From a virus: a stretch of DNA of 64,000 nucleotides. The DNA lies in the IMG/VR virus record IMGVR_UViG_3300003316_000274, positions 1 to 64,000 of that record. One strand, given 5' to 3'. Below the pieces are notes generated by a model, which did no database searches, was not told where the DNA came from, and saw only the letters and a program-made list of their open reading frames with translations. The first letter of the stretch is position 1. The number at the start of each line of letters is the position of its first letter. Made by a program: the position numbers and the translations under genes. Of this stretch, positions 1 to 64,000 are shown in pieces.

Positions 1-30
1 GTGCCCAGAACCGGACTTGAACCTGTGGCG
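1..30 (-). other. tRNA 3'-end-like fragment (T-arm plus 3' acceptor strand); not an intact tRNA; possible att-core remnant
   Basis: The reverse complement of 1-30 reads CCACAGGTTCAAGTCCGGTTCTGGGCAC, which contains the canonical T-loop GGTTCAAGTCC. I could not fold the following ~50 nt into D or anticodon arms, and the 5' acceptor strand does not pair (two G-G clashes). Confidence 0.3.
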
Positions 31-668
31 GCCGAGTCGCTGACCTGCGAAAACGCTCCGACCAGGCCATCCGCCCCCCGGATCGGGACGCTTCTCCACT
101 GGTTTCCCCGGAATTTCCCGCCAAATCGGCCCCCGTGTTCCCACGTTGGGAACACGGGAGAACACCTCGCCAGGGCGATGCGCTGAACTGGACAGACGCC
201 TCCGCGGCGATGCTCGCCAGGGCCCTTTGGCCGCCGGAGGCTCGAACCGATCTCCTCGTACCGGATATGGCTCAAACTGTTCGCGCAGAGCGCCTCTAGG
301 GCTACCCGCAGCCAGGTCAGGGTCCGGTTGAGAGGGGAAACAGAAGCGGGCCCGACAGTAGGTCTGCCGGGCCCGCCTGCGGCTCAGGAGTACTGCGATG
401 CGGAGCAGGCCCTGGAGCCACACACCGCCCGGCTCCCCCTGGAACCGGGCGGCGAGCTACACGTCGACGATGGTCGAATCGCTTCGCTTCAGTCATTCTG
501 CCCTGAAACTCCACGCGATCTGCCCACGAATACGACAATCTACGACTTCGTACATCTAGCATGCGGGCCCCGGCCACCCGTCGTTGAAGGGGAGATGGGC
601 GGCCGGGGCCTTTTCTTCCCTCCACGAAGGGGAGCCAACTCGCTCGCGAAGGGAAGCCTGGGGGGTGC

Positions 669-1232
669 CTAGATGGGGCCCGGCTGAGCCGGTACCCGTA
701 CCAGGACAGGGCGGCGAGGACTGCACACGCCGTGGACGAAGCAAGGTGCCCCCGAGCCGGTGTCGCCGGACTGCGCCACCTCGACCGAGTCGCCCTCGAC
801 GATGACCTGCCAGCACCTCCCGCACACGAGCCGGTCGAGCGCGCTCTGGATCTCTTCCACACCGATCGGCTCGCTGAGCGGACCGGGCTGAGTGATCAGA
901 GTGAGGAAAGACCGGCACAGAGTCGCCAGGTCGAACACCGCATCCTGAACGCGCCCCGGCGACCGCTCTTCCAAGGCCGACCTCTGGCTGTCGATCTGGT
1001 CCAGGACGCGGTAGCCGCCCCTCAGGGTATGCAGCGCGGTAGAGCGCATACTGCCGCGCATCCTCGGCGTGATGACCAGGGCCTCCGGCATCAGCATGTC
1101 GACGTACCGGCGCAGCTCGTCACGCAGCTCCAGAGTGCTGTCCCGGTCCTTCGGCCCGATGAAGATCACCAGGCCCGCCGCGTACGCGGTCCGGATCGTC
1201 TCGACGTCGACCGACGCCGCAGGACTGCTCAT
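669..1232 (-). CDS. hypothetical protein, DUF6415-like N-terminus (recalled family, weak)
   Basis: Tail of ORF 669..1310. Start chosen at MSSPAASVDVETIRTAY, which overlaps the upstream stop by 4 nt (ATGA). Good GC3. Confidence 0.6.
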   Translation of the reverse strand: MSSPAASVDVETIRTAYAAGLVIFIGPKDRDSTLELRDELRRYVDMLMPEALVITPRMRGSMRSTALHTLRGGYRVLDQIDSQRSALEERSPGRVQDAVFDLATLCRSFLTLITQPGPLSEPIGVEEIQSALDRLVCGRCWQVIVEGDSVEVAQSGDTGSGAPCFVHGVCSPRRPVLVRVPAQPGPI

Positions 1233-1786
1233 TCGCGTTCCCCCTCGTCCCTCAACGCCAGGTTGTAGCGGCCCCGCGCGATCATCTGCGACACCGCCTC
1301 CGGACTGCACAGCCTCCCCGCCTCCGCCACCGGCACCGCCCAGTAGAAACGGGCATTACCCGCGTCGACCCGCGTCGGCTCGGGCACCCCGACGTAGGAC
1401 CCGGTCCCCAAGAACGTCGCGTCGTCCCGGGCCGCCTCGCTCTGCCACTCACGGCGTTGCGACGCTTCCACGGGCACGAGGGCGTAGTAGCAGTCCGGGT
1501 AGACCCTCACGAAAACGGGGCCGCCGCCCAGCGCCTCAGCCAGATACGCATTGACATCCGCCGCCTTTTTCGTGCCCGCCACCGCCCACACGACCTCGGG
1601 CTGAATCTTGACCACGGCCCACTCCGTACCGCACGCCAGCAGCGTGGCTCCGAGCTTCTCCCACTCCTTGGCCGCCCTGGTCGGGTCGCCGGCGGCGAGA
1701 AGCAGCCACCCGCGCACGGTCCGCCAATGCGCTCTCTGCGCCCTCGCGGCTACGTCTTCCTCGTCCACACTCTGGCCTGCTGCCAT
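1229..1786 (-). CDS. hypothetical protein
   Basis: ORF 1229..1786 with non-degenerate composition and good GC3. Divergent from the regulator at 1918. Confidence 0.6.
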   Translation of the reverse strand: MAAGQSVDEEDVAARAQRAHWRTVRGWLLLAAGDPTRAAKEWEKLGATLLACGTEWAVVKIQPEVVWAVAGTKKAADVNAYLAEALGGGPVFVRVYPDCYYALVPVEASQRREWQSEAARDDATFLGTGSYVGVPEPTRVDAGNARFYWAVPVAEAGRLCSPEAVSQMIARGRYNLALRDEGERE

Positions 1787-1917
1787 CCGACGCCCCCAAG
1801 CGGCTGTCTGCGATTGTTGATTACGCGAGTACAGCGGGTCGTATGGTGGAGTGTGTAGCCCCCGGAAGCTCTGATGGGTTTACCGGGTTTAACGCCCTGC
1901 TTGGGAGGGTGGGACGA

Positions 1918-3312
1918 GTGACGAATCACTCGCGCGCGCAGAACGTGGCGCTCAAAGAGGCCCTGGCCGAAGCCAGCCTGACGTATGAACGGCTCGCCCT
2001 GGACGTGCGCCGCATCGGCGCCCTGGCGGGCCACGACCTCCGTACGAACAAGTCGGCGGTCGCCCACTGGGTCGCCGGCCGGGATCCAGACCCCGAAACC
2101 GCCACGTACATTGCCGAAGCGATCAGCCGCCGGATCGGCCGCCAAGTACAGCCGTCTGACCTGGGGTTCAGGCCCCGGAAAGCAGACCAGTCCCAAGCCC
2201 GGCTTGGGTTGGGCTTGGGACCAGATCCGATGGACATGCTACGGCGAATTGGAGAGGCTGACATCAACCGCCGAAAGATTCTCACCACGGCCGCATACAG
2301 CGTCGCCGCTGCGGCGCTTCCCCTCGCTCACCCCCAGGCCGCTGAAGCCCAGGAGCGGGCCCAGGCAGCGCGCGGTCGCTACGTCGGCGAGGCTGACATC
2401 ACCACCGTCCGCGCCATGCTCAAGGCGTTCACCACGATCGACGAGCGCCAGGGCGGGCGCCACGGCCGATCGGCGGTCGTCGAGTACCTGCGCTCCGACG
2501 TCGCGGACCTCACCAGGGGCCGGTTCGCCAAGGAATCCCTGCGCTCCGACGCGCTGACGACCGGCGCCGCATTTAGTTTCCTGGCCGGGTGGAAGGCGTA
2601 CGACGCCGGTGAGCACGGGCTCGCCCAGCGCTACTACCTCCAGACCCTCGCCCTGACCCGCGAGGCCGACAACCCCCTGCACAGTGCGTGGGTGCTCCGG
2701 ATCATGGCGCACAACGGGATGGACATCCACCGCCCGGAGCACACCCTCGACCTGGCCGATGCTGCCCTCAGCCTGGCGACCGGCCGTGCGGAGCCCGGCA
2801 TGCTGTCGATGTTCGTCGTCTGCCGGGCGCGTGCACTCGCGGTCGCCGGCCGGGGCGCCGAGGCCGCCGCCGAGATCCGTCGCGCCCAGGACCTGGCGCT
2901 CCGCGCCGACGACGAAGTCCTCCCCTACTGGACCGCCCTGAGCGGACCGCCTCGCGCGGCCGTCGGCTCTCACGCCGCAAAGACGTTCCGTACCCTGCGC
3001 GACCACGCCAACGCCGAGAAGCAGTACGGGATCGCCGGGCGCAACTACAGCGCCCACGACGCCGGCCTCCACCGCATCACCGCACTCTCCCTCTCGGCGC
3101 AAGGCAAAGAGCAGGCCGCGCAGGGCCATCTGGAGCAGGCATGTGGCACCTGGGGGCGGGCGCTCGACTACTTCGAGGGCGTCTATTCCGACCGGGCCGT
3201 CAAGCAGGTCAGCGGTATCCGCCGTAGCCTCGCCGTGTTCGACCGACGCGGCGTCGCCATGGCCGCCGACCTCGACGAACGAGCCCGCACCTGGCAGGCC
3301 ACCTACATGTAG
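1918..3312 (+). CDS. XRE-type HTH transcriptional regulator with long helical (TPR-like) C-terminal domain
   Basis: ORF 1843..3312. GTG at 1918 lies 9 nt after GGAGG. The N-terminal segment LTYERLALDVRRIG..NKSAVAHWVAG is HTH-like, and the C-terminus has repetitive helical A/L/Y-rich segments. Confidence 0.75.
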   Translation: MTNHSRAQNVALKEALAEASLTYERLALDVRRIGALAGHDLRTNKSAVAHWVAGRDPDPETATYIAEAISRRIGRQVQPSDLGFRPRKADQSQARLGLGLGPDPMDMLRRIGEADINRRKILTTAAYSVAAAALPLAHPQAAEAQERAQAARGRYVGEADITTVRAMLKAFTTIDERQGGRHGRSAVVEYLRSDVADLTRGRFAKESLRSDALTTGAAFSFLAGWKAYDAGEHGLAQRYYLQTLALTREADNPLHSAWVLRIMAHNGMDIHRPEHTLDLADAALSLATGRAEPGMLSMFVVCRARALAVAGRGAEAAAEIRRAQDLALRADDEVLPYWTALSGPPRAAVGSHAAKTFRTLRDHANAEKQYGIAGRNYSAHDAGLHRITALSLSAQGKEQAAQGHLEQACGTWGRALDYFEGVYSDRAVKQVSGIRRSLAVFDRRGVAMAADLDERARTWQATYM

Positions 3313-3324
3313 ACACCACTGTCA

Positions 3325-3510
3325 GTGATGGGCCGTACGGTTGAACGTATGTCCCGGCACGACCGTCTGCGCGACCACGCGCAGCGCATCAACGCGCGCA
3401 TCCGCCGACTCATGGCCGGCCCCGCTACCCGACAGCGCACCGCCGAGTACGAGCGCCTCCTCATCCAGTGGGAGGAAGCAACCAGGGGCGACGTCGACCG
3501 GGCCGCCTGA
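3325..3510 (+). CDS. small hypothetical protein
   Basis: 61-aa ORF with good GC3, followed directly by the hairpin at 3519-3545. Confidence 0.5.
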   Translation: MMGRTVERMSRHDRLRDHAQRINARIRRLMAGPATRQRTAEYERLLIQWEEATRGDVDRAA

Positions 3511-3518
3511 AAACGCTA

Positions 3519-3545
3519 CCGCCCGACGGTCATACCGTCGGGCGG
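3519..3545. terminator. bidirectional terminator hairpin at a convergent junction
   Basis: CCGCCCGACGGT-cat-ACCGTCGGGCGG, a perfect 12-bp stem, between the + gene ending at 3510 and the - gene ending at 3647. Confidence 0.6.
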
Positions 3546-3646
3546 AGCGCCGCACGAGCACCGCGTAGGACATCGCCGTAGACGGAGCCCATCATGCCTG
3601 TCGGCTCCTGGCCCAGGAGGATGACGCGCCGATCGGCAAGGGCCGG

Positions 3647-4042
3647 TCAAGGCCCGTTGTTCTCCTGCTCGGGCGGCACGGGACACGGTGCTCCCTCCGG
3701 CATGAGGCTGGCCAGGCGGCAGTTCGCTAGATCGACCGCGTCTCTCAGCGAGGCACCCGAGTTCGGCCGCATCTCGTGCTCCAGCCGCCGGAGCCGCTCG
3801 CCGATCGCCACCACGGCGCGTTCGGTGTGCTGGAGCCGTACCAGTACACCGGGCCGGGCCGGGACCCCCGGACGCTCGGGCTCGCCGTACCAGTCCGTCA
3901 GGTACTGGTCCATCCGCCTCCAGAAGCGGATGAGCGCCCGTACGGCCTGCCACAGGCCCGTCCCGATGCCCAAGGCGACGGAGAGCACGCCGCCCCAGAT
4001 GAGGACCTGGTCGAGCAGCCCAATGCCCGTGGGGTCCGGCAT
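3647..4042 (-). CDS. single-pass membrane protein downstream of the endolysin (holin-like or lysis-associated)
   Basis: Internal start MPDPTGIGLLDQVLIWGGVLSVALGIGTGLW of ORF 3647..4216. The ATG shares 1 nt with the endolysin stop (TGATG). One N-terminal TM segment followed by a helical region. Confidence 0.7.
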   Translation of the reverse strand: MPDPTGIGLLDQVLIWGGVLSVALGIGTGLWQAVRALIRFWRRMDQYLTDWYGEPERPGVPARPGVLVRLQHTERAVVAIGERLRRLEHEMRPNSGASLRDAVDLANCRLASLMPEGAPCPVPPEQENNGP

Positions 4043-4884
4043 CAGGACGCCAGCCGCGCGGCGAGCTGGTCGGCGACGAGTTCGGCGATCCGCTTCGCGA
4101 GGGTGGGCTCGGCGGCGATGCGGCTGGCGAGCGCAGCCAGCTGCTCCTCGGTGAGTTCCGGCGCGGAGGCCGCCTTGATGGCGGCCAGCAGGTCGTCGAA
4201 ATGGGAATCCGACCACTCCTGGTAATAGAGGGCCGGGATCGTCCGCGGCTTCCCGTCCGAGCCGAGCCTGAACCGATTGGGGATGCCGTATTCCCAGACG
4301 GCCTTCGCGTACTCAGCAGGGGTGGGCATATCGGTCTCCTCCGGCTCGGTGGGGTCCCAATCGGCTGCGCGGGCGACGATGGCGGGGAACAACGTCGTCC
4401 TGAACTGCGTGATGCGGGCCGCGCCCGGGCAGTCGGTTCCGCCGACCGACCATTCCGGGAACATGGAGTGGTAGCCGAACCCGGGCTCGTCCCAGGTCTG
4501 GCAGATCTTCAGCGGAAGCCCGTGTCGCTGGTGCATCCACACGCCGAGGGCGACGAGGGTCTTGACCTGCTTCGGCGTCCACGGGTCGGAGGAGTCGGTC
4601 TTGCTGGCCGTCTCGACGCTGACCGCGCCGCTACCGTCAGCGCGCCGGTTGGCCTCAGCGTTCGCATCCGCGCGAGTCTCCGTGCCGATGTACTGCCCCA
4701 CCGACCCGTCGTAGTCGACACCGAAGTGCGACTCCAGGGTCGTGGTCTTCCAGTGTTCGAGGAGGCGTTGTTCGTTCCACGGCGCGGCCATGCTGTGAAA
4801 GATGAGCTGCGTGGGGCGGATCGCTGGCTGCGCGTCACTCTCGGGCTGGAGCTCCATTTTCTGCGCCTTCTCCCACCAAGCCAT
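4042..4884 (-). CDS. endolysin, N-acetylmuramoyl-L-alanine amidase (PGRP/amidase_2-like) with C-terminal helical domain
   Basis: Start MAWWEKAQK within ORF 4042..5433. Sequence features: FHSMAAPW..LESHFGVDYDG..GYHSMF..TDCPG, resembling zinc amidase endolysins. 1-nt overlap with the upstream stop. Confidence 0.85.
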   Translation of the reverse strand: MAWWEKAQKMELQPESDAQPAIRPTQLIFHSMAAPWNEQRLLEHWKTTTLESHFGVDYDGSVGQYIGTETRADANAEANRRADGSGAVSVETASKTDSSDPWTPKQVKTLVALGVWMHQRHGLPLKICQTWDEPGFGYHSMFPEWSVGGTDCPGAARITQFRTTLFPAIVARAADWDPTEPEETDMPTPAEYAKAVWEYGIPNRFRLGSDGKPRTIPALYYQEWSDSHFDDLLAAIKAASAPELTEEQLAALASRIAAEPTLAKRIAELVADQLAARLAS

Positions 4885-5177
4885 CAGACACGCTCCAGCC
4901 AGTGCCAGGAGCCGCCCCGTCGCTCCCCGGGCGGAAGTGAGCAGCCGACCCCCTCCGGCTGATGCAGAAAGCTTCCGCCTTCCGCGAGGGAGTGGAAGAA
5001 CAAGCCGCTCGGGTTCTGGACGCACAGACCGACCTGATACGGCTCCTCCGCGTTGACCTCGGTGATGGTCGCGGCACGGCACGTAGCGACGTACGCCTGC
5101 GTACCGTCCGGCCGGATCGGGGTTCCGTGGGACACGTAGTGAACGACCCGGCCGACGGCGGCCGTGGATTGCGTCAA
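4884..5177 (-). CDS. small hypothetical protein
   Basis: ORF 4884..5189. The TTG at 5177 is preceded by GGAGG with a 5-nt spacer, so it is preferred over the TTG at 5189. Confidence 0.6.
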   Translation of the reverse strand: MTQSTAAVGRVVHYVSHGTPIRPDGTQAYVATCRAATITEVNAEEPYQVGLCVQNPSGLFFHSLAEGGSFLHQPEGVGCSLPPGERRGGSWHWLERV

Positions 5178-5205
5178 GGAAACCTCCAAGCGGAATGGCG
5201 GATGT

Positions 5206-5313
5206 GTCCGGACACTGTCCGGACGCCAGGGGAAGCAGCATCCGGACGCTGCTCCGGACGATCGACGTAATGGACTGTGACCTGCCCGGACACCATCCGG
5301 ACTCGGTCCGGAC
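5206..5313. repeat. array of 7 (N)TCCGGAC sites, 3 of them perfect GTCCGGAC, upstream of the lysis cassette
   Basis: GTCCGGAC at 5206, 5217 and 5306. ATCCGGAC at 5240 and 5295. CTCCGGAC at 5252. GCCCGGAC at 5284. Spacings are mostly 11-12 bp. The array lies in the 5190-5356 intergenic gap. Confidence 0.8.
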
Positions 5314-5356
5314 GATGTCTCGGATTAGCCACTGCCAGAACTGTAGACAACCGTCA

Positions 5357-5896
5357 TCAGATGCCCTGCCCGGCCTCGATGGCGTGCAGGTGGACCGTGG
5401 CCCCTGCCAGCGGCGCCGGAGCGCCCAGGACATTGATGCCGAGGACCACGACTACCGCGCTGGTGCGCACGTTGACCGTGCACGAGGACGCGGACAGCGC
5501 GGTGACCCGGGCCTCCACCGCGTTGGCGTTCGTCGTCTCCAGCGCCTGCGCCACCTTCGGCACGGCAGAGAACGGCGGGGAGAACGTGAAGACGACGTCC
5601 CCGCTCCCGTTGGACACGCCGGAGGCGGCGAAGATCCGGCGGGCTGCGGTCGGGGCGACGACCCACCGGGTGCCATCGGACTGCACGCGCCGCTCCCGCC
5701 CGGCCGGAACGGTCAGCGTCGCGACGGCGACGCCGTCGACCAGGAACGGCGTCGCCCCTGTCGAGGACCACACCGCGGAGGCGGTGGACGTGTTCGTCAG
5801 GTCGTGGGTGCGGCCCGCGACGGTCGTCGGGTCGGGGAGCGATTCGGCGGCCGAATCCGATTCGAGGATCAGCGCGTTTGTGTCGTGCAAGGCCAC
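5357..5896 (-). CDS. tail fibre-associated protein (possible H-type-lectin-like C-terminus)
   Basis: ORF 5357..5896. GTG start 8 nt after GAGG. Lies in the tail module. The C-terminal segment VVFTFSPPFSAVPKV..CTVNV is lectin-like. Confidence 0.65.
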   Translation of the reverse strand: MALHDTNALILESDSAAESLPDPTTVAGRTHDLTNTSTASAVWSSTGATPFLVDGVAVATLTVPAGRERRVQSDGTRWVVAPTAARRIFAASGVSNGSGDVVFTFSPPFSAVPKVAQALETTNANAVEARVTALSASSCTVNVRTSAVVVVLGINVLGAPAPLAGATVHLHAIEAGQGI

Positions 5897-5982
5897 GGCC
5901 TAGACCTCATTCCTGGGCAGTCGTACGCCCCTCACGGAGAACCCGATGGAGCGTCGGCTGAGAGATATCGAATGGTTGTTAC

Positions 5983-7869
5983 TCAGACGGTGTCGTCGAA
6001 GGCCTTCGACGCCAGCCTGTTCACGTTGGCCGCCGTCAGGGTCTTGGTCGCGGCGAGGCTGACCTCGGTGTCGAAGTGGACGAAGGCACCGCCGTTGAGG
6101 GTGGCGCCGCCGGCGACCCGGCACCGCTGCGTGGCCCCGTTCGCCGGGATGTTCAGCGTCGACCCCTGCTCCACAGTGCAGTCCCGAATCGGCTGCCCGG
6201 CGACCCGCGCACCGGCCACGGTCAACGTGGACTGGCCGCGCACCGACATACCGAACACGTCCGCCAGACCACCACCAGCCGTCCCCGTGAGGCCCGTGAG
6301 AGTCATCGTGGACAGCCCGGTGACGTGGTTGTTCCGGATCTGCTTCCCGACCCCGTCGCCCGTCGTGTACGTCAGCACGGACCCCGCGTCCACCTGGTTG
6401 TCGTGGAACGCGGACGCGGAGTTCAAGTCCGTGGACGCGTCCGTGATCGTCACCGTGCCGCCGTAGACCCGACACCCGTCCACCCACGCGCCGTTCGTCG
6501 TGCCCTCGATGCGCAGCCGACCGGCCGGGGAAGCCAGCGACGTCCCCTTCACCTCGGTGCGGGTCACGAAGTTCTGGTTCGTCCCGGCCGTGGTGGCGAA
6601 TTCCACGACACCTCCTGCGTCGACGCGGGCCTGGTCGACCCTGTCGCCCTGCGACGGAATCACCGAAGCCGTGGCGCCCGACTCGGTGACGCGGGCGCTC
6701 TGGCCCACGTACGTACCGAAGTTGAGGGACAGAGAGCGGACGGAGGTCACCTCCACCGTGCCGGAGTCGACGGTGGAGTTGTTGACGTTCACGTCCCCAG
6801 AAGACCCGGCCGCGGTGCGGACGGTGCCGCCGGTTGTCCGCGCCTGGGAGACGATCATCTGGCCCGTTCCCTGGTGGTCGAACGTGGTGAAGGCCGAATA
6901 CCCCTGCGTGATGTCCAGGCGCCCCGAGGCCGCACCCTTTGTCAACAGGATGTCATCGAAGGTCGCCTGCCGGATGTTGGCCGACGATCCGGCAGCCCCG
7001 TCGAGGCGCCACGCGTTGGTGAAGAACGACGCATCCACGGCGGTGATGGCGATATTGACGTCCCCCGGGCCCGCGATGATGGCACCGGTAGCGGTGTTCC
7101 CACGCAGCACGGAAGCGACGATCGACGTCGCCTGCGGCGTGGTGCCGCCCTGGCCGCGCAGCAGCGACGACCGCACCTCGGTGTTGTTGAGCGTCCACGA
7201 GCGCTGCGACCCGGCGTCCTGCACCAGCGTGGCCCCATACAGCTTGGTGCCGTTGTTCATCGTGATGGACCCGGTGGCCTGCTGCCCCGTGACCGTGGAC
7301 GCCTGAGCCTCCGCGTTCGTCATCGTGAACGTGCCGCCGGTCGTCACCGTCGACGCCCTCACGTCCGACTGCGTCCATGACCCCGACGTCCAGCCGGTCA
7401 TGTCGATGGTCGAGTCCCTGACGGTGTTCCGCTGGAACGAGCGGGCCGTCGCCGGTGCGGTGAGGGTCACGCTGTCGAGGTAGTTCTCGCTCCACAGCGC
7501 CGTGCCCCAAGGGAAGGTGCCGACGATCGGCGACGTACCCGTGGTGTCCCGGACGACGTTGTTCAGGTTGTCCCGCAATTCGACGAGTTGACCGACCGTG
7601 CCACGGTCGATGTCGTACAGGCCCTCCCACGCCTCGCCGTCGTACGGGGTGGTGACCTTCGCCTCCAGGGCCAGAGTCGAGGCGTTGACGGCGTGCAGCT
7701 CGACCAGGTTCGGGCCAGCCAGGGTCGTGCCCTGGCTGAAGTCGTTGACGACGTAGTGACACTGAGGGTCGAGGCCGCCGGCGTCCCGAAGGGCGCGCAG
7801 CGCCGCGGCCGTCATCGGGTCCGGGCAGGATGCCTGCGCCGGCGGGGTGTAGCTACCCGAGGTGGACAT
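5983..7869 (-). CDS. tail fibre or tail spike-like protein with T/G/S/V-rich repetitive beta-strand (beta-helix-like) body
   Basis: Start MSTSGSYTPP within ORF 5983..7917. Long runs of short T/G/N/V-rich repeats. Confidence 0.75.
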   Translation of the reverse strand: MSTSGSYTPPAQASCPDPMTAAALRALRDAGGLDPQCHYVVNDFSQGTTLAGPNLVELHAVNASTLALEAKVTTPYDGEAWEGLYDIDRGTVGQLVELRDNLNNVVRDTTGTSPIVGTFPWGTALWSENYLDSVTLTAPATARSFQRNTVRDSTIDMTGWTSGSWTQSDVRASTVTTGGTFTMTNAEAQASTVTGQQATGSITMNNGTKLYGATLVQDAGSQRSWTLNNTEVRSSLLRGQGGTTPQATSIVASVLRGNTATGAIIAGPGDVNIAITAVDASFFTNAWRLDGAAGSSANIRQATFDDILLTKGAASGRLDITQGYSAFTTFDHQGTGQMIVSQARTTGGTVRTAAGSSGDVNVNNSTVDSGTVEVTSVRSLSLNFGTYVGQSARVTESGATASVIPSQGDRVDQARVDAGGVVEFATTAGTNQNFVTRTEVKGTSLASPAGRLRIEGTTNGAWVDGCRVYGGTVTITDASTDLNSASAFHDNQVDAGSVLTYTTGDGVGKQIRNNHVTGLSTMTLTGLTGTAGGGLADVFGMSVRGQSTLTVAGARVAGQPIRDCTVEQGSTLNIPANGATQRCRVAGGATLNGGAFVHFDTEVSLAATKTLTAANVNRLASKAFDDTV

Positions 7870-7888
7870 CAGCGGTTCCTCTCGTCGA

Positions 7889-8992
7889 TCACGGTTGCAG
7901 GATGTCCAGCCGGACACGGATGGGGGCTGTGCTGCCGTCGGTGCTGTTCTGGTGGAAGAACACCGTGTTGGCGCTGGTGACCCGCACTGACCCGGATGGG
8001 GAGGACCCGAGCGGCCCGGACAGGTACGTGAGAAGCACGCGGCGGCCGGCCGTGAGGGCGTTGCTCAATACCTGGGCTCCGGGGTTCAGTTGCCCGGTCA
8101 GCGGCCACGTCACCGTCCCGAGGTCTGGGCTGCTGAAGGTGATCCCGGCGCCACCCGAGGCGTGCGGCGGGTTGCCGTACTGGAACTCGACGCTGGAGAC
8201 GCTGCTCCACGTCATGGTGGGCGAACCCGTCGTGGGGTCGTAGCAGCCGCTAGCGGGGGCGGCGAACCCGGTGGTGCCGGTCGGCGCGGGCACGACGTTG
8301 CACAGGTTCTCGCCCGCCGGGTCTGGGCCGTCCCCGAAGAACTGGCCTGTGGCTGTGAAGGCCGACGCGACGAAGGTCTCGTTCACGCAGGGCTCGAACG
8401 TCGCTGGGTCCACGACGAGACCTGTGGCGCCGTCGACCCAGTACAGGGTCTCCCCGCAGAGCAGCGGGAAGGCGCTGCGCTGCGGCTGGCCGGCCGCCGT
8501 GCGGTAGCAGCGAGCATCCCCGCCAGTGGGGCAGCAGCCGCACGGCAAAGAGGAGCCGACCGCGAACTGGCTGGCGTTGGTGAAGTCGAACGTCACCACC
8601 GGCGCGGTGCAGCACCCGTTGTTGGGGCTCTGCCCCACCCACAGCTCCACCGTGTGCGCGCCCGGGACCGCAGGCAGCGTGAAGGTGCGCGGCCCGGACC
8701 AGATCGGGCCGCCGCCGAGGATCGGCGTCACGGCACCCTGGTCGACGCCGTCGTAGACCAGGCGCGCCGGGACGTTCACGGCGCCGCTGTAGATGTCGCC
8801 GGACACGGTTGCCGTCCATGAGCCGGTCACCCCAGCCGGGATGGTGAACTGCGTCCGGTACCGCTGCGTGCCGGTGGGGCCGATCACCTCGTTCAGCGGG
8901 TTGGGCGCGGGCGGCCCGACCCACGTCGTGCCGCTGTTGCCCGACGCCTGCCAGCCAGTCGGGAAGTTGCTCACCCACGGCGCTACGGTCAC
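7889..8992 (-). CDS. minor tail protein
   Basis: ORF 7889..8992. GTG start after a GAGGGGG motif. Contains the LPCGCCPTGG motif shared with neighbouring tail proteins. Confidence 0.75.
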   Translation of the reverse strand: MTVAPWVSNFPTGWQASGNSGTTWVGPPAPNPLNEVIGPTGTQRYRTQFTIPAGVTGSWTATVSGDIYSGAVNVPARLVYDGVDQGAVTPILGGGPIWSGPRTFTLPAVPGAHTVELWVGQSPNNGCCTAPVVTFDFTNASQFAVGSSLPCGCCPTGGDARCYRTAAGQPQRSAFPLLCGETLYWVDGATGLVVDPATFEPCVNETFVASAFTATGQFFGDGPDPAGENLCNVVPAPTGTTGFAAPASGCYDPTTGSPTMTWSSVSSVEFQYGNPPHASGGAGITFSSPDLGTVTWPLTGQLNPGAQVLSNALTAGRRVLLTYLSGPLGSSPSGSVRVTSANTVFFHQNSTDGSTAPIRVRLDILQP

Positions 8993-9002
8993 GTCCGCCC
9001 CC

Positions 9003-9605
9003 TCAGCCGCAGTTGGTGACGTCGGCGGTCGGTACGAGGTTGCCCGCTTCGCTGTACCACTCCACGGTGCCGTTGCGGCGACGGCACGGGAACACGGTCT
9101 GGACCTCGACCAGTTGCAGCTCGCGCCAGAACGGCGCTTGGGTGCCGCCGATCTGCTTGTTCATGGTGTGCAGGACAACGCTGTCCACGCCGTCCACCTC
9201 GCCCCCGGCCGGGAGCAGGAACGTGAACGGCGCACCACCGTTCCCGCCCGTGCAGGGCAGCGACGCCAGCAGGGTGGCGCCGCTGTAGAAATCGGCGGTG
9301 AACTGGAACAGGCCGTCCGAGTCCGTCAGGATGCCCCCGCCCTGGTTCCACAGTCTCAGCCCCCGTACGCGGTTGTGCTGGGTGCTCAGCCCGTACGTGA
9401 CGCGCAGCGTGGTCGACGGGAGGTTCCCGAGGGTGGTGGTGTAGCCGGACAGGGCAGCCGAGTTCGTCACCCCGTCGATGGTCAGCGCCAGGTTCGTCGG
9501 GTTCCAGCCGGCCTGTGACGCCGTCTCGGCGACCGTGTCGAAGCGTGCCGTGGCCGGCGCGCACCGGTGCGCGCCGGTCGGGCAGCAGTCACAGGGCACG
9601 GCCAC
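9003..9605 (-). CDS. minor tail protein
   Basis: Only the last 200 aa of ORF 9003..10865 look coding. The GTG at 9605 overlaps the TAG of the upstream gene (TAGTG). N-terminus is VAVPCDCCPTG. Confidence 0.7.
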   Translation of the reverse strand: MAVPCDCCPTGAHRCAPATARFDTVAETASQAGWNPTNLALTIDGVTNSAALSGYTTTLGNLPSTTLRVTYGLSTQHNRVRGLRLWNQGGGILTDSDGLFQFTADFYSGATLLASLPCTGGNGGAPFTFLLPAGGEVDGVDSVVLHTMNKQIGGTQAPFWRELQLVEVQTVFPCRRRNGTVEWYSEAGNLVPTADVTNCG

Positions 9606-12600
9606 TACCGCTGAGTCCAGACGACGGCGGTCTGGCCGCCGATGGCGTCGATCGAGTTCGGGCCGGTCAGCGCATTGTCGTCGTCGACTGACCATGTCGC
9701 GGTGTAGCCGGCCGGGAGGCCGTTCATCGCGGTGGCGTTGCTGTCGACCACGTTGGCCGTCCCGGACAGGACGGTGAGGGTGACGCTGGTCAAGGTACCC
9801 ACGACGTCCGCCCCGGGCGTCCACGGCGCGTCGGCATCGGCGATGAGCCGTCCCTGCGCGGTGAGGGTGCGCACCGTGTCGTCCGACGGGCACGGCACGA
9901 TGTTGGCCTGTGTGATGGCCGTGCCGGTGACCGCGTCGATGAGGCTGATGGTCCCGTTGGGATTGCGGATCGCCGCGTAGGTGCCACTGCCGGTGTTTGT
10001 ACACCCCGAGCCAACCTGCACCGGGCAGCAGTCGGAGCAGACGCCCACGGTCCCGGTCGGGTTGTACGCGGCGCCGGCCAGGGTGAGGTTCGTCGTGGTC
10101 GTGACCGCGCCGGTCGTGGAGTTGAAGGTGAACCGGCGGATGAACGGGGTGCTGACCCCGGCCCCGGAGACGTCGCAGAGGACTTCCTCCGTGAAGTCGA
10201 AGTCGGTCGCCACCTGCGTGGTGCAGACTGCCACGGCGCCGACCGGCGCGAACGCGGCGCCCGCCAGGGTGGTGTCGGTGAAGCCCAGGACCACGCCGGA
10301 GGTCGCGTCGTACCGGTAGGAGCGCAGGAACCGGGTGCCATTGGCGTCGCAGAGGATCGAGGTCTCGACGTCGCGGTTCTCGCAGAGCTGCACCGTCCCG
10401 GTCGGGGCGTACGCCGCGCCGGCGAGGGTGTAGTTGCTGACGCCGGTGACCGCCCCGGTGGAGTCGCGGCGCACGTCGCGGATGAACGCGGTCGTCGTGC
10501 CGTTGGCCGCCACGTCGCAGAGGATCACGAGGTCCTGCTCCGGCAGGGCCTCGACCACCGGGCACGTCGAGACCGCCCCGACCGGGGCGAAGGCCGCACC
10601 GGCGAGGGTCCGATCCGTGAAGCCGGAGACGATGCCGGCCGCGTCGTAGGCGTACGTGCGCAGGAACCGCGCCCCGGTGCTGTCGCACAGGACCTCCGAC
10701 TCGGCGTCGGCCCGGTCCACGGAGCTGGCGCACACGCCGACCGTGCCAGTCGGCGCGTACGGGGCACCGGCCAGGGTGTAGTTCGTGAAGCCGATGACGG
10801 CGCCGTTCTCGTCCCTCCGGTAGTCCCGGACGAATGGGGTCGCCACGCCGGCGTTGACGTCGCACAGGACGACGATGTCCTGCTCCGGCTGGTCGGCCCC
10901 GGCCGGGCAGGTCGTGACCGTGCCGACCGGGACGTACGTCGCCCCGGTGGTGGCGTTGACCAGGCGTACGGACTCGATCGTGCCGTCAGCGGCGTAGTGG
11001 TACTCGATGAGGACGAGGCCCTGGACGTCCCCGTCGCCATCCACATCGCAGAACGTCCCGGACACCTGCACCGACTGGGAGGTGCTGCACGACATCGCTC
11101 CGGCCGGCGGCGGCCCGGCGGTGAACGCGCCGGTGAGCAGGTTGATCCATCCGTCCTGGGTGAGGACGCCGGTGTCGCAGTCGCGGCGGGCGACCACCCC
11201 GATCGGGGTTCCGTCGGCGAGGCATAGGCCGGTCATCGTGACCGGGTCGCAGACCTCCGCGCACGGCACGATGGTGAAGCCGTCGGCGGTCGGGTCGAGG
11301 AAGTTCCCCAGCGCGTCGAAGAACGCGATCCCGTTCGGCGTGACCGGGGTGTTCGGGATCGAGTCCTGATGCCGCGCCCAACCCGCATGGAGCTCCACGC
11401 CGGTCGACGTCAGCGTGTAGCAGATGGCCTCCCGGTCGGCGCTATCCGGCTCGCACAGCGCGACGGGGCCGACCGGCACGTAGACCGTGGAGCCGTCCAG
11501 CTCGAAGTCCCACAGGCTCGTGCTGACATCGGCGATCGGGCTGCCGAGGTACCGGCGGATGAACTGGTGCCCGCCGTTGCCCTGGTCGCACAGCACCTCT
11601 TCGTAGTACGAGTTCTCCGGGCAGGTCACGATCAGCGGGAACGGGGTGACCTCGACACCGGACTGGTTGTAGACGTGGGCGCCGCCCTCGGCGTCGCGGA
11701 CGAGGAACCCGCGGGCCGACCCGGTGGGGCCCGGGACGGAATAGCAGATCTCCCCGAGGGTGACATCGCCGCCGCAGGTGCCGACCTCTCCGACCGGGGT
11801 GTACGCCGCGCCGGCCAGCGTGAAGTCGCCCTGTGACTTGATCTGTGGCCGGTCGGTGTCGTCGGTCGTCTGCACGTACTTGCGCAGGAAGGGGCCGTTG
11901 TCGTCGCACAGCACCTGGTCCTGCATGAACGCGGTGTCGGTGCAGGACCCGATGAGGTAGGTCGTAGGCGTCTCCACCGGACCGCCGTCCGGCCCGATGA
12001 AGCTGTCCGCGAGCACGCCGCCGGAGGGGTCGGTGATGACGACCCGCTGGAGGTTGGTGCGGACGCCGCCGATGGTCGCGCACACGGGGTAGGTGTGCAC
12101 GAGGTTCGCGGCGACGGAGCCGCCTCCTTCCCCCGATGCCGTCGCCGGGCACGAGCCGGGGACCGGTGCCGGAGCCTGGCCCCAAAACGCCGAGTTCGTC
12201 AGGATCTCGCTGGTCTCCGCGTTCTGCCACGACTCGATGCGGCCGGCCTCGCAGATCGGCGACCACAGCTCGTCCTGGCACACGGTGGTGGTCTCGTCCA
12301 CGGTGACGACGCAGGTGTCATCGTCCGTGGTCGCGGTGGCGCGCTGGTTCGGCCTGTCGACGTAGGCCCTCATGTCCGTGAACAGCCCACCACGGGCGCC
12401 ACCGGCCGGGTTGTTCGTGGACAGCGCCAGCGTGTACGTCTGGCCGCTCACCAGCGGGATCGTCTGGTTGAACGTCGTCCAGGGGCCACCGTTGTAGACG
12501 ACACCGACGTTGTTCGTGGTGTTGTCGATCAGGGTGCCGTTCTGGGCGTCGCCCGTGTCGCCGCTGTCCAGGGTGATGCGGTGGTTCTCGCCGGGGTCAC

Positions 12601-14590
12601 GGGCGCCGTGGACGATCCGGATGATGAAGTCGGCCGAGGCCGGTGCCTGGAACGTCTGCCAGATGGTCGAGCGCCCGCCGGGCGGCGGCCCGTCGGACGT
12701 GACCTCCTGTACCGGGGTACCGCGAGGGGTGGGCGTGACACCCCCGGCGACGTCATGGCCCCAGATCTCGAAGGTCCGGCCGACGTCGTTGGTCTCCCAG
12801 CCGCGGTTGGCCACGTTGGTGCAGTTGGCGCGTCCGGCTGGCGGGTTGCCGGGGAACGGGCCGGGGTCGTCCTGGCGCGCCAGCAGGTGGTAGCCGTAGT
12901 TGCCGTCGGCGACCGGCGGGTTCAACGGCGGCGTCTCGTTGTACGCCGGGTTGATGACCATGTCCTGGCCACCGTTGTAGATCAGCTCGATCAGGTCCGG
13001 CGGGGACTGGTCCAGCCGGATGCACTCGATGTGGATCTGCATCGGCGCGGCGGTGCCGCAGATCGTCTGGCCCGCGTTGGGGTTCGTGATCGTGACTGTG
13101 GCCGCCGCCGGGACGCGACCCTCGATGAAGGTAGTGAGGTTCTGCCGGAACTTCTCGCCGTCCGGGTCGTCAACCTCCCAGGTGATGTTGGCGGCGTTCG
13201 TGACCTGGTCGACCTGCAAGCTCTGGACCGCGAAGCCCGGGTTGATCGGGAGGACCAGGTCGTACTGCCGGCCGGGGTGGTCGACCGGGCCCGTCGCCGT
13301 GGTGGTGCGGTGGAACGCGACGGGCGCCAGACAGCCGGTCTCGCCGGGGCACGGCATGAGGGTGCCCTGCGCCACGTACGGGTCGCCCGTCGCCGGGTCC
13401 ACGAAGGTCGGCGCGCCGGTCGGCGCGCCCGTGGCGTCGTACTCGTAGACGGCCAGGGCGGTACCTGCGATCGTCCCGTCGGAGAGGGTGTCGCAGAGGA
13501 GTGTCTGCTCGACGTCGACCGCGTCCGCTCCGGCGCCGCCCGCGTCGCAGGGCTGGGGGTCGAAGGGCGGCGGGGTGGCCGGGTCGGTGGTGAAGGTGCA
13601 TTCCGCAGACGCGTCGACAACGTTGTCGACCTGGTCGCGGACCTCGGTGCGGAAGTAGAACGTCGTCCCCGGGGCGAGGCCGCCGAAGACGTGGTTGACC
13701 GTCTGGCCCGGCAGCGTGGTGCCGGGCTGAGCCGGGGACTGCGCGACCGTGTACGGGCCTCCCGGAGCAGTGGCGAGAACGAGGCGCAGAGAGTGGTCCA
13801 GAGGCACGCCGTCAGCCGTACCGGACACGGCGGCCGTGGTGTCCGTGATGAGCGCCGGGTTGGCTGGCGTGGAGCACTGCGGGTTGAAGTCGGCAGGCTC
13901 CTCGGCGAGCGTGGTGAACGACTGCTCCGGCGACGTGTAGTACAGGCTCCCCGTGTTGTCGAACAGCCGGGCACGCCAGTAGATCTGAGTGTTCGACGGC
14001 AGACCGCTGAGAGTGGTCGACGGAGACAGGGAGTTGACGTCAGCAATCGGGGTGGAGCTGTACGGGCCGCCGGGCGTCGTCGACCAGTCCCAGATGACCT
14101 GATCGCTTTCGCAGCCGGTAGGTACGATGATCGTCTGACCCGAGTTACCGAGGAGCACGTCCGCCGAGCTGGTCGTGATGTTGCTGGCGAACTGTGAGAA
14201 CGTCGTGGGCATGGGGTCCGTGGAGAACGGCACGGCCCACCGGTCGACCTCGACGGCGCCGGGGTCACGCAGGACGATCTCCACCTCGTAGTTCATACCC
14301 GGAGTCAGCGCACCCGGCTGGCCGGCAGGCGCGCCGATGCCGTAGATCGTGGACGTGAGACCGCCCGGAGAGCCCGGGTTGGTGCGAGGGTTGCACTCGT
14401 AGACGGTCGTCGTGGTGGCCAGCGTGTACGGGCCGCCCACGGGACCGATGTTGGTCTCAATCGTGTACGAGCCGACCTGGCCGGTGTTCCACGGCGGGTT
14501 GTTGGCGTCGTACTGAAGCTCGATGCGCGTCCATGTCCGCTGCGTGAGCGGAAACACGATGTTCTGGATGTAGCCGTTCGGCGAGGGCAC
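9605..14590 (-). CDS. giant (1661 aa) tail or host-recognition protein with FN3-like N-terminal modules and Cys-bracketed ~47-aa repeats
   Basis: ORF 9605..14590. GTG start 6 nt after GGAG. Repeat units follow the pattern LCD..F(I/L)R....G.V.GF...TLAGAAYAP(T/V)G(T/A)V..C. Confidence 0.9.
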   Translation of the reverse strand: MPSPNGYIQNIVFPLTQRTWTRIELQYDANNPPWNTGQVGSYTIETNIGPVGGPYTLATTTTVYECNPRTNPGSPGGLTSTIYGIGAPAGQPGALTPGMNYEVEIVLRDPGAVEVDRWAVPFSTDPMPTTFSQFASNITTSSADVLLGNSGQTIIVPTGCESDQVIWDWSTTPGGPYSSTPIADVNSLSPSTTLSGLPSNTQIYWRARLFDNTGSLYYTSPEQSFTTLAEEPADFNPQCSTPANPALITDTTAAVSGTADGVPLDHSLRLVLATAPGGPYTVAQSPAQPGTTLPGQTVNHVFGGLAPGTTFYFRTEVRDQVDNVVDASAECTFTTDPATPPPFDPQPCDAGGAGADAVDVEQTLLCDTLSDGTIAGTALAVYEYDATGAPTGAPTFVDPATGDPYVAQGTLMPCPGETGCLAPVAFHRTTTATGPVDHPGRQYDLVLPINPGFAVQSLQVDQVTNAANITWEVDDPDGEKFRQNLTTFIEGRVPAAATVTITNPNAGQTICGTAAPMQIHIECIRLDQSPPDLIELIYNGGQDMVINPAYNETPPLNPPVADGNYGYHLLARQDDPGPFPGNPPAGRANCTNVANRGWETNDVGRTFEIWGHDVAGGVTPTPRGTPVQEVTSDGPPPGGRSTIWQTFQAPASADFIIRIVHGARDPGENHRITLDSGDTGDAQNGTLIDNTTNNVGVVYNGGPWTTFNQTIPLVSGQTYTLALSTNNPAGGARGGLFTDMRAYVDRPNQRATATTDDDTCVVTVDETTTVCQDELWSPICEAGRIESWQNAETSEILTNSAFWGQAPAPVPGSCPATASGEGGGSVAANLVHTYPVCATIGGVRTNLQRVVITDPSGGVLADSFIGPDGGPVETPTTYLIGSCTDTAFMQDQVLCDDNGPFLRKYVQTTDDTDRPQIKSQGDFTLAGAAYTPVGEVGTCGGDVTLGEICYSVPGPTGSARGFLVRDAEGGAHVYNQSGVEVTPFPLIVTCPENSYYEEVLCDQGNGGHQFIRRYLGSPIADVSTSLWDFELDGSTVYVPVGPVALCEPDSADREAICYTLTSTGVELHAGWARHQDSIPNTPVTPNGIAFFDALGNFLDPTADGFTIVPCAEVCDPVTMTGLCLADGTPIGVVARRDCDTGVLTQDGWINLLTGAFTAGPPPAGAMSCSTSQSVQVSGTFCDVDGDGDVQGLVLIEYHYAADGTIESVRLVNATTGATYVPVGTVTTCPAGADQPEQDIVVLCDVNAGVATPFVRDYRRDENGAVIGFTNYTLAGAPYAPTGTVGVCASSVDRADAESEVLCDSTGARFLRTYAYDAAGIVSGFTDRTLAGAAFAPVGAVSTCPVVEALPEQDLVILCDVAANGTTTAFIRDVRRDSTGAVTGVSNYTLAGAAYAPTGTVQLCENRDVETSILCDANGTRFLRSYRYDATSGVVLGFTDTTLAGAAFAPVGAVAVCTTQVATDFDFTEEVLCDVSGAGVSTPFIRRFTFNSTTGAVTTTTNLTLAGAAYNPTGTVGVCSDCCPVQVGSGCTNTGSGTYAAIRNPNGTISLIDAVTGTAITQANIVPCPSDDTVRTLTAQGRLIADADAPWTPGADVVGTLTSVTLTVLSGTANVVDSNATAMNGLPAGYTATWSVDDDNALTGPNSIDAIGGQTAVVWTQR

Positions 14591-14593
14591 GAC

Positions 14594-15079
14594 CTACTCC
14601 TCTGCTGCGGGATGCTTGGCGCGGCGGTGCGTGGCCAGACCGCGGGCAGTGGCGTACGGGTTACCGCAGACGTCGCACACGAACGGCGCTTCGTCGGCGG
14701 GGCTGTCGTCCAGCGGGGCAAAGTCCTGCGGGCCGGGCGGGGAGCCAGCCGAGGCGGTGCACTCGGGATACGGGTGGACCTCCTCATCTTCCTCCATGAA
14801 GCACAGGCCGCAGTCCAGCAGCCGAGCCCCGTCCGGCGTGGCCGGCACCCCCTCCACGCCGTCCGCCTCCTGGTCCTCGTCCTTGAGCGGGGAGACATAC
14901 ACGTGGCCGTCGACGAGTGCGCCGACAAGGACCCCGTCAGGCGCCAGGCCGAACAGGTCCGCGGGGACGGCGAACTCGGTCGACGAAACGGTGCGGATGC
15001 GGCTGGACTGGCCGGTCGCCCAGCGGGCGAAGTCACGGCGCTGCTGCGGCGCCGGACGGACGTGGATCGGCCGTGCCAT
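14594..15079 (-). CDS. small acidic protein with C-terminal C2H2-type zinc-finger motif
   Basis: Start MARPIHVRP within ORF 14594..15787. The ATG shares 1 nt with the upstream stop. Motif is FVCDVCGNPYATARGLATHRRAKH (C-x2-C-x12-H-x4-H). Confidence 0.7.
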   Translation of the reverse strand: MARPIHVRPAPQQRRDFARWATGQSSRIRTVSSTEFAVPADLFGLAPDGVLVGALVDGHVYVSPLKDEDQEADGVEGVPATPDGARLLDCGLCFMEEDEEVHPYPECTASAGSPPGPQDFAPLDDSPADEAPFVCDVCGNPYATARGLATHRRAKHPAAEE

Positions 15080-15933
15080 CACGGGCACACGGTCAAATCG
15101 ATGCGGACCGCGGCCGACTTGCAGCACGCGCGCTCCACTACGTATGTGATCTCCGCGAGGGCGGCCCGGTCGTTGGTGCGGTATGCGACGCCGCCCGCTT
15201 CTTCCGGGGGCAGCGGCTCGACGGGGCCGCGGCGTACTCGGATCGGCGGGGTCGCGTACAGCCACGCCTCGCCGGGCTCCGGGACGGTGCAGTCCGGAGG
15301 CCCGACGTTCACGCTGTACCCGGCGCCGATGACCACTCCGTTGCCCACGAGGGTGCGCAGGCAGGCGTCCGCGTTGTCGCATGCGCAGTCCGCGGGGAAC
15401 GCCAGACGTCCGTGGGACAGCAGCGCCCCGGCTCCCACGGGCGCGTGGATCAGGCCGGCGCCGCCGTATTCGTCGCCGAGCCATGTCTCCAGGACGCCGA
15501 GGGCCTGCACGACCGACAGCGGGCCTGCCGCTGGGGTGAGGTCGCTGGCTTCGGAGCACAGGATCTCGCGCATGAACCACGACTCCAGCGCCCGGGAGGC
15601 GCCCAGGCGTAGCGTCTCCGATGCGTGCTGGAGGGATTCCTCGTAGCTCCATCCGAAGGTGGAGCATTCGACTCCGGCGTACACGGTGACCGGGTCCGCG
15701 GGACACCAGCCGATCCGCTCGAACGTCTTGCGGGGCACTTCGCCGCCGCCGGGCGGGCACCAGGTGGTGTCGTGGGTGTCCGTGCACGACAGCTCGGGGT
15801 GTTCGGTGCCGTTCAGCTGGTGGGTGTCTGTGGCATCGACGACTTCGGTGCAGCCGCCGAGGAGGCCGTGAGGCAGCGGCGTGCCCCTGACGGCCTCCAC
15901 GTGGGCGCGCAGTCGGGGATGGGGCATGGTCAC
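15079..15933 (-). CDS. Cys-rich tail-module protein
   Basis: ORF 15079..15933. Start could be the GTG at 15933 or the ATG at 15927 (5 nt after AAGGAAGG). Confidence 0.75.
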   Translation of the reverse strand: MTMPHPRLRAHVEAVRGTPLPHGLLGGCTEVVDATDTHQLNGTEHPELSCTDTHDTTWCPPGGGEVPRKTFERIGWCPADPVTVYAGVECSTFGWSYEESLQHASETLRLGASRALESWFMREILCSEASDLTPAAGPLSVVQALGVLETWLGDEYGGAGLIHAPVGAGALLSHGRLAFPADCACDNADACLRTLVGNGVVIGAGYSVNVGPPDCTVPEPGEAWLYATPPIRVRRGPVEPLPPEEAGGVAYRTNDRAALAEITYVVERACCKSAAVRIDLTVCP

Positions 15934-15973
15934 CTTCCTTACGGCGGGGTAATCCGGGGTGAGTTTAATCGTG

Positions 15974-16264
15974 TCAGTTGCGGGTGTGGCCGGACATCAT
16001 GCGGGCGGTTTCGTCTGATACGCCCAAGGCCTTCATTTCCTCGTAGGCGGCTTCCGCAGCCGCTTCGCGGGCCTCTTCGGCGGCCTGGCGTGCCGCCTCC
16101 TTAGCGGCCAGCCGGGCGAGCCGGTCCGCGTCCCACTGTGCGTGACTGATGGGCGCGGCCGTCTTGGGCACGGTGAGGGGGATGCCCTCGCCCTGCTTGA
16201 CGCCGGTGCTGCCGTCCGGGAAGCGGTAGAACACCGCCGGGATGCCAGGCCTGTATTCGTACAT
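15974..16264 (-). CDS. small hypothetical protein with helical A/E-rich C-terminus
   Basis: Start MYEYRPGIPAVFY within ORF 15974..16333. Confidence 0.6.
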   Translation of the reverse strand: MYEYRPGIPAVFYRFPDGSTGVKQGEGIPLTVPKTAAPISHAQWDADRLARLAAKEAARQAAEEAREAAAEAAYEEMKALGVSDETARMMSGHTRN

Positions 16265-16274
16265 GTCGCGCTCC

Positions 16275-17114
16275 TTACACGGCCGCGTAGGCGATGGCAC
16301 GGATACCTGTGCTGATCGCGTCGTAGGTGGCACCGCCCGATCCCTCGCCGAGCTGGACGTCCAGCGGAATGATCACGGAGCCGCCGGCCGCGATGACGCC
16401 GACGGAGGTGATGTTGGTCTGGATGCTGATGTTGCCGATATCGCCGCCGCCGGTGTGCCGGTAGAGGAACTGGCGGTCGTTGTTGATGCGGTAGGCAGCC
16501 GAGCCGTTCGCCGGAATCCGGAAGTCGACGTCCGCCGACAGAAGCGCGAAGAACCGCATCTGCCGGCACGGGTCAGGATTGTTCAGGGTCACCGACGTGG
16601 AGAAGATCGTCGTCGCGGCCGGAGCGGGGACGGCAAGGTCCGCGTAGGTCTGGCCGGTGAACTGGGACACGACATCACCGTGGTACGCGGGATCGGCGAC
16701 AAGCTGACCGTCCCCGCGGCAGTACACACCCCTGGCCTGGGTGTCGATGTCACACGCGAACGGCCACGTGGCCGTGTTCACCGCGAGCGGCGAGCCGGCC
16801 GAGCCATCGCCCTCCAGGCCGCACCCGGTTGCCACCGTGGCACCCTGGGCCGGTACGTACAGGCAGTTGTCCGAACCGAGGACCAAGTTGTTGCCCGCGT
16901 CCCCGCTCACGCACGCCTGGATCACGCCGGTGGTGCTGTTGTACGTGACACCCGAGCCGGCGGACAGGCAGGCCCGCACGGCCGAGCAGTCCGGCGCGTC
17001 GGCCGAGACGATGTATGGGTTGGCCGGCGACCCGGAGCCAGTGACCGTAGTACCTGTCCCCGCCTGGACCACGCACTGGCACCCGGTCGAATCCCCACAC
17101 TGACAGCGCGCCAA
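16275..17114 (-). CDS. minor tail protein
   Basis: ORF 16275..17114. TTG start 7 nt after AGGAGG. G/T/S-rich with a Cys-rich N-terminus (MARCQCGDSTGCQC). Confidence 0.8.
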   Translation of the reverse strand: MARCQCGDSTGCQCVVQAGTGTTVTGSGSPANPYIVSADAPDCSAVRACLSAGSGVTYNSTTGVIQACVSGDAGNNLVLGSDNCLYVPAQGATVATGCGLEGDGSAGSPLAVNTATWPFACDIDTQARGVYCRGDGQLVADPAYHGDVVSQFTGQTYADLAVPAPAATTIFSTSVTLNNPDPCRQMRFFALLSADVDFRIPANGSAAYRINNDRQFLYRHTGGGDIGNISIQTNITSVGVIAAGGSVIIPLDVQLGEGSGGATYDAISTGIRAIAYAAV

Positions 17115-17136
17115 CTTGCCACCTCCTAAAGGGAGT

Positions 17137-17868
17137 TCAGAAGTACAGATCCAGGATTACGATTCCGGCCCTGCCTGCGGCACCAGCCTGGGCCGTGTTG
17201 AACGACACCGGGCCGCCCCCTCCGCCGCCCGGCCCGGGGCCCACCTGACCAGTCGCCTGGAAGCCGACGGAGCGCCCTCCGTGCCCCAGCAGCGAACTGC
17301 CGCCGCGGCCGGACGACGCCTCCGTACCGGAGAGCCGGAATCCTCCCTCTCCCGGGTCGCCGCCTGACACGATGTCGCCTGTCCCGGCGGCTGGTCCCGG
17401 CGGTCCGGACCCGACATCGGCGACCGTTCCAGCGGCCTGGAGCGCATTGCCCGAGAAGCCCCCGTTGGCGATGGCGAAGCTGCCGAAGGAGGAGGCGCCA
17501 CCGTCGCCCCCCGGGCCGTTGTTGGCCGCCCCGGCCGTTCCCCCGGCGCCCACCGTCACGTTGACGATGCCGGCCATCTGGGACCGCTGGACGAGCGTCT
17601 CCGCATACCCTCCGGACGACCCACCGGGCCGGGCGATGGCCTGCCCGGCAGGAGCCGACGCCCCGGACGATCCGCCTCCTCCACCGACCATGCGGGCGTT
17701 GACGCGCTGGAGGTTGGGATAGTCGGTCGGATCGAATTGGAACGTGCCCGGCGTCGAGAACACGAGCCTCTGGCGCAGCCCCAGATTGCTGCGGTTGATG
17801 CACAGCTGTCCCGTGTCCTCGGACACCGTGAAGTCGTCAGTGCACACGCATGCAGTCGCGATGGCCAA
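17137..17868 (-). CDS. glycine-rich minor tail protein
   Basis: ORF 17137..18021, but codons upstream of 17868 are GC3-poor. A TTG at 17868 follows GGAGG with a short spacer. Long GGxGG tracts, as in actinophage glycine-rich tail proteins. The start is uncertain. Confidence 0.7.
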   Translation of the reverse strand: MAIATACVCTDDFTVSEDTGQLCINRSNLGLRQRLVFSTPGTFQFDPTDYPNLQRVNARMVGGGGGSSGASAPAGQAIARPGGSSGGYAETLVQRSQMAGIVNVTVGAGGTAGAANNGPGGDGGASSFGSFAIANGGFSGNALQAAGTVADVGSGPPGPAAGTGDIVSGGDPGEGGFRLSGTEASSGRGGSSLLGHGGRSVGFQATGQVGPGPGGGGGGPVSFNTAQAGAAGRAGIVILDLYF

Positions 17869-18030
17869 CCCTCCTAAACAAAGTGCTGACGCCGTTCCCG
17901 CAGGCAGCGTCAAAGCTGCGCGGCAACATCGTCGCGGAAAGTTGACGGCCGTCAAAAAGCCGACATACACGACGATACCCCGCCCCCACGCCTGTTCTGC
18001 GGGACGAGTGCCGGGGCACAAGGCGTGATC

Positions 18031-18360
18031 TCAGTCCTTCGTGGTCATCCAGAAGTTCGCCCACGCCTGGGCGCCGGCGACCGCCCACGCCTCGATCAGG
18101 TGCACCCACACCGGCGCGTCGTGCCAGCGGCCAGACGTGGCGAGATACACGGCAACCGTGACCGCGGACAGCCAGAATCCGATGCAGAACGGGCACGACA
18201 GCAGGGTCACCCAGAACGTGCGCCAGGAAGAGGTGGGCTTGTCGGCGAACCAGTTGTTGAGGCGCTCGCGGAAACGGTCGAGCAGGGAGTCCGCAGTGAC
18301 GAAGCGTGTGGCGCGCGCTGCGGCGAAGGCCAGAATGATGAACTCGGTGAGAGTGAGCAC
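18031..18360 (-). CDS. integral membrane protein, DUF1360-like
   Basis: ORF 18031..18360 with 3 hydrophobic segments and the SCPFCIGFW motif recalled from DUF1360. Confidence 0.75.
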   Translation of the reverse strand: MLTLTEFIILAFAAARATRFVTADSLLDRFRERLNNWFADKPTSSWRTFWVTLLSCPFCIGFWLSAVTVAVYLATSGRWHDAPVWVHLIEAWAVAGAQAWANFWMTTKD

Positions 18361-18376
18361 GTGGGATCCCGTCTGG

Positions 18377-18856
18377 TCAGGCTCGTACAGGCGTCGCGGT
18401 CAAGTGCACGTCGATGTCCGCTCCGGCAAGTGCCACTGCGGCCACGCCCGGTGCGGCCTCGGCAGGAGCGCGCCATACTCGCACCGTCACTGCGGCCTGG
18501 GTCACCGTCTCGATGACGGCGAACAGTGCGACGCCGGTCGAGGTGTCATCGTTCTGTACGGTCGCGGCTACCACGGGAACGGAGGAGAACGCCTCGCTGT
18601 AGGTCCACGACGCGCGTCCGTCCGCGTCCGTGACGGCGATGGCCGCCCGCGTCTCCGGCCCAGGATCGCCAAGCGCGTCTGGGAACTCCGGCAGGACGGA
18701 AGAAGCCGCCTCGTCAGGTGCTGCCGGTTCCGTGCCGTCCTGCGGCGCCGCAGCCGCCCTACGGCGCCCTTTGCGGGTCTGCCGTACCGCATCCCGCATC
18801 ACGCCCGCCATCGGGTTGCCAGGCACCCGCCATGCGCCACCACCGCGCCGAGCCAT
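18377..18856 (-). CDS. hypothetical tail-module protein
   Basis: ORF 18377..18856, directly downstream of the 18858 gene. Confidence 0.6.
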   Translation of the reverse strand: MARRGGGAWRVPGNPMAGVMRDAVRQTRKGRRRAAAAPQDGTEPAAPDEAASSVLPEFPDALGDPGPETRAAIAVTDADGRASWTYSEAFSSVPVVAATVQNDDTSTGVALFAVIETVTQAAVTVRVWRAPAEAAPGVAAVALAGADIDVHLTATPVRA

Positions 18857-18857
18857 C

Positions 18858-19901
18858 TCAGATCCCTTCCGTATTGTCGCCGAGGGAGCTGAGAGGCGCG
18901 AGGACCACCTGCACCGACTCTCCCTCGGTACCGCTCTCCTCGACCTTGACCCCGATGATTTTCAAGCGCTGTGCCAAGGGCCTGCACGTCACGTTCGACG
19001 CGATGTCCACGCACCAGCCCGGCACCAGCGCGGCGACTTCGACGGCGGCGTCCGGTGACAGGGTGATCTCCTCGGTGGCCAGGAACAGCGGCACCGGGAA
19101 GTTCGCTGCCCTGATCGCGCGCGCCGACGAGGCCGCCGCCGTATCGGTGGTGATGGAGTCCTCGTCGACCGACCGCTCCAGCAGCCCGTAATACGTGTCG
19201 GTACCACCGGCCTCTCCGACTACGCCGGAGGCCTCCGAGCCGTGCACCACGACTCGCGTCGCCAGGAGTGAGCCGTCTTCAGCGACGACCAGTCCGGAGG
19301 GCATGTCCGCGTCGGTCAGCATCCCCACGCTGTCCTCGAAGTCCTCGGGGAGCAGGATGATCGTGCTGCCGACAGCGGTGTAGTCCAGGCCGGTGTCGGC
19401 GAGGTCACGCAGATGGTCCCCGGTCTGTCCGTCACCGGCCGTGTATTCCCTGCCCCCCTCGATGCCGGACTGGCCGATGACGGTGACCGTGTGCCCGGGG
19501 TCGTCCGGCGCGAACGCGTCCTCGATGAGCTCCTCCGCGATCACCGTGAGGTCTGTGTCCGCGAAGGCGAAGTCCTGGTGCGGGACGCGGCGGTCCAGCC
19601 ACGCGGTGATGTCGAGCGCGAACACCGACACCTGGCCCTGGCGCCACTCCACGCGGATCACGGGTCCGTCCCACACCACCTCGCCGTCGCGGGAGATGAC
19701 CAGGCGGTGGCGCCAAGTGCGGACGTTTCCGAGGCTCTCGCAGCAGTCTCCGTCCGGGATCACGCCGACGTTCGCTGTCGACACATCGTCCAGGACGCGC
19801 GTCCACTCGACCGAAGTGAGGACGTTCAGGTCGGTGACCACGGCGCCGTCACGGTCGATGATCTGCCCGGTGTGGCTGCCGCAGCCGACGGTGCCGGCCA
19901 T
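18858..19901 (-). CDS. minor tail protein (Tal-like by position)
   Basis: ORF 18858..19901. Second gene after the gp10-like gene. Acidic, globular composition. Confidence 0.8.
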   Translation of the reverse strand: MAGTVGCGSHTGQIIDRDGAVVTDLNVLTSVEWTRVLDDVSTANVGVIPDGDCCESLGNVRTWRHRLVISRDGEVVWDGPVIRVEWRQGQVSVFALDITAWLDRRVPHQDFAFADTDLTVIAEELIEDAFAPDDPGHTVTVIGQSGIEGGREYTAGDGQTGDHLRDLADTGLDYTAVGSTIILLPEDFEDSVGMLTDADMPSGLVVAEDGSLLATRVVVHGSEASGVVGEAGGTDTYYGLLERSVDEDSITTDTAAASSARAIRAANFPVPLFLATEEITLSPDAAVEVAALVPGWCVDIASNVTCRPLAQRLKIIGVKVEESGTEGESVQVVLAPLSSLGDNTEGI

Positions 19902-19902
19902 C

Positions 19903-21207
19903 TCAAAGCCCCCGGCCTGAGACGGACAGCGTCAACGACGCGTTCGCGGCCGGCGGATCGGCCAGGGCATTCACGCAGACCTGGACCACGTAGGAGGCAC
20001 AGTCCAGCGTGGGCCAGACCGGGGCACCACCATCACGGCCCACGACGTTCGTCGCCGAGGTGCACACACCGCGGCAGGTGAGGGTGGCCCGTCCTACCTC
20101 TCCGTCCAGAGTGAGAACAGCGTCTGCCGCCAGGTAGTTGATGTTCCACTCCGCGATCGGCTCGCACCGGCGCTTGACCGTCAGCTCCTCGCACGTCAGT
20201 CCCTCATCCGCGCCGAGGCGTTCGTAGATCGCGATCTGTACGCCCCGCAGCGGCGCAGCCCCCGAGGACAGCTCGAACATGGGCGCGTCCTCCGACCAGT
20301 TCGGCCGATCGGTCAGGTCCAGCTCGTAGCAGTCGCACTCGTACGCCAGAGGAGTGCAGAAGCAGGAGCTGCCGGCTGTCGCCGTGGGAGGGACGGCGGG
20401 CGGGCAGTCCGGGTCCTCGCAGCCCGTGGCGGAGTCTGTACATGCCTTCAGGTGGCACGAGCCGACCGCGCACTCCCCGGGCTCCCCCGCGCCGTCGGCG
20501 CTCTCCTGGAGGCACCACTGGACGCACTCGTCCCCGACCTCGGGCAGGCTGACGCTGAGGACCTCGACCGGGTCGGTGTACGCCCATGGTGTGGCCGAGC
20601 CGAACACCATCTCCACCGTGAGGATCTCCGCTCCCCCGCAGCGGTCGGTGCAGTCCCCGCCCCCGGCTCGGCCTGTGATCGTCGGCCCCGAAAGCAGCGC
20701 GGTGCGGCGGAAGGTCCGCCGGTAGCGGGCGTTGAAGTCCTCTGGCGTCATCTCCTCCTCGGGACAGCAGAAAAAGGTGGTCGCGCAGTCCCCGCCACAG
20801 GCTGATCCCGTGCAGCCGAGCGCAGCCCGGGAGAGCCACTGGAGCCCGTATCCGACTCCGCAGCACGATGCTCCGATCAGGAGTCCCGTCACGGTCCAGG
20901 TGCGCGGCTGGACCCGGGCCGGGCCGAGTGCGCCGCCCCCGGTGACGGCCTGCGTCATGGTGCGGGTGACGGGATAGGGGTCGTCGATGCCGTCGATCGT
21001 GAGCGGGAGGAAACCGAGGAAGTCCGCGGACTCGGGCACGTCGGCGTCGTACCAGGGAGCCGGGTCGGTAGCGGGGGTGTCGTACGGCTCGTCGCCGAGT
21101 TGCACGTTGGTCAGTGTGGAGCACGAGCACACCTGGGCGCCCGAGTCCAGGGGGCTGCCGACGTTCGCCAGGTAGGTGCGCAGGCGGGCCGTGTTGATGA
21201 CTTCCAA
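19903..21207 (-). CDS. Cys-rich minor tail protein (Dit-like by position); the N-terminus may extend to about 21234
   Basis: ORF 19903..21207 (TTG start). The same frame stays open upstream and reads ILIDYLELGG, with GGAGG 6-9 nt before an ATC/CTG pair. Confidence 0.75.
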   Translation of the reverse strand: MEVINTARLRTYLANVGSPLDSGAQVCSCSTLTNVQLGDEPYDTPATDPAPWYDADVPESADFLGFLPLTIDGIDDPYPVTRTMTQAVTGGGALGPARVQPRTWTVTGLLIGASCCGVGYGLQWLSRAALGCTGSACGGDCATTFFCCPEEEMTPEDFNARYRRTFRRTALLSGPTITGRAGGGDCTDRCGGAEILTVEMVFGSATPWAYTDPVEVLSVSLPEVGDECVQWCLQESADGAGEPGECAVGSCHLKACTDSATGCEDPDCPPAVPPTATAGSSCFCTPLAYECDCYELDLTDRPNWSEDAPMFELSSGAAPLRGVQIAIYERLGADEGLTCEELTVKRRCEPIAEWNINYLAADAVLTLDGEVGRATLTCRGVCTSATNVVGRDGGAPVWPTLDCASYVVQVCVNALADPPAANASLTLSVSGRGL

Positions 21208-21288
21208 GCCGCCGAGTTCGAGGTAGTCGATCAGGATGGTGTGCCTCCGGGGTGTTCGTCTCGGCCAGCGTCCGAGCGGTTGTGTAGG

Positions 21289-21669
21289 TCAACGAGCCGC
21301 GCGGAGGGCCTCTTGCATGAATGGGTTCGGCTTGTTCCCGGGGTGGTCGACGAGCTTGGCGAACACCAGATCTCCGGACCGGGCCTGGAACCTCAGCGCC
21401 TTTGCGCGGCGTGGGCGGATGAAGTGTCGCGGCGTGCCCTTGGTCACGTAGACGGCAGCGCGGTGGGTCAGGACGACGTGTCCGGTGAGTCCTCGGGAGG
21501 TCTCGTCGTAGCGGGTGGTGATCGCCTCCGACATCGATCCGGGGGCGGTCCGGCGTGCCTCGTCGGCGACCGCCTCGGTACGGCGCTCCAGGGACCGGCG
21601 AGCGAGGCCGCCTCGGGCGTGCAGGAAGCGCGCGAGCGCTCCTTGGTTGATCGTTACAGTGACGGGCAT
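21289..21669 (-). CDS. head-tail joining protein, HK97 gp10-like
   Basis: Start MPVTVTINQG within ORF 21289..22356. The ATG shares 1 nt with the upstream stop. C-terminal HPGNKPNPFMQEALRAA resembles the gp10 family. Confidence 0.75.
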   Translation of the reverse strand: MPVTVTINQGALARFLHARGGLARRSLERRTEAVADEARRTAPGSMSEAITTRYDETSRGLTGHVVLTHRAAVYVTKGTPRHFIRPRRAKALRFQARSGDLVFAKLVDHPGNKPNPFMQEALRAAR

Positions 21670-22250
21670 CAGGGGTTCGCTCCTTCGGACGGGCAGGCGC
21701 ATCCACCGAGAGCGACGGTCACGATCTGCTCCAGGCCGACGCATCTGCCCTGGGGGCCGATGACTCGCTGCTCGCCGACGAGGTAGCGCAGTCGGCGCCC
21801 GTCTGCGGCGAGGCCCGGCACGCAGCAGTGCAGGGCGTTGGCGATGCCGGCGGCGTCGGCGTGCAGGATGCGGGCGGACTCGGCGAGGTCGTCGCACGAC
21901 GGCGGGATTCCGTTGTCGTCGGCTACAGGCGCGCACCGGGCGAGCGTGATCGTGAACTCTGCGGCGGTGAGCAGTGGCGGGCATGAGTGCCCGGTGCGCA
22001 CCTCGGTGAACGGGCGGGGGAAGTCGCGGCTGGGGTAGAGGCGGCGCATGCCTACGTACAGCTCGCCTGGGCAGGTGGTGCCGCAGTCCGCTGCGCACCA
22101 GTCCCAGGCCGGTTGGCCCGGTACGAGGCAGGTGTTGCACGGACAGCCGGGATGGCCTTCCACTGTGGCCGGCAGTTCGTCCAGGGCGGCGCAGACGCAC
22201 GCGAGGATGCCTTCCGCCATGGTGTGGATCGAGGTAGCGGTCAGGGCCAA
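21669..22250 (-). CDS. Cys-rich head-tail connector module protein
   Basis: ORF 21669..22250. TTG start 7 nt after GAGGAG. Confidence 0.7.
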   Translation of the reverse strand: MALTATSIHTMAEGILACVCAALDELPATVEGHPGCPCNTCLVPGQPAWDWCAADCGTTCPGELYVGMRRLYPSRDFPRPFTEVRTGHSCPPLLTAAEFTITLARCAPVADDNGIPPSCDDLAESARILHADAAGIANALHCCVPGLAADGRRLRYLVGEQRVIGPQGRCVGLEQIVTVALGGCACPSEGANP

Positions 22251-22261
22251 GGCGGGGCTCC

Positions 22262-23113
22262 TCAGGCGGGGTTCTGGTGGGAGTAGGAGAAGCGCAGGCG
22301 TGGGAGGTCAGGGCTGTATACGCGGGATCGGCTGACTCCGCGTCCGCCGCCGACACTGATGATCCACTGGTCGGCGATCGCGTTGCCGGTCAGGCCGTTG
22401 GCGAGGAGTTCGGTCACGTCCTGGAACTCCTGGGAGACGCCCTGGCGGGTCACCCGGATGAGGTTCCCCGGGATGCGGCAGCCGCACGAGCCGGGCACCC
22501 CACAGGTCTTGAGGGCGGCGCAGTACAGGGACGACACGGCGCGGATCGCGGCGGCGTCGAGCTGGAGGCCGGTGCGGTAGGTGATGGCGAAAGTGTCTTC
22601 CTCGCCGGGGTTCTTCGACATGTCCTGGCAGTCGGGCCACACTCCGCCATCGGTGCGGACGATCCGGTTGCCGTTGTCGGGGCGGTACGCGTCGTCGGGC
22701 AGCGTCTCGGTGCCGACCTGGATGGACACGATGTTGTAGATCGGTGACTCGCCGGGGAGCCAGATCTCTTGCAGCTCCGGTCCGCAGTGGCAGTCCGTCC
22801 GGCAACCGCACACGGGCCAGTTCCTCCACACTCCCGCGCTGTCGGTGTAGGGGATCCACGGGGCTCCGTAGGCGGCGCTGTAGGGGAAGGGGGAGACGTC
22901 CGCGCAGTCACGTCTGCACGGCCGTACCGTCACGGGGCAGGAGGGACCGAACCGCCAGCCGGTGGCGGCGTCCAGGAGGGACTGCGCGACTTTGCGGGCG
23001 AAGTCCCGGACATCGGGGTCGGCCGCTTCGGACTCTTCGGTGCAGCAGCCCTGCGCGGGCGCGACGGGCCACAGGCTGCATTCGGTTCTGAGCGGCAGTG
23101 CCACAGCAGGCAT
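22262..23113 (-). CDS. head-to-tail adaptor (connector) protein
   Basis: ORF 22262..23155. Start is the ATG at 23113 or the GTG at 23104. The N-terminal segment ECSLWPV....CC...ATGWRFGPSCPVTVRPC matches the actinophage adaptor pattern as I recall it. Confidence 0.7.
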   Translation of the reverse strand: MPAVALPLRTECSLWPVAPAQGCCTEESEAADPDVRDFARKVAQSLLDAATGWRFGPSCPVTVRPCRRDCADVSPFPYSAAYGAPWIPYTDSAGVWRNWPVCGCRTDCHCGPELQEIWLPGESPIYNIVSIQVGTETLPDDAYRPDNGNRIVRTDGGVWPDCQDMSKNPGEEDTFAITYRTGLQLDAAAIRAVSSLYCAALKTCGVPGSCGCRIPGNLIRVTRQGVSQEFQDVTELLANGLTGNAIADQWIISVGGGRGVSRSRVYSPDLPRLRFSYSHQNPA

Positions 23114-23146
23114 CTCCTTGAGTGGGGCGCGGGCCGGATGGCGGAC

Positions 23147-23176
23147 GGCCCGCAACCGGGCGAGTGGTTGCGGGCC
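23147..23176 (-). terminator. stem-loop after the putative tube gene (terminator, attenuator or mRNA stabiliser)
   Basis: GGCCCGCAACC-gggcgagt-GGTTGCGGGCC, a perfect 11-bp stem with no U-tract. Confidence 0.45.
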
Positions 23177-23201
23177 GTTCTCGGTGGTCGCCGTGCCGCG
23201 C

Positions 23202-23894
23202 TTAGGGCACCAGCGCCGGGACGGTGATGTAGTCGCACGCGGGGTCCGCGACCGGCGGCGCCACGCGGGTCTGGAAGATCCTGCGGTGGCAGGTGTCTCC
23301 GAGCGGGGTGAGGAGGCGTCCGGGTGTGCCGTTCGCGTCGGTCTCCTGGACGTTGTACGGGCCCGTGCCCCAGCCTCCGCCGGCCTTGGTGGTGCCGGTG
23401 TATTCCAGCTCGACAGTCTCGCCCGCGAGTTCGATGTCGCCGACGCGGCCGTTCTGCAGCCAGGGCAGTAGGCCGTAGAGGTGGGTGGGGAGGTTGTCGG
23501 TGCACTCGCCGCCGATGGTCTCTGCCCACCATTCGAGGGCGAAGCCGGGGCCGGGGCACTCGTACTGGCAGGAGTCGAAGCCGATCGGGGCGCCGTCGAA
23601 GCCGAGGTAGCGGGGCTGACCGGTGACGATGTCGATGAACTCGGGGCTGATGGCGCCGATCGTCAGCGTGACGTCGTAGCCGAGGAGCTGGGAGCAGCCG
23701 CGCTTGATGGCACAGACGCGGCCGGTACCGGACTTGTAGATGATGTCGTCGTTGTCTTCGGTGGCGGCGGCCATCGCGATGGAGGCGACGCAGTCGAAGA
23801 CGAAGCCGTTGTCGGCACCGACGACCGGCACGCCGCAGGAGTCGAGGCGTGTGACGCGGATGGTCGAGATGCCCGCGAGGTATACACAGCTCAC
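23202..23894 (-). CDS. major structural protein; putative major tail (tube) protein, alternatively a head decoration protein
   Basis: ORF 23202..23894. GTG start 8 nt after AGGAGG. Lies immediately after the capsid gene and is followed by a stem-loop. It is the only unassigned candidate for a tube protein, which the 1394-aa tape measure requires. Confidence 0.6.
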   Translation of the reverse strand: MSCVYLAGISTIRVTRLDSCGVPVVGADNGFVFDCVASIAMAAATEDNDDIIYKSGTGRVCAIKRGCSQLLGYDVTLTIGAISPEFIDIVTGQPRYLGFDGAPIGFDSCQYECPGPGFALEWWAETIGGECTDNLPTHLYGLLPWLQNGRVGDIELAGETVELEYTGTTKAGGGWGTGPYNVQETDANGTPGRLLTPLGDTCHRRIFQTRVAPPVADPACDYITVPALVP

Positions 23895-23927
23895 TGGGGG
23901 TTCCTCCTTCCCGGGGTCAGGGCGCGG

Positions 23928-25589
23928 TCAGCCGACGGGGCAGGTCTGGACGACCTGGCCGCCTGTGGTGCCGGACGGGCAGACGGGGACGGTCACGAGG
24001 CGGACCGCACCGTCCGGCGCGCGTACGACGGTCGCGACGCACTCTTCGGCGAATGCAGCGGTGTAGTCGTTGGTCTGAAGGCTGGCGTGGTCGTAGACGA
24101 CGCCGAGGTTGATGTCGGCGCCGCGGCCGATCTGGACCTGGCCGGCCGGATAGATCAAGAACTGGATTTCTTCTGGCCACACTGTTGCCGGCGTGGTGCC
24201 GCCGATGACGTTGTTCGCGGGGTCGTTGTCGACGGGGAAGGGCACGTCGGTGATGCCGCGGGCCCACTGCACGCGGACGCCGAGGGACGAGTAGATCGCC
24301 TGGACGTCGGCCGTGGTGACCTCCTCGACGCTGACGCCGTTGCGGCGCGCGACGTCGGCGAGGAAGAGGTTGCGCGTCCACCAGGGGAAGACCACTTCGA
24401 GCGCGATGTTGTCGCACAGGGAGAACCGCTCGATGATGTCGGCGGCCTGGAGCGCGACGGCGGAGTAGACGGCGGACAGCGCGCCGAACGAGGCGGCGAT
24501 CGTGACCGGCGTCGCGGCTGCGGCGACCTGGTTGAGGAGGACCTGGCGGACGCGGATCTCCTGCGCCACCATCGTGAGCGACAGGTAGTGCGCGATCAGC
24601 TCGGGGAAGTGGCGCTGCGTCAGAAGGCCGGCGCGGACGCAGATGCCGACGGCGTCGCAGCGGACCTCGACCGGCTCATCACACGGGACGGTGAAGCACG
24701 GCTTCGGGGTTCCGGCGATGTCCGCGGCCTCGGTGTGCACGAACGTCATGTTGGCGACGTCGAGGACCGGAGTGGGGAAGAAGCGGAGGCCGCCGCGGCG
24801 GAGCTGGACTTCGGGGGCGTCCCACAGCATGTCCGGGCAGGAGATGCTGAGGAAGTCGTACATGGTCTCCGAGGGGGCGCACCAGCCGCCGGAAGCGACG
24901 AGGTCGCCCCCCTTGAGGCGGCTCTGCTTGGAGGCGTACAGGGTGACTGCGGAACCCTCACCCGGGCTTCCGAGGTCATCGACGACGAGCTCCTCGGGGA
25001 ACGGGTGGTGGTAGGACGCGATCAGGCCGGAACCGCCCCCCTGCGACTTGAGAGCGTTGGCGCGGGCGATCGCGCCGGGGACGAGGTCGCCGAGCGCCAT
25101 GGTCTCGCCGGCACGGTAGCCGGGGACGTCGACGGAGGCGGTGATCTCCGGCTTGAGGCGGGCCGGTCCGGGCTCGGGGCTGGTGATCTCCGGGAGGCGC
25201 TTGCGGACCGAGTTGAGGCGCACCAGAGGCTTCTGCGCGATCCGGGTGGACGCGGTGACGTCGTCGGTGACGTCGGTCTCCTCGACGACCGCGGTCTCGG
25301 CCTGGGCGTCGGCCTCGTCGGCGCGGGTCTCTTCCCCGAGGATCTGGGCGGAGAGCTGGGCGATCTCGGCGTTGGCGGCCTCGGCGGCGGCCTGGCGGTT
25401 CGCATGCTCGCCGCGCAGGGTCTCGATGCCTGCGGCGAGGGCGCGCAGGGCGGGGAGGTCTTCGGTGGTGAGGTCGGGGCTCTCCCGCATCGCCTGGAAG
25501 GCGGCGGTGGCGTCGGCGATGTGCTGGTCGAGTTCGTCGGAGGACAGCGCCGTGACGTCTTCGGGAAGGGTGTAGCTCTCGTGGGCCAT
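23928..25589 (-). CDS. major capsid protein with N-terminal coiled-coil (scaffold/delta-like) extension
   Basis: ORF 23928..25589. ATG start 6 nt after AGGAGA. Has an acidic helical N-terminus followed by the GGWCAPSE motif typical of actinophage HK97-fold capsid proteins. Confidence 0.9.
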   Translation of the reverse strand: MAHESYTLPEDVTALSSDELDQHIADATAAFQAMRESPDLTTEDLPALRALAAGIETLRGEHANRQAAAEAANAEIAQLSAQILGEETRADEADAQAETAVVEETDVTDDVTASTRIAQKPLVRLNSVRKRLPEITSPEPGPARLKPEITASVDVPGYRAGETMALGDLVPGAIARANALKSQGGGSGLIASYHHPFPEELVVDDLGSPGEGSAVTLYASKQSRLKGGDLVASGGWCAPSETMYDFLSISCPDMLWDAPEVQLRRGGLRFFPTPVLDVANMTFVHTEAADIAGTPKPCFTVPCDEPVEVRCDAVGICVRAGLLTQRHFPELIAHYLSLTMVAQEIRVRQVLLNQVAAAATPVTIAASFGALSAVYSAVALQAADIIERFSLCDNIALEVVFPWWTRNLFLADVARRNGVSVEEVTTADVQAIYSSLGVRVQWARGITDVPFPVDNDPANNVIGGTTPATVWPEEIQFLIYPAGQVQIGRGADINLGVVYDHASLQTNDYTAAFAEECVATVVRAPDGAVRLVTVPVCPSGTTGGQVVQTCPVG

Positions 25590-25598
25590 GCCTGGTCT

Positions 25599-25616
25599 CC
25601 TGCGTGGTCACGCAGG
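25599..25616 (-). promoter_or_regulatory. hairpin overlapping the capsid Shine-Dalgarno sequence
   Basis: The mRNA sense reads CCTGCGTG-AC-CACGCAGG followed by AGACCAGGCATG. The 3' arm supplies the AGG of AGGAGA. Confidence 0.45.
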
Positions 25617-25669
25617 GCAGGCCCATAACCATCACCGTGCGCGTCGGGGGCAGGCCCATAACCATCACC
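25615..25669. repeat. 22-bp perfect direct repeat x2 in the capsid leader
   Basis: GGGCAGGCCCATAACCATCACC at 25615-25636 and again at 25648-25669. Confidence 0.85.
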
Positions 25670-25697
25670 CGGGGGCATGGTAACGCAGACCGGATAT

Positions 25698-25837
25698 TTC
25701 CGGACAAGGGTGGCTGGATACCCGGACTGTCCGGACGCTCCGTCGACGGACAGTCCGGGTGTTTTGAGCGGCAGCCTCCGAACCTGCGCGGACACCATCC
25801 AGATAGTGTCCGGACGGCGTCCGGACGCCGTCCGGAT
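25698..25837. repeat. array of GTCCGGAC-type sites upstream of the capsid gene
   Basis: TTCCGGAC at 25698. ACCCGGAC at 25720. GTCCGGAC at 25729. GTCCGGGT at 25753. GTCCGGAC at 25808 and 25819. GTCCGGAT at 25830. The last three are spaced exactly 11 bp apart. Confidence 0.85.
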
Positions 25838-25841
25838 GCGG

Positions 25842-26162
25842 TTATCCGCGCTTGCGTGTCTTCAGGCTGACGTCTTCTGCTGCTGGAGCTGCCTCCTGCT
25901 GCGGTTCCTCCTGCGAGGCGACGGCTCCGGCGGCGGGAGTCTCGACGGCCGGGGCGGCGTCGGGATCCGGCTCGATGACGGCGCCCGGGTAGTTGCCCCG
26001 GACCTTCCGCGCGAGGGACACGTCGTGGGTCTGGAACGCGACCTTCCCGGCCCCGCCGTTGGTGACCACCCGGTAGAGAGTGCGGCCGCCGGTTCCCCGA
26101 GCGTACGGCGCAGCCGCCCCGGGGCCCAGCTTCACGCCCTGGCCGCACGATCCGCACGCCAT
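25842..26162 (-). CDS. small protein with N-terminal MACGSCG motif
   Basis: ORF 25842..26162. The ATG overlaps the upstream stop (TGATG). Confidence 0.65.
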   Translation of the reverse strand: MACGSCGQGVKLGPGAAAPYARGTGGRTLYRVVTNGGAGKVAFQTHDVSLARKVRGNYPGAVIEPDPDAAPAVETPAAGAVASQEEPQQEAAPAAEDVSLKTRKRG

Positions 26163-26320
26163 CAGGCACCCACCTTCTGCACTTCGCGCACTGTCGCACC
26201 GTGCTTGGCGCCCATCGCGTCAGCCGTGGTCTTGAACGGCGTCGGCCCGAAGAGCCGCTTCCCGCTCGCGTCGACGACCTCGTACTGAACCGTGTTCTTG
26301 CCGCCGCAGTTGCACGCCAT
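26162..26320 (-). CDS. 52-aa protein with N-terminal MACNCGG motif (not in the ORF track; below the size cut-off)
   Basis: Hand translation gives MACNCGGKNTVQYEVVDASGKRLFGPTPFKTTADAMGAKHGATVREVQKVGA. An AGGAGGAG motif lies 7 nt upstream. Good GC3. Confidence 0.55.
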   Translation of the reverse strand: MACNCGGKNTVQYEVVDASGKRLFGPTPFKTTADAMGAKHGATVREVQKVGA

Positions 26321-26321
26321 C

Positions 26322-29300
26322 TCAGGCTCCTCCTGTTGTCTGCGCCGGCAGCACGGAGGCGGCCAGCGCGTCGATCTCTGCTCTCAAGGCCGCCGCTTCC
26401 CCGGCCCGTTCTGCCTCCCTGCGCAGCAGCGCGTCCGCGAGGCCGTCCAGCAGGGCCGGATCGGAGAAGGCAGTCGTCAGGGCAGCTGTGATGTCCTCGA
26501 CGTCAAACGTGACCATCCCTTCGGCTACGGGCTCGGGCTCCGGCTGGAGGATCTGCTCGGCCGTGAAAGCCGCGCTCGCGGCGAGCGCCATGTTGGACCG
26601 CTCGACCACGGACGCGACGAGCGGCGAGGAGTGCCCCGGCACCGGAACAGACAGGACCGCCCTCAGCTGCCACTGGCCCCCCGGGCCCTGGGTCATGTGG
26701 TAGCTGGGCTGGCAAGTCAGCATGATGCGCCGGTCGATCTCGGAAACCCAGGGGGTCGCCGCACCGGAGAACCACATGCCGCCCTCATTCATGCCGACGG
26801 TGACAATGCCGGCCACAGTGCGTGTGTCGTCGAGCTGGCAGGCCGCGGTCTCGCACTCGTAGCCGTCGCGGTGGTGCCCGACGTCCATGGTGTAGGCGCC
26901 GGCCCTAACCTCGGTGCCGTCGTCCAGGGCGTACTTCTGGCGCAGGAAGTGGCTGAGGTCGAGTCCCTTCGCGGCGATCTTCTCGATGGTGACCTTCGCC
27001 CCATACGAGGCGTGGGGGACGCCTGCCTGCGCGACCCAGCCGTAGATCCGGCCGGCCTTGTAGTGGACTCCGCCCGATCCCGGGGGGAGTTCCTCGGTGG
27101 TCGGCTCGCGGAACCACTCGGCGGGCATCGGTGGCAGGTCCTGCATGGCCCTCCACGCTGATGCCTCCAGGACGTCCATCTCGCTGTCGCCGTCGTCCTC
27201 GTCGGCCCAGGGGACGGTGGCGGGTGGGTCATCGGGGAACGTCTCGTTGATGCGCCCATACAGCGTCTCGACCTTGGCCCGCAGGGCGGGCACGTCGGCT
27301 TCCGGTACGTCTACGCCACCCCGCGCGCCCTGCAAGGCCGCCGCGACCGCGAACACGCCCTGCGGGAAGATGTGGAGCCCGCCATCGACCGGGCGGGCAA
27401 TACCCAGCTTGTACGCGCCGAGCGTCGCCGGGTCGGCTTCGTCGTCCCGCCACAAGAACGCATCCGCCAGCTTGTCGGCGTCGACCTCGCCGTCTTCTCC
27501 GGTAGCCCAGGCGAGGGTCTCGGACGCGGCGGCGGGGCCATCCCACTCGGCGTCCCGGACCTCGTGGATGGGCAGGTCGGTGTTCCCGGTGACCGAGGCG
27601 ACGAGGGAGCCCTCGGGCAGAGTGGCCGGGGCGGTGTAGCGGCGCCCCGAGCGCGCCACGTGCCCCTTGTCGACGGCAGTCTTGAGGTGCGCCCGGACAG
27701 TGAGGAGCGGAAGTCCCGTGGCCTCGGTGATGTCGCGGGAGGAAAGCACGTCAGGGCGTCCCCACACCACGTGCACGACGCGGCTGTAGTCATCGAGGGC
27801 GGCAGCGGCCAAGGCGAAGTCGTCCTCGGCCACGGCCCGCTCGGCGTCAGCGGGCTCCTCGTACGGATCGATGACGACACGTGCCCGCGAGTAGGCAGGC
27901 AGTGTCACGAGCGTGGCACCGCGGACCCGAGCCCGGGTCACCCGCATCAGGAACTCGCCGCTGCGCTGGACCTCCAGGACCTCGGCGTCGGCGCCAGGGT
28001 CGGGGTCGCCGGCCGCAGCGGTCAGGGAAGGCGCGAGGAGGACGGCGACGTCGCGGCTGACCCTGCCGTTGAGGTCGGTCACGAGGGTGACCTGACGCGT
28101 CCCGGAGGCGACGCTCAGCCCTGAGGCGGTCACCTGGGGGGCGGTGGACGCGGTCAGGGACCAGCCGCCGTCCGCGAGTCTCATCAGGGACGCCCGGTGC
28201 AGGTGCGCCGACGCCACGATCGCCGGTTCGACGTCGACGCCGGCATCGTCTGGAAGCGGCGCCGTGGAGATGAGCTCCAGGTCGACGGCGTCCAGGTCGA
28301 CAGACACGCCGACGGGGGCGTCCTGGTCGAGGAGCGTGGCCACTTCCCAGCCGGCGTCCTGCGTCATGTAGAAGACGCCGGACCCAGTGATCCGGTCGCC
28401 GTCGCGGCCGAGTTGTGTGGCGGCGCCGGCGAGTTCGCCGCCGTCGTGGCCGTAGCCCATTGCGTCGCAGTAGTGGATCGGCCAGGAGTCGCCCTCCCAG
28501 TACAGGGAGCCGGGGGCGAATACCCGGTCATCGCCGGTCTGTTCGTTCTCGAACGCCAAGGCGGTGTCGCCGGGCGTCGACCACGTCCGCACCGGGAAGA
28601 CCGGTGCCGCCGTCATCTCCCTGTCGTTCGGTTCGTGCATCGGCTCCTCCTGTTCTTCGGGGGCGAGTTCGCCGCCCACGTACCAGCGGTGGATCTCATC
28701 GGTTCCGTCGAGCACGATGCCGTACGCGGGGCCCGGGTCGACCTCGGCGACGGTGCCGGTCGTGGAGCCTTCGTCGTGCGGTTTCCCGGTCACCACAACC
28801 CGGTCGCCCGGCGTGAACGCACGCCCGGCTGCCGTGATGCCGGGAGTGAGCGGGATGTCGGTCGCATCGCCTGCGAACACGACTCGGATCCGGTCGAACA
28901 CGACGGGTCCCAGGCGCTCCGTCATCGGCTGCATGAGAGCTGTGTCGGTCCGGTAGCCAGCCGTGACGTGCGCTACCCACGGCGAGTGCTGCACGGCCGG
29001 TTCGGGCAGCCCTTCGGTGCCGAGGGCGGCGTCGACAGCGATGGTGTGCGCCGTGTCGAGCCCGGACCCGGGCGTGTCCCGGTCGTCGCTGGTCGCCCAC
29101 ACCCATGCGGGATCGTCGCTGTCCGGGTTCCAGTGGTTGATGCCGAACAGGCGTGCCTGGACGGGCCCGTCGATCGCTGCGGCGCGGGTCTGCACGGCTG
29201 CGGTCAGGGCGGCGCGCTGCTGCTCGCTCCACTCCGACGCGTCGCCGGTCAGGTAGTACAGCGTGCAGTGGAGTTCGGTCGCGTCGTGGCCGCCGTCGAC

Positions 29301-30185
29301 GGCCAGGCGCTCGGCATCGGCGGCCGTGGGGATGAGGGCGATCATGCCGCCCCGGTTCGGGTTGTCTGTGGCAGCGGCGAGGTCGGTCATGGACGCCGTC
29401 CTTTCCGAAGGCGCGGGTTCTACCCGCATGACGCAGCGGCAGTTCACTGTGAGGTCCGGCGGGGCCGAGGGGTCTCCGGGGTACTGCATCAGCGCGCCGC
29501 CGACGGTGAACGCCTCGTCGAGGAGCCGTAGCTGGCCGTTGACGGCCCTGTGGGTGTCGCGCACGCGTGCGTCACCTCTGGTCCGCCACTGCTTCACGAG
29601 TGGCCGGTCCGGGCCGGTCAGTGCTTCTGCCGCTGCTTGTACGCCGGCGTTCCAGGCGCGGGTGGCTTCCGTGGCTGCGATGCGTTCCGCGCGGGCCTCG
29701 CCGAGTTGTTCGCCGTCCGCGCGGAGAAATGCCCGCAGGCGTGCCCGTAGCGCCTGAGTGTCCTCGCCTGCGGCGATGCCGTCGCTGAGTTCGCGGGCGG
29801 CGCCCTGGGCGATCCGGTCGCCGATCGCCCTGACGAGCGCTTCGGTGGCGGTTGCGTAGTTGGTCAGGGAGGCTGGCAGGGTCTGGTCGTCGTACCGGTC
29901 GGAGAGGCTGTCGAGGCCTTCCGGTGTGCGGCCGTCTCCTGCCGTGTCGGCCGTGGAGGACACGGCGGGCTGGGCGGCGGAGCGGAAGAGACGCCGCATG
30001 ATGGCGGATACGTGCTCGCGCCACAGCTGTGCGATACGGCGCACCGACCATGCTGCTGCGGTGATCTCGTCCGCGCGGCCGAGTTCCTGGACCGCCTGGC
30101 GGGCGACGGCCCGCAGCGCGGCCTTCACCTCGCGCAGGACCGCGTCCTCCGCTGCCGCGAGGGCTTCTTCTTCAGCGGTGGCCAA
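26322..30185 (-). CDS. head morphogenesis polyprotein: MuF-like domain, 2H-phosphoesterase-like domain, prohead serine protease-like domain, wHTH-like segment, and a long C-terminal region
   Basis: ORF 26322..30224. A TTG at 30185 lies 6 nt after GGAGG. MuF motif: RDTHRAVNG..PGDP..NCRC. Two HxT motifs: LHCTLYY and AHVTAGY. Protease-like segments: GYGHDGGELAG...VGVSVD...ATLVTLPAYSRARV. Confidence 0.9.
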   Translation of the reverse strand: MATAEEEALAAAEDAVLREVKAALRAVARQAVQELGRADEITAAAWSVRRIAQLWREHVSAIMRRLFRSAAQPAVSSTADTAGDGRTPEGLDSLSDRYDDQTLPASLTNYATATEALVRAIGDRIAQGAARELSDGIAAGEDTQALRARLRAFLRADGEQLGEARAERIAATEATRAWNAGVQAAAEALTGPDRPLVKQWRTRGDARVRDTHRAVNGQLRLLDEAFTVGGALMQYPGDPSAPPDLTVNCRCVMRVEPAPSERTASMTDLAAATDNPNRGGMIALIPTAADAERLAVDGGHDATELHCTLYYLTGDASEWSEQQRAALTAAVQTRAAAIDGPVQARLFGINHWNPDSDDPAWVWATSDDRDTPGSGLDTAHTIAVDAALGTEGLPEPAVQHSPWVAHVTAGYRTDTALMQPMTERLGPVVFDRIRVVFAGDATDIPLTPGITAAGRAFTPGDRVVVTGKPHDEGSTTGTVAEVDPGPAYGIVLDGTDEIHRWYVGGELAPEEQEEPMHEPNDREMTAAPVFPVRTWSTPGDTALAFENEQTGDDRVFAPGSLYWEGDSWPIHYCDAMGYGHDGGELAGAATQLGRDGDRITGSGVFYMTQDAGWEVATLLDQDAPVGVSVDLDAVDLELISTAPLPDDAGVDVEPAIVASAHLHRASLMRLADGGWSLTASTAPQVTASGLSVASGTRQVTLVTDLNGRVSRDVAVLLAPSLTAAAGDPDPGADAEVLEVQRSGEFLMRVTRARVRGATLVTLPAYSRARVVIDPYEEPADAERAVAEDDFALAAAALDDYSRVVHVVWGRPDVLSSRDITEATGLPLLTVRAHLKTAVDKGHVARSGRRYTAPATLPEGSLVASVTGNTDLPIHEVRDAEWDGPAAASETLAWATGEDGEVDADKLADAFLWRDDEADPATLGAYKLGIARPVDGGLHIFPQGVFAVAAALQGARGGVDVPEADVPALRAKVETLYGRINETFPDDPPATVPWADEDDGDSEMDVLEASAWRAMQDLPPMPAEWFREPTTEELPPGSGGVHYKAGRIYGWVAQAGVPHASYGAKVTIEKIAAKGLDLSHFLRQKYALDDGTEVRAGAYTMDVGHHRDGYECETAACQLDDTRTVAGIVTVGMNEGGMWFSGAATPWVSEIDRRIMLTCQPSYHMTQGPGGQWQLRAVLSVPVPGHSSPLVASVVERSNMALAASAAFTAEQILQPEPEPVAEGMVTFDVEDITAALTTAFSDPALLDGLADALLRREAERAGEAAALRAEIDALAASVLPAQTTGGA

Positions 30186-30360
30186 TGCGAACCTCCGGTA
30201 GATCCGGGTCGGCACACACGTCACACATGGCCCATGAGCCGATCGTCTGGACGCCGTGCTCCGTGACCAGCAGCAGCGGCGCGGCCAGGGCGGTGAAGGC
30301 CTTGCACGGCGTGCACCACGCCTCGTGTCGCAGGCCGTACGCCAGGAATCCGCCCTTCAC
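30172..30360 (-). CDS. small zinc-ribbon-like protein
   Basis: The GTG at 30360 overlaps the portal stop (GTGA). Sequence is VKGGFLAYGLRHEAWCTPC...MCDVC. Good GC3. It is the tail of ORF 30172..30537. Confidence 0.55.
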   Translation of the reverse strand: MKGGFLAYGLRHEAWCTPCKAFTALAAPLLLVTEHGVQTIGSWAMCDVCADPDLPEVRIGHR

Positions 30361-32060
30361 CGGCCCGCTCCCGCCTGACGAACCAGGGTGACAACGTTGT
30401 CGTATGTGTGAGGAGTCTGCGTGGTCAGCAGAGCGATGACGTACCGGTCTAGGGCGGCGGTCAGCGCGCCGGGAGCGGCGCCTGACCGGACGGCTACCTC
30501 GGGCACACCGCTCCACGCGCCTTCGAGGAGTCCCCACGCCTCGACCTCCCGCTCGTTCACCCGGTACACCCGGTAGCGCTGCGCGGCGGGAACGGACTGG
30601 GCCGCTTCACGCTCGGCGCGCGGGCACACGGGCCGGTTCAGCATCCGCTCTCCCACGCGGGTCAGCGCGCTGTTCACGGCGACGTCGAGCGCGGCGCACA
30701 GCGCTGCGTCCGGACCGGGCAGCGCGGACGCGGAAGGCTCGGCGGGCATCGCTTCGGTCTCGGCAACCGGGAGTGCCGGACGGCCCGCCGCAGGCTCCAC
30801 GGGCGCCGTGCCGGCGCCGGGGGCGTCGGCTTCGGTGAATCCCGTCTCCCGTCGGGCCGCTTGGCCGCTGATCAGCCCTGCCTGATACGCCTCCAAGGCG
30901 ATCGCCGCCTTGTTCGTGGCGGTGCGCAGGCTCGCAGTGTCGTACCAAACGAGAACGTCGTCGGCGTCCGGGACTCTACGGGCGTCCAGCGCGGGCCGCA
31001 GCCACGCGGTAGTGAGGGCGTGGCACACCGTCGCGAGTTTCGGCTCGACCGCGGTCTGGATCGCGTCGCCCTTGATCGACCAGACGTTCCAGTGCGATGC
31101 GTCGGAGAGGCCGGTGATGATTTCCTTCGGCACGTCCATGCCGATCGCGATCCGCTCGCGCAGCTCTCCCCTCAGCTGCTGGGCCATCGTGTCGAACTCG
31201 GAGTCGAGGGTGAGGTGGCGCACCTCGCCGATCACATCGGCGGGGACCTCCAGAACAATGGGGACCGTGGCGGCTGCGCTGCCGGGCTCACGGATCGCGG
31301 TCGACGCGACCTCCATGAACACGTCCAGGAGGTCGTCCTCGGCGTCCCCGACGGTGCCCTGCTGGGTGGGGAATCTTGTTCCTTTGGGGACGAGGAGGAT
31401 GCCGCGGCCGGTGATGCGGGAGCGGGCGATCGCCTGGATCGCCAGGGACAGCAGGTTCAGCTCCTCGATCAGGCCGAGGGACGACTTGATCGCACTGTCC
31501 GCGTCGCGGTGCATGAACGGGTCCGGCTCCCACACACGGAACGCGACCGGGTTGGTGTCGTCGGGGTCGTCCTCGTCGTAGGCGGGGATCACCACCTCGA
31601 CGCCGTCCTTCTGGACCGTCAGGCGACCGCGCTCGGGGCGGACTTCCTGCGTCGACAGGACGCGCCATTCGTAGCTCGACGGCTGCCCGGTCACCGCATC
31701 GATCACGGGAGACACCAGCGTCCACGCCTCGCCGGTCACGGTCAGGTGGGGGCCGAATGCCCCGAGGAAGTCGGGCTGCCCCGATACGCCGCCGGCGATC
31801 TGCGCGACGATCTCGGATGCGGGGTGGTCATCCGGGAGCGGCGCGATGCTGTTGTCGGGCCCGGGGCGGCCGGCGAAAAGAGTTGCCTGGGACATGGCGC
31901 TCCCGATCCACCGGGCGACGAAACGAATCTCCGGCACGGTCCGGTACGCGTTGATCGCAGCAGGCTGCCAGCTCCCGTCGGCCGGGATCGCCCGGGACGC
32001 GGCGAGCTGCGCGGTGTAGCGCTGCGCGGCGGCGGTCAAGACCCTGCGAGGCTGGGCCAA
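30357..32060 (-). CDS. portal protein
   Basis: ORF 30357..32060. TTG start 6 nt after GGAGGAGAG. Size, position and composition are typical of siphovirus portals. Confidence 0.85.
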   Translation of the reverse strand: MAQPRRVLTAAAQRYTAQLAASRAIPADGSWQPAAINAYRTVPEIRFVARWIGSAMSQATLFAGRPGPDNSIAPLPDDHPASEIVAQIAGGVSGQPDFLGAFGPHLTVTGEAWTLVSPVIDAVTGQPSSYEWRVLSTQEVRPERGRLTVQKDGVEVVIPAYDEDDPDDTNPVAFRVWEPDPFMHRDADSAIKSSLGLIEELNLLSLAIQAIARSRITGRGILLVPKGTRFPTQQGTVGDAEDDLLDVFMEVASTAIREPGSAAATVPIVLEVPADVIGEVRHLTLDSEFDTMAQQLRGELRERIAIGMDVPKEIITGLSDASHWNVWSIKGDAIQTAVEPKLATVCHALTTAWLRPALDARRVPDADDVLVWYDTASLRTATNKAAIALEAYQAGLISGQAARRETGFTEADAPGAGTAPVEPAAGRPALPVAETEAMPAEPSASALPGPDAALCAALDVAVNSALTRVGERMLNRPVCPRAEREAAQSVPAAQRYRVYRVNEREVEAWGLLEGAWSGVPEVAVRSGAAPGALTAALDRYVIALLTTQTPHTYDNVVTLVRQAGAGR

Positions 32061-32114
32061 GGCGCTCTCTCCTCCACGGGTCGTAGTCGGTTGCTCGCTC
32101 AGGGTACGACGCGG

Positions 32115-35100
32115 CTAGAGCGAGGCTCCGGCAATGGCGAGCCGGGACAGTACCCGGTCGGCGGTGACACGCGCATCACCAACCTCCGTGATGTTGAACG
32201 TCACGTTGTTAGTGGTCGCTTCGGCTTTGCTGCTGCCGCGGGATTCCTGGGCTGCCAGGCGGTCGAGCCCGGTCCTCTGCATGAGTTCCACCGCGCGGGA
32301 GCGGCGGGTCAGCGGAATGATCACCTCTGGTCCGGCCTCGCCGACGAGGGCCGGGGTGGGGCCGAGCACCACGCCGCCGTCGGCGAAGGGAAGCAGGGCA
32401 CGCACCGACGAGGGCAGGCCCGCCTTGATGTTCGAGATGATCCGGGAACCGATGTTTCCGACTGCAGCAACGATCCGGGAAGGCAACCCGCGGAACAGGC
32501 TCACAATGCTGTTGATCAGGCCGTTCACGGCTGAGGTGGCCGAGGACACGGCCGACTGGAACACTCCCGCGATCCGCGATCCCAGGGACGACAGGGCTGA
32601 TGCGGCCCTGCCGGGGAGCTGTGAGAAGAACCTGACCACGGAGGACACGAGATCAGACGTTCTGTTCTGGGCCGCCGACGATGTCCTGGCGAACACGGAC
32701 GTCACCGCTGTCACCAGGGCGGACAGAGCCGCCGATGCCCGGCTCGGGAGCGACTGGAAGAACCCGACGACACGGTTGATGAAGCCCGTGACGGTGGCGG
32801 TGACCGATGCGGCCGTTTGTGTGAACCATTGCCCGACCGCTGTCGCCAGAGAAGAGAGGGCAGCGGAGAGCCGCCCCGGCAGCGCGGCGAAGAAGGCGAC
32901 CGTGTTGTTCAGGAATGCCGTCACGCCTGCGGTGATCGATGCCCACAGGCTGGAGAAGAACGCCGACAGCGACGCCGCCAGGCCCACTACGGCGTTGAGG
33001 ATCCGCTGCGGCAGCTCAGTGAAGATGAAGATCAATGCGGCCAGTTCGGTGAGCAGTGCGATGGCGACCTGGGAGACGGCGAACACGAACAGATCCACCA
33101 GCAGGCCGGGCAGCGCCTGGAGGAAGGCGAGGATCCGTCCCGGCAGGGCGGCGAAGAAGTCCGTCACCGCGGTGAACGCCGATGCCACGCCGGCGGCGAT
33201 CGAGGTGCCCAGCGAGGAGAAGAACGAGGACACCGTCCCGGCCAGCGAGGAAAGGCCCGAGGTCACCGCGTCGGGGATCCCGGCGAAGAAGTCCCCCAGC
33301 GAGGACGCGAAGCCCGACGCCGACGAGGCCGCTGAGGAGAACGCGGACGACACTGCGGCCGGGAGGTCCGTGATGGAGGTGACCGTGGCCGTGACGGTGT
33401 CGATGACGCCGGTCATCACGTCTGTGAATGCCTGGAGAGCGGGCACGACGCCCCGGACGGCGACCAGGGACAGCAGCCCGGCGGCAAGTTCCAGGACGGG
33501 CCCGGTGATCTGGGCCACCAGTACGAGCAGCGGTGCCAGCGCCTCCACCAGGCCGACGAGTGAGGGAAGCAGTGGAAGCGTTGCGGTCGCGAGTGCCGTG
33601 AACGCTTCGATCAGTGGCGGCAGGACGGGTAGCAGGGCGTCTGTCAGGGCCTGGATGACCGGTGTGAGGGCGGTCGCGAGCTGGGCGACGGTGACTGCCA
33701 TCGCGGCGAAGAGGGGCGTGGTCTGGCTGACGAGGGAGGCCAGGGCTTGGCCGATCCCTGTGACCAGCGGAGTCAGGGCCTGGACGAGCGTGACGAACGC
33801 TGCTGTCAGCGGGGGCAGTACGGGGGCGAGGGCGCCGACGAGGGACTGGATGACCGGGGTCAGGGCGTCCGCTGTGGCTGAGAGGGCCGGCGCGAGGATG
33901 GAGGCGACGGATGCGGCGAGTTCACCCACCAGCGGCAGGAGCGGTGAGAGGCCCTGGAGGAGTGCGGCGACCGCTGCGCCGACGGGGCCGAGGGCTGGCC
34001 CGAGCGCGGCCAGTCCGGTTGCCAGGGCCTGGCCGACCGTGGTCAGTGACGGCGCGATGGCAGCGAGAGCAGGCCCGAGCCCATTGATGACGTTGGTGAT
34101 GGCAGGGCCGAGGGCCTGGAACAGGGGTGCCAGGGACGGAGCGATCGCGCCGATCTGGGTGACGAGCGCGGCGAGGATCGGTCCGAGCTGGGCGGCCACC
34201 GTGGAAATGGTGGAGAAGATGCTGGTCAGGGCAGTCTGTCCTTGTGCGGACTCGACGAACTCGCGGATCTGACCCGTGATCTGCTGGAGGTTGTTCAGGA
34301 ATCCGCCGCCGACCGCGGTCCCCGCCTGGAACACGGAGACGATGATGGTGCCGACGTTGCTGAGGATGGAGCCGAGCTGAGCGAACACGGTCAGCGCCTG
34401 CTGCACCCATGCGACGGCCTGGCCGCCCTCGGAGATGCGGGTGAGGAACGCGGCGACCCGGTCGCCGATGGCGGTGATCGTGGATTCCAGCTTTGCGCCG
34501 AACGCGTCGGAGATGACGGCGCCGAGCCGGAGGAAGCCTGCTGTCAGGCCGTTGGACGTCTGGGCCAGGCCCCGGACGGCTGATGTCGATCCCTGGAGGA
34601 TCGACTGGACGTTGCTGACGCCCTCGGCTGACTGGACGTATTGCAGGACGCCGCGAGCAGCCAGGCCCCACTGGGCGGCGATCGCTGCGAGGCCGGTCTT
34701 CAGGGGGCCCTGGAGAGCCTCGGCTGTCCGGGTGATCTGTCCTTCGATCTCGCCGAAGAACGCATCCTGGACGGAGTTCCGCAGGTCTTCGAAGGCGGGC
34801 TTGAGTGCCCGTACTTCCCGGGCCGCTGCCACAGCCGCCGGGGAGAGATTCTCCAGGGACTCCTCGAACTTCGCGGCGTCCTTGGTGAGGGCGGCGCTGA
34901 AGGCGTCGCCCACGCCCTGGAGGGCGAATTTCAGGGTGTTGATCGCGGCGACGGAGCCGAGGATGGCCGCCGGGCCGGCGGCGAGGATGCCGACGGCGGG
35001 GGCCAGGGCTGCGGTGAATGCGCCGATGGATGAGGCGGCGCTGGCTGCCGCGATGCCCACGGCGCCGAAAGACAGGAGGCTCTGGAGTCCTCTGGCGGCT

Positions 35101-36299
35101 GAGGCTGCGGCTGGTCCGAGGGCGGCCAGGGAGCGCCGGAAGCGGTCGTTGTCGGCTTCGACGGGCACCCGGACAGGGCGGGGCTCAGGGACGACGCGCA
35201 GGGAGATCTCTTCGCCCGACACCGCGGCCTGGGCGCGGGCGACGAAGTTCGTCATGTCCGGCGCGACCGTGATGGCGAGGTCGAGATCGCCGAGGGCGTG
35301 CGCTTCCCGTTCGAGCTGGCGGGTGAAGCGGCGCAGGTCCGGTACGACGGACACCGCGAGGTCGATGTCTCCGAGGGCGCGGGCCTCGCGCGCGAGCTGG
35401 CGGGTGAAGCGGCGCAGGTCGGGTACGACGGTCACCGCGAGGTCGATACCGGTGAGGGAGCGGAGTGCTGCGCGCAGCTCGATGCCGAGACGGCGGGCGT
35501 CCAGGGCGGTGGCGACCTGGACGGTGGCGTCCGCCTGGCGGGCTGCGCGGGAGAGGGCGGCCTGGAGCCGGGCCGCCTGGACCTCCACGCCCACGGGGAT
35601 AGTGGCCTGCACCGCGCGTACGGCGCGCGTCAGGGCCGTCTGAAGGCGCGAGGTGTCCGGCTGCACCTCGACGCTGATCCGTGCCCGGACGGTGCGGACC
35701 GCCCGGTCGAGGGCGGCCTGGAGACGGGAGGCGTCCGGCTCCACGATGGCCCGCACCTGTGCCCGGACGGAGCGCACGGCGCGGTCGAGGGCAGCCTGGA
35801 GGCCGGAGGCGTCCGGCTGCACCGTGGCGCGGACCTGTGCCCGGACGGAGCGCACGGCGCGGTCGAGGGCAGCCTGGAGGCCGGAGGCGTCCGGCTGCAC
35901 CGTGGCGCGGACCTCGGCGCTCGCTGTGCGCACAGCTTGGTTCAGTGCGGCCTGGAGGCGGGAGGCGTCGATGGCGACCGGTACGGTCACCGGCGCTGTC
36001 GCGGCGCGTGACGCGGCCCGGATCTGCGCGTCGAGGCGGGCGGTGTTCAGCTCGATGTCGAGCCGGATCGAAGTGGCTGCTGAGCGGGTGGCTGTACGGA
36101 TCTTGCTGTCCAGGCTGCGCACCGCGCGGTCGATGCCCTGGGTCAGGTTCCGTTCGAGGGTGCGCCCGATGGTCTGGGTGCCTCGGTCGAGGGCGCGGCG
36201 GATGCGGTCGGCGGCAGTACGGGAGTCTGCCGCAATCCGTGTCGTGTCGAGGACAACCTGGACCTCAGCCTGGCCGAGGTCTTCTGCGGGCGTTCCCAT
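32115..36299 (-). CDS. tape measure protein (1394 aa)
   Basis: ORF 32115..36299. N-terminal coiled-coil tandem repeats, a long A/L/G/S/V-rich hydrophobic repeat core, and a C-terminal ALVGEAGPEVIIPL motif typical of tape measure proteins. Confidence 0.9.
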   Translation of the reverse strand: MGTPAEDLGQAEVQVVLDTTRIAADSRTAADRIRRALDRGTQTIGRTLERNLTQGIDRAVRSLDSKIRTATRSAATSIRLDIELNTARLDAQIRAASRAATAPVTVPVAIDASRLQAALNQAVRTASAEVRATVQPDASGLQAALDRAVRSVRAQVRATVQPDASGLQAALDRAVRSVRAQVRAIVEPDASRLQAALDRAVRTVRARISVEVQPDTSRLQTALTRAVRAVQATIPVGVEVQAARLQAALSRAARQADATVQVATALDARRLGIELRAALRSLTGIDLAVTVVPDLRRFTRQLAREARALGDIDLAVSVVPDLRRFTRQLEREAHALGDLDLAITVAPDMTNFVARAQAAVSGEEISLRVVPEPRPVRVPVEADNDRFRRSLAALGPAAASAARGLQSLLSFGAVGIAAASAASSIGAFTAALAPAVGILAAGPAAILGSVAAINTLKFALQGVGDAFSAALTKDAAKFEESLENLSPAAVAAAREVRALKPAFEDLRNSVQDAFFGEIEGQITRTAEALQGPLKTGLAAIAAQWGLAARGVLQYVQSAEGVSNVQSILQGSTSAVRGLAQTSNGLTAGFLRLGAVISDAFGAKLESTITAIGDRVAAFLTRISEGGQAVAWVQQALTVFAQLGSILSNVGTIIVSVFQAGTAVGGGFLNNLQQITGQIREFVESAQGQTALTSIFSTISTVAAQLGPILAALVTQIGAIAPSLAPLFQALGPAITNVINGLGPALAAIAPSLTTVGQALATGLAALGPALGPVGAAVAALLQGLSPLLPLVGELAASVASILAPALSATADALTPVIQSLVGALAPVLPPLTAAFVTLVQALTPLVTGIGQALASLVSQTTPLFAAMAVTVAQLATALTPVIQALTDALLPVLPPLIEAFTALATATLPLLPSLVGLVEALAPLLVLVAQITGPVLELAAGLLSLVAVRGVVPALQAFTDVMTGVIDTVTATVTSITDLPAAVSSAFSSAASSASGFASSLGDFFAGIPDAVTSGLSSLAGTVSSFFSSLGTSIAAGVASAFTAVTDFFAALPGRILAFLQALPGLLVDLFVFAVSQVAIALLTELAALIFIFTELPQRILNAVVGLAASLSAFFSSLWASITAGVTAFLNNTVAFFAALPGRLSAALSSLATAVGQWFTQTAASVTATVTGFINRVVGFFQSLPSRASAALSALVTAVTSVFARTSSAAQNRTSDLVSSVVRFFSQLPGRAASALSSLGSRIAGVFQSAVSSATSAVNGLINSIVSLFRGLPSRIVAAVGNIGSRIISNIKAGLPSSVRALLPFADGGVVLGPTPALVGEAGPEVIIPLTRRSRAVELMQRTGLDRLAAQESRGSSKAEATTNNVTFNITEVGDARVTADRVLSRLAIAGASL
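35678..35911 (-). repeat. 78-bp (26-aa) in-frame tandem repeats in the tape measure gene; two copies are identical
   Basis: Segments 35756-35833 and 35834-35911 are identical by eye (peptide RATVQPDASGLQAALDRAVRSVRAQV). Diverged copies flank them. A second 81-bp family (DLAVxVVPDLRRFTRQL) lies at about 35270-35470. Confidence 0.8.
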
Positions 36300-36372
36300 G
36301 GGTACTCCCCTGGTTGCGTTGTGTAGTGGCGTGTCCGTCCGCTGCGGCCGGCGTCAAGGCGAGGCGGGCGGG

Positions 36373-36885
36373 TCAGCTTCCGAACCGTGCGTCTTCCGCG
36401 TCGATGCGGGCCAGGAGCTCGGCGACGGACGCGGCGGGCATTCGCAGGGTCGGGCCGGCTTTCTGCTGCTCGGGCGCAGCCGGGACGGATGTCGGTCGGG
36501 CCTGGCGCCCGATCGGGCGGGGCGGGGCGTACAGGCGGGTCCGGAGCTTCGTCCGCTCCTTGTCGTCCTCTGCTGACGCGTAGATCTGCTGCTCCGCCGC
36601 ATTCAGCATCCTCGCGGCGCTCCATGTGCGCGGGTCGATGCCCTGGAGAGCGAGCTGGCCGTCCCACTCGTCCCAGGCGTCGGCGACGCTGCTCAGGAGG
36701 CGGCAGACGGCATGGTAGGGCGGGCGGACGCACCGGTGCCGGCGCCGTGGAGCTCCATGACCCATTCCAGGAGCTCCAACAGGATCCGCTGGGGCAGCTG
36801 GAGGCGTTCGCGGACTTTCGAGCCGGGCAGTGAAGCGGATGACGCCTTTGCTGCGGCGGGGTCGGTGAACGACGCGGCGACAACG
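36373..36885 (-). CDS. -1 frame extension of the tail assembly chaperone (GT-like frameshift product, T part)
   Basis: The -1 frame is open from about 36885 to 36373 and overlaps the end of the G frame. It encodes ...LLSSVADAWDEWDGQLALQGIDPRTWSAARMLNAAEQ. The exact slip site is not resolved. Confidence 0.6.
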   Translation of the reverse strand, partial: RCRRVVHRPRRSKGVIRFTARLESPRTPPAAPADPVGAPGMGHGAPRRRHRCVRPPYHAVCRLLSSVADAWDEWDGQLALQGIDPRTWSAARMLNAAEQQIYASAEDDKERTKLRTRLYAPPRPIGRQARPTSVPAAPEQQKAGPTLRMPAASVAELLARIDAEDARFGS

Positions 36886-37151
36886 TTGTCAGCGGTGATG
36901 ACGTCGAGGGTGAGGAGTAGGGTGGCAGACTCGTCGGTCATGAGGGCGGCGAGGAACTCGCGAACGGCCCTCAGGCTGGTCCGGAGGGTCTCGGCGTCGC
37001 CGCCGTCCTTCGCGGCCTGCTGCGCCGCCTGCAGAATGGCGTAGGCGTCGAGCATCTCGGTTCCGAGGACCTCGGGCAGAAAATGCAGGAGGGTGTCGCC
37101 CACCACTGCCTTGTGGGGCTCGGTGTTCAGAGTGAAGGTGCGCTGAGCCAC
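36693..37151 (-). CDS. tail assembly chaperone (G-like product)
   Basis: The GTG at 37151 lies 5 nt after AGGAG. Sequence begins VAQRTFTLNTEPHKAVVGDTLLHFLPEVLGTEML. Lies directly upstream of the tape measure. Confidence 0.75.
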   Translation of the reverse strand: MAQRTFTLNTEPHKAVVGDTLLHFLPEVLGTEMLDAYAILQAAQQAAKDGGDAETLRTSLRAVREFLAALMTDESATLLLTLDVITADNVVAASFTDPAAAKASSASLPGSKVRERLQLPQRILLELLEWVMELHGAGTGASARPTMPSAAS

Positions 37152-37310
37152 GGATACTCCTGAGGTGGTCGTGCCCCGCGGGCGCGCGGGCACTGCGGGC
37201 AGGCCGGGATCTTACGGTACGTCGCGCTTTGCGCGCGCCCGGTGACGCCAATGCGGATCCGACTCGACGATTCGCCCCCCAGAGCCGCCCGACGCCAGAG
37301 CGAGCCATCA

Positions 37311-37331
37311 CATAAAACGCCCGAAACGGGC
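37311..37331 (-). terminator. candidate intrinsic terminator
   Basis: The minus strand reads GCCCG-TTT-CGGGC followed by GTTTTATG. It sits in an AT-richer 200-bp gap between the terminase block and the chaperone/tape-measure block. The stem is short. Confidence 0.4.
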
Positions 37332-37392
37332 CATATCTACACTCACATAACGCGCATCTTGGACATGGCCACCGTCCGGAGACCGGCCTCCG

Positions 37393-37641
37393 TCAGAACA
37401 GGGACATCGCCTCGTCCGGCTCCACGGCGTCTCCGTCGGCGGGAATCTCGATCTCCAGCTGGCCGTACGGCAGATCGACGATCTCCAGCGACCCGCCGCA
37501 CGACACCAGCCGCTCGTCCGGAAGACGGCGCTCCAAGGGCGGGTCGTGGCGCCAGATGCGGCCCTTGCCCAGGCGCCCGGCGACCGGCCCGGCGGCGATC
37601 GGCCGGTCGCACTTCCCACAGTGGACACGCGGAAGCTTCAT
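37393..37641 (-). CDS. small Cys-containing protein
   Basis: Start MKLPRVHCGKCDRP within ORF 37393..37791 (an alternative ATG is at 37686). Excellent GC3. Confidence 0.6.
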   Translation of the reverse strand: MKLPRVHCGKCDRPIAAGPVAGRLGKGRIWRHDPPLERRLPDERLVSCGGSLEIVDLPYGQLEIEIPADGDAVEPDEAMSLF

Positions 37642-37878
37642 CCGCCCAGTGTGACGGGGCCGGCTGCACGGTCGCCGACGTTTCATCCGGTTCGGGTCCG
37701 TTGGGCTATGCTGCCCGCTCCGGGGGCGGTGGTCCTGCTTGACGCCAGCGCCCATGGGAAGCGCCGAGCCTGATCCGTACTCGGTGGCCACTGCCTCCGG
37801 TCGAAGACAGGGACGCCGCCGACAGGCGATTGGCTCTTCGCTCCAGCCCGCCGGCTCCGAAACGGCGGCGCTCCCTGA

Positions 37879-40527
37879 TCACTTCCCGATAGGACGGCTG
37901 TAGCGGGCCGCTGCCTTCGACGGCCTTCGGGCATCCTGTCCCCGCTTCACCGGGGCGTGGACGGCGGCCTCATCCAGGAGTTCAGCGGCGAACGCCATTG
38001 CCACCGCATCACCGCGGTCCGGGGAGCGGCCGAGGCGGGTGACCAGGTCGTCCTTCGTCTCGATGTGGATCTTCGGCGGGATACCGGTGGTGATGTCCCA
38101 GGTCGGCGCGGTCAGGTCGCTGATCAGGAGGTCATCGGGCGGGAGCATCACCTCGGCGCCGAAGGCGGGGTCGAGGAGCTCGCGGAGGCGGTAGTACGCG
38201 GCGCTGCGCAGGTTGACGTACCCGTATTCGTGGTCGCGAGTCCTGGCCTTGGTCTTCGCTGCGCCCGTGTACGGCAGGACGGGGGCACGTAGCTCGCGCA
38301 GGCGGTCAACGACGCCGCCGCCCACGCCGGCGGAGTCGACGACGGGGATGACGCGGTCCTTCTTCGGGCCGGTGGCGCCCTGCACGCGGGCGGTGGTCTG
38401 CATGGTGTCCTGCCGGTCGTGGATGTCGAGGCGGGTGATGCAGGCGCCGTGACGGTGGGCGAGGACGGTGGAGTCGCCACCGGCGCGGGCGACGTCGACA
38501 CCGATGACGCGACGCCCTTGGAGAGCCGGTCGTCCGGCGTCGTTCCATTCGTGCCAGCGCGCGACGGCAGCCTCGACCCAGGCCAGTGGGATAACGGCGT
38601 CCTCGTCGCTCGCGTGGAACTCGCCGCGGACGCGGTTGGCGTACATGGCGGAGTCGGCACCCCACTGACGCTTGCGCTGCTCCGCCCATTCCCGGCTGAT
38701 CCGGCCGGCGGCGATCGCCTCTTCCAGGGTGACGTGCCGTACCCACCAGTCCTCCAGGCCTGGGGCGCGCTTGTGGATTTCGTAGAACCGGCCGGCTGGC
38801 TGGCCCGGGGTGGAGATGGCGAGGGCGAATGCTTCGGGAAGTCCCTCGGTGCGGCCTCCGGAGAACGCGCCTTCGATCGCGTCCCAAGTGGCGTCGGGGA
38901 CGACCTTGGCCTCGTCGATCAGGTACAGCAGGGAGTCGGCGTGCGCGCCCTCGATGAGCTCGGCCTTGTTGGAGGCGACCGGAGAGGCGGCGCCGTGGAC
39001 GAGCTTCAGGTTCAACGCGAGGAGCTCGCGGATGTCGGAGAACGGCGCGCGGCCGAGAACGTCCCAGCGGATACGCCGCGACCACTTATGGATCTCTGGC
39101 CAGAGGTAGACCGTGAGATGTCTCCAGGCGGACGCGGTGGTGATGACCTTCCAGTCCCACCCCGCGGCTTCGCGTGTAGTCGCGAACCACAGGGTGGTGA
39201 TCGCTGCCAGACCGCTGTTGTGCGTCGGCACCATGGACTCGCCGGCCAGGAACAGGTGTGACGGCGAGTCGACCTCGATGCACTGAGTGGGCTGGTCCTC
39301 CACCTTCCGGATGTCGGTGATGGTCCGTTGGGTGTGCCGGGACGCCTGGGCCCCGGCAGGCTGCCAGTCGTACCGTGGCAGACGGTATGGGTTGAAATCG
39401 AAGCGGGCGGCGATACGCCACCGGCGACCGACTACCCGTCCGTTGATCTTGCTGTCACTCTCCCGGACGCGGACGACCAGGCCGAGCGAGCGCAGCAGGT
39501 CGGCCACGTCGTCGGCCAGTGGCTTGCAGGTGAGGGTGATCTCGTCACAGCCTCCTGCCTGCCGGTATCCGTCGGAGTCCCACAGACCACGCACCAGCTC
39601 CCGTCGCTGCTCCACTGACGCTCGTAGGTAGCTCATGGGGATGTGCTTGTTGCCGAGCACGCCGAGTGCTCGCAGGCGGCCGTTTAGCGACTCTCGTCCC
39701 GGGCCGCCGCCCCGCTGTACGGGCATCGTGGACACGGTGACGCTCAGGGCGTCCGGGTTGCGGCTGTCGCCTCTCGGAGCGCCGTGGTGGTACTCGGCGC
39801 CAGCGATGCGCTCTTGCAGGTACGGCCAGTCGCTGCTGTGCACGACGATCTCGGAGGATCGGGTGCGGCCGTCCCCGAGCCAGTAGCCGAAGAGGTACGG
39901 GTCTACCGGCAAGTCTGCGGCGGGAAGGTTGAGCGGGCGCGCGGTCGGGATGCGCCACCGGGGCTGGCCGCCTGCTGTCCGCAGGTGCTTGGCCATGTGG
40001 GCGGTGGTTACGCGCTTGGTCGCGTCCCAGTGGTCGCGCCAGTCCTTGACCGTGATGGGCCGGCGGTTCGGGCGAGGGGTCTTCGGCCGGTTGTAGACGT
40101 CGACGGCGTTCCACTCGTGCTCGCCGTGGGTCGTGATGACGGTCCCGTCGGCGAACTCCACCACGTAGGTGTCGGCGTTCCAGACGGGCGACTTGGCGAC
40201 GACCCGGCATCGCTTGCCGTGCTCGTCAAACAGCTCGTCACCAGGGCGCAGTGCGCCGATTGTTGACCATCCGGTCGGGGTCGGAATCCTCACATTGCAT
40301 TGTAGAGCCTTGCCTAGGCCGTGAGGGCCGCGTACGGCCACCCGCTTCTTCGTCGGCAGGGCGTTTAGGACGTCGTTCTGGTAGGGGGTCAGGCCGCCTG
40401 TAGGGCCCCAGTCGATGACGTCGCGTGCCCAGGCGACCGGGTCGTACCTCCACGAGGTGCGCTGGCTGTCCAGGGCGAAGGACCGGCCGGCGTGCGCCCA
40501 GGGGTCGATGTCAGCTGGGTTCGGCAT
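37879..40527 (-). CDS. terL: terminase large subunit, interrupted by an intein in the Walker A P-loop
   Basis: Start MPNPADIDPW at 40527 within ORF 37879..41073. The upstream 182 aa overlap terS in an R/P/S-rich shadow frame. Exteins join as VAVRGPHGLGK|SGLAAITTLWF. The C-terminal part carries a nuclease-like region. Confidence 0.9.
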   Translation of the reverse strand: MPNPADIDPWAHAGRSFALDSQRTSWRYDPVAWARDVIDWGPTGGLTPYQNDVLNALPTKKRVAVRGPHGLGKALQCNVRIPTPTGWSTIGALRPGDELFDEHGKRCRVVAKSPVWNADTYVVEFADGTVITTHGEHEWNAVDVYNRPKTPRPNRRPITVKDWRDHWDATKRVTTAHMAKHLRTAGGQPRWRIPTARPLNLPAADLPVDPYLFGYWLGDGRTRSSEIVVHSSDWPYLQERIAGAEYHHGAPRGDSRNPDALSVTVSTMPVQRGGGPGRESLNGRLRALGVLGNKHIPMSYLRASVEQRRELVRGLWDSDGYRQAGGCDEITLTCKPLADDVADLLRSLGLVVRVRESDSKINGRVVGRRWRIAARFDFNPYRLPRYDWQPAGAQASRHTQRTITDIRKVEDQPTQCIEVDSPSHLFLAGESMVPTHNSGLAAITTLWFATTREAAGWDWKVITTASAWRHLTVYLWPEIHKWSRRIRWDVLGRAPFSDIRELLALNLKLVHGAASPVASNKAELIEGAHADSLLYLIDEAKVVPDATWDAIEGAFSGGRTEGLPEAFALAISTPGQPAGRFYEIHKRAPGLEDWWVRHVTLEEAIAAGRISREWAEQRKRQWGADSAMYANRVRGEFHASDEDAVIPLAWVEAAVARWHEWNDAGRPALQGRRVIGVDVARAGGDSTVLAHRHGACITRLDIHDRQDTMQTTARVQGATGPKKDRVIPVVDSAGVGGGVVDRLRELRAPVLPYTGAAKTKARTRDHEYGYVNLRSAAYYRLRELLDPAFGAEVMLPPDDLLISDLTAPTWDITTGIPPKIHIETKDDLVTRLGRSPDRGDAVAMAFAAELLDEAAVHAPVKRGQDARRPSKAAARYSRPIGK
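39217..40308 (-). mobile_element. 364-aa intein with LAGLIDADG homing endonuclease; class-3 (WCT)-like signature
   Basis: Starts ALQCNVRIPTPTGWSTIGAL and ends VPTHN|S. Block B is TTHGEHEW. LAGLIDADG motifs are LFGYWLGDGRT and LVRGLWDSDGY. Block F is PTQCIEVDSPSHLFLAG. The first codons are GC3-poor (CTA CAA TGC AAT). Confidence 0.8.
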
Positions 40528-41188
40528 GCGGGGCTCCGGTGACGGCGGCGATCTGCTCGGGGACGATCCGGGCGAGCCAGCCCGGCCATTCGCGCCGGAC
40601 GAGGGCGGCGTCCTGGTCGCCGAGGAGACCGGTGAGGCGGTCGAGGAGGCTGTCGGTGGAGCGGCGGATGACGTCCGCGAGCATGGCGCCCTGCTGTTCG
40701 GCGAGGTGGACCAGACGCTCGCTGATGCCGGCGTCGAGCGCGGTCTTGGAGACGTGGACGAGGTGTCGGCGCTCGCGGTGGTACAGGTCGAGCCAGACGC
40801 TGGGGCGGGCCGTCGCCTTGCGGTCGGTGCCGGGTGACAGCGTCGCTGTCTTGTCGGTTTCTTCGGTGATGCCCCAGGTGAGGTCGGTGTCGTCGAGCTC
40901 GCGGATTTTCTGCGCGAGCCAGGCCACGTGTCCGGCGGTGCGGTGGACCTCTTCGAGGAGCGCGGCGGCCGGGTCGATGTCGCGGGGCAGGCCGTAGGTG
41001 ATGACGGCCTGGCGGGCGTGTTCCTCGGCGAGTCGGGTGGCGGCTTTGCGGCGTACCTGGCTCGCTGCTCCACCGTGCATGCGGCATGTGGCGCCTCCGG
41101 GGATCGCCGTGTTCTTGCACTGTTCGCCGCTGCGTTTCGACTTCGCGGTGCAGCGGCGTCGGTTGGAGTCCATGGGGTCCATGATCAT
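40511..41188 (-). CDS. terS: terminase small subunit (N-terminal zinc-ribbon type)
   Basis: ORF 40511..41188. The segment RRCTAKSKRSGEQCKNTAIPGGATCRMHGGA is typical of actinophage TerS. Overlaps terL by 17 nt. Confidence 0.75.
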   Translation of the reverse strand: MIMDPMDSNRRRCTAKSKRSGEQCKNTAIPGGATCRMHGGAASQVRRKAATRLAEEHARQAVITYGLPRDIDPAAALLEEVHRTAGHVAWLAQKIRELDDTDLTWGITEETDKTATLSPGTDRKATARPSVWLDLYHRERRHLVHVSKTALDAGISERLVHLAEQQGAMLADVIRRSTDSLLDRLTGLLGDQDAALVRREWPGWLARIVPEQIAAVTGAPHAEPS

Positions 41189-41272
41189 TCTCCGGCTCCA
41201 TGTGGTGTCGCAGGCACGGGCGGTGATGGTACGTCAGCGCAGTGCAGGTGGCTGTGGCCGTGGGGAATGCGT

Positions 41273-41305
41273 GAAGCCCGCCGCGCGTGATGCGGGGCGG
41301 GCTTC
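41273..41305 (-). terminator. GC-rich terminator hairpin after the PP2C gene
   Basis: GAAGCCCGCC-(13 nt)-GGCGGGCTTC, a perfect 10-bp stem that can be extended, 17 nt downstream of the stop at 41322. Confidence 0.55.
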
Positions 41306-41321
41306 GGGGCGATGGGCTGCT

Positions 41322-42062
41322 TCAGGGGAGATCGGCGATGAGGACCGTGGCGTTGTCAGCGCGCGTGGTGGCGTGGTCGATGGCGGCCTGGACGAAGTCG
41401 TGGGCGGCGTGTGCGGGGGTACCGGTGAGGTAGTCGGCGAGGTTGCGGCAGGAATCCTCCAGGGGCTCGTACGCGCCGTCGGACGCGAGGAGGAGTCGGT
41501 GAGGGCCGTTGTCGAGGGCGAGGGTGGTGGACTCGATGGCGGGGTGCCCGTACTGGGCCTTGACCTCGTCGTCGGTCTCGTAGGCGCCGAGGCAGGAGGT
41601 GAGGAGGTTGCGGTTGCCGCCGGGGCTGGTGGGGTAGCTCGTGCCGGGCGGGTAGACGCGGCGGAGGTTGTGGTCCTGGGTGAGGCGCCGGAGGGTGGTG
41701 CCGGTGAAGAGGTAGGCGCGGGAGTCGCCGCACCAGGCGACGGTGAGGTTCCGGCCGTTGATGACGGCGACGACTGCGGCGGCCTGCGGGAGATCGGGGC
41801 CGTACGGGCCGCGCCGGGCAGGTTCGGCGGCGTACTGGTCGTAGACAGCGCGCAGTCCAGTTTCGGCGTCGGCATGTCGGGCGGCGGCCTGCGCGAGGCG
41901 CACGGCGCCGGTGCGGGCCCAGTCGCGGACTTCGTCGTTGGAGCCGATGCCGTCGAAGAGGACGTAGGCGCGGGTGACACCGTCGGGGTTGGTGCGGGTG
42001 GCGGTGGCGTCGCACTGATGAGTGCGGTCACCGATGAGCTGGGCGGTCGCGTGAGTACGCAT
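41322..42062 (-). CDS. PP2C-family Ser/Thr protein phosphatase
   Basis: Start MRTHATAQL within ORF 41322..42116. Motifs: FDGIGS, WCGDSRAYLF, LTQDHN, LLASDGAYE, ADNATVLIADL. Confidence 0.85.
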   Translation of the reverse strand: MRTHATAQLIGDRTHQCDATATRTNPDGVTRAYVLFDGIGSNDEVRDWARTGAVRLAQAAARHADAETGLRAVYDQYAAEPARRGPYGPDLPQAAAVVAVINGRNLTVAWCGDSRAYLFTGTTLRRLTQDHNLRRVYPPGTSYPTSPGGNRNLLTSCLGAYETDDEVKAQYGHPAIESTTLALDNGPHRLLLASDGAYEPLEDSCRNLADYLTGTPAHAAHDFVQAAIDHATTRADNATVLIADLP

Positions 42063-42121
42063 GGAGCCCCCTGAGGTTCTGATCTTGTGGTGGCGGTGGG
42101 GTGCCGGGCGAGGCACCGTGG

Positions 42122-42279
42122 GTCCGGACGCGTCCGGAGGGTGGTGTCCGGATCTGTCCGGACGGGTGGGGTTAGGGGGCCTCGGTGGACCGGTGTCCGG
42201 ATGATGTCCGTGCAGGTCAGTGAGGTCTCCGGAAGTGTCCGCCGGGCGGTGTCCGGACGCCGGTGGATGGCGTCCGGGT
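42122..42279. repeat. array of GTCCGGAC-type sites upstream of the PP2C gene
   Basis: GTCCGGAC at 42122, 42156 and 42251. GTCCGGAG at 42132. GTCCGGAT at 42146 and 42195. CTCCGGAA at 42227. GTCCGGGT at 42272. Degenerate GTCCGTGC and GTCCGCCG also occur. Spacing within pairs is 10 bp. Confidence 0.85.
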
Positions 42280-42304
42280 CACGGCTGGCGGATGGCTCGT
42301 AGTG

Positions 42305-42490
42305 TCAGTGGCGGTGGGTCTGGATGTCGATACGAACGTCGGGGCGGTGGCTGAAGTCGCGGCGGAGCTCGGTGCAGACGTCGTCGATGTCGCGGAAGTC
42401 GGTGACGGCGCGGTAGCGCAGGAGGTCGGTGTCGCGGCCGTTCTCGACGCGGAGGACGGAGATGCCGTACGTGGTGGTGTGGTGGTTCAT
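42305..42490 (-). CDS. small hypothetical protein
   Basis: ORF 42305..42490. ATGA overlap with the upstream gene. Confidence 0.55.
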   Translation of the reverse strand: MNHHTTTYGISVLRVENGRDTDLLRYRAVTDFRDIDDVCTELRRDFSHRPDVRIDIQTHRH

Positions 42491-42633
42491 CGGCTGGTGT
42501 CCTTCCGGGTGGGGGTGGGGGTGATGCGGCCGGAGACGGCGCCGGTCCGGGTGCCGTTGTCGGTGCGGATGATGGTGGTGGTCTTGCCGCTGTGGGTGCG
42601 GATGGTGCCGGCGGCGATGACGTGGCGGCCCAT
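42487..42633 (-). CDS. 48-aa T/R-rich hypothetical protein
   Basis: Start MGRHVIAAGTIRTHSGK within ORF 42487..42834. The ATG shares 1 nt with the upstream stop. Confidence 0.45.
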   Translation of the reverse strand: MGRHVIAAGTIRTHSGKTTTIIRTDNGTRTGAVSGRITPTPTRKDTSR

Positions 42634-43379
42634 CAGGCGGCCACCGCCGCCAGCTCGGTGGTCTGGGTGGTGACGGCGACCTTGAAGGTGTCGCGGCGGC
42701 CCTTGCGGGGCGGGACGCCGAGGCCGGCGTCGAGGTAGTCGATGGCGACCTGGTCGCCGTCGATGACGCTGCCGCCCGGGGTGCGGGTGACGGTGACGCG
42801 GCCGAAGGTGCCGACGGGGAGCTGGCGCAGCCACTTCTTTACGCTCTCGGCGCTCTTGGTGAGTTCCTTGGCCCTGGCGTCGAGGGCGGCGAATTCGTCA
42901 GCGCGGGCCTCGATCTCGGCGACCGTAGGGAGCTGGTCGGCGGGGAGCGTCTTGTCGGCGGCCGACGTCGAAGCGAGCGCGGTCTTGCCGAAACGCTCAG
43001 CGATCCGGCCGACGGTGCGGGAGGCGGCGCGGGCGGCCCGGAGAGCGAGAGAGTCGACGCGACGGGCGATGGCGCCGGCGGCGCGCCGAGCGACGACGGC
43101 TTCCGCCTTGGCCTGCTTCGCGGCGGCGACCAGGTCGGCGAGCTTGGTGTTGGCGCGGTCGGCGCGGCGGGTGGCCGCAGCCACGCCCTGCCCGGTGCGG
43201 ATGGCGGTGCGCAGCTCACGCCGGGCGATGGCCGCGATGGTGCGGGCGGCGGTGACGCGGCCTGCGGCGCGCTCGGCGGCGCGGGCGGCGCGGGTCTCGA
43301 TCTTGCGAGCGTCCTGGAGGGTGGTCTCAGCCTCGGCGAGCTTTGCCATGAGGCGGGCGGTGCGTGTGGTGCTGCTCAT
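42633..43379 (-). CDS. coiled-coil protein, first gene of a leftward early operon
   Basis: ORF 42633..43379. A/R-rich helical N-terminus and a beta-rich C-terminus. Confidence 0.7.
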   Translation of the reverse strand: MSSTTRTARLMAKLAEAETTLQDARKIETRAARAAERAAGRVTAARTIAAIARRELRTAIRTGQGVAAATRRADRANTKLADLVAAAKQAKAEAVVARRAAGAIARRVDSLALRAARAASRTVGRIAERFGKTALASTSAADKTLPADQLPTVAEIEARADEFAALDARAKELTKSAESVKKWLRQLPVGTFGRVTVTRTPGGSVIDGDQVAIDYLDAGLGVPPRKGRRDTFKVAVTTQTTELAAVAA

Positions 43380-43438
43380 GTCCTGGTCCCTCCGTCCTGG
43401 GCCGGGCGTCTTGCCGGCCTGACGGAAAGAACACTACA

Positions 43439-43475
43439 CAAGTGACTTGCACAAGTCTACTGTCCAAGCGACTTG
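43439..43475. promoter_or_regulatory. operator cluster of CAAGT/ACTTG half-sites in a divergent intergenic region
   Basis: CAAGTGACTTG at 43439-43449. ACTTGCACAAGT at 43445-43456. CAAGCGACTTG at 43465-43475. GCTTAAGC at 43475-43482. The region is locally AT-richer. Confidence 0.65.
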
Positions 43476-43551
43476 CTTAAGCGTTTTGAGCCCCCCGTTC
43501 CGCGACCGGGCGTGCTGCTGCCGTTCACATGGCCAAGCCGGTTGTGCAACC

Positions 43552-43842
43552 ATGCGGCGTATGAGCGACTACACCCCCAGCCCCCCTCTGGCCGCGAAGC
43601 TGGCCCAGTGGGCCGAACTGGAGAAGACCCGGGACGAACTCCGCGTCGAACTGCGCGGGCTCATCGCGGAAGACCTGAAGAACACAGGCGTGACCGCGGA
43701 GGAAATGGCCGCGCACGTGCCGTGGACCAGGGAGACCGTCCGGGGCATCGCCCGCGAGTACGCGGTCCCGCACAAGCGCAAACCGACCGTCCGCTCCATC
43801 AAGCCGCAGAAGCGCACCACCGGGAGGAAGTCCTCCGGCTGA
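43552..43842 (+). CDS. small HTH-like DNA-binding protein (Cro, repressor or Xis-like candidate)
   Basis: Start MRRMSDYTPS within ORF 43447..43842 (an alternative ATG is at 43561). Contains VTAEEMAAHVPWTRETVRGIAREY and a basic tail. Confidence 0.6.
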   Translation: MRRMSDYTPSPPLAAKLAQWAELEKTRDELRVELRGLIAEDLKNTGVTAEEMAAHVPWTRETVRGIAREYAVPHKRKPTVRSIKPQKRTTGRKSSG

Positions 43843-43951
43843 ACGGCTAGATCTCGCGCTGTCAAATTCACCGCCTCCGGGGTTCACGCTGTCGGCCTGT
43901 CGCGCCTCTTACCTACGTATGCCGTGAACCTCAATGGAGGAGGGTGCTGCT

Positions 43952-44134
43952 ATGCCCGGTAGGCAGGGGCCAGACGATCGCGACGAAGCCGCCATCCACG
44001 AGTGGCTTGTCCAGGCCCGCGACGACGGCCTGGCATGTCTCGGCGCCGTGCTCGACATCGAGCATGGGCTACAGGAGATCGTGACGTGCACTGGAGCCGA
44101 GGGGGCCGGAGCCAGCTGGGAATCACTTGAGTAG
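43952..44134 (+). CDS. small acidic hypothetical protein
   Basis: ATG 7 nt after GGAGGAGGG, within ORF 43934..44134. Confidence 0.5.
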   Translation: MPGRQGPDDRDEAAIHEWLVQARDDGLACLGAVLDIEHGLQEIVTCTGAEGAGASWESLE

Positions 44135-44153
44135 AGGGCGGCCAACGTGACCA

Positions 44154-44185
44154 GGCGCACCGGACCGGAGTTTCGTCGGTGCGCC
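44154..44185. terminator. hairpin between convergent small genes
   Basis: GGCGCACCG-(14 nt)-CGGTGCGCC. Confidence 0.5.
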
Positions 44186-44193
44186 TTCACTGC

Positions 44194-44319
44194 CTACTTC
44201 CTGCGCATCGCTTCCGCCTCGATCTTCGCGATCTCGACTTTCGCGTGCATCCAGATCGACAGGGCGGCCACGCCGCACCCGCCGATGAGTACACACACCA
44301 TTGCTGTCGTCGCTGCCAT
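44194..44319 (-). CDS. 41-aa single-TM peptide (not in the ORF track)
   Basis: Hand translation gives MAATTAMVCVLIGGCGVAALSIWMHAKVEIAKIEAEAMRRK. Bracketed by hairpins. Confidence 0.4.
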   Translation of the reverse strand: MAATTAMVCVLIGGCGVAALSIWMHAKVEIAKIEAEAMRRK

Positions 44320-44371
44320 AAATCCGCCTCTCTGATCACCGGGGCGGCGGCAGGGTAGCGGATCCGGGCAG

Positions 44372-44411
44372 CCGTAAGGGCCGCGTCGTAGTGAAGACGC
44401 GGCCCTTACGG
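44372..44411 (-). terminator. strong terminator hairpin
   Basis: CCGTAAGGGCCGCGTC-gtagtgaa-GACGCGGCCCTTACGG, a perfect 16-bp stem, 19 nt downstream of the stop at 44430. Confidence 0.75.
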
Positions 44412-44429
44412 AGTCCAGAGAAAGCGGCT

Positions 44430-44669
44430 TCAGGCCAGGCCGGTGGCTTTTCCGATCAGGCCCGCCAGGATCAGGGCGCCGACGAGAGCGAACACCTTCC
44501 AGTCACCCATGCTCGGCATTCCCCAGGAGTTCGACAGGATCGCCTCGTGCATCGGGTGCATTCCGTCGTGCCTGGCGTCACGATGCTCCCGGCCGCGTTC
44601 TTCAGCGCCGCGCCGCGTCGAGAACGGCTTTGACGTCAGTCCGCAGCTCTTGCATTCGTACCGGTGCAT
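44430..44669 (-). CDS. membrane-anchored small protein with N-terminal CxxC...H-rich segment
   Basis: ORF 44430..44669. Sequence is MHRYECKSCGL...HRDARHDGMHPMHE followed by a C-terminal TM segment. Confidence 0.7.
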   Translation of the reverse strand: MHRYECKSCGLTSKPFSTRRGAEERGREHRDARHDGMHPMHEAILSNSWGMPSMGDWKVFALVGALILAGLIGKATGLA

Positions 44670-44788
44670 TGCTGGCCCCCTGGGTGAGTCTTTCGTCCGC
44701 GTTGCCCCGTCCGGGTTGGGTGCGTGACGAGATTAGCGCGCCGCGTGACCACCCGGGAAGCCGTGTCCGTTTCGTCCCCTCCTCTCGC

Positions 44789-44832
44789 CCGGTAGGGCCG
44801 GTAGTAGCCGGTAGGTAGGCGCCTACCGGTAG
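44789..44832. repeat. four CCGGTAG repeats around a 14-bp perfect palindrome
   Basis: CCGGTAG at 44789, 44798, 44808 and 44826. The palindrome GGTAGGCGCCTACC is at 44814-44827. Confidence 0.8.
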
Positions 44833-44850
44833 GCGACCGATACCCCTCTC

Positions 44851-44890
44851 GGCCGGGGGAGAGGGGGGCTCCCTGGCCTCTCCCCCGGCC
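44851..44890 (-). terminator. strong terminator hairpin
   Basis: GGCCGGGGGAGAGG-(12 nt)-CCTCTCCCCCGGCC, a perfect 14-bp stem, 39 nt downstream of the stop at 44929. Confidence 0.7.
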
Positions 44891-44928
44891 CGGCCGGGAG
44901 CCGCCCCCGGCGGCAGCCGCGGGGCGGC

Positions 44929-46050
44929 CTATTCTCCGGCCGCTCTGGGCATCGGGATGACGGCCGCATCCGGGCTCTCGTTCTCGGCCGATTCTCCACC
45001 TGAATCAGGGGGCGAATCAGTGGCCGGTTTCGATGCTGAAATGACCCTCGGACCGGGGGTTTTATCCGGTACTAGATGAGGGGGCAGATTGACCCTCCGC
45101 CCGAGACTTTTCGCAAGGTCGTCCACGTGTACGCCAGGTACGTTCTGCTGCCTCCACTTCCCCCCCTCCGGGGTGACCGTCAGCACGTGGAATTTCATCT
45201 GATCGCGCACGGTCAAACCCGCCCTTTGCAGCAGCACCGTCATGGCCTTCCGGTCATAGCCTGGAAGGCCTCCGTTTTCCTGCTGCTCAGCCAGTAGATC
45301 ATCGACACGGGCGCCCTTTCCGCGAAGGCCTTCTCTGTGGCCTTCCGCGCATTCCGCAACGCGCTCTTCGACGTACCGAACCAGGCGATCACGGATAACT
45401 TCCCATGGCTCCCCTGCCGGTTTTCCGGATTCTCCGACAGGAGATTCCTCGGGCTGCTCCCCCGCGTTCTCGTCATGATCATCCTCAGTGTGGGCGGCCT
45501 CCTCTGGGGCGAAGCAGACGGCGCCGGTGCACCACGCGATGATCAGGGCGGCGACGATCCAGCCTCGGTACGGGGCGACGTAGACCCACACGCCGGCGAG
45601 CACACCACCGAGGACGGAGAGCCCCAGGGCCGCGACGAAGAGGCCCATGGCGAGGCGCTCCGCCACGTCGCCGATCCCGGCCGGCCCCGTGGTCCTTGCG
45701 GTGGACGCGGCCGGGGTGTCGTCCTCGGCCTTCTCGCTCTTCTCGCCCTTGTTCCTGCTCTCCTGCGTCTCGGCGGGAGCGGCGGGCTTCGCCTCGCTGC
45801 TCTGCGTCCGGGAGGCCGCCTTCAGCGCTTTCCAGATCGTCGCGACGATCCAGCGGGCCAGGACGGGGCTCCCGGAGGCAACCGCCGCGACGAGGGCCTT
45901 CAGCGGCGCCAGGACCTCCTCACGCAGGACTTTCCGGAGTTCCTCTTCTTCCGTCTTCCGGGGATTCGTCTCGGGCTTGGCCGGGATGTCTTCCCCGGCC
46001 GCGCCCGGGTCCGGCTCGGGGTGGCTGCGCTTGGCCAGGTCGAAGGTCAT
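44929..46050 (-). CDS. membrane protein (charged N-terminus, central TM cluster, soluble C-terminal domain)
   Basis: ORF 44929..46050. The 3' half visibly uses more A/T-ending codons than its neighbours. Confidence 0.75.
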   Translation of the reverse strand: MTFDLAKRSHPEPDPGAAGEDIPAKPETNPRKTEEEELRKVLREEVLAPLKALVAAVASGSPVLARWIVATIWKALKAASRTQSSEAKPAAPAETQESRNKGEKSEKAEDDTPAASTARTTGPAGIGDVAERLAMGLFVAALGLSVLGGVLAGVWVYVAPYRGWIVAALIIAWCTGAVCFAPEEAAHTEDDHDENAGEQPEESPVGESGKPAGEPWEVIRDRLVRYVEERVAECAEGHREGLRGKGARVDDLLAEQQENGGLPGYDRKAMTVLLQRAGLTVRDQMKFHVLTVTPEGGKWRQQNVPGVHVDDLAKSLGRRVNLPPHLVPDKTPGPRVISASKPATDSPPDSGGESAENESPDAAVIPMPRAAGE

Positions 46051-46051
46051 G

Positions 46052-46531
46052 TCAGCCTCCGGAGATCTTCGCGGCGAGCATGCGGATGATGTTGACGACG
46101 ATGCCGGGGATACCGCCGGCCTGACCGGCGAGGACGGCTCCGGCCAGACCGAGGAGGGCGGGCCACAGCATTCGCTTCTTCCACGGCCACGCCCAGGCGA
46201 TGAGGAGCAGGATGCAGGCGGAGCCGCCGAGGCCCGGGTCGCCGAAGCCGGTGTCGGTGGTCAGGCCCAGGCCGACCTCGCCCATGCTGTTGCCGAAGTC
46301 GCCCCAGGTGCCTCCGGCGGCCATCCACAGCGTGCCGGTGAGGAATCCCCAGAGGAGGGCCTGGTCCTTGTTGTTGATCTTGATGCGGTCGCTGCCCCGC
46401 AGGCCTGCGACGAAGGCGATCGTGGACAGGCCGGCGAGGGCGGAGATCGTGATGGGTCCGGCGAGTTGCAGGCCGTGGATGCCCGGTGCTGCGGTGACGT
46501 GGGTGTGGGCGGCGGCGAAGGTGGTGTGCAC
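46052..46531 (-). CDS. polytopic membrane protein
   Basis: ORF 46052..46531 with G/A/L/W-rich hydrophobic segments. Confidence 0.75.
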   Translation of the reverse strand: MHTTFAAAHTHVTAAPGIHGLQLAGPITISALAGLSTIAFVAGLRGSDRIKINNKDQALLWGFLTGTLWMAAGGTWGDFGNSMGEVGLGLTTDTGFGDPGLGGSACILLLIAWAWPWKKRMLWPALLGLAGAVLAGQAGGIPGIVVNIIRMLAAKISGG

Positions 46532-46541
46532 GGGGGGCCTT

Positions 46542-47411
46542 TCAGACGACGGGGGTTCCCGTGTAGTGGGCGGTTGCGAGGAGGATGGATGCCAGGGGGA
46601 TCCTCACGACCCATCGGGCGAGTGCGGGCAGGTGACGGACACGCCGGTCCAGCACCCACCACACGCCGTAGCCCAGGCCCAGCGTGGTCAGCAGGAGGCT
46701 GATGGCGTTGGGGCCGAGGCCCCATTCCTGGCCGTAGGCGTTGAGCCACGCGACGAGAGCGGGAGCAAAGCGGCGTCCGACTTCGGCGGCGCCGACGGCG
46801 ATGAGGATCCGGGAGATCAGCGGGAAGGGCAGGACGTACTGCACGGCCGGAGAGCGGGTGACCATCCACGAGCCGTAGACCCCGCCGGCGGCCGTGAACA
46901 GACTGACCGTGCCGACCGCGCCGGCCTCGGCAGCCGGCAGGACATCGTTGACGAGCGAAACCAGCCCGACGCCGTAGCCAACCATCCCGGCGGACACGTT
47001 GAACGCGACGATCCGCATCCGGCGGTCCTCGGACACGCCGTGCGCCACCTTCCGGACCGCAGTCCGCTTAGGCTCCCTCTTGCCCGTGCCCTTCCGCACC
47101 GGGGCATCTGACGTGGGCGCTGTCTCCACCGCCTCGTGCTTAGGCGACACAGGTTCGCCGGCGTCGTCCGGCTCTTCAGGGCCGTCGTCCTGGACGTCGC
47201 CGGGGTCAGGATCGACGCTCAAGTGCGGGCGGCCGGTGCGCCACCAGTCGGTCACGCGCGGCGAGGACTGCGGCTGCTGCGGCATCGGCAACTCGACGGG
47301 AACCTGCGCCCCCGGCTCCTCACCCGGCTCGCTGGAATCGCCGTGGCCAGCCGGGCGGGCTCCGAGTCCGCCAAGGATGCGCTGTGTCCAGCGCTCGTGC
47401 GCGGAGGTCAC
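46542..47411 (-). CDS. polytopic membrane protein with acidic/Pro-rich N-terminal region
   Basis: The GTG at 47411 (VTSAHERW) overlaps the upstream stop (GTGA), within ORF 46542..47582. Confidence 0.7.
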   Translation of the reverse strand: MTSAHERWTQRILGGLGARPAGHGDSSEPGEEPGAQVPVELPMPQQPQSSPRVTDWWRTGRPHLSVDPDPGDVQDDGPEEPDDAGEPVSPKHEAVETAPTSDAPVRKGTGKREPKRTAVRKVAHGVSEDRRMRIVAFNVSAGMVGYGVGLVSLVNDVLPAAEAGAVGTVSLFTAAGGVYGSWMVTRSPAVQYVLPFPLISRILIAVGAAEVGRRFAPALVAWLNAYGQEWGLGPNAISLLLTTLGLGYGVWWVLDRRVRHLPALARWVVRIPLASILLATAHYTGTPVV

Positions 47412-47548
47412 CGGATCACTCCCATCACCCAAGTACCGATAGCGGGCATGGACGTGATGACGACCTCGACGGCCAGCGCGAGGAGACCGAAGAGGACGGC
47501 GACTGCGGCGCCCATCGCGAGGAGGACATCGGGGCGGGGCCCGGTCAC
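47408..47548 (-). CDS. 46-aa single-TM peptide
   Basis: The GTG at 47548 overlaps the upstream stop (GTGA). Sequence is VTGPRPDVLLAMGAAVAVLFGLLALAVEVVITSMPAIGTWVMGVIR. Confidence 0.45.
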   Translation of the reverse strand: MTGPRPDVLLAMGAAVAVLFGLLALAVEVVITSMPAIGTWVMGVIR

Positions 47549-47769
47549 GTCGCCGCCCTCCCGTTTCCGGCGCTTCCGCCAATCACGCGGCACATTGCCT
47601 CGTAGGCGTCGAGCGCCCGGGAGTCGAAGCGCCCCAGCCGGTTCTGGATGTCCTTGCCGAGCGCGTCGTACAGGCGAGCGGCCGTACGGTAGTCGCCCTG
47701 CTGCTCGGCTTGCGCCGCCTCGTCCATGCGGCAGTCGATCTCTTCCTGCGTGAGGCCCCGAGCGTTCAC
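47545..47769 (-). CDS. small soluble helical protein
   Basis: The GTG at 47769 overlaps the upstream stop. Sequence is VNARGLTQEEIDCRMDEAAQAEQQGDYRTAARLYDALGK. Confidence 0.55.
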   Translation of the reverse strand: MNARGLTQEEIDCRMDEAAQAEQQGDYRTAARLYDALGKDIQNRLGRFDSRALDAYEAMCRVIGGSAGNGRAAT

Positions 47770-48032
47770 TGGGCACTCCGCACGGCGTCGACCAGGGTGT
47801 GGACGGCAGGGAGCAGCGGGGCCACCATCGTGACGGAGGCCACGGCCCACAGGGCGACCCACACCAGGGTGATGTCGACCGCGTTCTTCGTCGACCGGAG
47901 CTGGAGGGCGATCACGCAGATCAGGCCGATGGCGGCGATGGCCGTCGATTCCGTCTGGAGCCTGGCGGGGGTGGCCGAGATGCCGATGATCAGCAGGGCG
48001 GCGTAGACGACGAGTCGGGCGATGCGTCCCAT
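47766..48032 (-). CDS. 88-aa membrane protein (3 TM segments)
   Basis: Start MGRIARLVVYAALLIIGISA within ORF 47766..48320. Confidence 0.6.
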   Translation of the reverse strand: MGRIARLVVYAALLIIGISATPARLQTESTAIAAIGLICVIALQLRSTKNAVDITLVWVALWAVASVTMVAPLLPAVHTLVDAVRSAQ

Positions 48033-48040
48033 GGGGTGGA

Positions 48041-48727
48041 TCACCTTCCGAGGTAGGGCGGCAGCAAGCGGGCCGCGATAGTGACGAAGTTCGATGGGCG
48101 CTGGCGGGGCAGCCGCTCCGCGTCGAGGCGGCGCAGGACCGTGCAGGCGTCGACGGCCGCGACGATGTGGATGCCGTTGAGCCGGTACTCGCCGCCGTTG
48201 GCCAGCCGGCCGTCGATGATCGCGACGGGTACGGGGTGTGTGCTGAGGAGGCTCGCGACGGCGCGGGCTCCGCGCTTCAGGCCGTCGAGCCGGTCGGTGA
48301 CGTCTCGGTTGTCGTGCCACAGCCGGCCGCCGTGGACGCGCACCGTGTGGCGGGCGGACATCCTCTTCGGGTCGAGGATGTACACGTGGCCGCGCGGGCT
48401 GATGGCGAGGGCGTCGATGTTCGTCGAGCCGGTCGGCAGCCTGCGGTCGTACAGGATCGTCCAGCCGTCGCGGTCGAGTTCGGCCAGGAGCTCGGCGACG
48501 TACTGCTCTCCTCTGGCCCCGGCCTCGTAGCGGTCGGCGAGCTGCCCGGCCTGGGTGGGGATGTTCAGTGCGGTGGCCAGCCGGGTCAGGGGGGTGCGTA
48601 GTTCCTGCGCGCGGGCCAGCGCCGAGGCGCCGGGAGCGCCCGGCTTCGGCCGGCGTCCGGGGCGCCCCAGTCGGTTCCAGGCGTAGATCGCGGCAGCGAT
48701 GAGGGCTACGGCCGTCGGAAGGGACAT
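48041..48727 (-). CDS. membrane-anchored NERD (nuclease-related) domain protein
   Basis: Start MSLPTAVALIAAAIYAW within ORF 48041..48931. Contains GARGEQYVAELLAELDRDGWTILYDRRLPTGSTNIDALAISPRGHVYILDPK. Confidence 0.75.
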   Translation of the reverse strand: MSLPTAVALIAAAIYAWNRLGRPGRRPKPGAPGASALARAQELRTPLTRLATALNIPTQAGQLADRYEAGARGEQYVAELLAELDRDGWTILYDRRLPTGSTNIDALAISPRGHVYILDPKRMSARHTVRVHGGRLWHDNRDVTDRLDGLKRGARAVASLLSTHPVPVAIIDGRLANGGEYRLNGIHIVAAVDACTVLRRLDAERLPRQRPSNFVTIAARLLPPYLGR

Positions 48728-48842
48728 CAGCGGTTTCCTTGCGCGAGGAGCAGGACGAGGTCGACGAGGAGCAGGAGGAGGGAGGCGAAGGCGAGGCCGA
48801 CCACTAGGTGGTCGGCCCCAACCTTCACGCGGCGGCGCCCGG

Positions 48843-48995
48843 TCACCAGGCGTCGTAGTAGACGAGGGAGGCGACGAGAGCGGCCAGGGCCACCCAGCTG
48901 CCGAGGGGCGCCAGATCACGGGGCTTGCCACGCACCGCGTAATAGAGGCCGAGGAGGCCGCTGACCTGGACGACGTAGATAAGAGGGGGGATCAC
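48843..48995 (-). CDS. 50-aa membrane peptide
   Basis: The GTG at 48995 overlaps the upstream stop (GTGA). Sequence is VIPPLIYVVQVSGLLGLYYAVRGKPRDLAPLGSWVALAALVASLVYYDAW. Confidence 0.45.
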   Translation of the reverse strand: MIPPLIYVVQVSGLLGLYYAVRGKPRDLAPLGSWVALAALVASLVYYDAW

Positions 48996-50101
48996 GAGAC
49001 CTTCTTCTGGGCCTTGCGGCGGTTGCGGAGTACGGTCTCCCCGAGCTTCGGGCGGTCGCCGTGGACGTCCTTGACTGCCTCGATCAGGTCGTCGTCGCTG
49101 ATGCCGGGTCTCTCGCGCAGGAGGCCGCGGACTGTCGAGGCGATCGACGGCGCGATGCCCGATGTCGGCGGGACCGGCGGAACAGACACGGACGGCTGTC
49201 CGGACGGGGCCTCGGCGGGAGAGGCCAGGGGCATGCCTGGAGCAGGCGGCTGTGTGAACGATGGAACCGGCGCAGTCGGCGGCGCGGGTACCGGAGCGGG
49301 GGAAGCCGGCGGCGGGACTGGCGGCGCGGCGGGCGCGGGCTGCTGGACGCGTCCGGACGGCGTCGCGGACGCGTCCGGACGCTGTCCGGACGGGATCTCG
49401 TCCATCCGGTTCGCGGCTTGCACGGTTGCCTGCGCGGCTGACCAGTCGTCTGCGCCGTACGTGAGGGCCGCATATGCCTGGCGGCTGCCGATGCGGTGCT
49501 TGAAGGAAGTCAGGGCTTCGGCGGCCGACAGGTCTTCCAGCTTGCGCTGGAGGGCGTTGGCGACGGGGCGACGCAGCTTGACCTGCCGCACCCGGAACAC
49601 GACCCACCACGAGCCCTTGGCCATCAGCGACACAGCGGCGCCGACGATGCCCGCCGCTTTCTCGTGCTCGTGGAAGCCTTCCACGAGCACTGCGGCGACG
49701 ACAACGACCACGGCGATCCATCCGGCGGTCTGCATCGGCCGCGCCCGGTCCGGCTGGCCCCGCAGGAGCCACTCGGCGACCAGGCAGACGATCCAGAGCA
49801 GCTCGAACAGAGAGGCCGCTGCGACAGCGATGGACGGCTCACCGACGACGGGGCTGAGGAGGCGGCTGATGCTGGCGGTCGACCAGACAACCGCGACGGC
49901 CGTGGAGGCGATCGCCACGGTCATCAGGAACCGCATCAGGACACCGTCCCAGTCACGCGGCGGAAGCGGCACATCCACCTCGTACGGCTCATAGTCGACG
50001 TGCTCCTCGCCGAAGACGTGGGTCACGACGGGCCGGTAGCGGATCTCCTTGCCGTAGCGCACGCCGGGCACTCTGGGCTGCTCGGCGGGGGTTTCGGTCA
50101 T
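48992..50101 (-). CDS. polytopic membrane protein with Pro/Ala-rich linker and C-terminal HTH-like domain (DUF2637-like; weak recall)
   Basis: ORF 48992..50131. The ATG at 50101 (MTETPAEQ) has a weak GAAGGG upstream. Confidence 0.7.
   Translation of the reverse strand: MTETPAEQPRVPGVRYGKEIRYRPVVTHVFGEEHVDYEPYEVDVPLPPRDWDGVLMRFLMTVAIASTAVAVVWSTASISRLLSPVVGEPSIAVAAASLFELLWIVCLVAEWLLRGQPDRARPMQTAGWIAVVVVVAAVLVEGFHEHEKAAGIVGAAVSLMAKGSWWVVFRVRQVKLRRPVANALQRKLEDLSAAEALTSFKHRIGSRQAYAALTYGADDWSAAQATVQAANRMDEIPSGQRPDASATPSGRVQQPAPAAPPVPPPASPAPVPAPPTAPVPSFTQPPAPGMPLASPAEAPSGQPSVSVPPVPPTSGIAPSIASTVRGLLRERPGISDDDLIEAVKDVHGDRPKLGETVLRNRRKAQKKVS
49198..49391. repeat. four perfect GTCCGGAC sites inside the linker-coding part of the 48992 gene
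   Basis: Sites at 49198, 49351, 49373 and 49384. The last three are spaced 22 and 11 bp apart. They are translated as SGQRPD and PSGR. Confidence 0.8.
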
Positions 50102-50178
50102 GGCTGCGCCCTTCACGCTGGGGTGGTTCATTGAGTGAGCCGGGCCCGGATCGATCGGGCCCGGCTCGTGCGGGGCGG

Positions 50179-50328
50179 TCAGTCGAGCGGGATGGTGGCC
50201 GCGTCCCCGAGCTTGGCCAACCTGATCTTGTGTTTGCGTGCGCGGTCCAGGCTGGCGGCGGCCTCCTTGGCCGCCTTGGCCTTGGCCTTCTCGATCTCCT
50301 TCGTGGTCGGCGGCGTCCGCTTCTTCAC
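50179..50328 (-). CDS. 49-aa basic helical peptide
   Basis: The GTG overlaps the upstream stop. Sequence is VKKRTPPTTKEIEKAKAKAAKEAAASLDRARKHKIRLAKLG. Confidence 0.45.
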   Translation of the reverse strand: MKKRTPPTTKEIEKAKAKAAKEAAASLDRARKHKIRLAKLGDAATIPLD

Positions 50329-50585
50329 CGGGACATCGCCTCGCGGAGACGGCCCGCGTATTCCTGCCGGGTCTCGCCGTCGTACGAGGTGGGCATCACC
50401 GCGTACATCCCGGCGAGCACGTACAGTGACTCGTCCTTGCTCAGCTCGTTGGCCAGGTGGACGATCGAGCGCCACTTCGCCGGACCGTCCGGGTCGGTCT
50501 CGGTCAGCCGGTCGGCGAGTTTCAGAAGCAGGTCCCGCATCCGCACCGGCTCCCAGTCCGCGGCCGTCGGGGTCTCATCAGTCAT
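50325..50585 (-). CDS. small hypothetical protein
   Basis: Start MTDETPTAADWEPV within ORF 50325..50702. A GGGGAGGG motif lies upstream. Confidence 0.6.
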   Translation of the reverse strand: MTDETPTAADWEPVRMRDLLLKLADRLTETDPDGPAKWRSIVHLANELSKDESLYVLAGMYAVMPTSYDGETRQEYAGRLREAMSR

Positions 50586-50689
50586 CGAGCCGCCCTCCCC
50601 GCCGTGGTGACACCCGTGTCGGTCCAGGCTCCGCAGCTCCTGCACACGAGCTGCTGGCCCTCGGGCTCCAACGGTCGTCCGCAGCACAT
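50582..50689 (-). CDS. 35-aa Cys-rich peptide (not in the ORF track)
   Basis: Hand translation gives MCCGRPLEPEGQQLVCRSCGAWTDTGVTTAGRAAR. It is overlap-coupled to its neighbours at both ends. Confidence 0.35.
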   Translation of the reverse strand: MCCGRPLEPEGQQLVCRSCGAWTDTGVTTAGRAAR

Positions 50690-50829
50690 CACCGCTGGCC
50701 ACCCGCCTTGCCCTGGGCGCCGTGGATCTGGATGCGGGTGACCGCGTCCTTGACCGCCTTCGGGTCCCGATGGGCGTGGCCGGCCGCGTAGGCGGCGCGG
50801 GCCTTCTTCAGCTCGTCGGCGGCGCTCAC
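50689..50829 (-). CDS. 46-aa peptide
   Basis: The GTG at 50829 overlaps the upstream stop (GTGA). Sequence begins VSAADELKKARAAYAAGHAHRDPK. Confidence 0.45.
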   Translation of the reverse strand: MSAADELKKARAAYAAGHAHRDPKAVKDAVTRIQIHGAQGKAGGQR

Positions 50830-51233
50830 CGGCTCACCCCCGGCAGGCTCCCGCCGGCGTTCTCGCCCGGACGGCGCGGGCCCGGGATCCGGGGAATCAC
50901 CGGTCCGTTGTCGTCCCACTCGCAGCCCAGCCACGTCGCGATCCGACGCAGCCGCAGCGACAGCTCGCCGCGCGTGATGCCCTCCACCACCCCGCCGGCC
51001 GCGCCCAGCGCGGCCCTGGAGACGGCGCTCACGCCGCCGTGGCAGCTCTCCCCGACCAGTTCGTACGCCGCAGCGCCGACCCGGACCGGGAAGTCGAGCA
51101 GGTCGACCGGCGCCTCGGGGCGCTCCGCCGCGTACTTGTCAGCGACCGTGCCGAGCACCCAGCTCGCACACGCCTTGTGTTCCTCGGTGAGGCCCTGTGC
51201 CCCGCTACGCGGGAGATCAGTACCCTGTGCCAT
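50826..51233 (-). CDS. hypothetical protein, first gene of a leftward operon
   Basis: ORF 50826..51233. Confidence 0.65.
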   Translation of the reverse strand: MAQGTDLPRSGAQGLTEEHKACASWVLGTVADKYAAERPEAPVDLLDFPVRVGAAAYELVGESCHGGVSAVSRAALGAAGGVVEGITRGELSLRLRRIATWLGCEWDDNGPVIPRIPGPRRPGENAGGSLPGVSR

Positions 51234-51264
51234 GCGTCAGCTCCTGTCTCGTCAGGTCTGGCGC

Positions 51265-51303
51265 GGCCCCCGGTCGGCGTTTTCGAGGCCCCGACCGGGG
51301 GCC
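51265..51303. promoter_or_regulatory. 13-bp-stem hairpin in a divergent control region
   Basis: GGCCCCCGGTCGG-(13 nt)-CCGACCGGGGGCC. Confidence 0.5.
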
Positions 51304-51351
51304 GACTTGTACGTACGAGACCGAAGGGAGCGGCCTCGCCAGGACAACGTA

Positions 51352-51385
51352 AACCCTAGGGTTGCTGATTTGCAACCCTAGGGTT
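51352..51385. promoter_or_regulatory. two copies of the 12-bp perfect palindrome AACCCTAGGGTT, 22 bp apart (operator pair)
   Basis: Copies at 51352-51363 and 51374-51385, separated by GCTGATTTGC. They lie 43 bp upstream of the + gene start at 51428. Confidence 0.75.
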
Positions 51386-51427
51386 TAACCTGCGCGTGTC
51401 CGCACTCCGTGACAGAGGGGAGCGGAA

Positions 51428-51760
51428 GTGTCACAGGTCGAGGAACCCGAGGAGGTGAGACGGCTGGACGAGGCCATTAAGGCGCTTGCCGAGATAGAGG
51501 ACGACGAGGCTTGCGCGAAGGCGGTGAGCCTGGTCCTGGACAAGTGGCCAGATCTGCATGAGCAGTTGCGCGAGATCCGTCAGGTGAGGGTCAATCGGCT
51601 GCGTAACCGTCGGCTGACGTGGGGGGCGATCGGCGCCCTGCTCGTCAAACGGAACGGCAGGGGCGTCTCGGCGGCCCGCGCGCAGCAGATCGCGACCGGT
51701 ATGAGCGGAGCGACGCGCAAGAAGCGGAAGAGGGCGGCCGAGGAACAGCCCGAGGAATAG
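51428..51760 (+). CDS. small HTH-like regulator candidate (acidic N-terminus, basic C-terminus)
   Basis: ORF 51428..51760. GTG start after GGGGAG. Contains LTWGAIGALLVKRNGRGVSAARAQQIA. Confidence 0.65.
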   Translation: MSQVEEPEEVRRLDEAIKALAEIEDDEACAKAVSLVLDKWPDLHEQLREIRQVRVNRLRNRRLTWGAIGALLVKRNGRGVSAARAQQIATGMSGATRKKRKRAAEEQPEE

Positions 51761-51791
51761 GAAGGCCGAGCGGTGGTCGAGACCGCCCGGC

Positions 51792-51908
51792 CGTAGCGCA
51801 CGAGATCACGAAGAGAGGCGCTACGTTGAGCGTAGCCTGCCGACTGCCCCGCGCCCCTGCCTCGTATTGAGGTGGGGGCGCCCGCCCCTCGGGGGCGAGG
51901 CGGGCGCC
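51792..51908 (+). promoter_or_regulatory. 3'-UTR-like region with mutually exclusive hairpins and a GC-rich terminal stem-loop
   Basis: CGTAGCGC (51792), GCGCTACG (51818) and CGTAGC (51831) can pair in two alternative ways. A further stem GGCGCCCGCC-(12 nt)-GGCGGGCGCC spans 51877-51908. Confidence 0.4.
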
Positions 51909-52072
51909 GTTGTCTCCGGGGGCCGCTGTCCCGCGCAGGGCGGGAAGGATCCAGTCGCCTGGTTCCGGCTGGTCCCGGCAGACGTGCGTCGTTGGCTATT
52001 CGCCGGCCGTGCCGGGTGCCCAGGTCTCCCGTGGGCAGACAACGAGCGCAGTCTCAGGATGCCACGAGAGGG

Positions 52073-52348
52073 CTATCCCTCCACGTTGCTCTGGGCGGCC
52101 AGCAGCGTCGTGACGGACGCTCCGCGCATCGTGGTGAGCATGACGTTGGCCAGTGCGTCCGCCGCTTCCGCCCCGTGGGATTCCTCGACGTGACGCACTG
52201 CGGCAATGATCGCCTCGGCGAACACGGCGGCGCCTTCGGCCAAGTTGGCTTTCCCTTTCGGGAGACGGGCGGCCAGAGCCTTGTCCATGGCGTTGCCTTG
52301 ATGGATCTCCATGGTTTTGATGAAGGCGACGCGTGGGGGATCAGTCAT
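52073..52348 (-). CDS. small hypothetical protein
   Basis: ORF 52073..52348. Confidence 0.55.
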   Translation of the reverse strand: MTDPPRVAFIKTMEIHQGNAMDKALAARLPKGKANLAEGAAVFAEAIIAAVRHVEESHGAEAADALANVMLTTMRGASVTTLLAAQSNVEG

Positions 52349-52564
52349 GTCTCAACTCTCCCATGTCCAGGGTTCACGCGGCGCCGAGTTCAGCAACGAC
52401 GATCGGCGTGACGAAGCCCTTCCCCCTGCTCGCCTGCGGGAAGGGCCTCGTTTTACGGTGCGGGGCCGCGGAGTCTCAACGTCTCGCGATGGGTCTTACG
52501 CCGCGTAGGGCTCCCCACCAGGCGCTCCGCCAGAGCAGCGGACCGGCCCCGCGCGGACATAATA

Positions 52565-52593
52565 GTCCGACCGATGTCCGGCGGTGTTCGGAC
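52565..52593. repeat. three degenerate GTCCGGAC-like sites
   Basis: GTCCGACC at 52565, GTCCGGCG at 52576 and GTTCGGAC at 52586, spaced 11 and 10 bp apart. Confidence 0.4.
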
Positions 52594-52596
52594 TGG

Positions 52597-53055
52597 TCAG
52601 CGTGTTCCAGCGATGACGGCTGCGGCCAGGGCAATGCACCCCTTATGCACGGCCTGGTCCAGGAGGGCCGGGGCGCCGGGGTCACGGCTGAGCCACTTCC
52701 CCTTGCCGAGAGCATGTGCGGCTCGTACCAGGGCCGGAGCGTCGGGGCCGTCCTCGGCCCAGTGGCCGGCGCACCGGTCGGTCGCGTAATGAGTGAGGGC
52801 GGACAAGGCAACGCCGGCGGCCGCGCGGCCGGGGGTGAGCCCGAGACCGAACGCGCGGTGCGCGGCCCAGAGAGCGGCGGCCTGCGTAAGGGCGTAGGAC
52901 CGGACGTGCCGCGCGCAGGCGGCGGCCCCCTCGTGTCCGGGCTTGCCCTTCGCTGCTGCGTCGGTGTCGCGCTGGACGATGTAGTCCCCTACCTCGTGGG
53001 CGGCGGTGAGGGCGGCGTATGCGGCGGCGAACCGGGTGCCGGGTGTCGTGGTCAT
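52597..53055 (-). CDS. DUF3307-like protein
   Basis: ORF 52597..53055. The AHEVGDYIVQ motif resembles the H..DF..Q motif recalled for DUF3307. Confidence 0.65.
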   Translation of the reverse strand: MTTTPGTRFAAAYAALTAAHEVGDYIVQRDTDAAAKGKPGHEGAAACARHVRSYALTQAAALWAAHRAFGLGLTPGRAAAGVALSALTHYATDRCAGHWAEDGPDAPALVRAAHALGKGKWLSRDPGAPALLDQAVHKGCIALAAAVIAGTR

Positions 53056-53145
53056 CGGGGTGGTTCTCTCCTGTGTCGTGGACCATCGTGGTCGTGCGGT
53101 GGTGTTCGGTGTGCACTGTGTTGTGCGCTGCGGATGTGGAGCGGA

Positions 53146-53508
53146 TCACGAAGACCGGCGGCGCGGGGGCGGTCCGTACGGGGAGGCCCAGGCGGGCCGA
53201 TTACGGCCGGGTCGGTCGGCGGGCTGCTGCGGGATGGCCGCGCGCAGGGCGCGGCCGAAGTCGGCCATGGCGGCGGCTGCCGCCTGGACGGCCGGGCGCA
53301 TCGCCTCGATGAACGCGCGGATGGGAGCCATGGCCTCGGCCATGACGGCGGCGGCCTCGGCGACGACCAGGTGGGTGTGCGGTCCGTCTTCTCGGCGGCG
53401 GCACTGGGCGACCGCCGTGACGGCCTCCTCGACGGTCAGGCCGTGGCGTTTGATCAGGCGCCCGATCAGGATGAGCGCGGCTTGGGCGGATGCTTGCTCG
53501 GGAGTCAT
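53146..53508 (-). CDS. hypothetical protein
   Basis: ORF 53146..53508. The C-terminal RPAWASPYGPPPRRR tail is common in small actinophage proteins. Confidence 0.6.
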   Translation of the reverse strand: MTPEQASAQAALILIGRLIKRHGLTVEEAVTAVAQCRRREDGPHTHLVVAEAAAVMAEAMAPIRAFIEAMRPAVQAAAAAMADFGRALRAAIPQQPADRPGRNRPAWASPYGPPPRRRSS

Positions 53509-53629
53509 CGTTCGCTCCAGGTGATTTTGTGGATTCTGTCTGGGAGTTCAGCGTGGGGGCCTGCGGGATCGTTGTCGGGTCCGGAGGCCCAGACGGAGGG
53601 TGTTCGGCGTCACAGGAGGAAGGACAAGA

Positions 53630-53902
53630 TCATTCGCCCTTGTCCTGCTTGGTGATCCGGAGAGCTGGACGCTTGCCGGTCGTGCGTTCGTGGGTGACGG
53701 TGTAGGCCGCCTTGCGGAGGGCGTCGGCGTACTGGTCGAGGCGGGCAGCCTCGTCAGGGCCGTCGTGCCAGACGCGGACGGTGCGGGGGCTGGCCTGGGT
53801 GGCGCGGTGGCCGGGGCGCCATTCGGCTCCGGTGAGGGCGTTGGGATGGCATCGGGCGGTGAGGGTGCGGGCGATCTCGGCGGCGGTGACACGGCAGTGC
53901 AC
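53630..53902 (-). CDS. small hypothetical protein
   Basis: The GTG at 53902 lies 7 nt after AGGAG, within ORF 53630..54160. Confidence 0.6.
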   Translation of the reverse strand: MHCRVTAAEIARTLTARCHPNALTGAEWRPGHRATQASPRTVRVWHDGPDEAARLDQYADALRKAAYTVTHERTTGKRPALRITKQDKGE

Positions 53903-53931
53903 GGACGGGCTCCTATCGGCTGCGCGAGGGG

Positions 53932-54165
53932 TTATAGGCGGGGCGGCTCCCCGTCCCAGGTGATCTCGTTGGCGGCGAAGGCACGGACGATCGCGGGGTC
54001 GTCGAGGTAGGACTGGAGACTGTCCAACTCGGTGTCCCAGTCGTCTTCCTGCAGGCGCGCGATCACCTTGGTGAGGGCGCGCTCTTTGATCTCGTCGGCG
54101 GCGTTCGCTTCGATCAGGGCGTCGGCGATGACGTTGAACAGGCTGTAGGCAGAACCCCACCCCAT
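53932..54165 (-). CDS. small acidic hypothetical protein
   Basis: ORF 53932..54165. AAGGAGGG lies 7 nt upstream of the ATG. Confidence 0.65.
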   Translation of the reverse strand: MGWGSAYSLFNVIADALIEANAADEIKERALTKVIARLQEDDWDTELDSLQSYLDDPAIVRAFAANEITWDGEPPRL

Positions 54166-54168
54166 GGG

Positions 54169-54801
54169 TCAGCCCTCCTTGTCCGGACGTCCGGATGCGT
54201 CCGCGTCCTGGCGCGTCCGGATGGTGTCCGTGCTGGTCATCGCGGTGTCCAGGACGGCCTCGCGCGTCCGTCCGGCGCCGTCAACGTCCGCGTCCGGACG
54301 GCCGTCCGGACGACTCCGGACGCAGTCGTCCAGTCCGCAGGAGCAGTTCGCGCAGCCGGCACAGAACTGGTCCCCTTGGAAGTTCTCGTAGCTGACGGGG
54401 CCGCCACCGCATACGCAGCAGCGGATGCCGACAACCGGGTCCGGGGTGTCGTTGAGAGCGGCCGCGATGGTCGCCTCGGCTCGCTCGTAGCCATCGCTGT
54501 CGGTCGCGGGATCGAACTGCCAGGGCTCGCCGTGGGAGTCGGAGACGAGGCTCCAGCCGTACGCGTGGCCGTCGCTGTCGATGTGAAGGGCGAGGGCCAG
54601 GCCGCGTGGATGGAGTGCGACCCGGTTGATCAGCCACAGCAGCCCGGAGTCGCGGAGCCGGGCGAAGGAACGGGCGGTGGCGTCGGTGGCATGGTGCGGG
54701 AGCCCAGGAGCTGGAGCCGCGCTGGCGCCCTTGCGGATCTCCTCGGCGGCACGAAGGGTGTCGGCGGTGTAGCAGGCGTACGCCCGGCCGCGCGCGGTCA
54801 C
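54169..54801 (-). CDS. Cys-rich hypothetical protein; its last ~45 codons run through a GTCCGGAC array
   Basis: ORF 54169..54801. The globular part ends near CAGCANCSCGLDDC. The tail is RPDGRPD...SGRPDKEG. Confidence 0.65.
   Translation of the reverse strand: MTARGRAYACYTADTLRAAEEIRKGASAAPAPGLPHHATDATARSFARLRDSGLLWLINRVALHPRGLALALHIDSDGHAYGWSLVSDSHGEPWQFDPATDSDGYERAEATIAAALNDTPDPVVGIRCCVCGGGPVSYENFQGDQFCAGCANCSCGLDDCVRSRPDGRPDADVDGAGRTREAVLDTAMTSTDTIRTRQDADASGRPDKEG
54181..54321. repeat. array of GTCCGGAC-type sites
   Basis: GTCCGGAC at 54181, 54292 and 54304. GTCCGGAT at 54189 and 54215. CTCCGGAC at 54314. Several degenerate copies (GTCCGCGT, GTCCGTGC, GTCCGGCG) also occur. Confidence 0.85.
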
Positions 54802-55259
54802 GGGGTGGTCCCGAGGATCTGCCGGGCCACGGCGAGGGCGTGCTCAGTGCGGCCACGGAGTTCGGCGCCTGGGACGCTGTCGATGAGGTCGGCCTCGAAC
54901 TCCAGCCAGTCGGCAAGGGCGAGTCCGGCCCTGGGGCCCATGGCGACGATGTACTCAGCGTGTCGGGCGCGCATGCGTACTGGTCGGTGCTGGCTGCCGC
55001 CGTGCAGCAGTTTGGGCCAGGAGTAGTGGCTACCGTCGGCGTGCTGGAGGCGGTCGCCCCAGATGATGCGGTTGCCGTCGTCGGGCACGCCGGGACAGGA
55101 ACCACAGGGTTTGGCATGCCAGTCGGCGGTGGGTGTGCCGTCATCGTCGGTGCTGGCGGCGGTGGCGAGTTCGCGCAACTTGGTTGCGGCGGTGCGGAGT
55201 TCGTCGGCGAACGGGCAGGGGGCTTCGGCCGTGGACGGCTGGCTGTTGGTCATGGTCAC
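54798..55259 (-). CDS. hypothetical protein
   Basis: ORF 54798..55259. ATGA overlap with the downstream gene. Confidence 0.65.
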   Translation of the reverse strand: MTMTNSQPSTAEAPCPFADELRTAATKLRELATAASTDDDGTPTADWHAKPCGSCPGVPDDGNRIIWGDRLQHADGSHYSWPKLLHGGSQHRPVRMRARHAEYIVAMGPRAGLALADWLEFEADLIDSVPGAELRGRTEHALAVARQILGTTP

Positions 55260-55314
55260 TGCTCCGTGGTCTGGTCGATGGCGTCGCTGGTGATCGAGTC
55301 GACGGTGTGGCGCG

Positions 55315-55587
55315 TCAAGCCGCGTCCTCCTCGGTGAGGGATTGGGGTGGGCGTACGGGGGGTGTGTGGCCGTCTGCAGGCTTTTCGGGTGCCGAGTGGT
55401 CCTGGAGGGCGCGGCACGCTTGCGCAGCCGCCACAGCGGCCCCCAGTGCCCCGCACGCCACCCTCGCCGCCCACGTGACTGCGGCGCACCCGATGAACAG
55501 CGCGATCGTGGCGATTGCGGAGAGGATGACGATCCACGCGGCGAGGGCCCATCCGAGAGTGATCAACGCGTCCACGGCTTCCGCCAT
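55315..55587 (-). CDS. small membrane protein
   Basis: Start MAEAVDALITLGWALAAWIVILSAIATIALFIG within ORF 55315..55740. The ATG overlaps the upstream stop. Confidence 0.55.
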   Translation of the reverse strand: MAEAVDALITLGWALAAWIVILSAIATIALFIGCAAVTWAARVACGALGAAVAAAQACRALQDHSAPEKPADGHTPPVRPPQSLTEEDAA

Positions 55588-55784
55588 CACATCCGGCCCT
55601 CGGTGTGCTCGGGGCAGAGGTCGAGTAGACGACCGCCCTGCCGACGACGAGTCCATCCCCGGTGCGTTTTCAGCAGCCGCCGCAACTCGGTGTGGGTGTG
55701 GGGGTTCTCGCGCACTGGCCAGTGGCCCTCGGCGTCGCATCCGTCGTAGTCACAGTTGATCGTCAGGTAGCAATCCGCGCTCAC
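55587..55784 (-). CDS. small Cys/His-rich protein
   Basis: ORF 55587..55784. Confidence 0.55.
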   Translation of the reverse strand: MSADCYLTINCDYDGCDAEGHWPVRENPHTHTELRRLLKTHRGWTRRRQGGRLLDLCPEHTEGRM

Positions 55785-56629
55785 TGGCTACCCTCCCTGT
55801 CACCGGACTCCTGCGTCTCAGGCTGGTCGTCGCCCATCTGCCTGGCTTCGATCTCCCGGGCGCAGAGGCGGAGGTAACTGGCGGAGATGATGCCGATGTC
55901 CTTGGTCGTCGGGTCACCGAAGACGTTGGCGAGATCGTCGGCGGCCTCTCTCAGCACGGCGGCCCGATCGGTGGGTTCGGGCAGCATCACACCGTCGGAA
56001 AGCGCGGTGGCCGCACGGATGGACATGCGGTATCTGCGCGCTTTCGCCACCGCATCCGCGTTCCAGCCGTGCCGTTCGGCCATCTCCTGCATGGCGCCGC
56101 CGTTGTCGCACAGGTCGTCGTGCTCATGCTTCTTTTCGCAGTCCCATCCGACGAGGACGGCCCACAGCCACGCGTCAACCCTATAGATGCCCCAGTCGCG
56201 GGAGCTGGTGGCGATGAGGCGGCCGAGTCCGTCAAGGGCAGCGGCCAGGACGTCCGCCTTCGCCTGCTGCGGCCCCGTGCGATCGGCGGGCGCAGTCAGC
56301 ACGCGCAACACCGCATCGGCACGGCTGTACGCGTTGGCACGCACGGCCTCCAGGGTGCTTCCGGGTTCGGGATCCTCGCCGCGGTATACCCACTGGATGA
56401 GCGCGTTGGCGATGCGGTCGCGGAGGGCAGTTCCGTGGATAGACGGGACCGGGGTGGTCATCGCGTCGAGTGCGGCGTGGACGGCGCGCCAGAGCATCGC
56501 GTTCCGGTGAACCGTGGTGGGCGGCATTTCTTCGCCGAGGCCGTGGATGAACGCGAACACGGCGTCGTACGCGGGCTGCCTCGGGTCGCCGGTCGGCGGG
56601 GTGGGTGCGGTCGGATCGGTCATGGTCAT
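55781..56629 (-). CDS. hypothetical protein
   Basis: Start at the ATG at 56629 or 56623, within ORF 55781..56701. Confidence 0.65.
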   Translation of the reverse strand: MTMTDPTAPTPPTGDPRQPAYDAVFAFIHGLGEEMPPTTVHRNAMLWRAVHAALDAMTTPVPSIHGTALRDRIANALIQWVYRGEDPEPGSTLEAVRANAYSRADAVLRVLTAPADRTGPQQAKADVLAAALDGLGRLIATSSRDWGIYRVDAWLWAVLVGWDCEKKHEHDDLCDNGGAMQEMAERHGWNADAVAKARRYRMSIRAATALSDGVMLPEPTDRAAVLREAADDLANVFGDPTTKDIGIISASYLRLCAREIEARQMGDDQPETQESGDREGSQ

Positions 56630-56770
56630 CTCCAGGGGTGTGTGAGGAGGTTGGGGGTACCGGCCGCCCGCGGCTCCAACGCGGGCGGCCGACCTGGTCA
56701 CGAGACAGGCCCGGCGGCGAGAGCCTCGGGGCAGCCGGCGTGCAGGTAGCAGCCGTGCTTGCAGCCTTGG

Positions 56771-56983
56771 TCAGCGGGGTAGTTCGCTCCAGCCGAAGGG
56801 GGACTCGCCGCCGTCGGTGTCTACGACGACCAGAGCGGTGTCGGGCAGTGCGCAGGTGACGCGGTCCGGGTCTCGGGTGAACAGGTCACAGAGGGGGAGT
56901 TCGCTGCTCGTGCGCAGGCAGCACCTGGTGAAAGAGCCACCGGGCGGCGGGCATTCGTGGACGACGCCGTGCGGGGTGCTCAC
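56771..56983 (-). CDS. small Cys-rich protein
   Basis: The GTG at 56983 overlaps the upstream stop (GTGA). Confidence 0.5.
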   Translation of the reverse strand: MSTPHGVVHECPPPGGSFTRCCLRTSSELPLCDLFTRDPDRVTCALPDTALVVVDTDGGESPFGWSELPR

Positions 56984-57357
56984 GTCTTGCTCCGGCCGTG
57001 CGGGCACCAGTCGTCGTGTTCGGCTCCGACTGTCGACCAGTAGCGGGTGCAGCCGCATCGGCTGCGCATCTCACGGCGGGCGGTGCGAGCGGCATGGAGC
57101 CGGCGGAGCGGTCCCGGGTGTTGTGGCCTCCTGGCCATCGCTGTCTCGGGCTCGTCCTCGATGTCGTCGGTGTACGTGCCGGGTGCGGTGTCGCGGCCGG
57201 CCTCGCGGATCGCGCCGGTCACGCACAGGGCTGCGAGCGCATACGCTGCGGCTGCGTCCTGCCAGTGGCCTGCGCTGACGTGGCTTCCGCCGATCGCTGT
57301 GCAGGCCACGAAGCCCAGACCGAACACGGTGCTGATGATCATGCTGGTGCGCTTCAC
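56980..57357 (-). CDS. small membrane protein with basic Cys-containing C-terminus
   Basis: The GTG at 57357 follows GGAGGTGGG and overlaps the upstream stop (GTGA). Confidence 0.55.
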   Translation of the reverse strand: MKRTSMIISTVFGLGFVACTAIGGSHVSAGHWQDAAAAYALAALCVTGAIREAGRDTAPGTYTDDIEDEPETAMARRPQHPGPLRRLHAARTARREMRSRCGCTRYWSTVGAEHDDWCPHGRSKT

Positions 57358-57479
57358 TTGGCCCACCTCCGGTAGCGGCGGATGCAGAAGTGGGTCCACC
57401 AGTAGACGGCCGGACACCACACCGGTAGGAAGAGGACGCCCACGAGGGCGAAGACGGCCTGATCGCTGAGTGGCGTCAT
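57354..57479 (-). CDS. 41-aa membrane peptide
   Basis: Sequence is MTPLSDQAVFALVGVLFLPVWCPAVYWWTHFCIRRYRRWAK. ATGA overlap. Confidence 0.45.
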   Translation of the reverse strand: MTPLSDQAVFALVGVLFLPVWCPAVYWWTHFCIRRYRRWAK

Positions 57480-57850
57480 GAGGCCGGGGCCAGGGGGAAA
57501 CTGTGCGTGGCGCGGCCGTTGGGCAGCGTGATCTTCCATGGCCCGGCGAAGAGGCCGTAGGCGGCCCAGTTGCAGCCGCGGCCCTTGTATTTGCCGCGCC
57601 CCTTGTTGAGGGCGCCGAGGGTGCGGCCAATGCACTCCTGGCCGACGATGTCCGAGGCGATGACCGGCTCTTTGGTGCGGAGGTTTGTGCGGGGGTGCTC
57701 GGCCAGTGCGGCGCGGAAGTCGTTGCCGTTGGCGGTGTCGCCGCATGCTGGGCAGGTGAACGCCCACTTCAGGGGGTCACTGCCAAAGCGCTCGGTCGCT
57801 TCGGCGATCAGTTCGGCCTGTGTGAGAGTGCGATGGTCGGTGGTGGTCAC
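57476..57850 (-). CDS. conserved phage protein (VVA0879-like; recalled family)
   Basis: ORF 57476..57850. Contains FTCPACGD...GRGCNWAAYGLFAGPW. Confidence 0.65.
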   Translation of the reverse strand: MTTTDHRTLTQAELIAEATERFGSDPLKWAFTCPACGDTANGNDFRAALAEHPRTNLRTKEPVIASDIVGQECIGRTLGALNKGRGKYKGRGCNWAAYGLFAGPWKITLPNGRATHSFPLAPAS

Positions 57851-57912
57851 GCGCTATGCCCTTCGTGGTTGGTTGCGGCTGGGCCCGACCGAGGCCGGGC
57901 CCAGCTGAGAGG

Positions 57913-58500
57913 TCACTGCCTGGGCCGCAGCAAAACGTCCGCGAGGTCGACGGCGGCCTGCATGGTCGATGTCTCGACGAGCCCCTGCTCTTCGGCGACG
58001 GACTCGTATGCGGCGTCCAGGATTGCGGTGACGGCGCGGCCGACATCGGGGCCGAGGAGCGCGATGTACGCGGCGTCCGTCGCGGCCTGGGGGTTTCCGG
58101 CGGGGCCGGTGCGGGCGACGCAGTCCTGGCCGTGGTCGCCGCCGGCGACGAACTCGACACCGGGCAGTGTCCGCATGGACGTGGGAGTCCGTCTGGGGGT
58201 CCAGATGCCTCCGGTGGCCCCGTTGACGTGGGCGCGGAGCAGTTCTGCGGCGTTCTGGAGGCGGTAGTCCGCGCGCTCCGGCGGGATGGGCGCGGGGATG
58301 AGTCCGGCGATGATGACGCGTGGCTTCATGCGGCTTCCGGAGCAGCCGGCGCAGTAGTCCTGGCCCGCCGTGTGTCGCCAGCCGTGCGCAGCTGCGATGG
58401 TGCGGGCCTCCCCGATCGTCAGGCCGTCCGTCTGTAGCCGGGACGCGCACGACGAGGAGCCCCGGACGGTGTTGCAGCTGACCGTGATGCTCGTGCTCAT
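57913..58500 (-). CDS. hypothetical protein
   Basis: ORF 57913..58500. Confidence 0.6.
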   Translation of the reverse strand: MSTSITVSCNTVRGSSSCASRLQTDGLTIGEARTIAAAHGWRHTAGQDYCAGCSGSRMKPRVIIAGLIPAPIPPERADYRLQNAAELLRAHVNGATGGIWTPRRTPTSMRTLPGVEFVAGGDHGQDCVARTGPAGNPQAATDAAYIALLGPDVGRAVTAILDAAYESVAEEQGLVETSTMQAAVDLADVLLRPRQ

Positions 58501-59255
58501 GCCCGGCCGCCTTTCATGTCCAGGCCGTAGGCGTACGCGCGCATGTACAGGCTGGCGCCGGAGAAGCCCGCGCCGAAGTCCTGGCTGGTGTTCTTGGAGA
58601 TGAACGGGCCGACCTTGTGCATGAGCGCGGCTAGGCCCCGGGCGTGCTGGGCGAGGAACTCGCCGGCGTACCGCTGCGCGTCAGCGTCGCGGTGGCCGGC
58701 CTCGCAGTACACCTCGGCCAGGTGCCGGTACATGTCCTCGAAGTCGTCGGCCGCGTTCGCCCCCAGCGCTCCGGAAACGAGGTCGCGGATCTCATTGGTG
58801 CTCCGGATGTAGTGGCAGGGGCACTGGCGTCCCTTGCCTGCGGGTACGCACCTTCCCTGGCAGACGATGGGGTGGGGGTCGGTGCAGTTGCATCCGGTGA
58901 CTGCCCGGACCAGCAGCCAGGCCGCTTCCTGGCGGTCGATCGGCTTCAGTGTGTCGTCGACCTCGCTGGTGAAGAGCACCTGCTGGGACGTGGTGGCGCG
59001 GCGGACGAGGAATGTGCGATTGGCCATGATCCACTGCTCATCGCCTTCGACCGGGCGGTTCGGCCCGGCGGGAAGCGCGTCCCGTTCGAGGCGGACCTTG
59101 ATCTTGCTCTCGGTGATCTCCAGGATCTGGCCGATGATCGTGAGCATCTTCGATGTCGTGGCGCCGACGACGTCACCGGGGCGGATCGAAATGCCAGCGG
59201 CATCGCGCGTTGCTTCCTTCACAGGGTGGCTCCTGGTTTTCTGGGTGGTGGTCAC
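58497..59255 (-). CDS. hypothetical protein (the start could be 59255 or 59222)
   Basis: Within ORF 58497..59402. Both candidate GTG starts have AGGAG-type sites upstream. Confidence 0.6.
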   Translation of the reverse strand: MTTTQKTRSHPVKEATRDAAGISIRPGDVVGATTSKMLTIIGQILEITESKIKVRLERDALPAGPNRPVEGDEQWIMANRTFLVRRATTSQQVLFTSEVDDTLKPIDRQEAAWLLVRAVTGCNCTDPHPIVCQGRCVPAGKGRQCPCHYIRSTNEIRDLVSGALGANAADDFEDMYRHLAEVYCEAGHRDADAQRYAGEFLAQHARGLAALMHKVGPFISKNTSQDFGAGFSGASLYMRAYAYGLDMKGGRA

Positions 59256-59293
59256 CCCGGACTTCTCCTCCGGGGTGGCCGTATTGCTGGTGG

Positions 59294-59497
59294 TCAAGAG
59301 AGGTCGGTGTACTCGGTGTACTCGGCGTCCCGTTGCGCTGTCTTGGCAGCCTCTTGTGCCGTCTTGGCAGCCTCGATCGCGTTGTGGCGACAGGTGTCGC
59401 ACAGCACCAGCCGGGCGGCGTCCTCGGCGCTCACGAATCCGGCGACCGCGCGGGCGGCCTCCTCGTGCGGGGGCAGGTCTTCGGGCATGTCAGTCAC
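59294..59497 (-). CDS. small acidic protein
   Basis: ORF 59294..59497. Contains an AAKTAQ x2 duplication. Confidence 0.5.
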   Translation of the reverse strand: MTDMPEDLPPHEEAARAVAGFVSAEDAARLVLCDTCRHNAIEAAKTAQEAAKTAQRDAEYTEYTDLS

Positions 59498-59699
59498 CGC
59501 ATTTCTGGCAGGGCTGGACGACGAGGTCGACGCAGACGACGCAGAGGGACGTGGGCTCCGTGTCGTCGTCCGCCCAGGGCACGCCGGCGACGTCGGCCCC
59601 GCACAGCGCGATGTCCTCGTCGCAGGGGCAGGCGGCGTGCGACAGGTCGTCGTCGTGATCGGCGCCGCTGGTCGTCGGTTCGGGGGCGAGGGTGGTCAA
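59490..59699 (-). CDS. small acidic Cys-rich protein
   Basis: ORF 59490..59699. Confidence 0.5.
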   Translation of the reverse strand: MTTLAPEPTTSGADHDDDLSHAACPCDEDIALCGADVAGVPWADDDTEPTSLCVVCVDLVVQPCQKCGD

Positions 59700-60127
59700 G
59701 CGGACTCCTCGGTCAGGGGGGAGGCGGGGGCGGGGCGGCAGCGCAGCAGGGCGCGGGCCACGGTGCGGGCGCCATACCGGCGTACGGCCTCGTCGTGGCC
59801 GAACTCGGCGACCGCCTCGCAGATCTCGTCCAGCGGCAGCACCACAGGAACCGTCGGGGTCTGGTCGGGGATCTGGCCTCGGCGCCGGTTCGTGGCACAG
59901 AACAGGCAGCCGCCGCCGGTGGTCGGGTCCACCGGTGCACCGGGGTGCTGGCGGCAGCCGGCCGGGGCCAGCTCTGCGCGGACACCGGCGAGAAGACGCC
60001 GCGCACGGTCGAGGTCCTGGCCGATCTCGTCGAGCTGCTCGGGCGCAGCCTCGAAGACCGCCAGCCGGTCCCCGTGCTCGCCCAGAACACGCAGCACGCG
60101 CCCCAGCCCGGTAGTCGTGTCGGTCAT
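59696..60127 (-). CDS. hypothetical protein
   Basis: Start MTDTTTGLGRVLRVLGEHG within ORF 59696..60217. ATGA overlap with the initiator gene. Confidence 0.6.
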   Translation of the reverse strand: MTDTTTGLGRVLRVLGEHGDRLAVFEAAPEQLDEIGQDLDRARRLLAGVRAELAPAGCRQHPGAPVDPTTGGGCLFCATNRRRGQIPDQTPTVPVVLPLDEICEAVAEFGHDEAVRRYGARTVARALLRCRPAPASPLTEESA

Positions 60128-61407
60128 CGGTCGTTCACGTCCTCGGTGGTGGGGGATCCCCAGCTCGCGGCCAAGCCGGCGCAGTGCTCGGCCGCCTCGC
60201 GTTTGCAGTCCTGGCACTCACCGTCGCCCGGTTCGGGCTCGCGGCGCTTGGGATTTCGACAGATCCGGCATTCCCACCAGGACCGCCCGGATCGCTGCGC
60301 GGGCACCGCCCCCTTCCCGGGCCGGTCCGCCTTGCGCTGCTCGCAGGCCCGGCAGTCCGCGCCAGTATCGATCAACTCGCCGTCCTCGCACCCCGCGTCC
60401 GGGCACTCACCGGCCCGCACGAGCGCCTGGAGGACCGCGTACGGATTCGCAATGCCCTTCCCGGCCAGGAGGTCGCCCTGGAAGCCGTAACGCACCCAGC
60501 GGCGAGCTACACGGTCCGCGAGCTGCTCCGGCGTCCGGTGCTCCATCTCCCGCAGCACGGCCATCCGGAACGTGTGCGGCACCGTCTTGCCCGCCAGCAG
60601 CTCCAGCAGTGACTCGGGCACTCCCCGCTCGACCACGGCGACGGCACGAGCCTCGTCCGGGGTGAGGTTGATCTGCCTCCTCGAGGACGCTGGCTTTTCC
60701 GGCGCGGCGGAGCCGCCACGCGCGGCGCGCGCCCTACTACCGGTAGAGGCCCTACGGGCGTCACCAGCGCTACGCGCCGAAGGCGCCAATTCCTCCGAAG
60801 GTGACTGAGAAGGTGACTCAGAAGGTTGTGGGACTTCTAGTCCCTGGGGTGGGGACTGACAGTCCCGGGGGTGGGGACTATCAGTCCCCAGGTCGGCGCC
60901 TTCCGGGTCGTTCCCGACCCAGGGACTATCAGTCCCTGGGTCTTCACCCGCCTGGCCGTCCTTCTTCTTGGGCCGCTTCGTGCCCTTGTCGGCCCGGGTC
61001 TTCTTCGGCGGGGCGTCGGCGAGCGCGGGCCGGTTCTCCCGGGTCAGCGGGTGCCGACCGAGCGATGCCCGCTGCTCGTTGATCTCGTCGAGCTGGACGG
61101 CGCTCCAGAAGTCGACCGGGATCATGACCTCCCAGACGACCGGGCGCTGCTTCTCCGGGATCGCGAGCCACGCCTGGGACCGGTACTGCTCCTGTCGGCG
61201 CAGGATGCCGCGCTGCTCCATCTCGCGGCACCGGCGACCGGCCGTCTTCGTGTCGACCCGGGCGACCTTGGCGAGCGTGCCGTACGAGCGGAAGCAGTTG
61301 CAGCCGTCGAAGTCACCCTTCATCACCAGGGCGATGAGGATGGCCCGTTCTTCGGCATCGCGCACCGGGGCGTGCTCCGCAGCCCAGATGATCGGATACA
61401 GACTCAC
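60124..61407 (-). CDS. replication-initiator-like protein: N-terminal winged-HTH, low-complexity linker, C-terminal Cys-rich (zinc-ribbon-like) region
   Basis: ORF 60124..61407. Contains MSLYPIIWAAEH...GTLAKVARVDTKTAGRRCREMEQRGILRR. The linker DNA carries the palindrome array at 60830-60936. Confidence 0.7.
   Translation of the reverse strand: MSLYPIIWAAEHAPVRDAEERAILIALVMKGDFDGCNCFRSYGTLAKVARVDTKTAGRRCREMEQRGILRRQEQYRSQAWLAIPEKQRPVVWEVMIPVDFWSAVQLDEINEQRASLGRHPLTRENRPALADAPPKKTRADKGTKRPKKKDGQAGEDPGTDSPWVGNDPEGADLGTDSPHPRDCQSPPQGLEVPQPSESPSQSPSEELAPSARSAGDARRASTGSRARAARGGSAAPEKPASSRRQINLTPDEARAVAVVERGVPESLLELLAGKTVPHTFRMAVLREMEHRTPEQLADRVARRWVRYGFQGDLLAGKGIANPYAVLQALVRAGECPDAGCEDGELIDTGADCRACEQRKADRPGKGAVPAQRSGRSWWECRICRNPKRREPEPGDGECQDCKREAAEHCAGLAASWGSPTTEDVNDR
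60797..60936. repeat. origin-like array: a 12-bp tandem repeat plus four GGGACT-N3-AGTCCC palindromes
   Basis: GAAGGTGACTSA x2.4 at 60797-60826. Palindromes at 60830-60844, 60852-60866, 60874-60888 and 60922-60936, spaced 22, 22 and 48 bp apart. Confidence 0.7.
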
Positions 61408-61458
61408 TCAGCCCTCCTGGCAGCAGAGGCTTCCTTGATCCTCAATGTGTACACTACC

Positions 61459-61472
61459 GTACCGCACGGTAC
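61459..61472. promoter_or_regulatory. 14-bp palindromic operator candidate upstream of the Phd-like gene
   Basis: GTACCGCACGGTAC, 19 bp upstream of the ATG at 61491, in the divergent gap 61408-61490. Confidence 0.55.
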
Positions 61473-61490
61473 TTCAGATACTCTTGCGGC

Positions 61491-61700
61491 ATGCCAGAGC
61501 ACACGAGCGTCAAAGAGATCGGGCTGCGGGAACTGCGCGCGGACCTCGGGGCCGTCGTCCTGGAGGTCGGCGTCCGACGGGAGATCACCTACGTGATGAA
61601 CCGAGGCCGGCGAATCGCGGCGATCGTGCCGCTGGACGTCGCGGAGAAGGCCGAAGCGCTGATGGCCAACGAGTCGGGGAGCGACGCCTCCTCGACCTGA
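61491..61700 (+). CDS. Phd/YefM-family antitoxin-like protein
   Basis: ORF 61491..61700. Contains KEIGLRELRADLGAVVLEV...VMNRGRRIAAIVPLD. Confidence 0.7.
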   Translation: MPEHTSVKEIGLRELRADLGAVVLEVGVRREITYVMNRGRRIAAIVPLDVAEKAEALMANESGSDASST

Positions 61701-61715
61701 TCGAGGAGACAGCCG

Positions 61716-62165
61716 ATGCGGCTCGACGACCAACCGACCGCCCTGTACCGCTTCTACGACTCCAGCGGAACCCTGCTGTACGTCGGCATCACCAACGACC
61801 CCGAGGCGCGATGGCGCTACCACGCCCTCACCAAGGCGTGGTGGCCGACCGTCGTGCGGAAGTCCGTGGACTGGCGCCCCAACCGTCCTGACGCTGAACG
61901 CGCCGAGGCGGCAGCGATCTTCACGGAGCGCCCGCGTCACAACTGCATCCACTCGTTCACCGAGCCCGAGGACATGCCTCTCGGGGACGCGCGGCGCCGC
62001 TTCACGCACGTGGTCGACCACGTCCGGGCAACCGGAGAGCCGCGCTGGATCACCCGCCACGGGCACCGGTCTGCCGTGCTCGTGTCCCCCGAGTTCTACG
62101 AGCGCGCCCTGGCGGCCCTCGGCGACGACGTGCCGACGCAGGAGTCCGTGGCTGCGGGCTCCTGA
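61716..62165 (+). CDS. GIY-YIG nuclease domain fused to a C-terminal Phd/YefM-like domain
   Basis: ORF 61716..62165. N-terminal ALYRFYDSSGTLLYVGITNDPEARWRYH...E...N. C-terminal PLGDARRRFTHVVDHVRATGEPRWITRHGHRSAVLVSPEFYE. Confidence 0.75.
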   Translation: MRLDDQPTALYRFYDSSGTLLYVGITNDPEARWRYHALTKAWWPTVVRKSVDWRPNRPDAERAEAAAIFTERPRHNCIHSFTEPEDMPLGDARRRFTHVVDHVRATGEPRWITRHGHRSAVLVSPEFYERALAALGDDVPTQESVAAGS

Positions 62166-62182
62166 CGCCAGGGCGCGCCCGT

Positions 62183-62647
62183 TCATCCCTGCGCCCGCAC
62201 GTGCTTGATGGCCGCCGAGCACAGGCCTGCGACGTCGGCGAAAAGCTGGCTGACGCACCGGGTGAAGTGCTCGCCGCCCTTCTTCCACACCACCGCGTAC
62301 AGGGCCCGCTCGTTGTCGGCGTCGCCGTTGCAGTAGGCGACGAGGAACTGGACGGCGAACTCCTGCGCGTGGATGTCGCCGTCCGGCTTCCGCATGCGGT
62401 GCAGGAGGGGCCGCAGGTTGATGACGGCCCAGTAGTCGCCTCGGGACAGGTCGGGCGCCTTGTCGCCGAACAGCTTCTCCAGGGCCTGTTTCCCAGGGGC
62501 GGCGATCGCGCAGCACACGCCGTACATACGGGCCCCGTCGCTGTCGGCGCCGAGGCGGGCGATGTTGTGGGCGGCGGTGTCCGTGTCGCCGTTCACGGCC
62601 GCTTCGATCGCCTCGAAGACGAGGCGGGCGGCGTCTTCCGAGGGCAT
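62183..62647 (-). CDS. hypothetical protein, paralogue of the upstream gene
   Basis: The ATG at 62647 shares 1 nt with the upstream stop, within ORF 62183..63364. Sequence begins MPSEDAARLVFEAIEAAVNGD. Confidence 0.6.
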   Translation of the reverse strand: MPSEDAARLVFEAIEAAVNGDTDTAAHNIARLGADSDGARMYGVCCAIAAPGKQALEKLFGDKAPDLSRGDYWAVINLRPLLHRMRKPDGDIHAQEFAVQFLVAYCNGDADNERALYAVVWKKGGEHFTRCVSQLFADVAGLCSAAIKHVRAQG

Positions 62648-63099
62648 CACATCCATCTCCCGGTGATCTGGCAGTGGAGTGCGTTGCCGGTGGCGTACGC
62701 GACGTCGGAGATGAGCTGGGTCAGGCAGCGCACCACGTGTTCCCGTCCGTCCTGGAGGGCGGCGTGGATGAGGCGGCGGACGGTGGCGTGGTCCCGGGCG
62801 CAGTACGCGGTCAGGAAGGCGTCCGCGAAGACGTGCTCGGGGGTGTCGAGGTGGTGGTGGGGCCGGATGCGGTCGATGCTCCATGTGTGGCCGGCCGGGG
62901 GGCGGCACTTCTCGGCGCGCTCCAGCGCCTCGACCGCCTCCCGTGCATGGTGCGCGGCCCCAAGGAACAGGGCGTCCAGATTGTCGTCCTCGCGGTCCTC
63001 GACGAGCTGGGCGATGAGGTGAGCGGCGCGCTCGAAGGCTCCGGCACCGGCCGCGTAGATCGTGTCCTGGAGGACCTTGGCGGTCTCCTGCGGTGTCAT
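62647..63099 (-). CDS. hypothetical protein, paralogue of the downstream gene
   Basis: The ATG at 63099 shares 1 nt with the upstream stop, within ORF 62647..63591. Sequence begins MTPQETAKVLQDTIYAAGAG. Confidence 0.6.
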   Translation of the reverse strand: MTPQETAKVLQDTIYAAGAGAFERAAHLIAQLVEDREDDNLDALFLGAAHHAREAVEALERAEKCRPPAGHTWSIDRIRPHHHLDTPEHVFADAFLTAYCARDHATVRRLIHAALQDGREHVVRCLTQLISDVAYATGNALHCQITGRWM

Positions 63100-63800
63100 C
63101 ACCGTCGGCCTCCCGCGAAGTTCCCCGGCAGGTAGTTCGTGGCCGTCCAGTACTGCTCTTCCAGAGCCGCGATGGCCTGCCGTGGATGGTCGTCCTGGGC
63201 CGCTTCTTTCTCCAGGACTTCGTGGCCGGACACGAGTGCGTCGAGGGCCTCGCTGTACGTCGCCAGCCGTCCCTCGCGCCACCAGTCGACGGACGTCGGC
63301 TCGCCGAGGTCGAACAGCAGCATCTCCGGCCTTTTCGACCAGGAGCGGACCGTCCAGGTCGCACACACGCCGGGGTTGCGGGGGTCCATCTTTCCGTCGG
63401 GGGCCACGGTGCCCTCGGGCAGGTCGGGGCGGCGCCGCATGGCCGGGTGGGTGAGGAACGGGCAGACCTTCACCGTGTACTCGGCGCAGTCCTTGTGTGC
63501 CGGCGGCTCGGCGCTGATGCGGTTGATGGTGCACATCACGCCGATCACGAACGTCTGGTAGGCGCCGAGGGTGTCGCCGCACAGGAAGCACGCGTTGAAG
63601 CGGACCGCGTCCCGCAGGCGGTCCTGGTCGGCGATGCGGTGGTCGGGTCGGCCGTCGACGTACGCAACGAAGTAGGGCACAAGTCTCTGATGGCGGTCAC
63701 GGGGGCGCCCCGCGAGGCGCGCGGGGACCGGCACGGTGGCCGGGGTGGGCTGGGTGGTGCTCACGGAGTGCTCCAGAGGTACGGGGTGGGCCGGGTGCAT
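63099..63800 (-). CDS. Cys-containing conserved hypothetical protein
   Basis: ORF 63099..63800. Contains VPYFVAYVDGRPDHR...CFLCG...EPPAHKDCAEYTVKVCPFL. Confidence 0.65.
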   Translation of the reverse strand: MHPAHPVPLEHSVSTTQPTPATVPVPARLAGRPRDRHQRLVPYFVAYVDGRPDHRIADQDRLRDAVRFNACFLCGDTLGAYQTFVIGVMCTINRISAEPPAHKDCAEYTVKVCPFLTHPAMRRRPDLPEGTVAPDGKMDPRNPGVCATWTVRSWSKRPEMLLFDLGEPTSVDWWREGRLATYSEALDALVSGHEVLEKEAAQDDHPRQAIAALEEQYWTATNYLPGNFAGGRR

Positions 63801-64000
63801 CAGCAGCCGCCTAGGTCGAGGTCGAGGTCGACCTCGGGGTGCGGGCCGTGACGGTAAGGGGACGGAGACGGGGGCCTCGGTGCGGCGGGGCGCGGCGTCT
63901 TGGAGACCGGAGCCGGGACGCGGGTGTGCGTGGGCTGCGACGGTTCCTTGCGGAAGCTGGGACGGCCGGTGTTGGCCGGGACCGTATACGCGGTGCCACA
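63800..64000 (-). CDS. 3' end of a gene that continues beyond the window (Pro-rich C-terminus)
   Basis: The frame is open from the window edge and ends ...HGPHPEVDLDLDLGGC. Its TGA overlaps the next ATG (TGATG). It is not in the ORF track because there is no start in the window. Confidence 0.45.
   Translation of the reverse strand, partial: CGTAYTVPANTGRPSFRKEPSQPTHTRVPAPVSKTPRPAAPRPPSPSPYRHGPHPEVDLDLDLGGC

Follow-up and report, generated by a model that had tools for sequence, protein, structure and literature searches.

We propose, with a probability of about 45%, that two small adjacent genes in the window (the whole stretch of 64,000 nucleotides of viral DNA analysed here) form a nuclease cassette of temperate actinophages that is portable and regulates itself; a DNA-binding domain would guide the nuclease, and phages would use it against each other. 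A dimer of the first gene product, ORF1, would bind three helically phased GTAC boxes over its own promoter and thereby keep expression of the operon low. In the second product, ORF2, a GIY-YIG catalytic domain of about 80 aa would cut DNA, and a Phd/YefM-fold domain of the 'beta' subtype would dimerise the protein and read the DNA sequence, much as the HTH does in I-TevI or the RepA-like domain in Odn of phage ICP1, rather than play the role of an antitoxin. Through recombination at the linker, the nuclease appears to have exchanged its DNA-binding domain with regulators that stand free in related phages. Because of this exchange, the most likely targets would be sites of the operator type, in phages that compete with the carrier or in other mobile elements, and cutting them could bring exclusion of the competitor or a homing-like advantage. 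The carrier may be spared because it lacks the site, because ORF1 throttles expression, or for both reasons. The cassette is probably a weapon against rival phages rather than a classical toxin-antitoxin pair.

The host element is a tailed, temperate Streptomyces phage, and the cassette lies in its minus-strand early region. The preliminary description had recognised a plus-strand island there, and this holds: in the independent JGI and NCBI gene calls, ORF1 and ORF2 are the sole plus-strand genes among minus-strand neighbours, and our ORF calls return the coordinates first given for both (Table 1). Both genes start with ATG and are separated by 15 nt. The divergent region upstream of ORF1 is bounded on its other side by a minus-strand gene resembling a replication initiator (start at 61407), for which a single-sequence search found no relatives and a three-sequence alignment used as the query found two useful ones. 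At the other end, the 17 bp between the convergent stop codons contain no terminator-like site in an intrinsic terminator scan, and because of this the transcripts of the cassette and of the early operon should run antisense through each other, presumably with transcriptional interference. No Doc, YoeB, RelE or PIN gene was found by Pfam families in the 20-kb neighbourhood or among the 54 scanned ORFs of the window, in agreement with the earlier remark that a canonical Phd/YefM toxin partner is missing; the same search space contained no methyltransferase.

Table 1. Features of the cassette and its borders (positions in the window; box distances are counted from the ORF1 ATG).
Feature	Position	Strand	Remarks
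Divergent intergenic region, 83 bp	61408..61490	.	holds the predicted promoter and operator of the cassette
GTGTACAC, perfect palindrome with TGTACA	61447..61454	.	includes GTAC box 1 (61449-61452, -42 from ATG)
GTACCGCACGGTAC, inverted repeat GTACCG-CA-CGGTAC	61459..61472	.	GTAC boxes 2 and 3 (-32, -22)
TACTCT, -10-like TAnnnT hexamer	61479..61484	+	ends 6 nt before ATG; conserved in 9/9 promoters (-12..-7)
ORF1, gene 1, 69 aa, Phd/YefM fold, 'alpha' subtype	61491..61700	+	ORF call, profile search, family profile
GAGGAG, ribosome-binding site of ORF2	61703..61708	+	within the conserved junction TGA-yCGAGGAG
ORF2, gene 2, 149 aa, GIY-YIG nuclease fused to Phd/YefM domain	61716..62165	+	
GIY-YIG catalytic domain, residues ~8-80	61737..61955	+	Y11, Y22, R32, H36, E64, N76
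Interdomain linker, residues ~81-87	61956..61976	+	low pLDDT
Phd/YefM-fold domain, 'beta' subtype, residues 88-135	61977..62120	+	followed by a 14-aa tail
Gap between ORF2 and a 154-aa minus-strand early gene	62166..62182	.	17 bp, between convergent stop codons

ORF2 had been described as a fusion of a GIY-YIG nuclease with a Phd/YefM-like domain, and both halves pass the Pfam thresholds: GIY-YIG (PF01541) at residues 10-40 with 26.7 bits against a cut-off of 22.6, and PhdYeFM at residues 88-132 with 40.3 bits against 29.8. Residues 5-81 also match PHROG 3312 'endonuclease' (E 2e-21). The AlphaFold model (mean pLDDT 84.9), which is of a single chain and thus silent on dimerisation and on contact with ORF1, has one domain at residues 8-71, a low-confidence linker and a second domain at residues 89-135, and the protein ends in a low-complexity tail of 14-17 residues. 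A Foldseek search agrees with the domain calls. The N-terminal half matches the GIY-YIG domain of UvrC (1yd6 and 1ycz; probability 1.0, TM 0.61-0.67 normalised to the target), and the C-terminal half matches the N-terminal DNA-binding domains of Phd/YefM proteins (2odk, 3hs2 and 4zlx), whose topology is beta-alpha-beta-beta-alpha. The two name-giving motifs are LYRFYD, with Y11, and LLYVGIT, with Y22; they are spaced by some 10 residues and lie on the beta-hairpin of the strands modelled at residues 8-14 and 20-26. Residues Y19, Y29, R39, E76 and N88 of UvrC correspond to Y11, Y22, R32, E64 and N76 of ORF2, to which H36 is added, and across 148 representatives each catalytic position is either invariant or conserved to at least 90%. 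Judged by these residues, the GIY-YIG domain is catalytically intact, and ORF2 presumably cleaves DNA. This bears on the idea that the protein only regulates transcription and that its GIY-YIG domain has decayed and lost its activity, an idea that could draw on the annotation of several members as GntR-family or Phd-family regulators; since the active-site positions are so well kept across divergent representatives and align with those of UvrC, we consider it extremely improbable.

As a single sequence, ORF1 falls below the Pfam threshold for PF02604 (19.7 bits against a cut-off of 29.8, E 7e-4), but 13 of 14 relatives match this family (best E 3e-10), and the ORF1 family profile matches structures of Phd and VapB46. 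The first assignment of ORF1 as Phd/YefM-like was thus correct, and at the level of the family the profile matches make it solid. Its AlphaFold model was weak (pLDDT 55.5, from 5 sequences) and was left out of the fold search. ORF1 and the fused domain of ORF2 are 25% identical to each other, and in both proteins the Phd match covers only profile positions ~3-50 of 74. By this alignment, the matched region is the dimerising, DNA-binding half of Phd/YefM; the C-terminal segment with which these antitoxins (PF02604, TIGR01552) neutralise their toxins is absent from both. What follows in ORF1 is a tail of 13 aa that is acidic, of low complexity and poorly conserved. We predict that ORF1 is an autorepressor of the cassette, and possibly it is also an antidote.

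The preliminary description had placed a 14-bp palindrome upstream of ORF1. The repeat is there, but it is imperfect, with two 6-bp arms around a non-symmetric CA (GTACCGCACGGTAC, ending 18 nt before the ATG), and it is one part of a set of three GTAC boxes. Boxes 2 and 3 lie one helical turn apart. The spacing GTAC-N6-GTAC occurs three times in the window against 0.13 expected, and nowhere in the 64 kb except upstream of ORF1 do three GTACs fall within 30 bp. All three boxes are conserved in nine alpha-type promoters, at identical positions in seven of them, and the GTGTACAC site is conserved in the nine as well. The arms of the inverted repeat read GTACCG..CGGTAC in the window and GTACGC..GCGTAC in other loci; among the promoters compared, only the GTAC cores and the 10-bp phasing are conserved. 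A co-variation between these arms and subgroups of ORF1 was considered and dropped, as locus L069, whose ORF1 is 87% identical, has GTACGCtgAAGTAC. The arrangement resembles the paired operators of YefM, which have the core hexamer TGTACA (PMC1802561); the box-1 palindrome of the window has the same core, whereas the spacing of the boxes is 10 bp here and 12 bp there. Free Phd genes of the beta type have a different paired-box operator that is exclusive to them, TGRYCATG-N10-TGRYCATG, a motif defined from just three promoters; it is absent from the window, in which one match with two mismatches is consistent with chance, and its absence would be compatible with a nuclease that cuts at the sites of a mimicked regulator. 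A scan with an E. coli-type sigma-70 model found no promoter, and the promoter call rests instead on the conserved TAnnnT hexamer. Because ORF1 is not preceded by a Shine-Dalgarno sequence, its mRNA is probably leaderless.

A check of the neighbourhood, which had been recommended at the outset, found that the gene pair recurs. The design of a gene 1 followed by a GIY-YIG::Phd fusion is present in 20 distinct loci, and in 20/20 of the distinct Phd-fusion loci a small gene of the DNA-binding type lies directly upstream. Because the same design is found in so many places, the comparison indicates that ORF1-ORF2 is no chance pair of ORFs; it is a conserved two-gene unit on a prophage, with predicted autoregulation. 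In most loci the two frames are in phase, with TGA plus 15 nt between them, and we considered whether read-through of the TGA might fuse ORF1 to ORF2. This was rejected, since the genes do not keep a constant frame relation, with 12 nt between them in L069 and 17 nt in L068, and the ribosome-binding site explains the conserved junction.

Gene 1 belongs to one of three classes, Phd-alpha, Phd-beta or HTH-like, and these are swapped while the nuclease domain stays 75-87% identical; the class of gene 1 is decoupled from the phylogeny of the nuclease. The C-terminal domain varies too. The GIY-YIG clade is very large: a cut-off of E<=1e-3 gives 18,741 representatives, and 14,174 remain at E<=1e-10. 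Among the top 148, the C-terminus is Phd in 38 and GntR in 5, and others carry HTH_23/28/3/17/20/24/31, MerR, IclR, Sigma70_r4 or RHH; by these domain matches, the C-termini of the clade are many DNA-binding domains of the transcription-factor type. Some members of the family are annotated in public records only as GntR-family or Phd-family regulators. The Phd domains had first been read as parts of an antitoxin or a tether. The comparison does not support this view: because the Phd fold is truncated, gene 1 is replaceable, and other domains sit on the same GIY-YIG module, the fused Phd seems to behave as one of many interchangeable DNA-targeting domains.

Comparison of alleles divides the cassette into what are, from the ends of similarity, three exchangeable modules, with breakpoints at the ribosome-binding site and at the interdomain linker. 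Between the window and locus L005, ORF2 is 86% identical at the DNA level (nuclease domain 87%) and gene 1 is swapped, the similarity starting at 61697. L069 shares the promoter, ORF1 and GIY-YIG with the window but has another Phd domain from the linker onwards, the similarity ending at 61968. The left boundary of the module lies immediately 5' of the first GTAC box. L068 and L065 are the same locus with homologous flanks, in which the former has an alpha gene and GIY-YIG::beta and the latter the free beta Phd alone, without a nuclease; their beta parts are 93% identical as proteins. The fused Phd of P0011 and the free Phd of L065 agree at 64 of 69 residues. Similarity to free regulators of other elements is frequent among the fused domains, with identities of 74% (L049 fused, L051 free), 58%, 54% and 43%. 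The argument from mimicry of regulators is strong for the family and weak for ORF2 of the window, because the free beta-Phd nearest to its fused domain among those found is just 43% identical. We also tried the rule that a free regulator of a given type stands next to a fused domain of the same type within a locus. It is seen in L040, L051, L005, L049, L010, L011 and weakly in L006, but it is not universal, as HTH-like genes 1 pair with Phd-fused nucleases.

We think it unlikely that the pair is a genuine type II toxin-antitoxin or abortive infection system. ORF2 would be a DNase toxin and ORF1 a labile antitoxin, which represses the operon and neutralises the toxin by contact, through a Phd-Phd heterodimer or the acidic tail, and the pair would stabilise the prophage or kill infected cells. 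Much of the layout suits it and resembles Phd/Doc and YefM/YoeB: two small co-oriented genes make up a tight operon that opens with the DNA-binding protein, palindromes centred on GTAC overlie the promoter, and ORF1 and the C-terminal half of ORF2 have the N-terminal dimerising DNA-binding fold. The classes of gene 1 (Phd, HTH-like and possibly RHH) are those of type II antitoxins and occur in varying combinations, a pattern shared with toxin-antitoxin families. Elsewhere the Phd/YefM fold is hardly known except in antitoxins, and Phd-fold antitoxins also occur with toxins other than Doc, as in the case of VapB46. Further, a tail like K..PGGDSPA is common to Phd-type and HTH-type genes 1 and could neutralise or be a degron, and the lone Phd of L065 looks like an orphan antitoxin. 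The two-gene operon with the DNA-binding gene first, on which the earlier toxin-antitoxin reading was built, stands; the toxin-binding part and a classical toxin are missing. Unlike in Phd/Doc and YefM/YoeB, the downstream protein is a predicted DNA nuclease that itself bears a Phd domain, and gene 1 can be exchanged for HTH-like proteins with the nuclease unchanged. Gene 1 of L005 even lacks the tail, yet its nuclease domain is the one closely similar to that of the window. Heterodimerisation of free and fused Phd, which the preliminary description had offered, cannot be the general mechanism because in several loci the partner of this kind of nuclease is an HTH-like gene 1, and the low identity of ORF1 to the fused domain also argues against it. 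PADLOC gives the pair no significant match, and it is absent from the toxin-antitoxin literature that we found. Against the proposed nuclease weapon, in turn, stands the genome of L005, where a free beta, a beta-type operator and GIY-YIG::beta occur together (44% identity); this would be self-targeting unless the specificities differ or the free protein protects the site.

It is distinctly unlikely, in our judgement, that ORF2 is a free-standing homing endonuclease which cuts the cassette-less allele near the replication genes during co-infection, so that repair copies the cassette, with ORF1 merely limiting expression. Like I-TevI and the Seg enzymes, ORF2 has a small N-terminal GIY-YIG domain, a flexible linker and a C-terminal specificity domain, and the cassette is phage-borne, sporadic and placed beside genes of DNA metabolism. 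I-TevI autorepresses through its DNA-binding domain. In 200 records of cultured actinophages, homologous GIY-YIG modules are annotated as endonucleases (0/200 cover the Phd half). The cassette keeps its position beside unrelated types of replication gene, it is absent from the relative L067, a presence/absence polymorphism at a conserved locus, and relatives carry HNH/EndoVII-type nuclease genes at the same spot. However, it runs opposite to the surrounding operon from its own, predicted operator-controlled promoter, and in this it is more like a moron expressed in the lysogen than like a gene of the T4 seg/mob type. I-TevI and Seg use NUMOD, zinc-finger or HTH modules; Pfam finds only PhdYeFM in the C-terminal half of ORF2 and no NUMOD/IENR-type module, and a domain that reads short palindromes as Phd does would have a short and frequent target. 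A companion regulator gene is no known feature of homing endonucleases. The neighbouring replication genes might also suggest an accessory of replication or recombination, such as a site-specific origin nickase co-regulated with them, since the cassette and a replication gene point away from each other in most loci examined and the operator lies in the shared 83-bp region. This we regard as very improbable. The adjoining genes belong to unrelated types (O-like initiator, DnaB-like, DnaC-like and primase-polymerase) with no conserved partnership, the close relative L067 does without the cassette, and free swapping of modules is unexpected for an essential replication factor.

A precedent for a nuclease guided in the proposed way is Odn of the vibriophage ICP1, a chimeric, origin-directed nuclease of the GIY-YIG superfamily whose specificity domain is a near copy of the DNA-binding protein of another mobile element, a case of domain shuffling in inter-element conflict (Barth, Nguyen and Seed 2021, PMC8263062). 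The case of the fused Phd whose free counterpart, in a related phage and at the same locus, shows 93% identity to it is similar to this, whereas the fused domain of the window is less close to any free copy found (43%). Odn differs in that it copies the origin-binding (RepA-like) domain of a replication initiator and has no dedicated repressor gene; the donors here are Phd, GntR and HTH regulators. In layout, the cassette also resembles the controller-protein systems, in which the gene of a small dimeric DNA-binding protein directly precedes that of a nuclease in one operon; the protein regulates itself through palindromic boxes at its own promoter, and this holds down the expression of the nuclease on a mobile element. 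C.PvuII, C.AhdI and C.Esp1396I are such controller proteins of restriction-modification, with a leaderless transcript. Our cassette differs from them by the lack of a methyltransferase in the genes scanned, a regulator with the Phd fold instead of HTH, and a swappable specificity domain. The nearest named relatives are actinophage 'G-I-Y Y-I-G endonuclease' genes (PHROG 3312/16880), which belong to the same GIY-YIG clade and are 40-47% identical over residues 3-93; clade members occur in Mycobacterium and Gordonia phages and in Streptomyces plasmids ('GIY-YIG nuclease family protein'). These genes have C-termini unlike that of ORF2, and nothing is recorded for them beyond the name.

The cassette is uncharacterised. 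PADLOC-DB v2 gave no significant match (the sole hit was PDC-S14, E 0.028 over 32 residues), NCBIfam has no specific model for its proteins, and literature searches returned no relevant paper that connects GIY-YIG with Phd/YefM, with antitoxins, with prophages of Streptomyces or with defence in actinophages. By these searches, the architecture is not an already characterised family, an outcome that the preliminary description had left to be checked. A phylogenomic survey of GIY-YIG proteins from 2006 does not mention Phd-type fusions, and a cytotoxicity screen of the mycobacteriophage Girr mentions no GIY-YIG gene and so provides no toxicity data for the clade. The family has more than 14,000 sequence clusters, and we found no paper describing it in the literature that could be searched. 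A broader reading, which we regard as speculative and rather doubtful, is that these proteins are a very large unrecognised class of nucleases that capture DNA-binding domains and are spread over phages, plasmids and integrative elements of Actinobacteria. A repressor gene plus a bare GIY-YIG domain would recombine in frame onto resident regulators (Phd, GntR, HTH or RHH), and the resulting nucleases would attack operators that belong to rival elements; where the regulator also exists as a free copy, as in L065, it might then confer immunity, either because it covers the sites or because it spoils the dimer of the nuclease.

If the proposed nuclease cassette is real, the Phd/YefM fold would serve an enzyme as a DNA-targeting module and have a role outside toxin-antitoxin systems, and labels such as 'prevent-host-death family antitoxin' and 'GntR family regulator' would be misleading for proteins of the ORF2 type. 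It would also generalise Odn, the single experimentally known nuclease retargeted by a borrowed DNA-binding domain, into a common way in which actinobacterial phages and plasmids strike at the regulatory sites of one another, and it would offer small (~150 aa), modular and dimeric nucleases directed by sequence. If the pair is instead a true toxin-antitoxin system, it would add a class of DNA-nuclease toxins to the Phd-type antitoxins. Among the loci compared, what sets close relatives among the phages apart is precisely whether the catalytic module stands before the regulator gene.

In independent gene calls (matching JGI soil-metagenome contig), ORF1 and ORF2 are the only plus-strand genes within the minus-strand early run, which around the cassette encodes a YqaJ exonuclease, RecT, RNase T-like, RusA, WhiB and HTH_58 proteins and a replication-initiator-like protein. 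The boundaries that the preliminary description gave for both genes were exact. The carrier is a tailed phage, because terminase, portal, major head and tape-measure proteins are all encoded in the window, and it is temperate, as its closest relatives sit within Streptomyces and Actinacidiphila chromosomes. The gap between ORF1 and ORF2 is 15 nt, with GAGGAG 7 nt 5' of the ORF2 ATG; a Shine-Dalgarno sequence was not found upstream of the ORF1 start. ORF2 and the next early gene are convergent, their ends 17 bp apart, and our scan found no terminator-like site between them, so transcription of the cassette and of the early operon should collide, which would fit expression of the cassette from the prophage. 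The two genes are in one reading frame, with TGA and five codons between them (61491-62165). The 15-nt gap recurs in most of the comparison loci from relatives (L numbers), but L069 has 12 nt and L068 has 17 nt, which makes programmed read-through unlikely.

Features of the window, in window numbering
Feature	Position	Strand	Remark
ORF1	61491-61700	+	69 aa
ORF2	61716-62165	+	149 aa
Replication-initiator-like protein	60124-61407	-	427 aa; independent gene calls
GTAC box 1	61449		-42 from ATG; inside GTGTACAC palindrome
GTAC box 2	61459		-32 from ATG
GTAC box 3	61469		-22 from ATG
Inverted repeat	61459-61472		two 6-bp arms flanking CA
Third GTAC-N6-GTAC site	5091-5104		GTACGCCTGCGTAC; perfect 6+2+6 inverted repeat
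Small ORF around third site	4884-5189	-	
NERD (nuclease-related domain) protein	48041-48931	-	E 2e-12
PP2C-type protein phosphatase	41322-42116	-	E 1e-10
Portal-matching ORF	26322-30224	-	
Portal-matching ORF	30357-32060	-	

ORF2 exceeded the Pfam thresholds twice, for GIY-YIG (residues 10-40) and for PhdYeFM (residues 88-132), and PHROG 'endonuclease' families matched its residues 5-81 (E 2e-21). Its AlphaFold model, built with 20 homologs as input, had a mean pLDDT of 84.9, reaching 96-98 in the GIY-YIG core, with a low-confidence linker. In Foldseek, the N-terminal half resembled the UvrC GIY-YIG domain and the C-terminal half the N-terminal DNA-binding domain of Phd/YefM antitoxins. Y11, Y22, R32, E64 and N76 align with UvrC Y19, Y29, R39, E76 and N88. 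Y11, Y22, G24, R32 and N76 do not vary among 148 divergent representatives, and conservation at H36 and E64 is 90% or more; the nuclease looks active.

ORF1 by itself fell below the Pfam cut-off and its own structure model was poor; PF02604 is matched by 13 of 14 aligned ORF1 relatives, and structures retrieved with the family profile include Phd and VapB46. The domains named in the preliminary description were right for both proteins. ORF1 and the fused Phd domain of ORF2 are distant paralogs (25% identity), here called alpha for ORF1 (ITYV.NRGRRIAAIVP) and beta for the fused domain (R.G.R.AVLVSPEFYERAL). In both, the match spans only profile positions of about 3-50 of 74, which correspond to the half that dimerises and binds DNA; in place of the toxin-binding half there are 13-17 low-complexity residues. 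A similar proline/glycine/acidic tail (e.g. KKTPEGDDSPA, KKAQPGGDSPA) was seen on unrelated DNA-binding domains encoded by gene 1, of the Phd type in L007, L030 and L045 and of the HTH-like type in L016, L027, L034, L035 and L062. It is followed by a conserved junction, TGACCGAGGAG, and gene 1 of L005 lacks it. The tail could be a shared functional peptide or merely the footprint of a recombination junction.

In an exhaustive profile search the GIY-YIG family numbered 18,741 representative clusters at E<=1e-3, or 14,174 at the stricter E<=1e-10, most of which have just the module of about 80 aa in common. Among the top 148, Pfam identified Phd/YefM in 38, GntR in five, and HTH_23, HTH_28, HTH_3, HTH_17, HTH_20, HTH_24, HTH_31, MerR, IclR, sigma-70 region 4 and RHH in one to three each; every one of these partners is a DNA-binding domain of the transcription-factor kind. 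In cultured Mycobacterium and Gordonia phages the module occurs in 200 records, annotated 'G-I-Y Y-I-G endonuclease', none of which has the Phd half, and GntR fusions on Streptomyces plasmids bear only the GntR regulator annotation. The pair noticed earlier is a real conserved unit: in all 20 distinct loci a small DNA-binding-type gene lies directly upstream of the Phd-fused nuclease. This gene 1 is an alpha-Phd in nine loci, a beta-Phd in two, a member of one HTH-like family in six (Pfam hits sub-threshold) and another HTH-like or possibly RHH-like gene in three. L033 is reversed, with a free beta followed by GIY-YIG::alpha.

DNA comparisons divided the cassette into three separately exchangeable parts. 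The window and L005 are 86% identical over 61697-62125 (ORF2); upstream of a break at the stop codon and RBS they differ, the window having an alpha gene 1 and L005 a beta one, each with its own promoter. With L069 the identity is 76% over 61430-61968 (promoter, ORF1 and GIY-YIG domain); the similarity is lost from the linker on, and L069 has another Phd domain. L068 and L065 are homologous on both flanks (94% and 86%). Between these, L065 contains no more than a 101-bp beta promoter, in the place taken in L068 by a GTAC operator, an alpha gene and a GIY-YIG domain, so that the same beta-Phd is fused in L068 and free in L065 (64 of 69 residues identical, tail included). The left-hand break directly precedes the first of the GTAC boxes, and the right-hand one falls at the first codons that encode the Phd domain. 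Fused domains and their closest free regulators of other elements share 74% (L049-L051), 58% (L038-L045), 54% (L033-L030) and 43% identity (window-L005). Gene-1 class is decoupled from the nuclease-domain phylogeny; nuclease domains are 87% identical between the window, where the partner is alpha, and L005, where it is beta, and 78% identical between L030 (alpha partner) and L029 (HTH-like partner). L067, whose replication initiator is 51% identical, has no cassette. At the cassette position, just upstream of the initiator gene, which is homologous in the two phages, L067 has a 324-aa EndoVII/HNH-like gene (3900-4874, locus coordinates) and L065 an HNH-motif gene with the free beta-Phd (4480-5000, locus coordinates), the nuclease calls being made by eye from motifs. 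Mobile nuclease genes may therefore have a hot spot beside the initiator gene.

The palindrome reported upstream of ORF1 is present, but it is only part of a larger element of three GTAC boxes spaced one helical turn apart, and its central CA is non-symmetric. GTAC-N6-GTAC occurs three times in the 64-kb window, compared to 0.13 expected, and nowhere else in the window do three GTACs fall within 30 bp as they do in the cassette promoter. Among the promoters of nine alpha-type gene-1 homologs, seven have the boxes at the identical three positions; the middle box is absent in one, and the array is 10 bp longer in two. In every one of the nine, 6 nt separate a TAnnnT hexamer from the ATG, and we infer a leaderless gene-1 mRNA and a predicted operator overlapping the promoter. 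The phased boxes resemble the paired TGTACA palindromes bound by YefM (PMC1802561). Free beta-type Phd genes have a putative operator, TGRYCATG-N10-TGRYCATG, around a TACACT hexamer, also 6 nt 5' of the ATG; among 69 loci it is confined to these promoters, and it was not found in the window. Loci with an HTH-like gene 1 have a different inverted repeat and no GTAC boxes. Because the beta and HTH-like loci have other operators, the GTAC operator tracks with the free alpha protein, ORF1, and not with the beta domain of the nuclease. In the HTH-like promoters (L016, L027, L029, L031, L034, L035) a long conserved inverted repeat, TAGCCAACAT-N16-ATGTTGGCTA, lies about 100 to 60 nt upstream of gene 1, and several also contain the palindrome TGTGGCCACA; presumably these are the operator of that family. 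The third GTAC-N6-GTAC site of the window, within a small ORF flanked by lysis and tail genes, reads on the opposite strand exactly as the middle operator element in L030 does. It may represent another site for ORF1, or chance (0.13 such sites expected per window).

The preliminary description had suggested a nuclease toxin that is tethered to antitoxin-fold domains or regulated through them. The evidence is against the Phd domains serving as antitoxin parts, because the neutralising segment is missing, the fused Phd is swappable with many other DNA-binding domains, and unrelated DNA-binding proteins replace the free Phd while the nuclease is unchanged. As known from I-TevI, a bare 80-aa GIY-YIG domain requires a DNA-binding partner domain. 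We therefore suggest that ORF2 may be a nuclease guided by its own DNA-binding domain and ORF1 an autorepressor of the operon; from a palindrome reader that dimerises, the enzyme would gain affinity as well as two catalytic heads. Three observations point towards use of such a guided nuclease and autorepressor when related phages or other mobile elements are in conflict: the guiding domain is exchanged with free regulators of related phages, the cassette sits in an apparent nuclease-gene hot spot, and its layout is antisense and self-promoted. We tentatively assign a probability of about 45% to this reading. In this respect it is likened to Odn, the chimeric origin-directed nuclease of vibriophage ICP1, for which use in inter-element conflict has been shown experimentally (PMC8263062), whereas here it is proposed. 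A homing-type advantage would be a close variant of the guided-nuclease mechanism. Cleavage, targeting, repression and effects on phages or the host are all what we infer from these comparisons.

A true toxin-antitoxin or abortive-infection pair would account for an operon layout and a gene-1 repertoire that are both antitoxin-like. The K..PGGDSPA-type tail common to Phd-type and HTH-type gene 1 could be a neutralising or degradation signal, and the orphan free Phd in L065 would suit an anti-addiction or immunity role. We consider such a pair less likely than the guided nuclease. Next to the cassette, in divergent orientation, lies a replication gene whose family differs between loci (O-like initiator, DnaB-like helicase, DnaC-like, primase-polymerase), and an accessory role in replication seems improbable. 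With the active-site residues so conserved, it is very improbable that ORF2 is a nuclease-dead regulator.

In the literature searched, no paper linked GIY-YIG with Phd/YefM; such fusions are not listed in the 2006 GIY-YIG superfamily survey, PADLOC has no model for the cassette and NCBIfam has no specific model. There is precedent for modular GIY-YIG endonucleases, for nuclease operons that regulate themselves and, in one case, for a chimeric retargeted nuclease; the cassette is therefore not a new category. What would be new is the Phd/YefM fold as the targeting domain of an enzyme, a conserved repressor-plus-nuclease cassette, and alleles that give direct evidence of a nuclease and a free regulator having fused or split.

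GIY-YIG members with GntR-like C-termini (L010, L011, L049/L051) were also found about 140 bp downstream of a GntR-type gene on Streptomyces plasmids or chromosomes, this gene being either a full-length GntR/HutC-like regulator of about 254 aa or a short GntR winged-helix gene. The GntR context comprises L010, L011, L014, L017, L018, L042 and L044 (at about 5080-5850, upstream of the GIY-YIG gene) and the plasmid hits H36, H37 and H41; several members are annotated only 'GntR family transcriptional regulator', and we take the context to recall KorSA-type regulators of integrative conjugative elements. Elsewhere in the window, the NERD and PP2C-type genes are accessory genes of an unusual kind and might have a part in host takeover or defence. 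Two adjacent large ORFs, with boundaries from a crude GC3-based caller, both match portal-protein PHROGs, and the 1300-aa one also matches head-morphogenesis (MuF-like) and RNA-ligase-like families, which suggests a large multidomain head protein.
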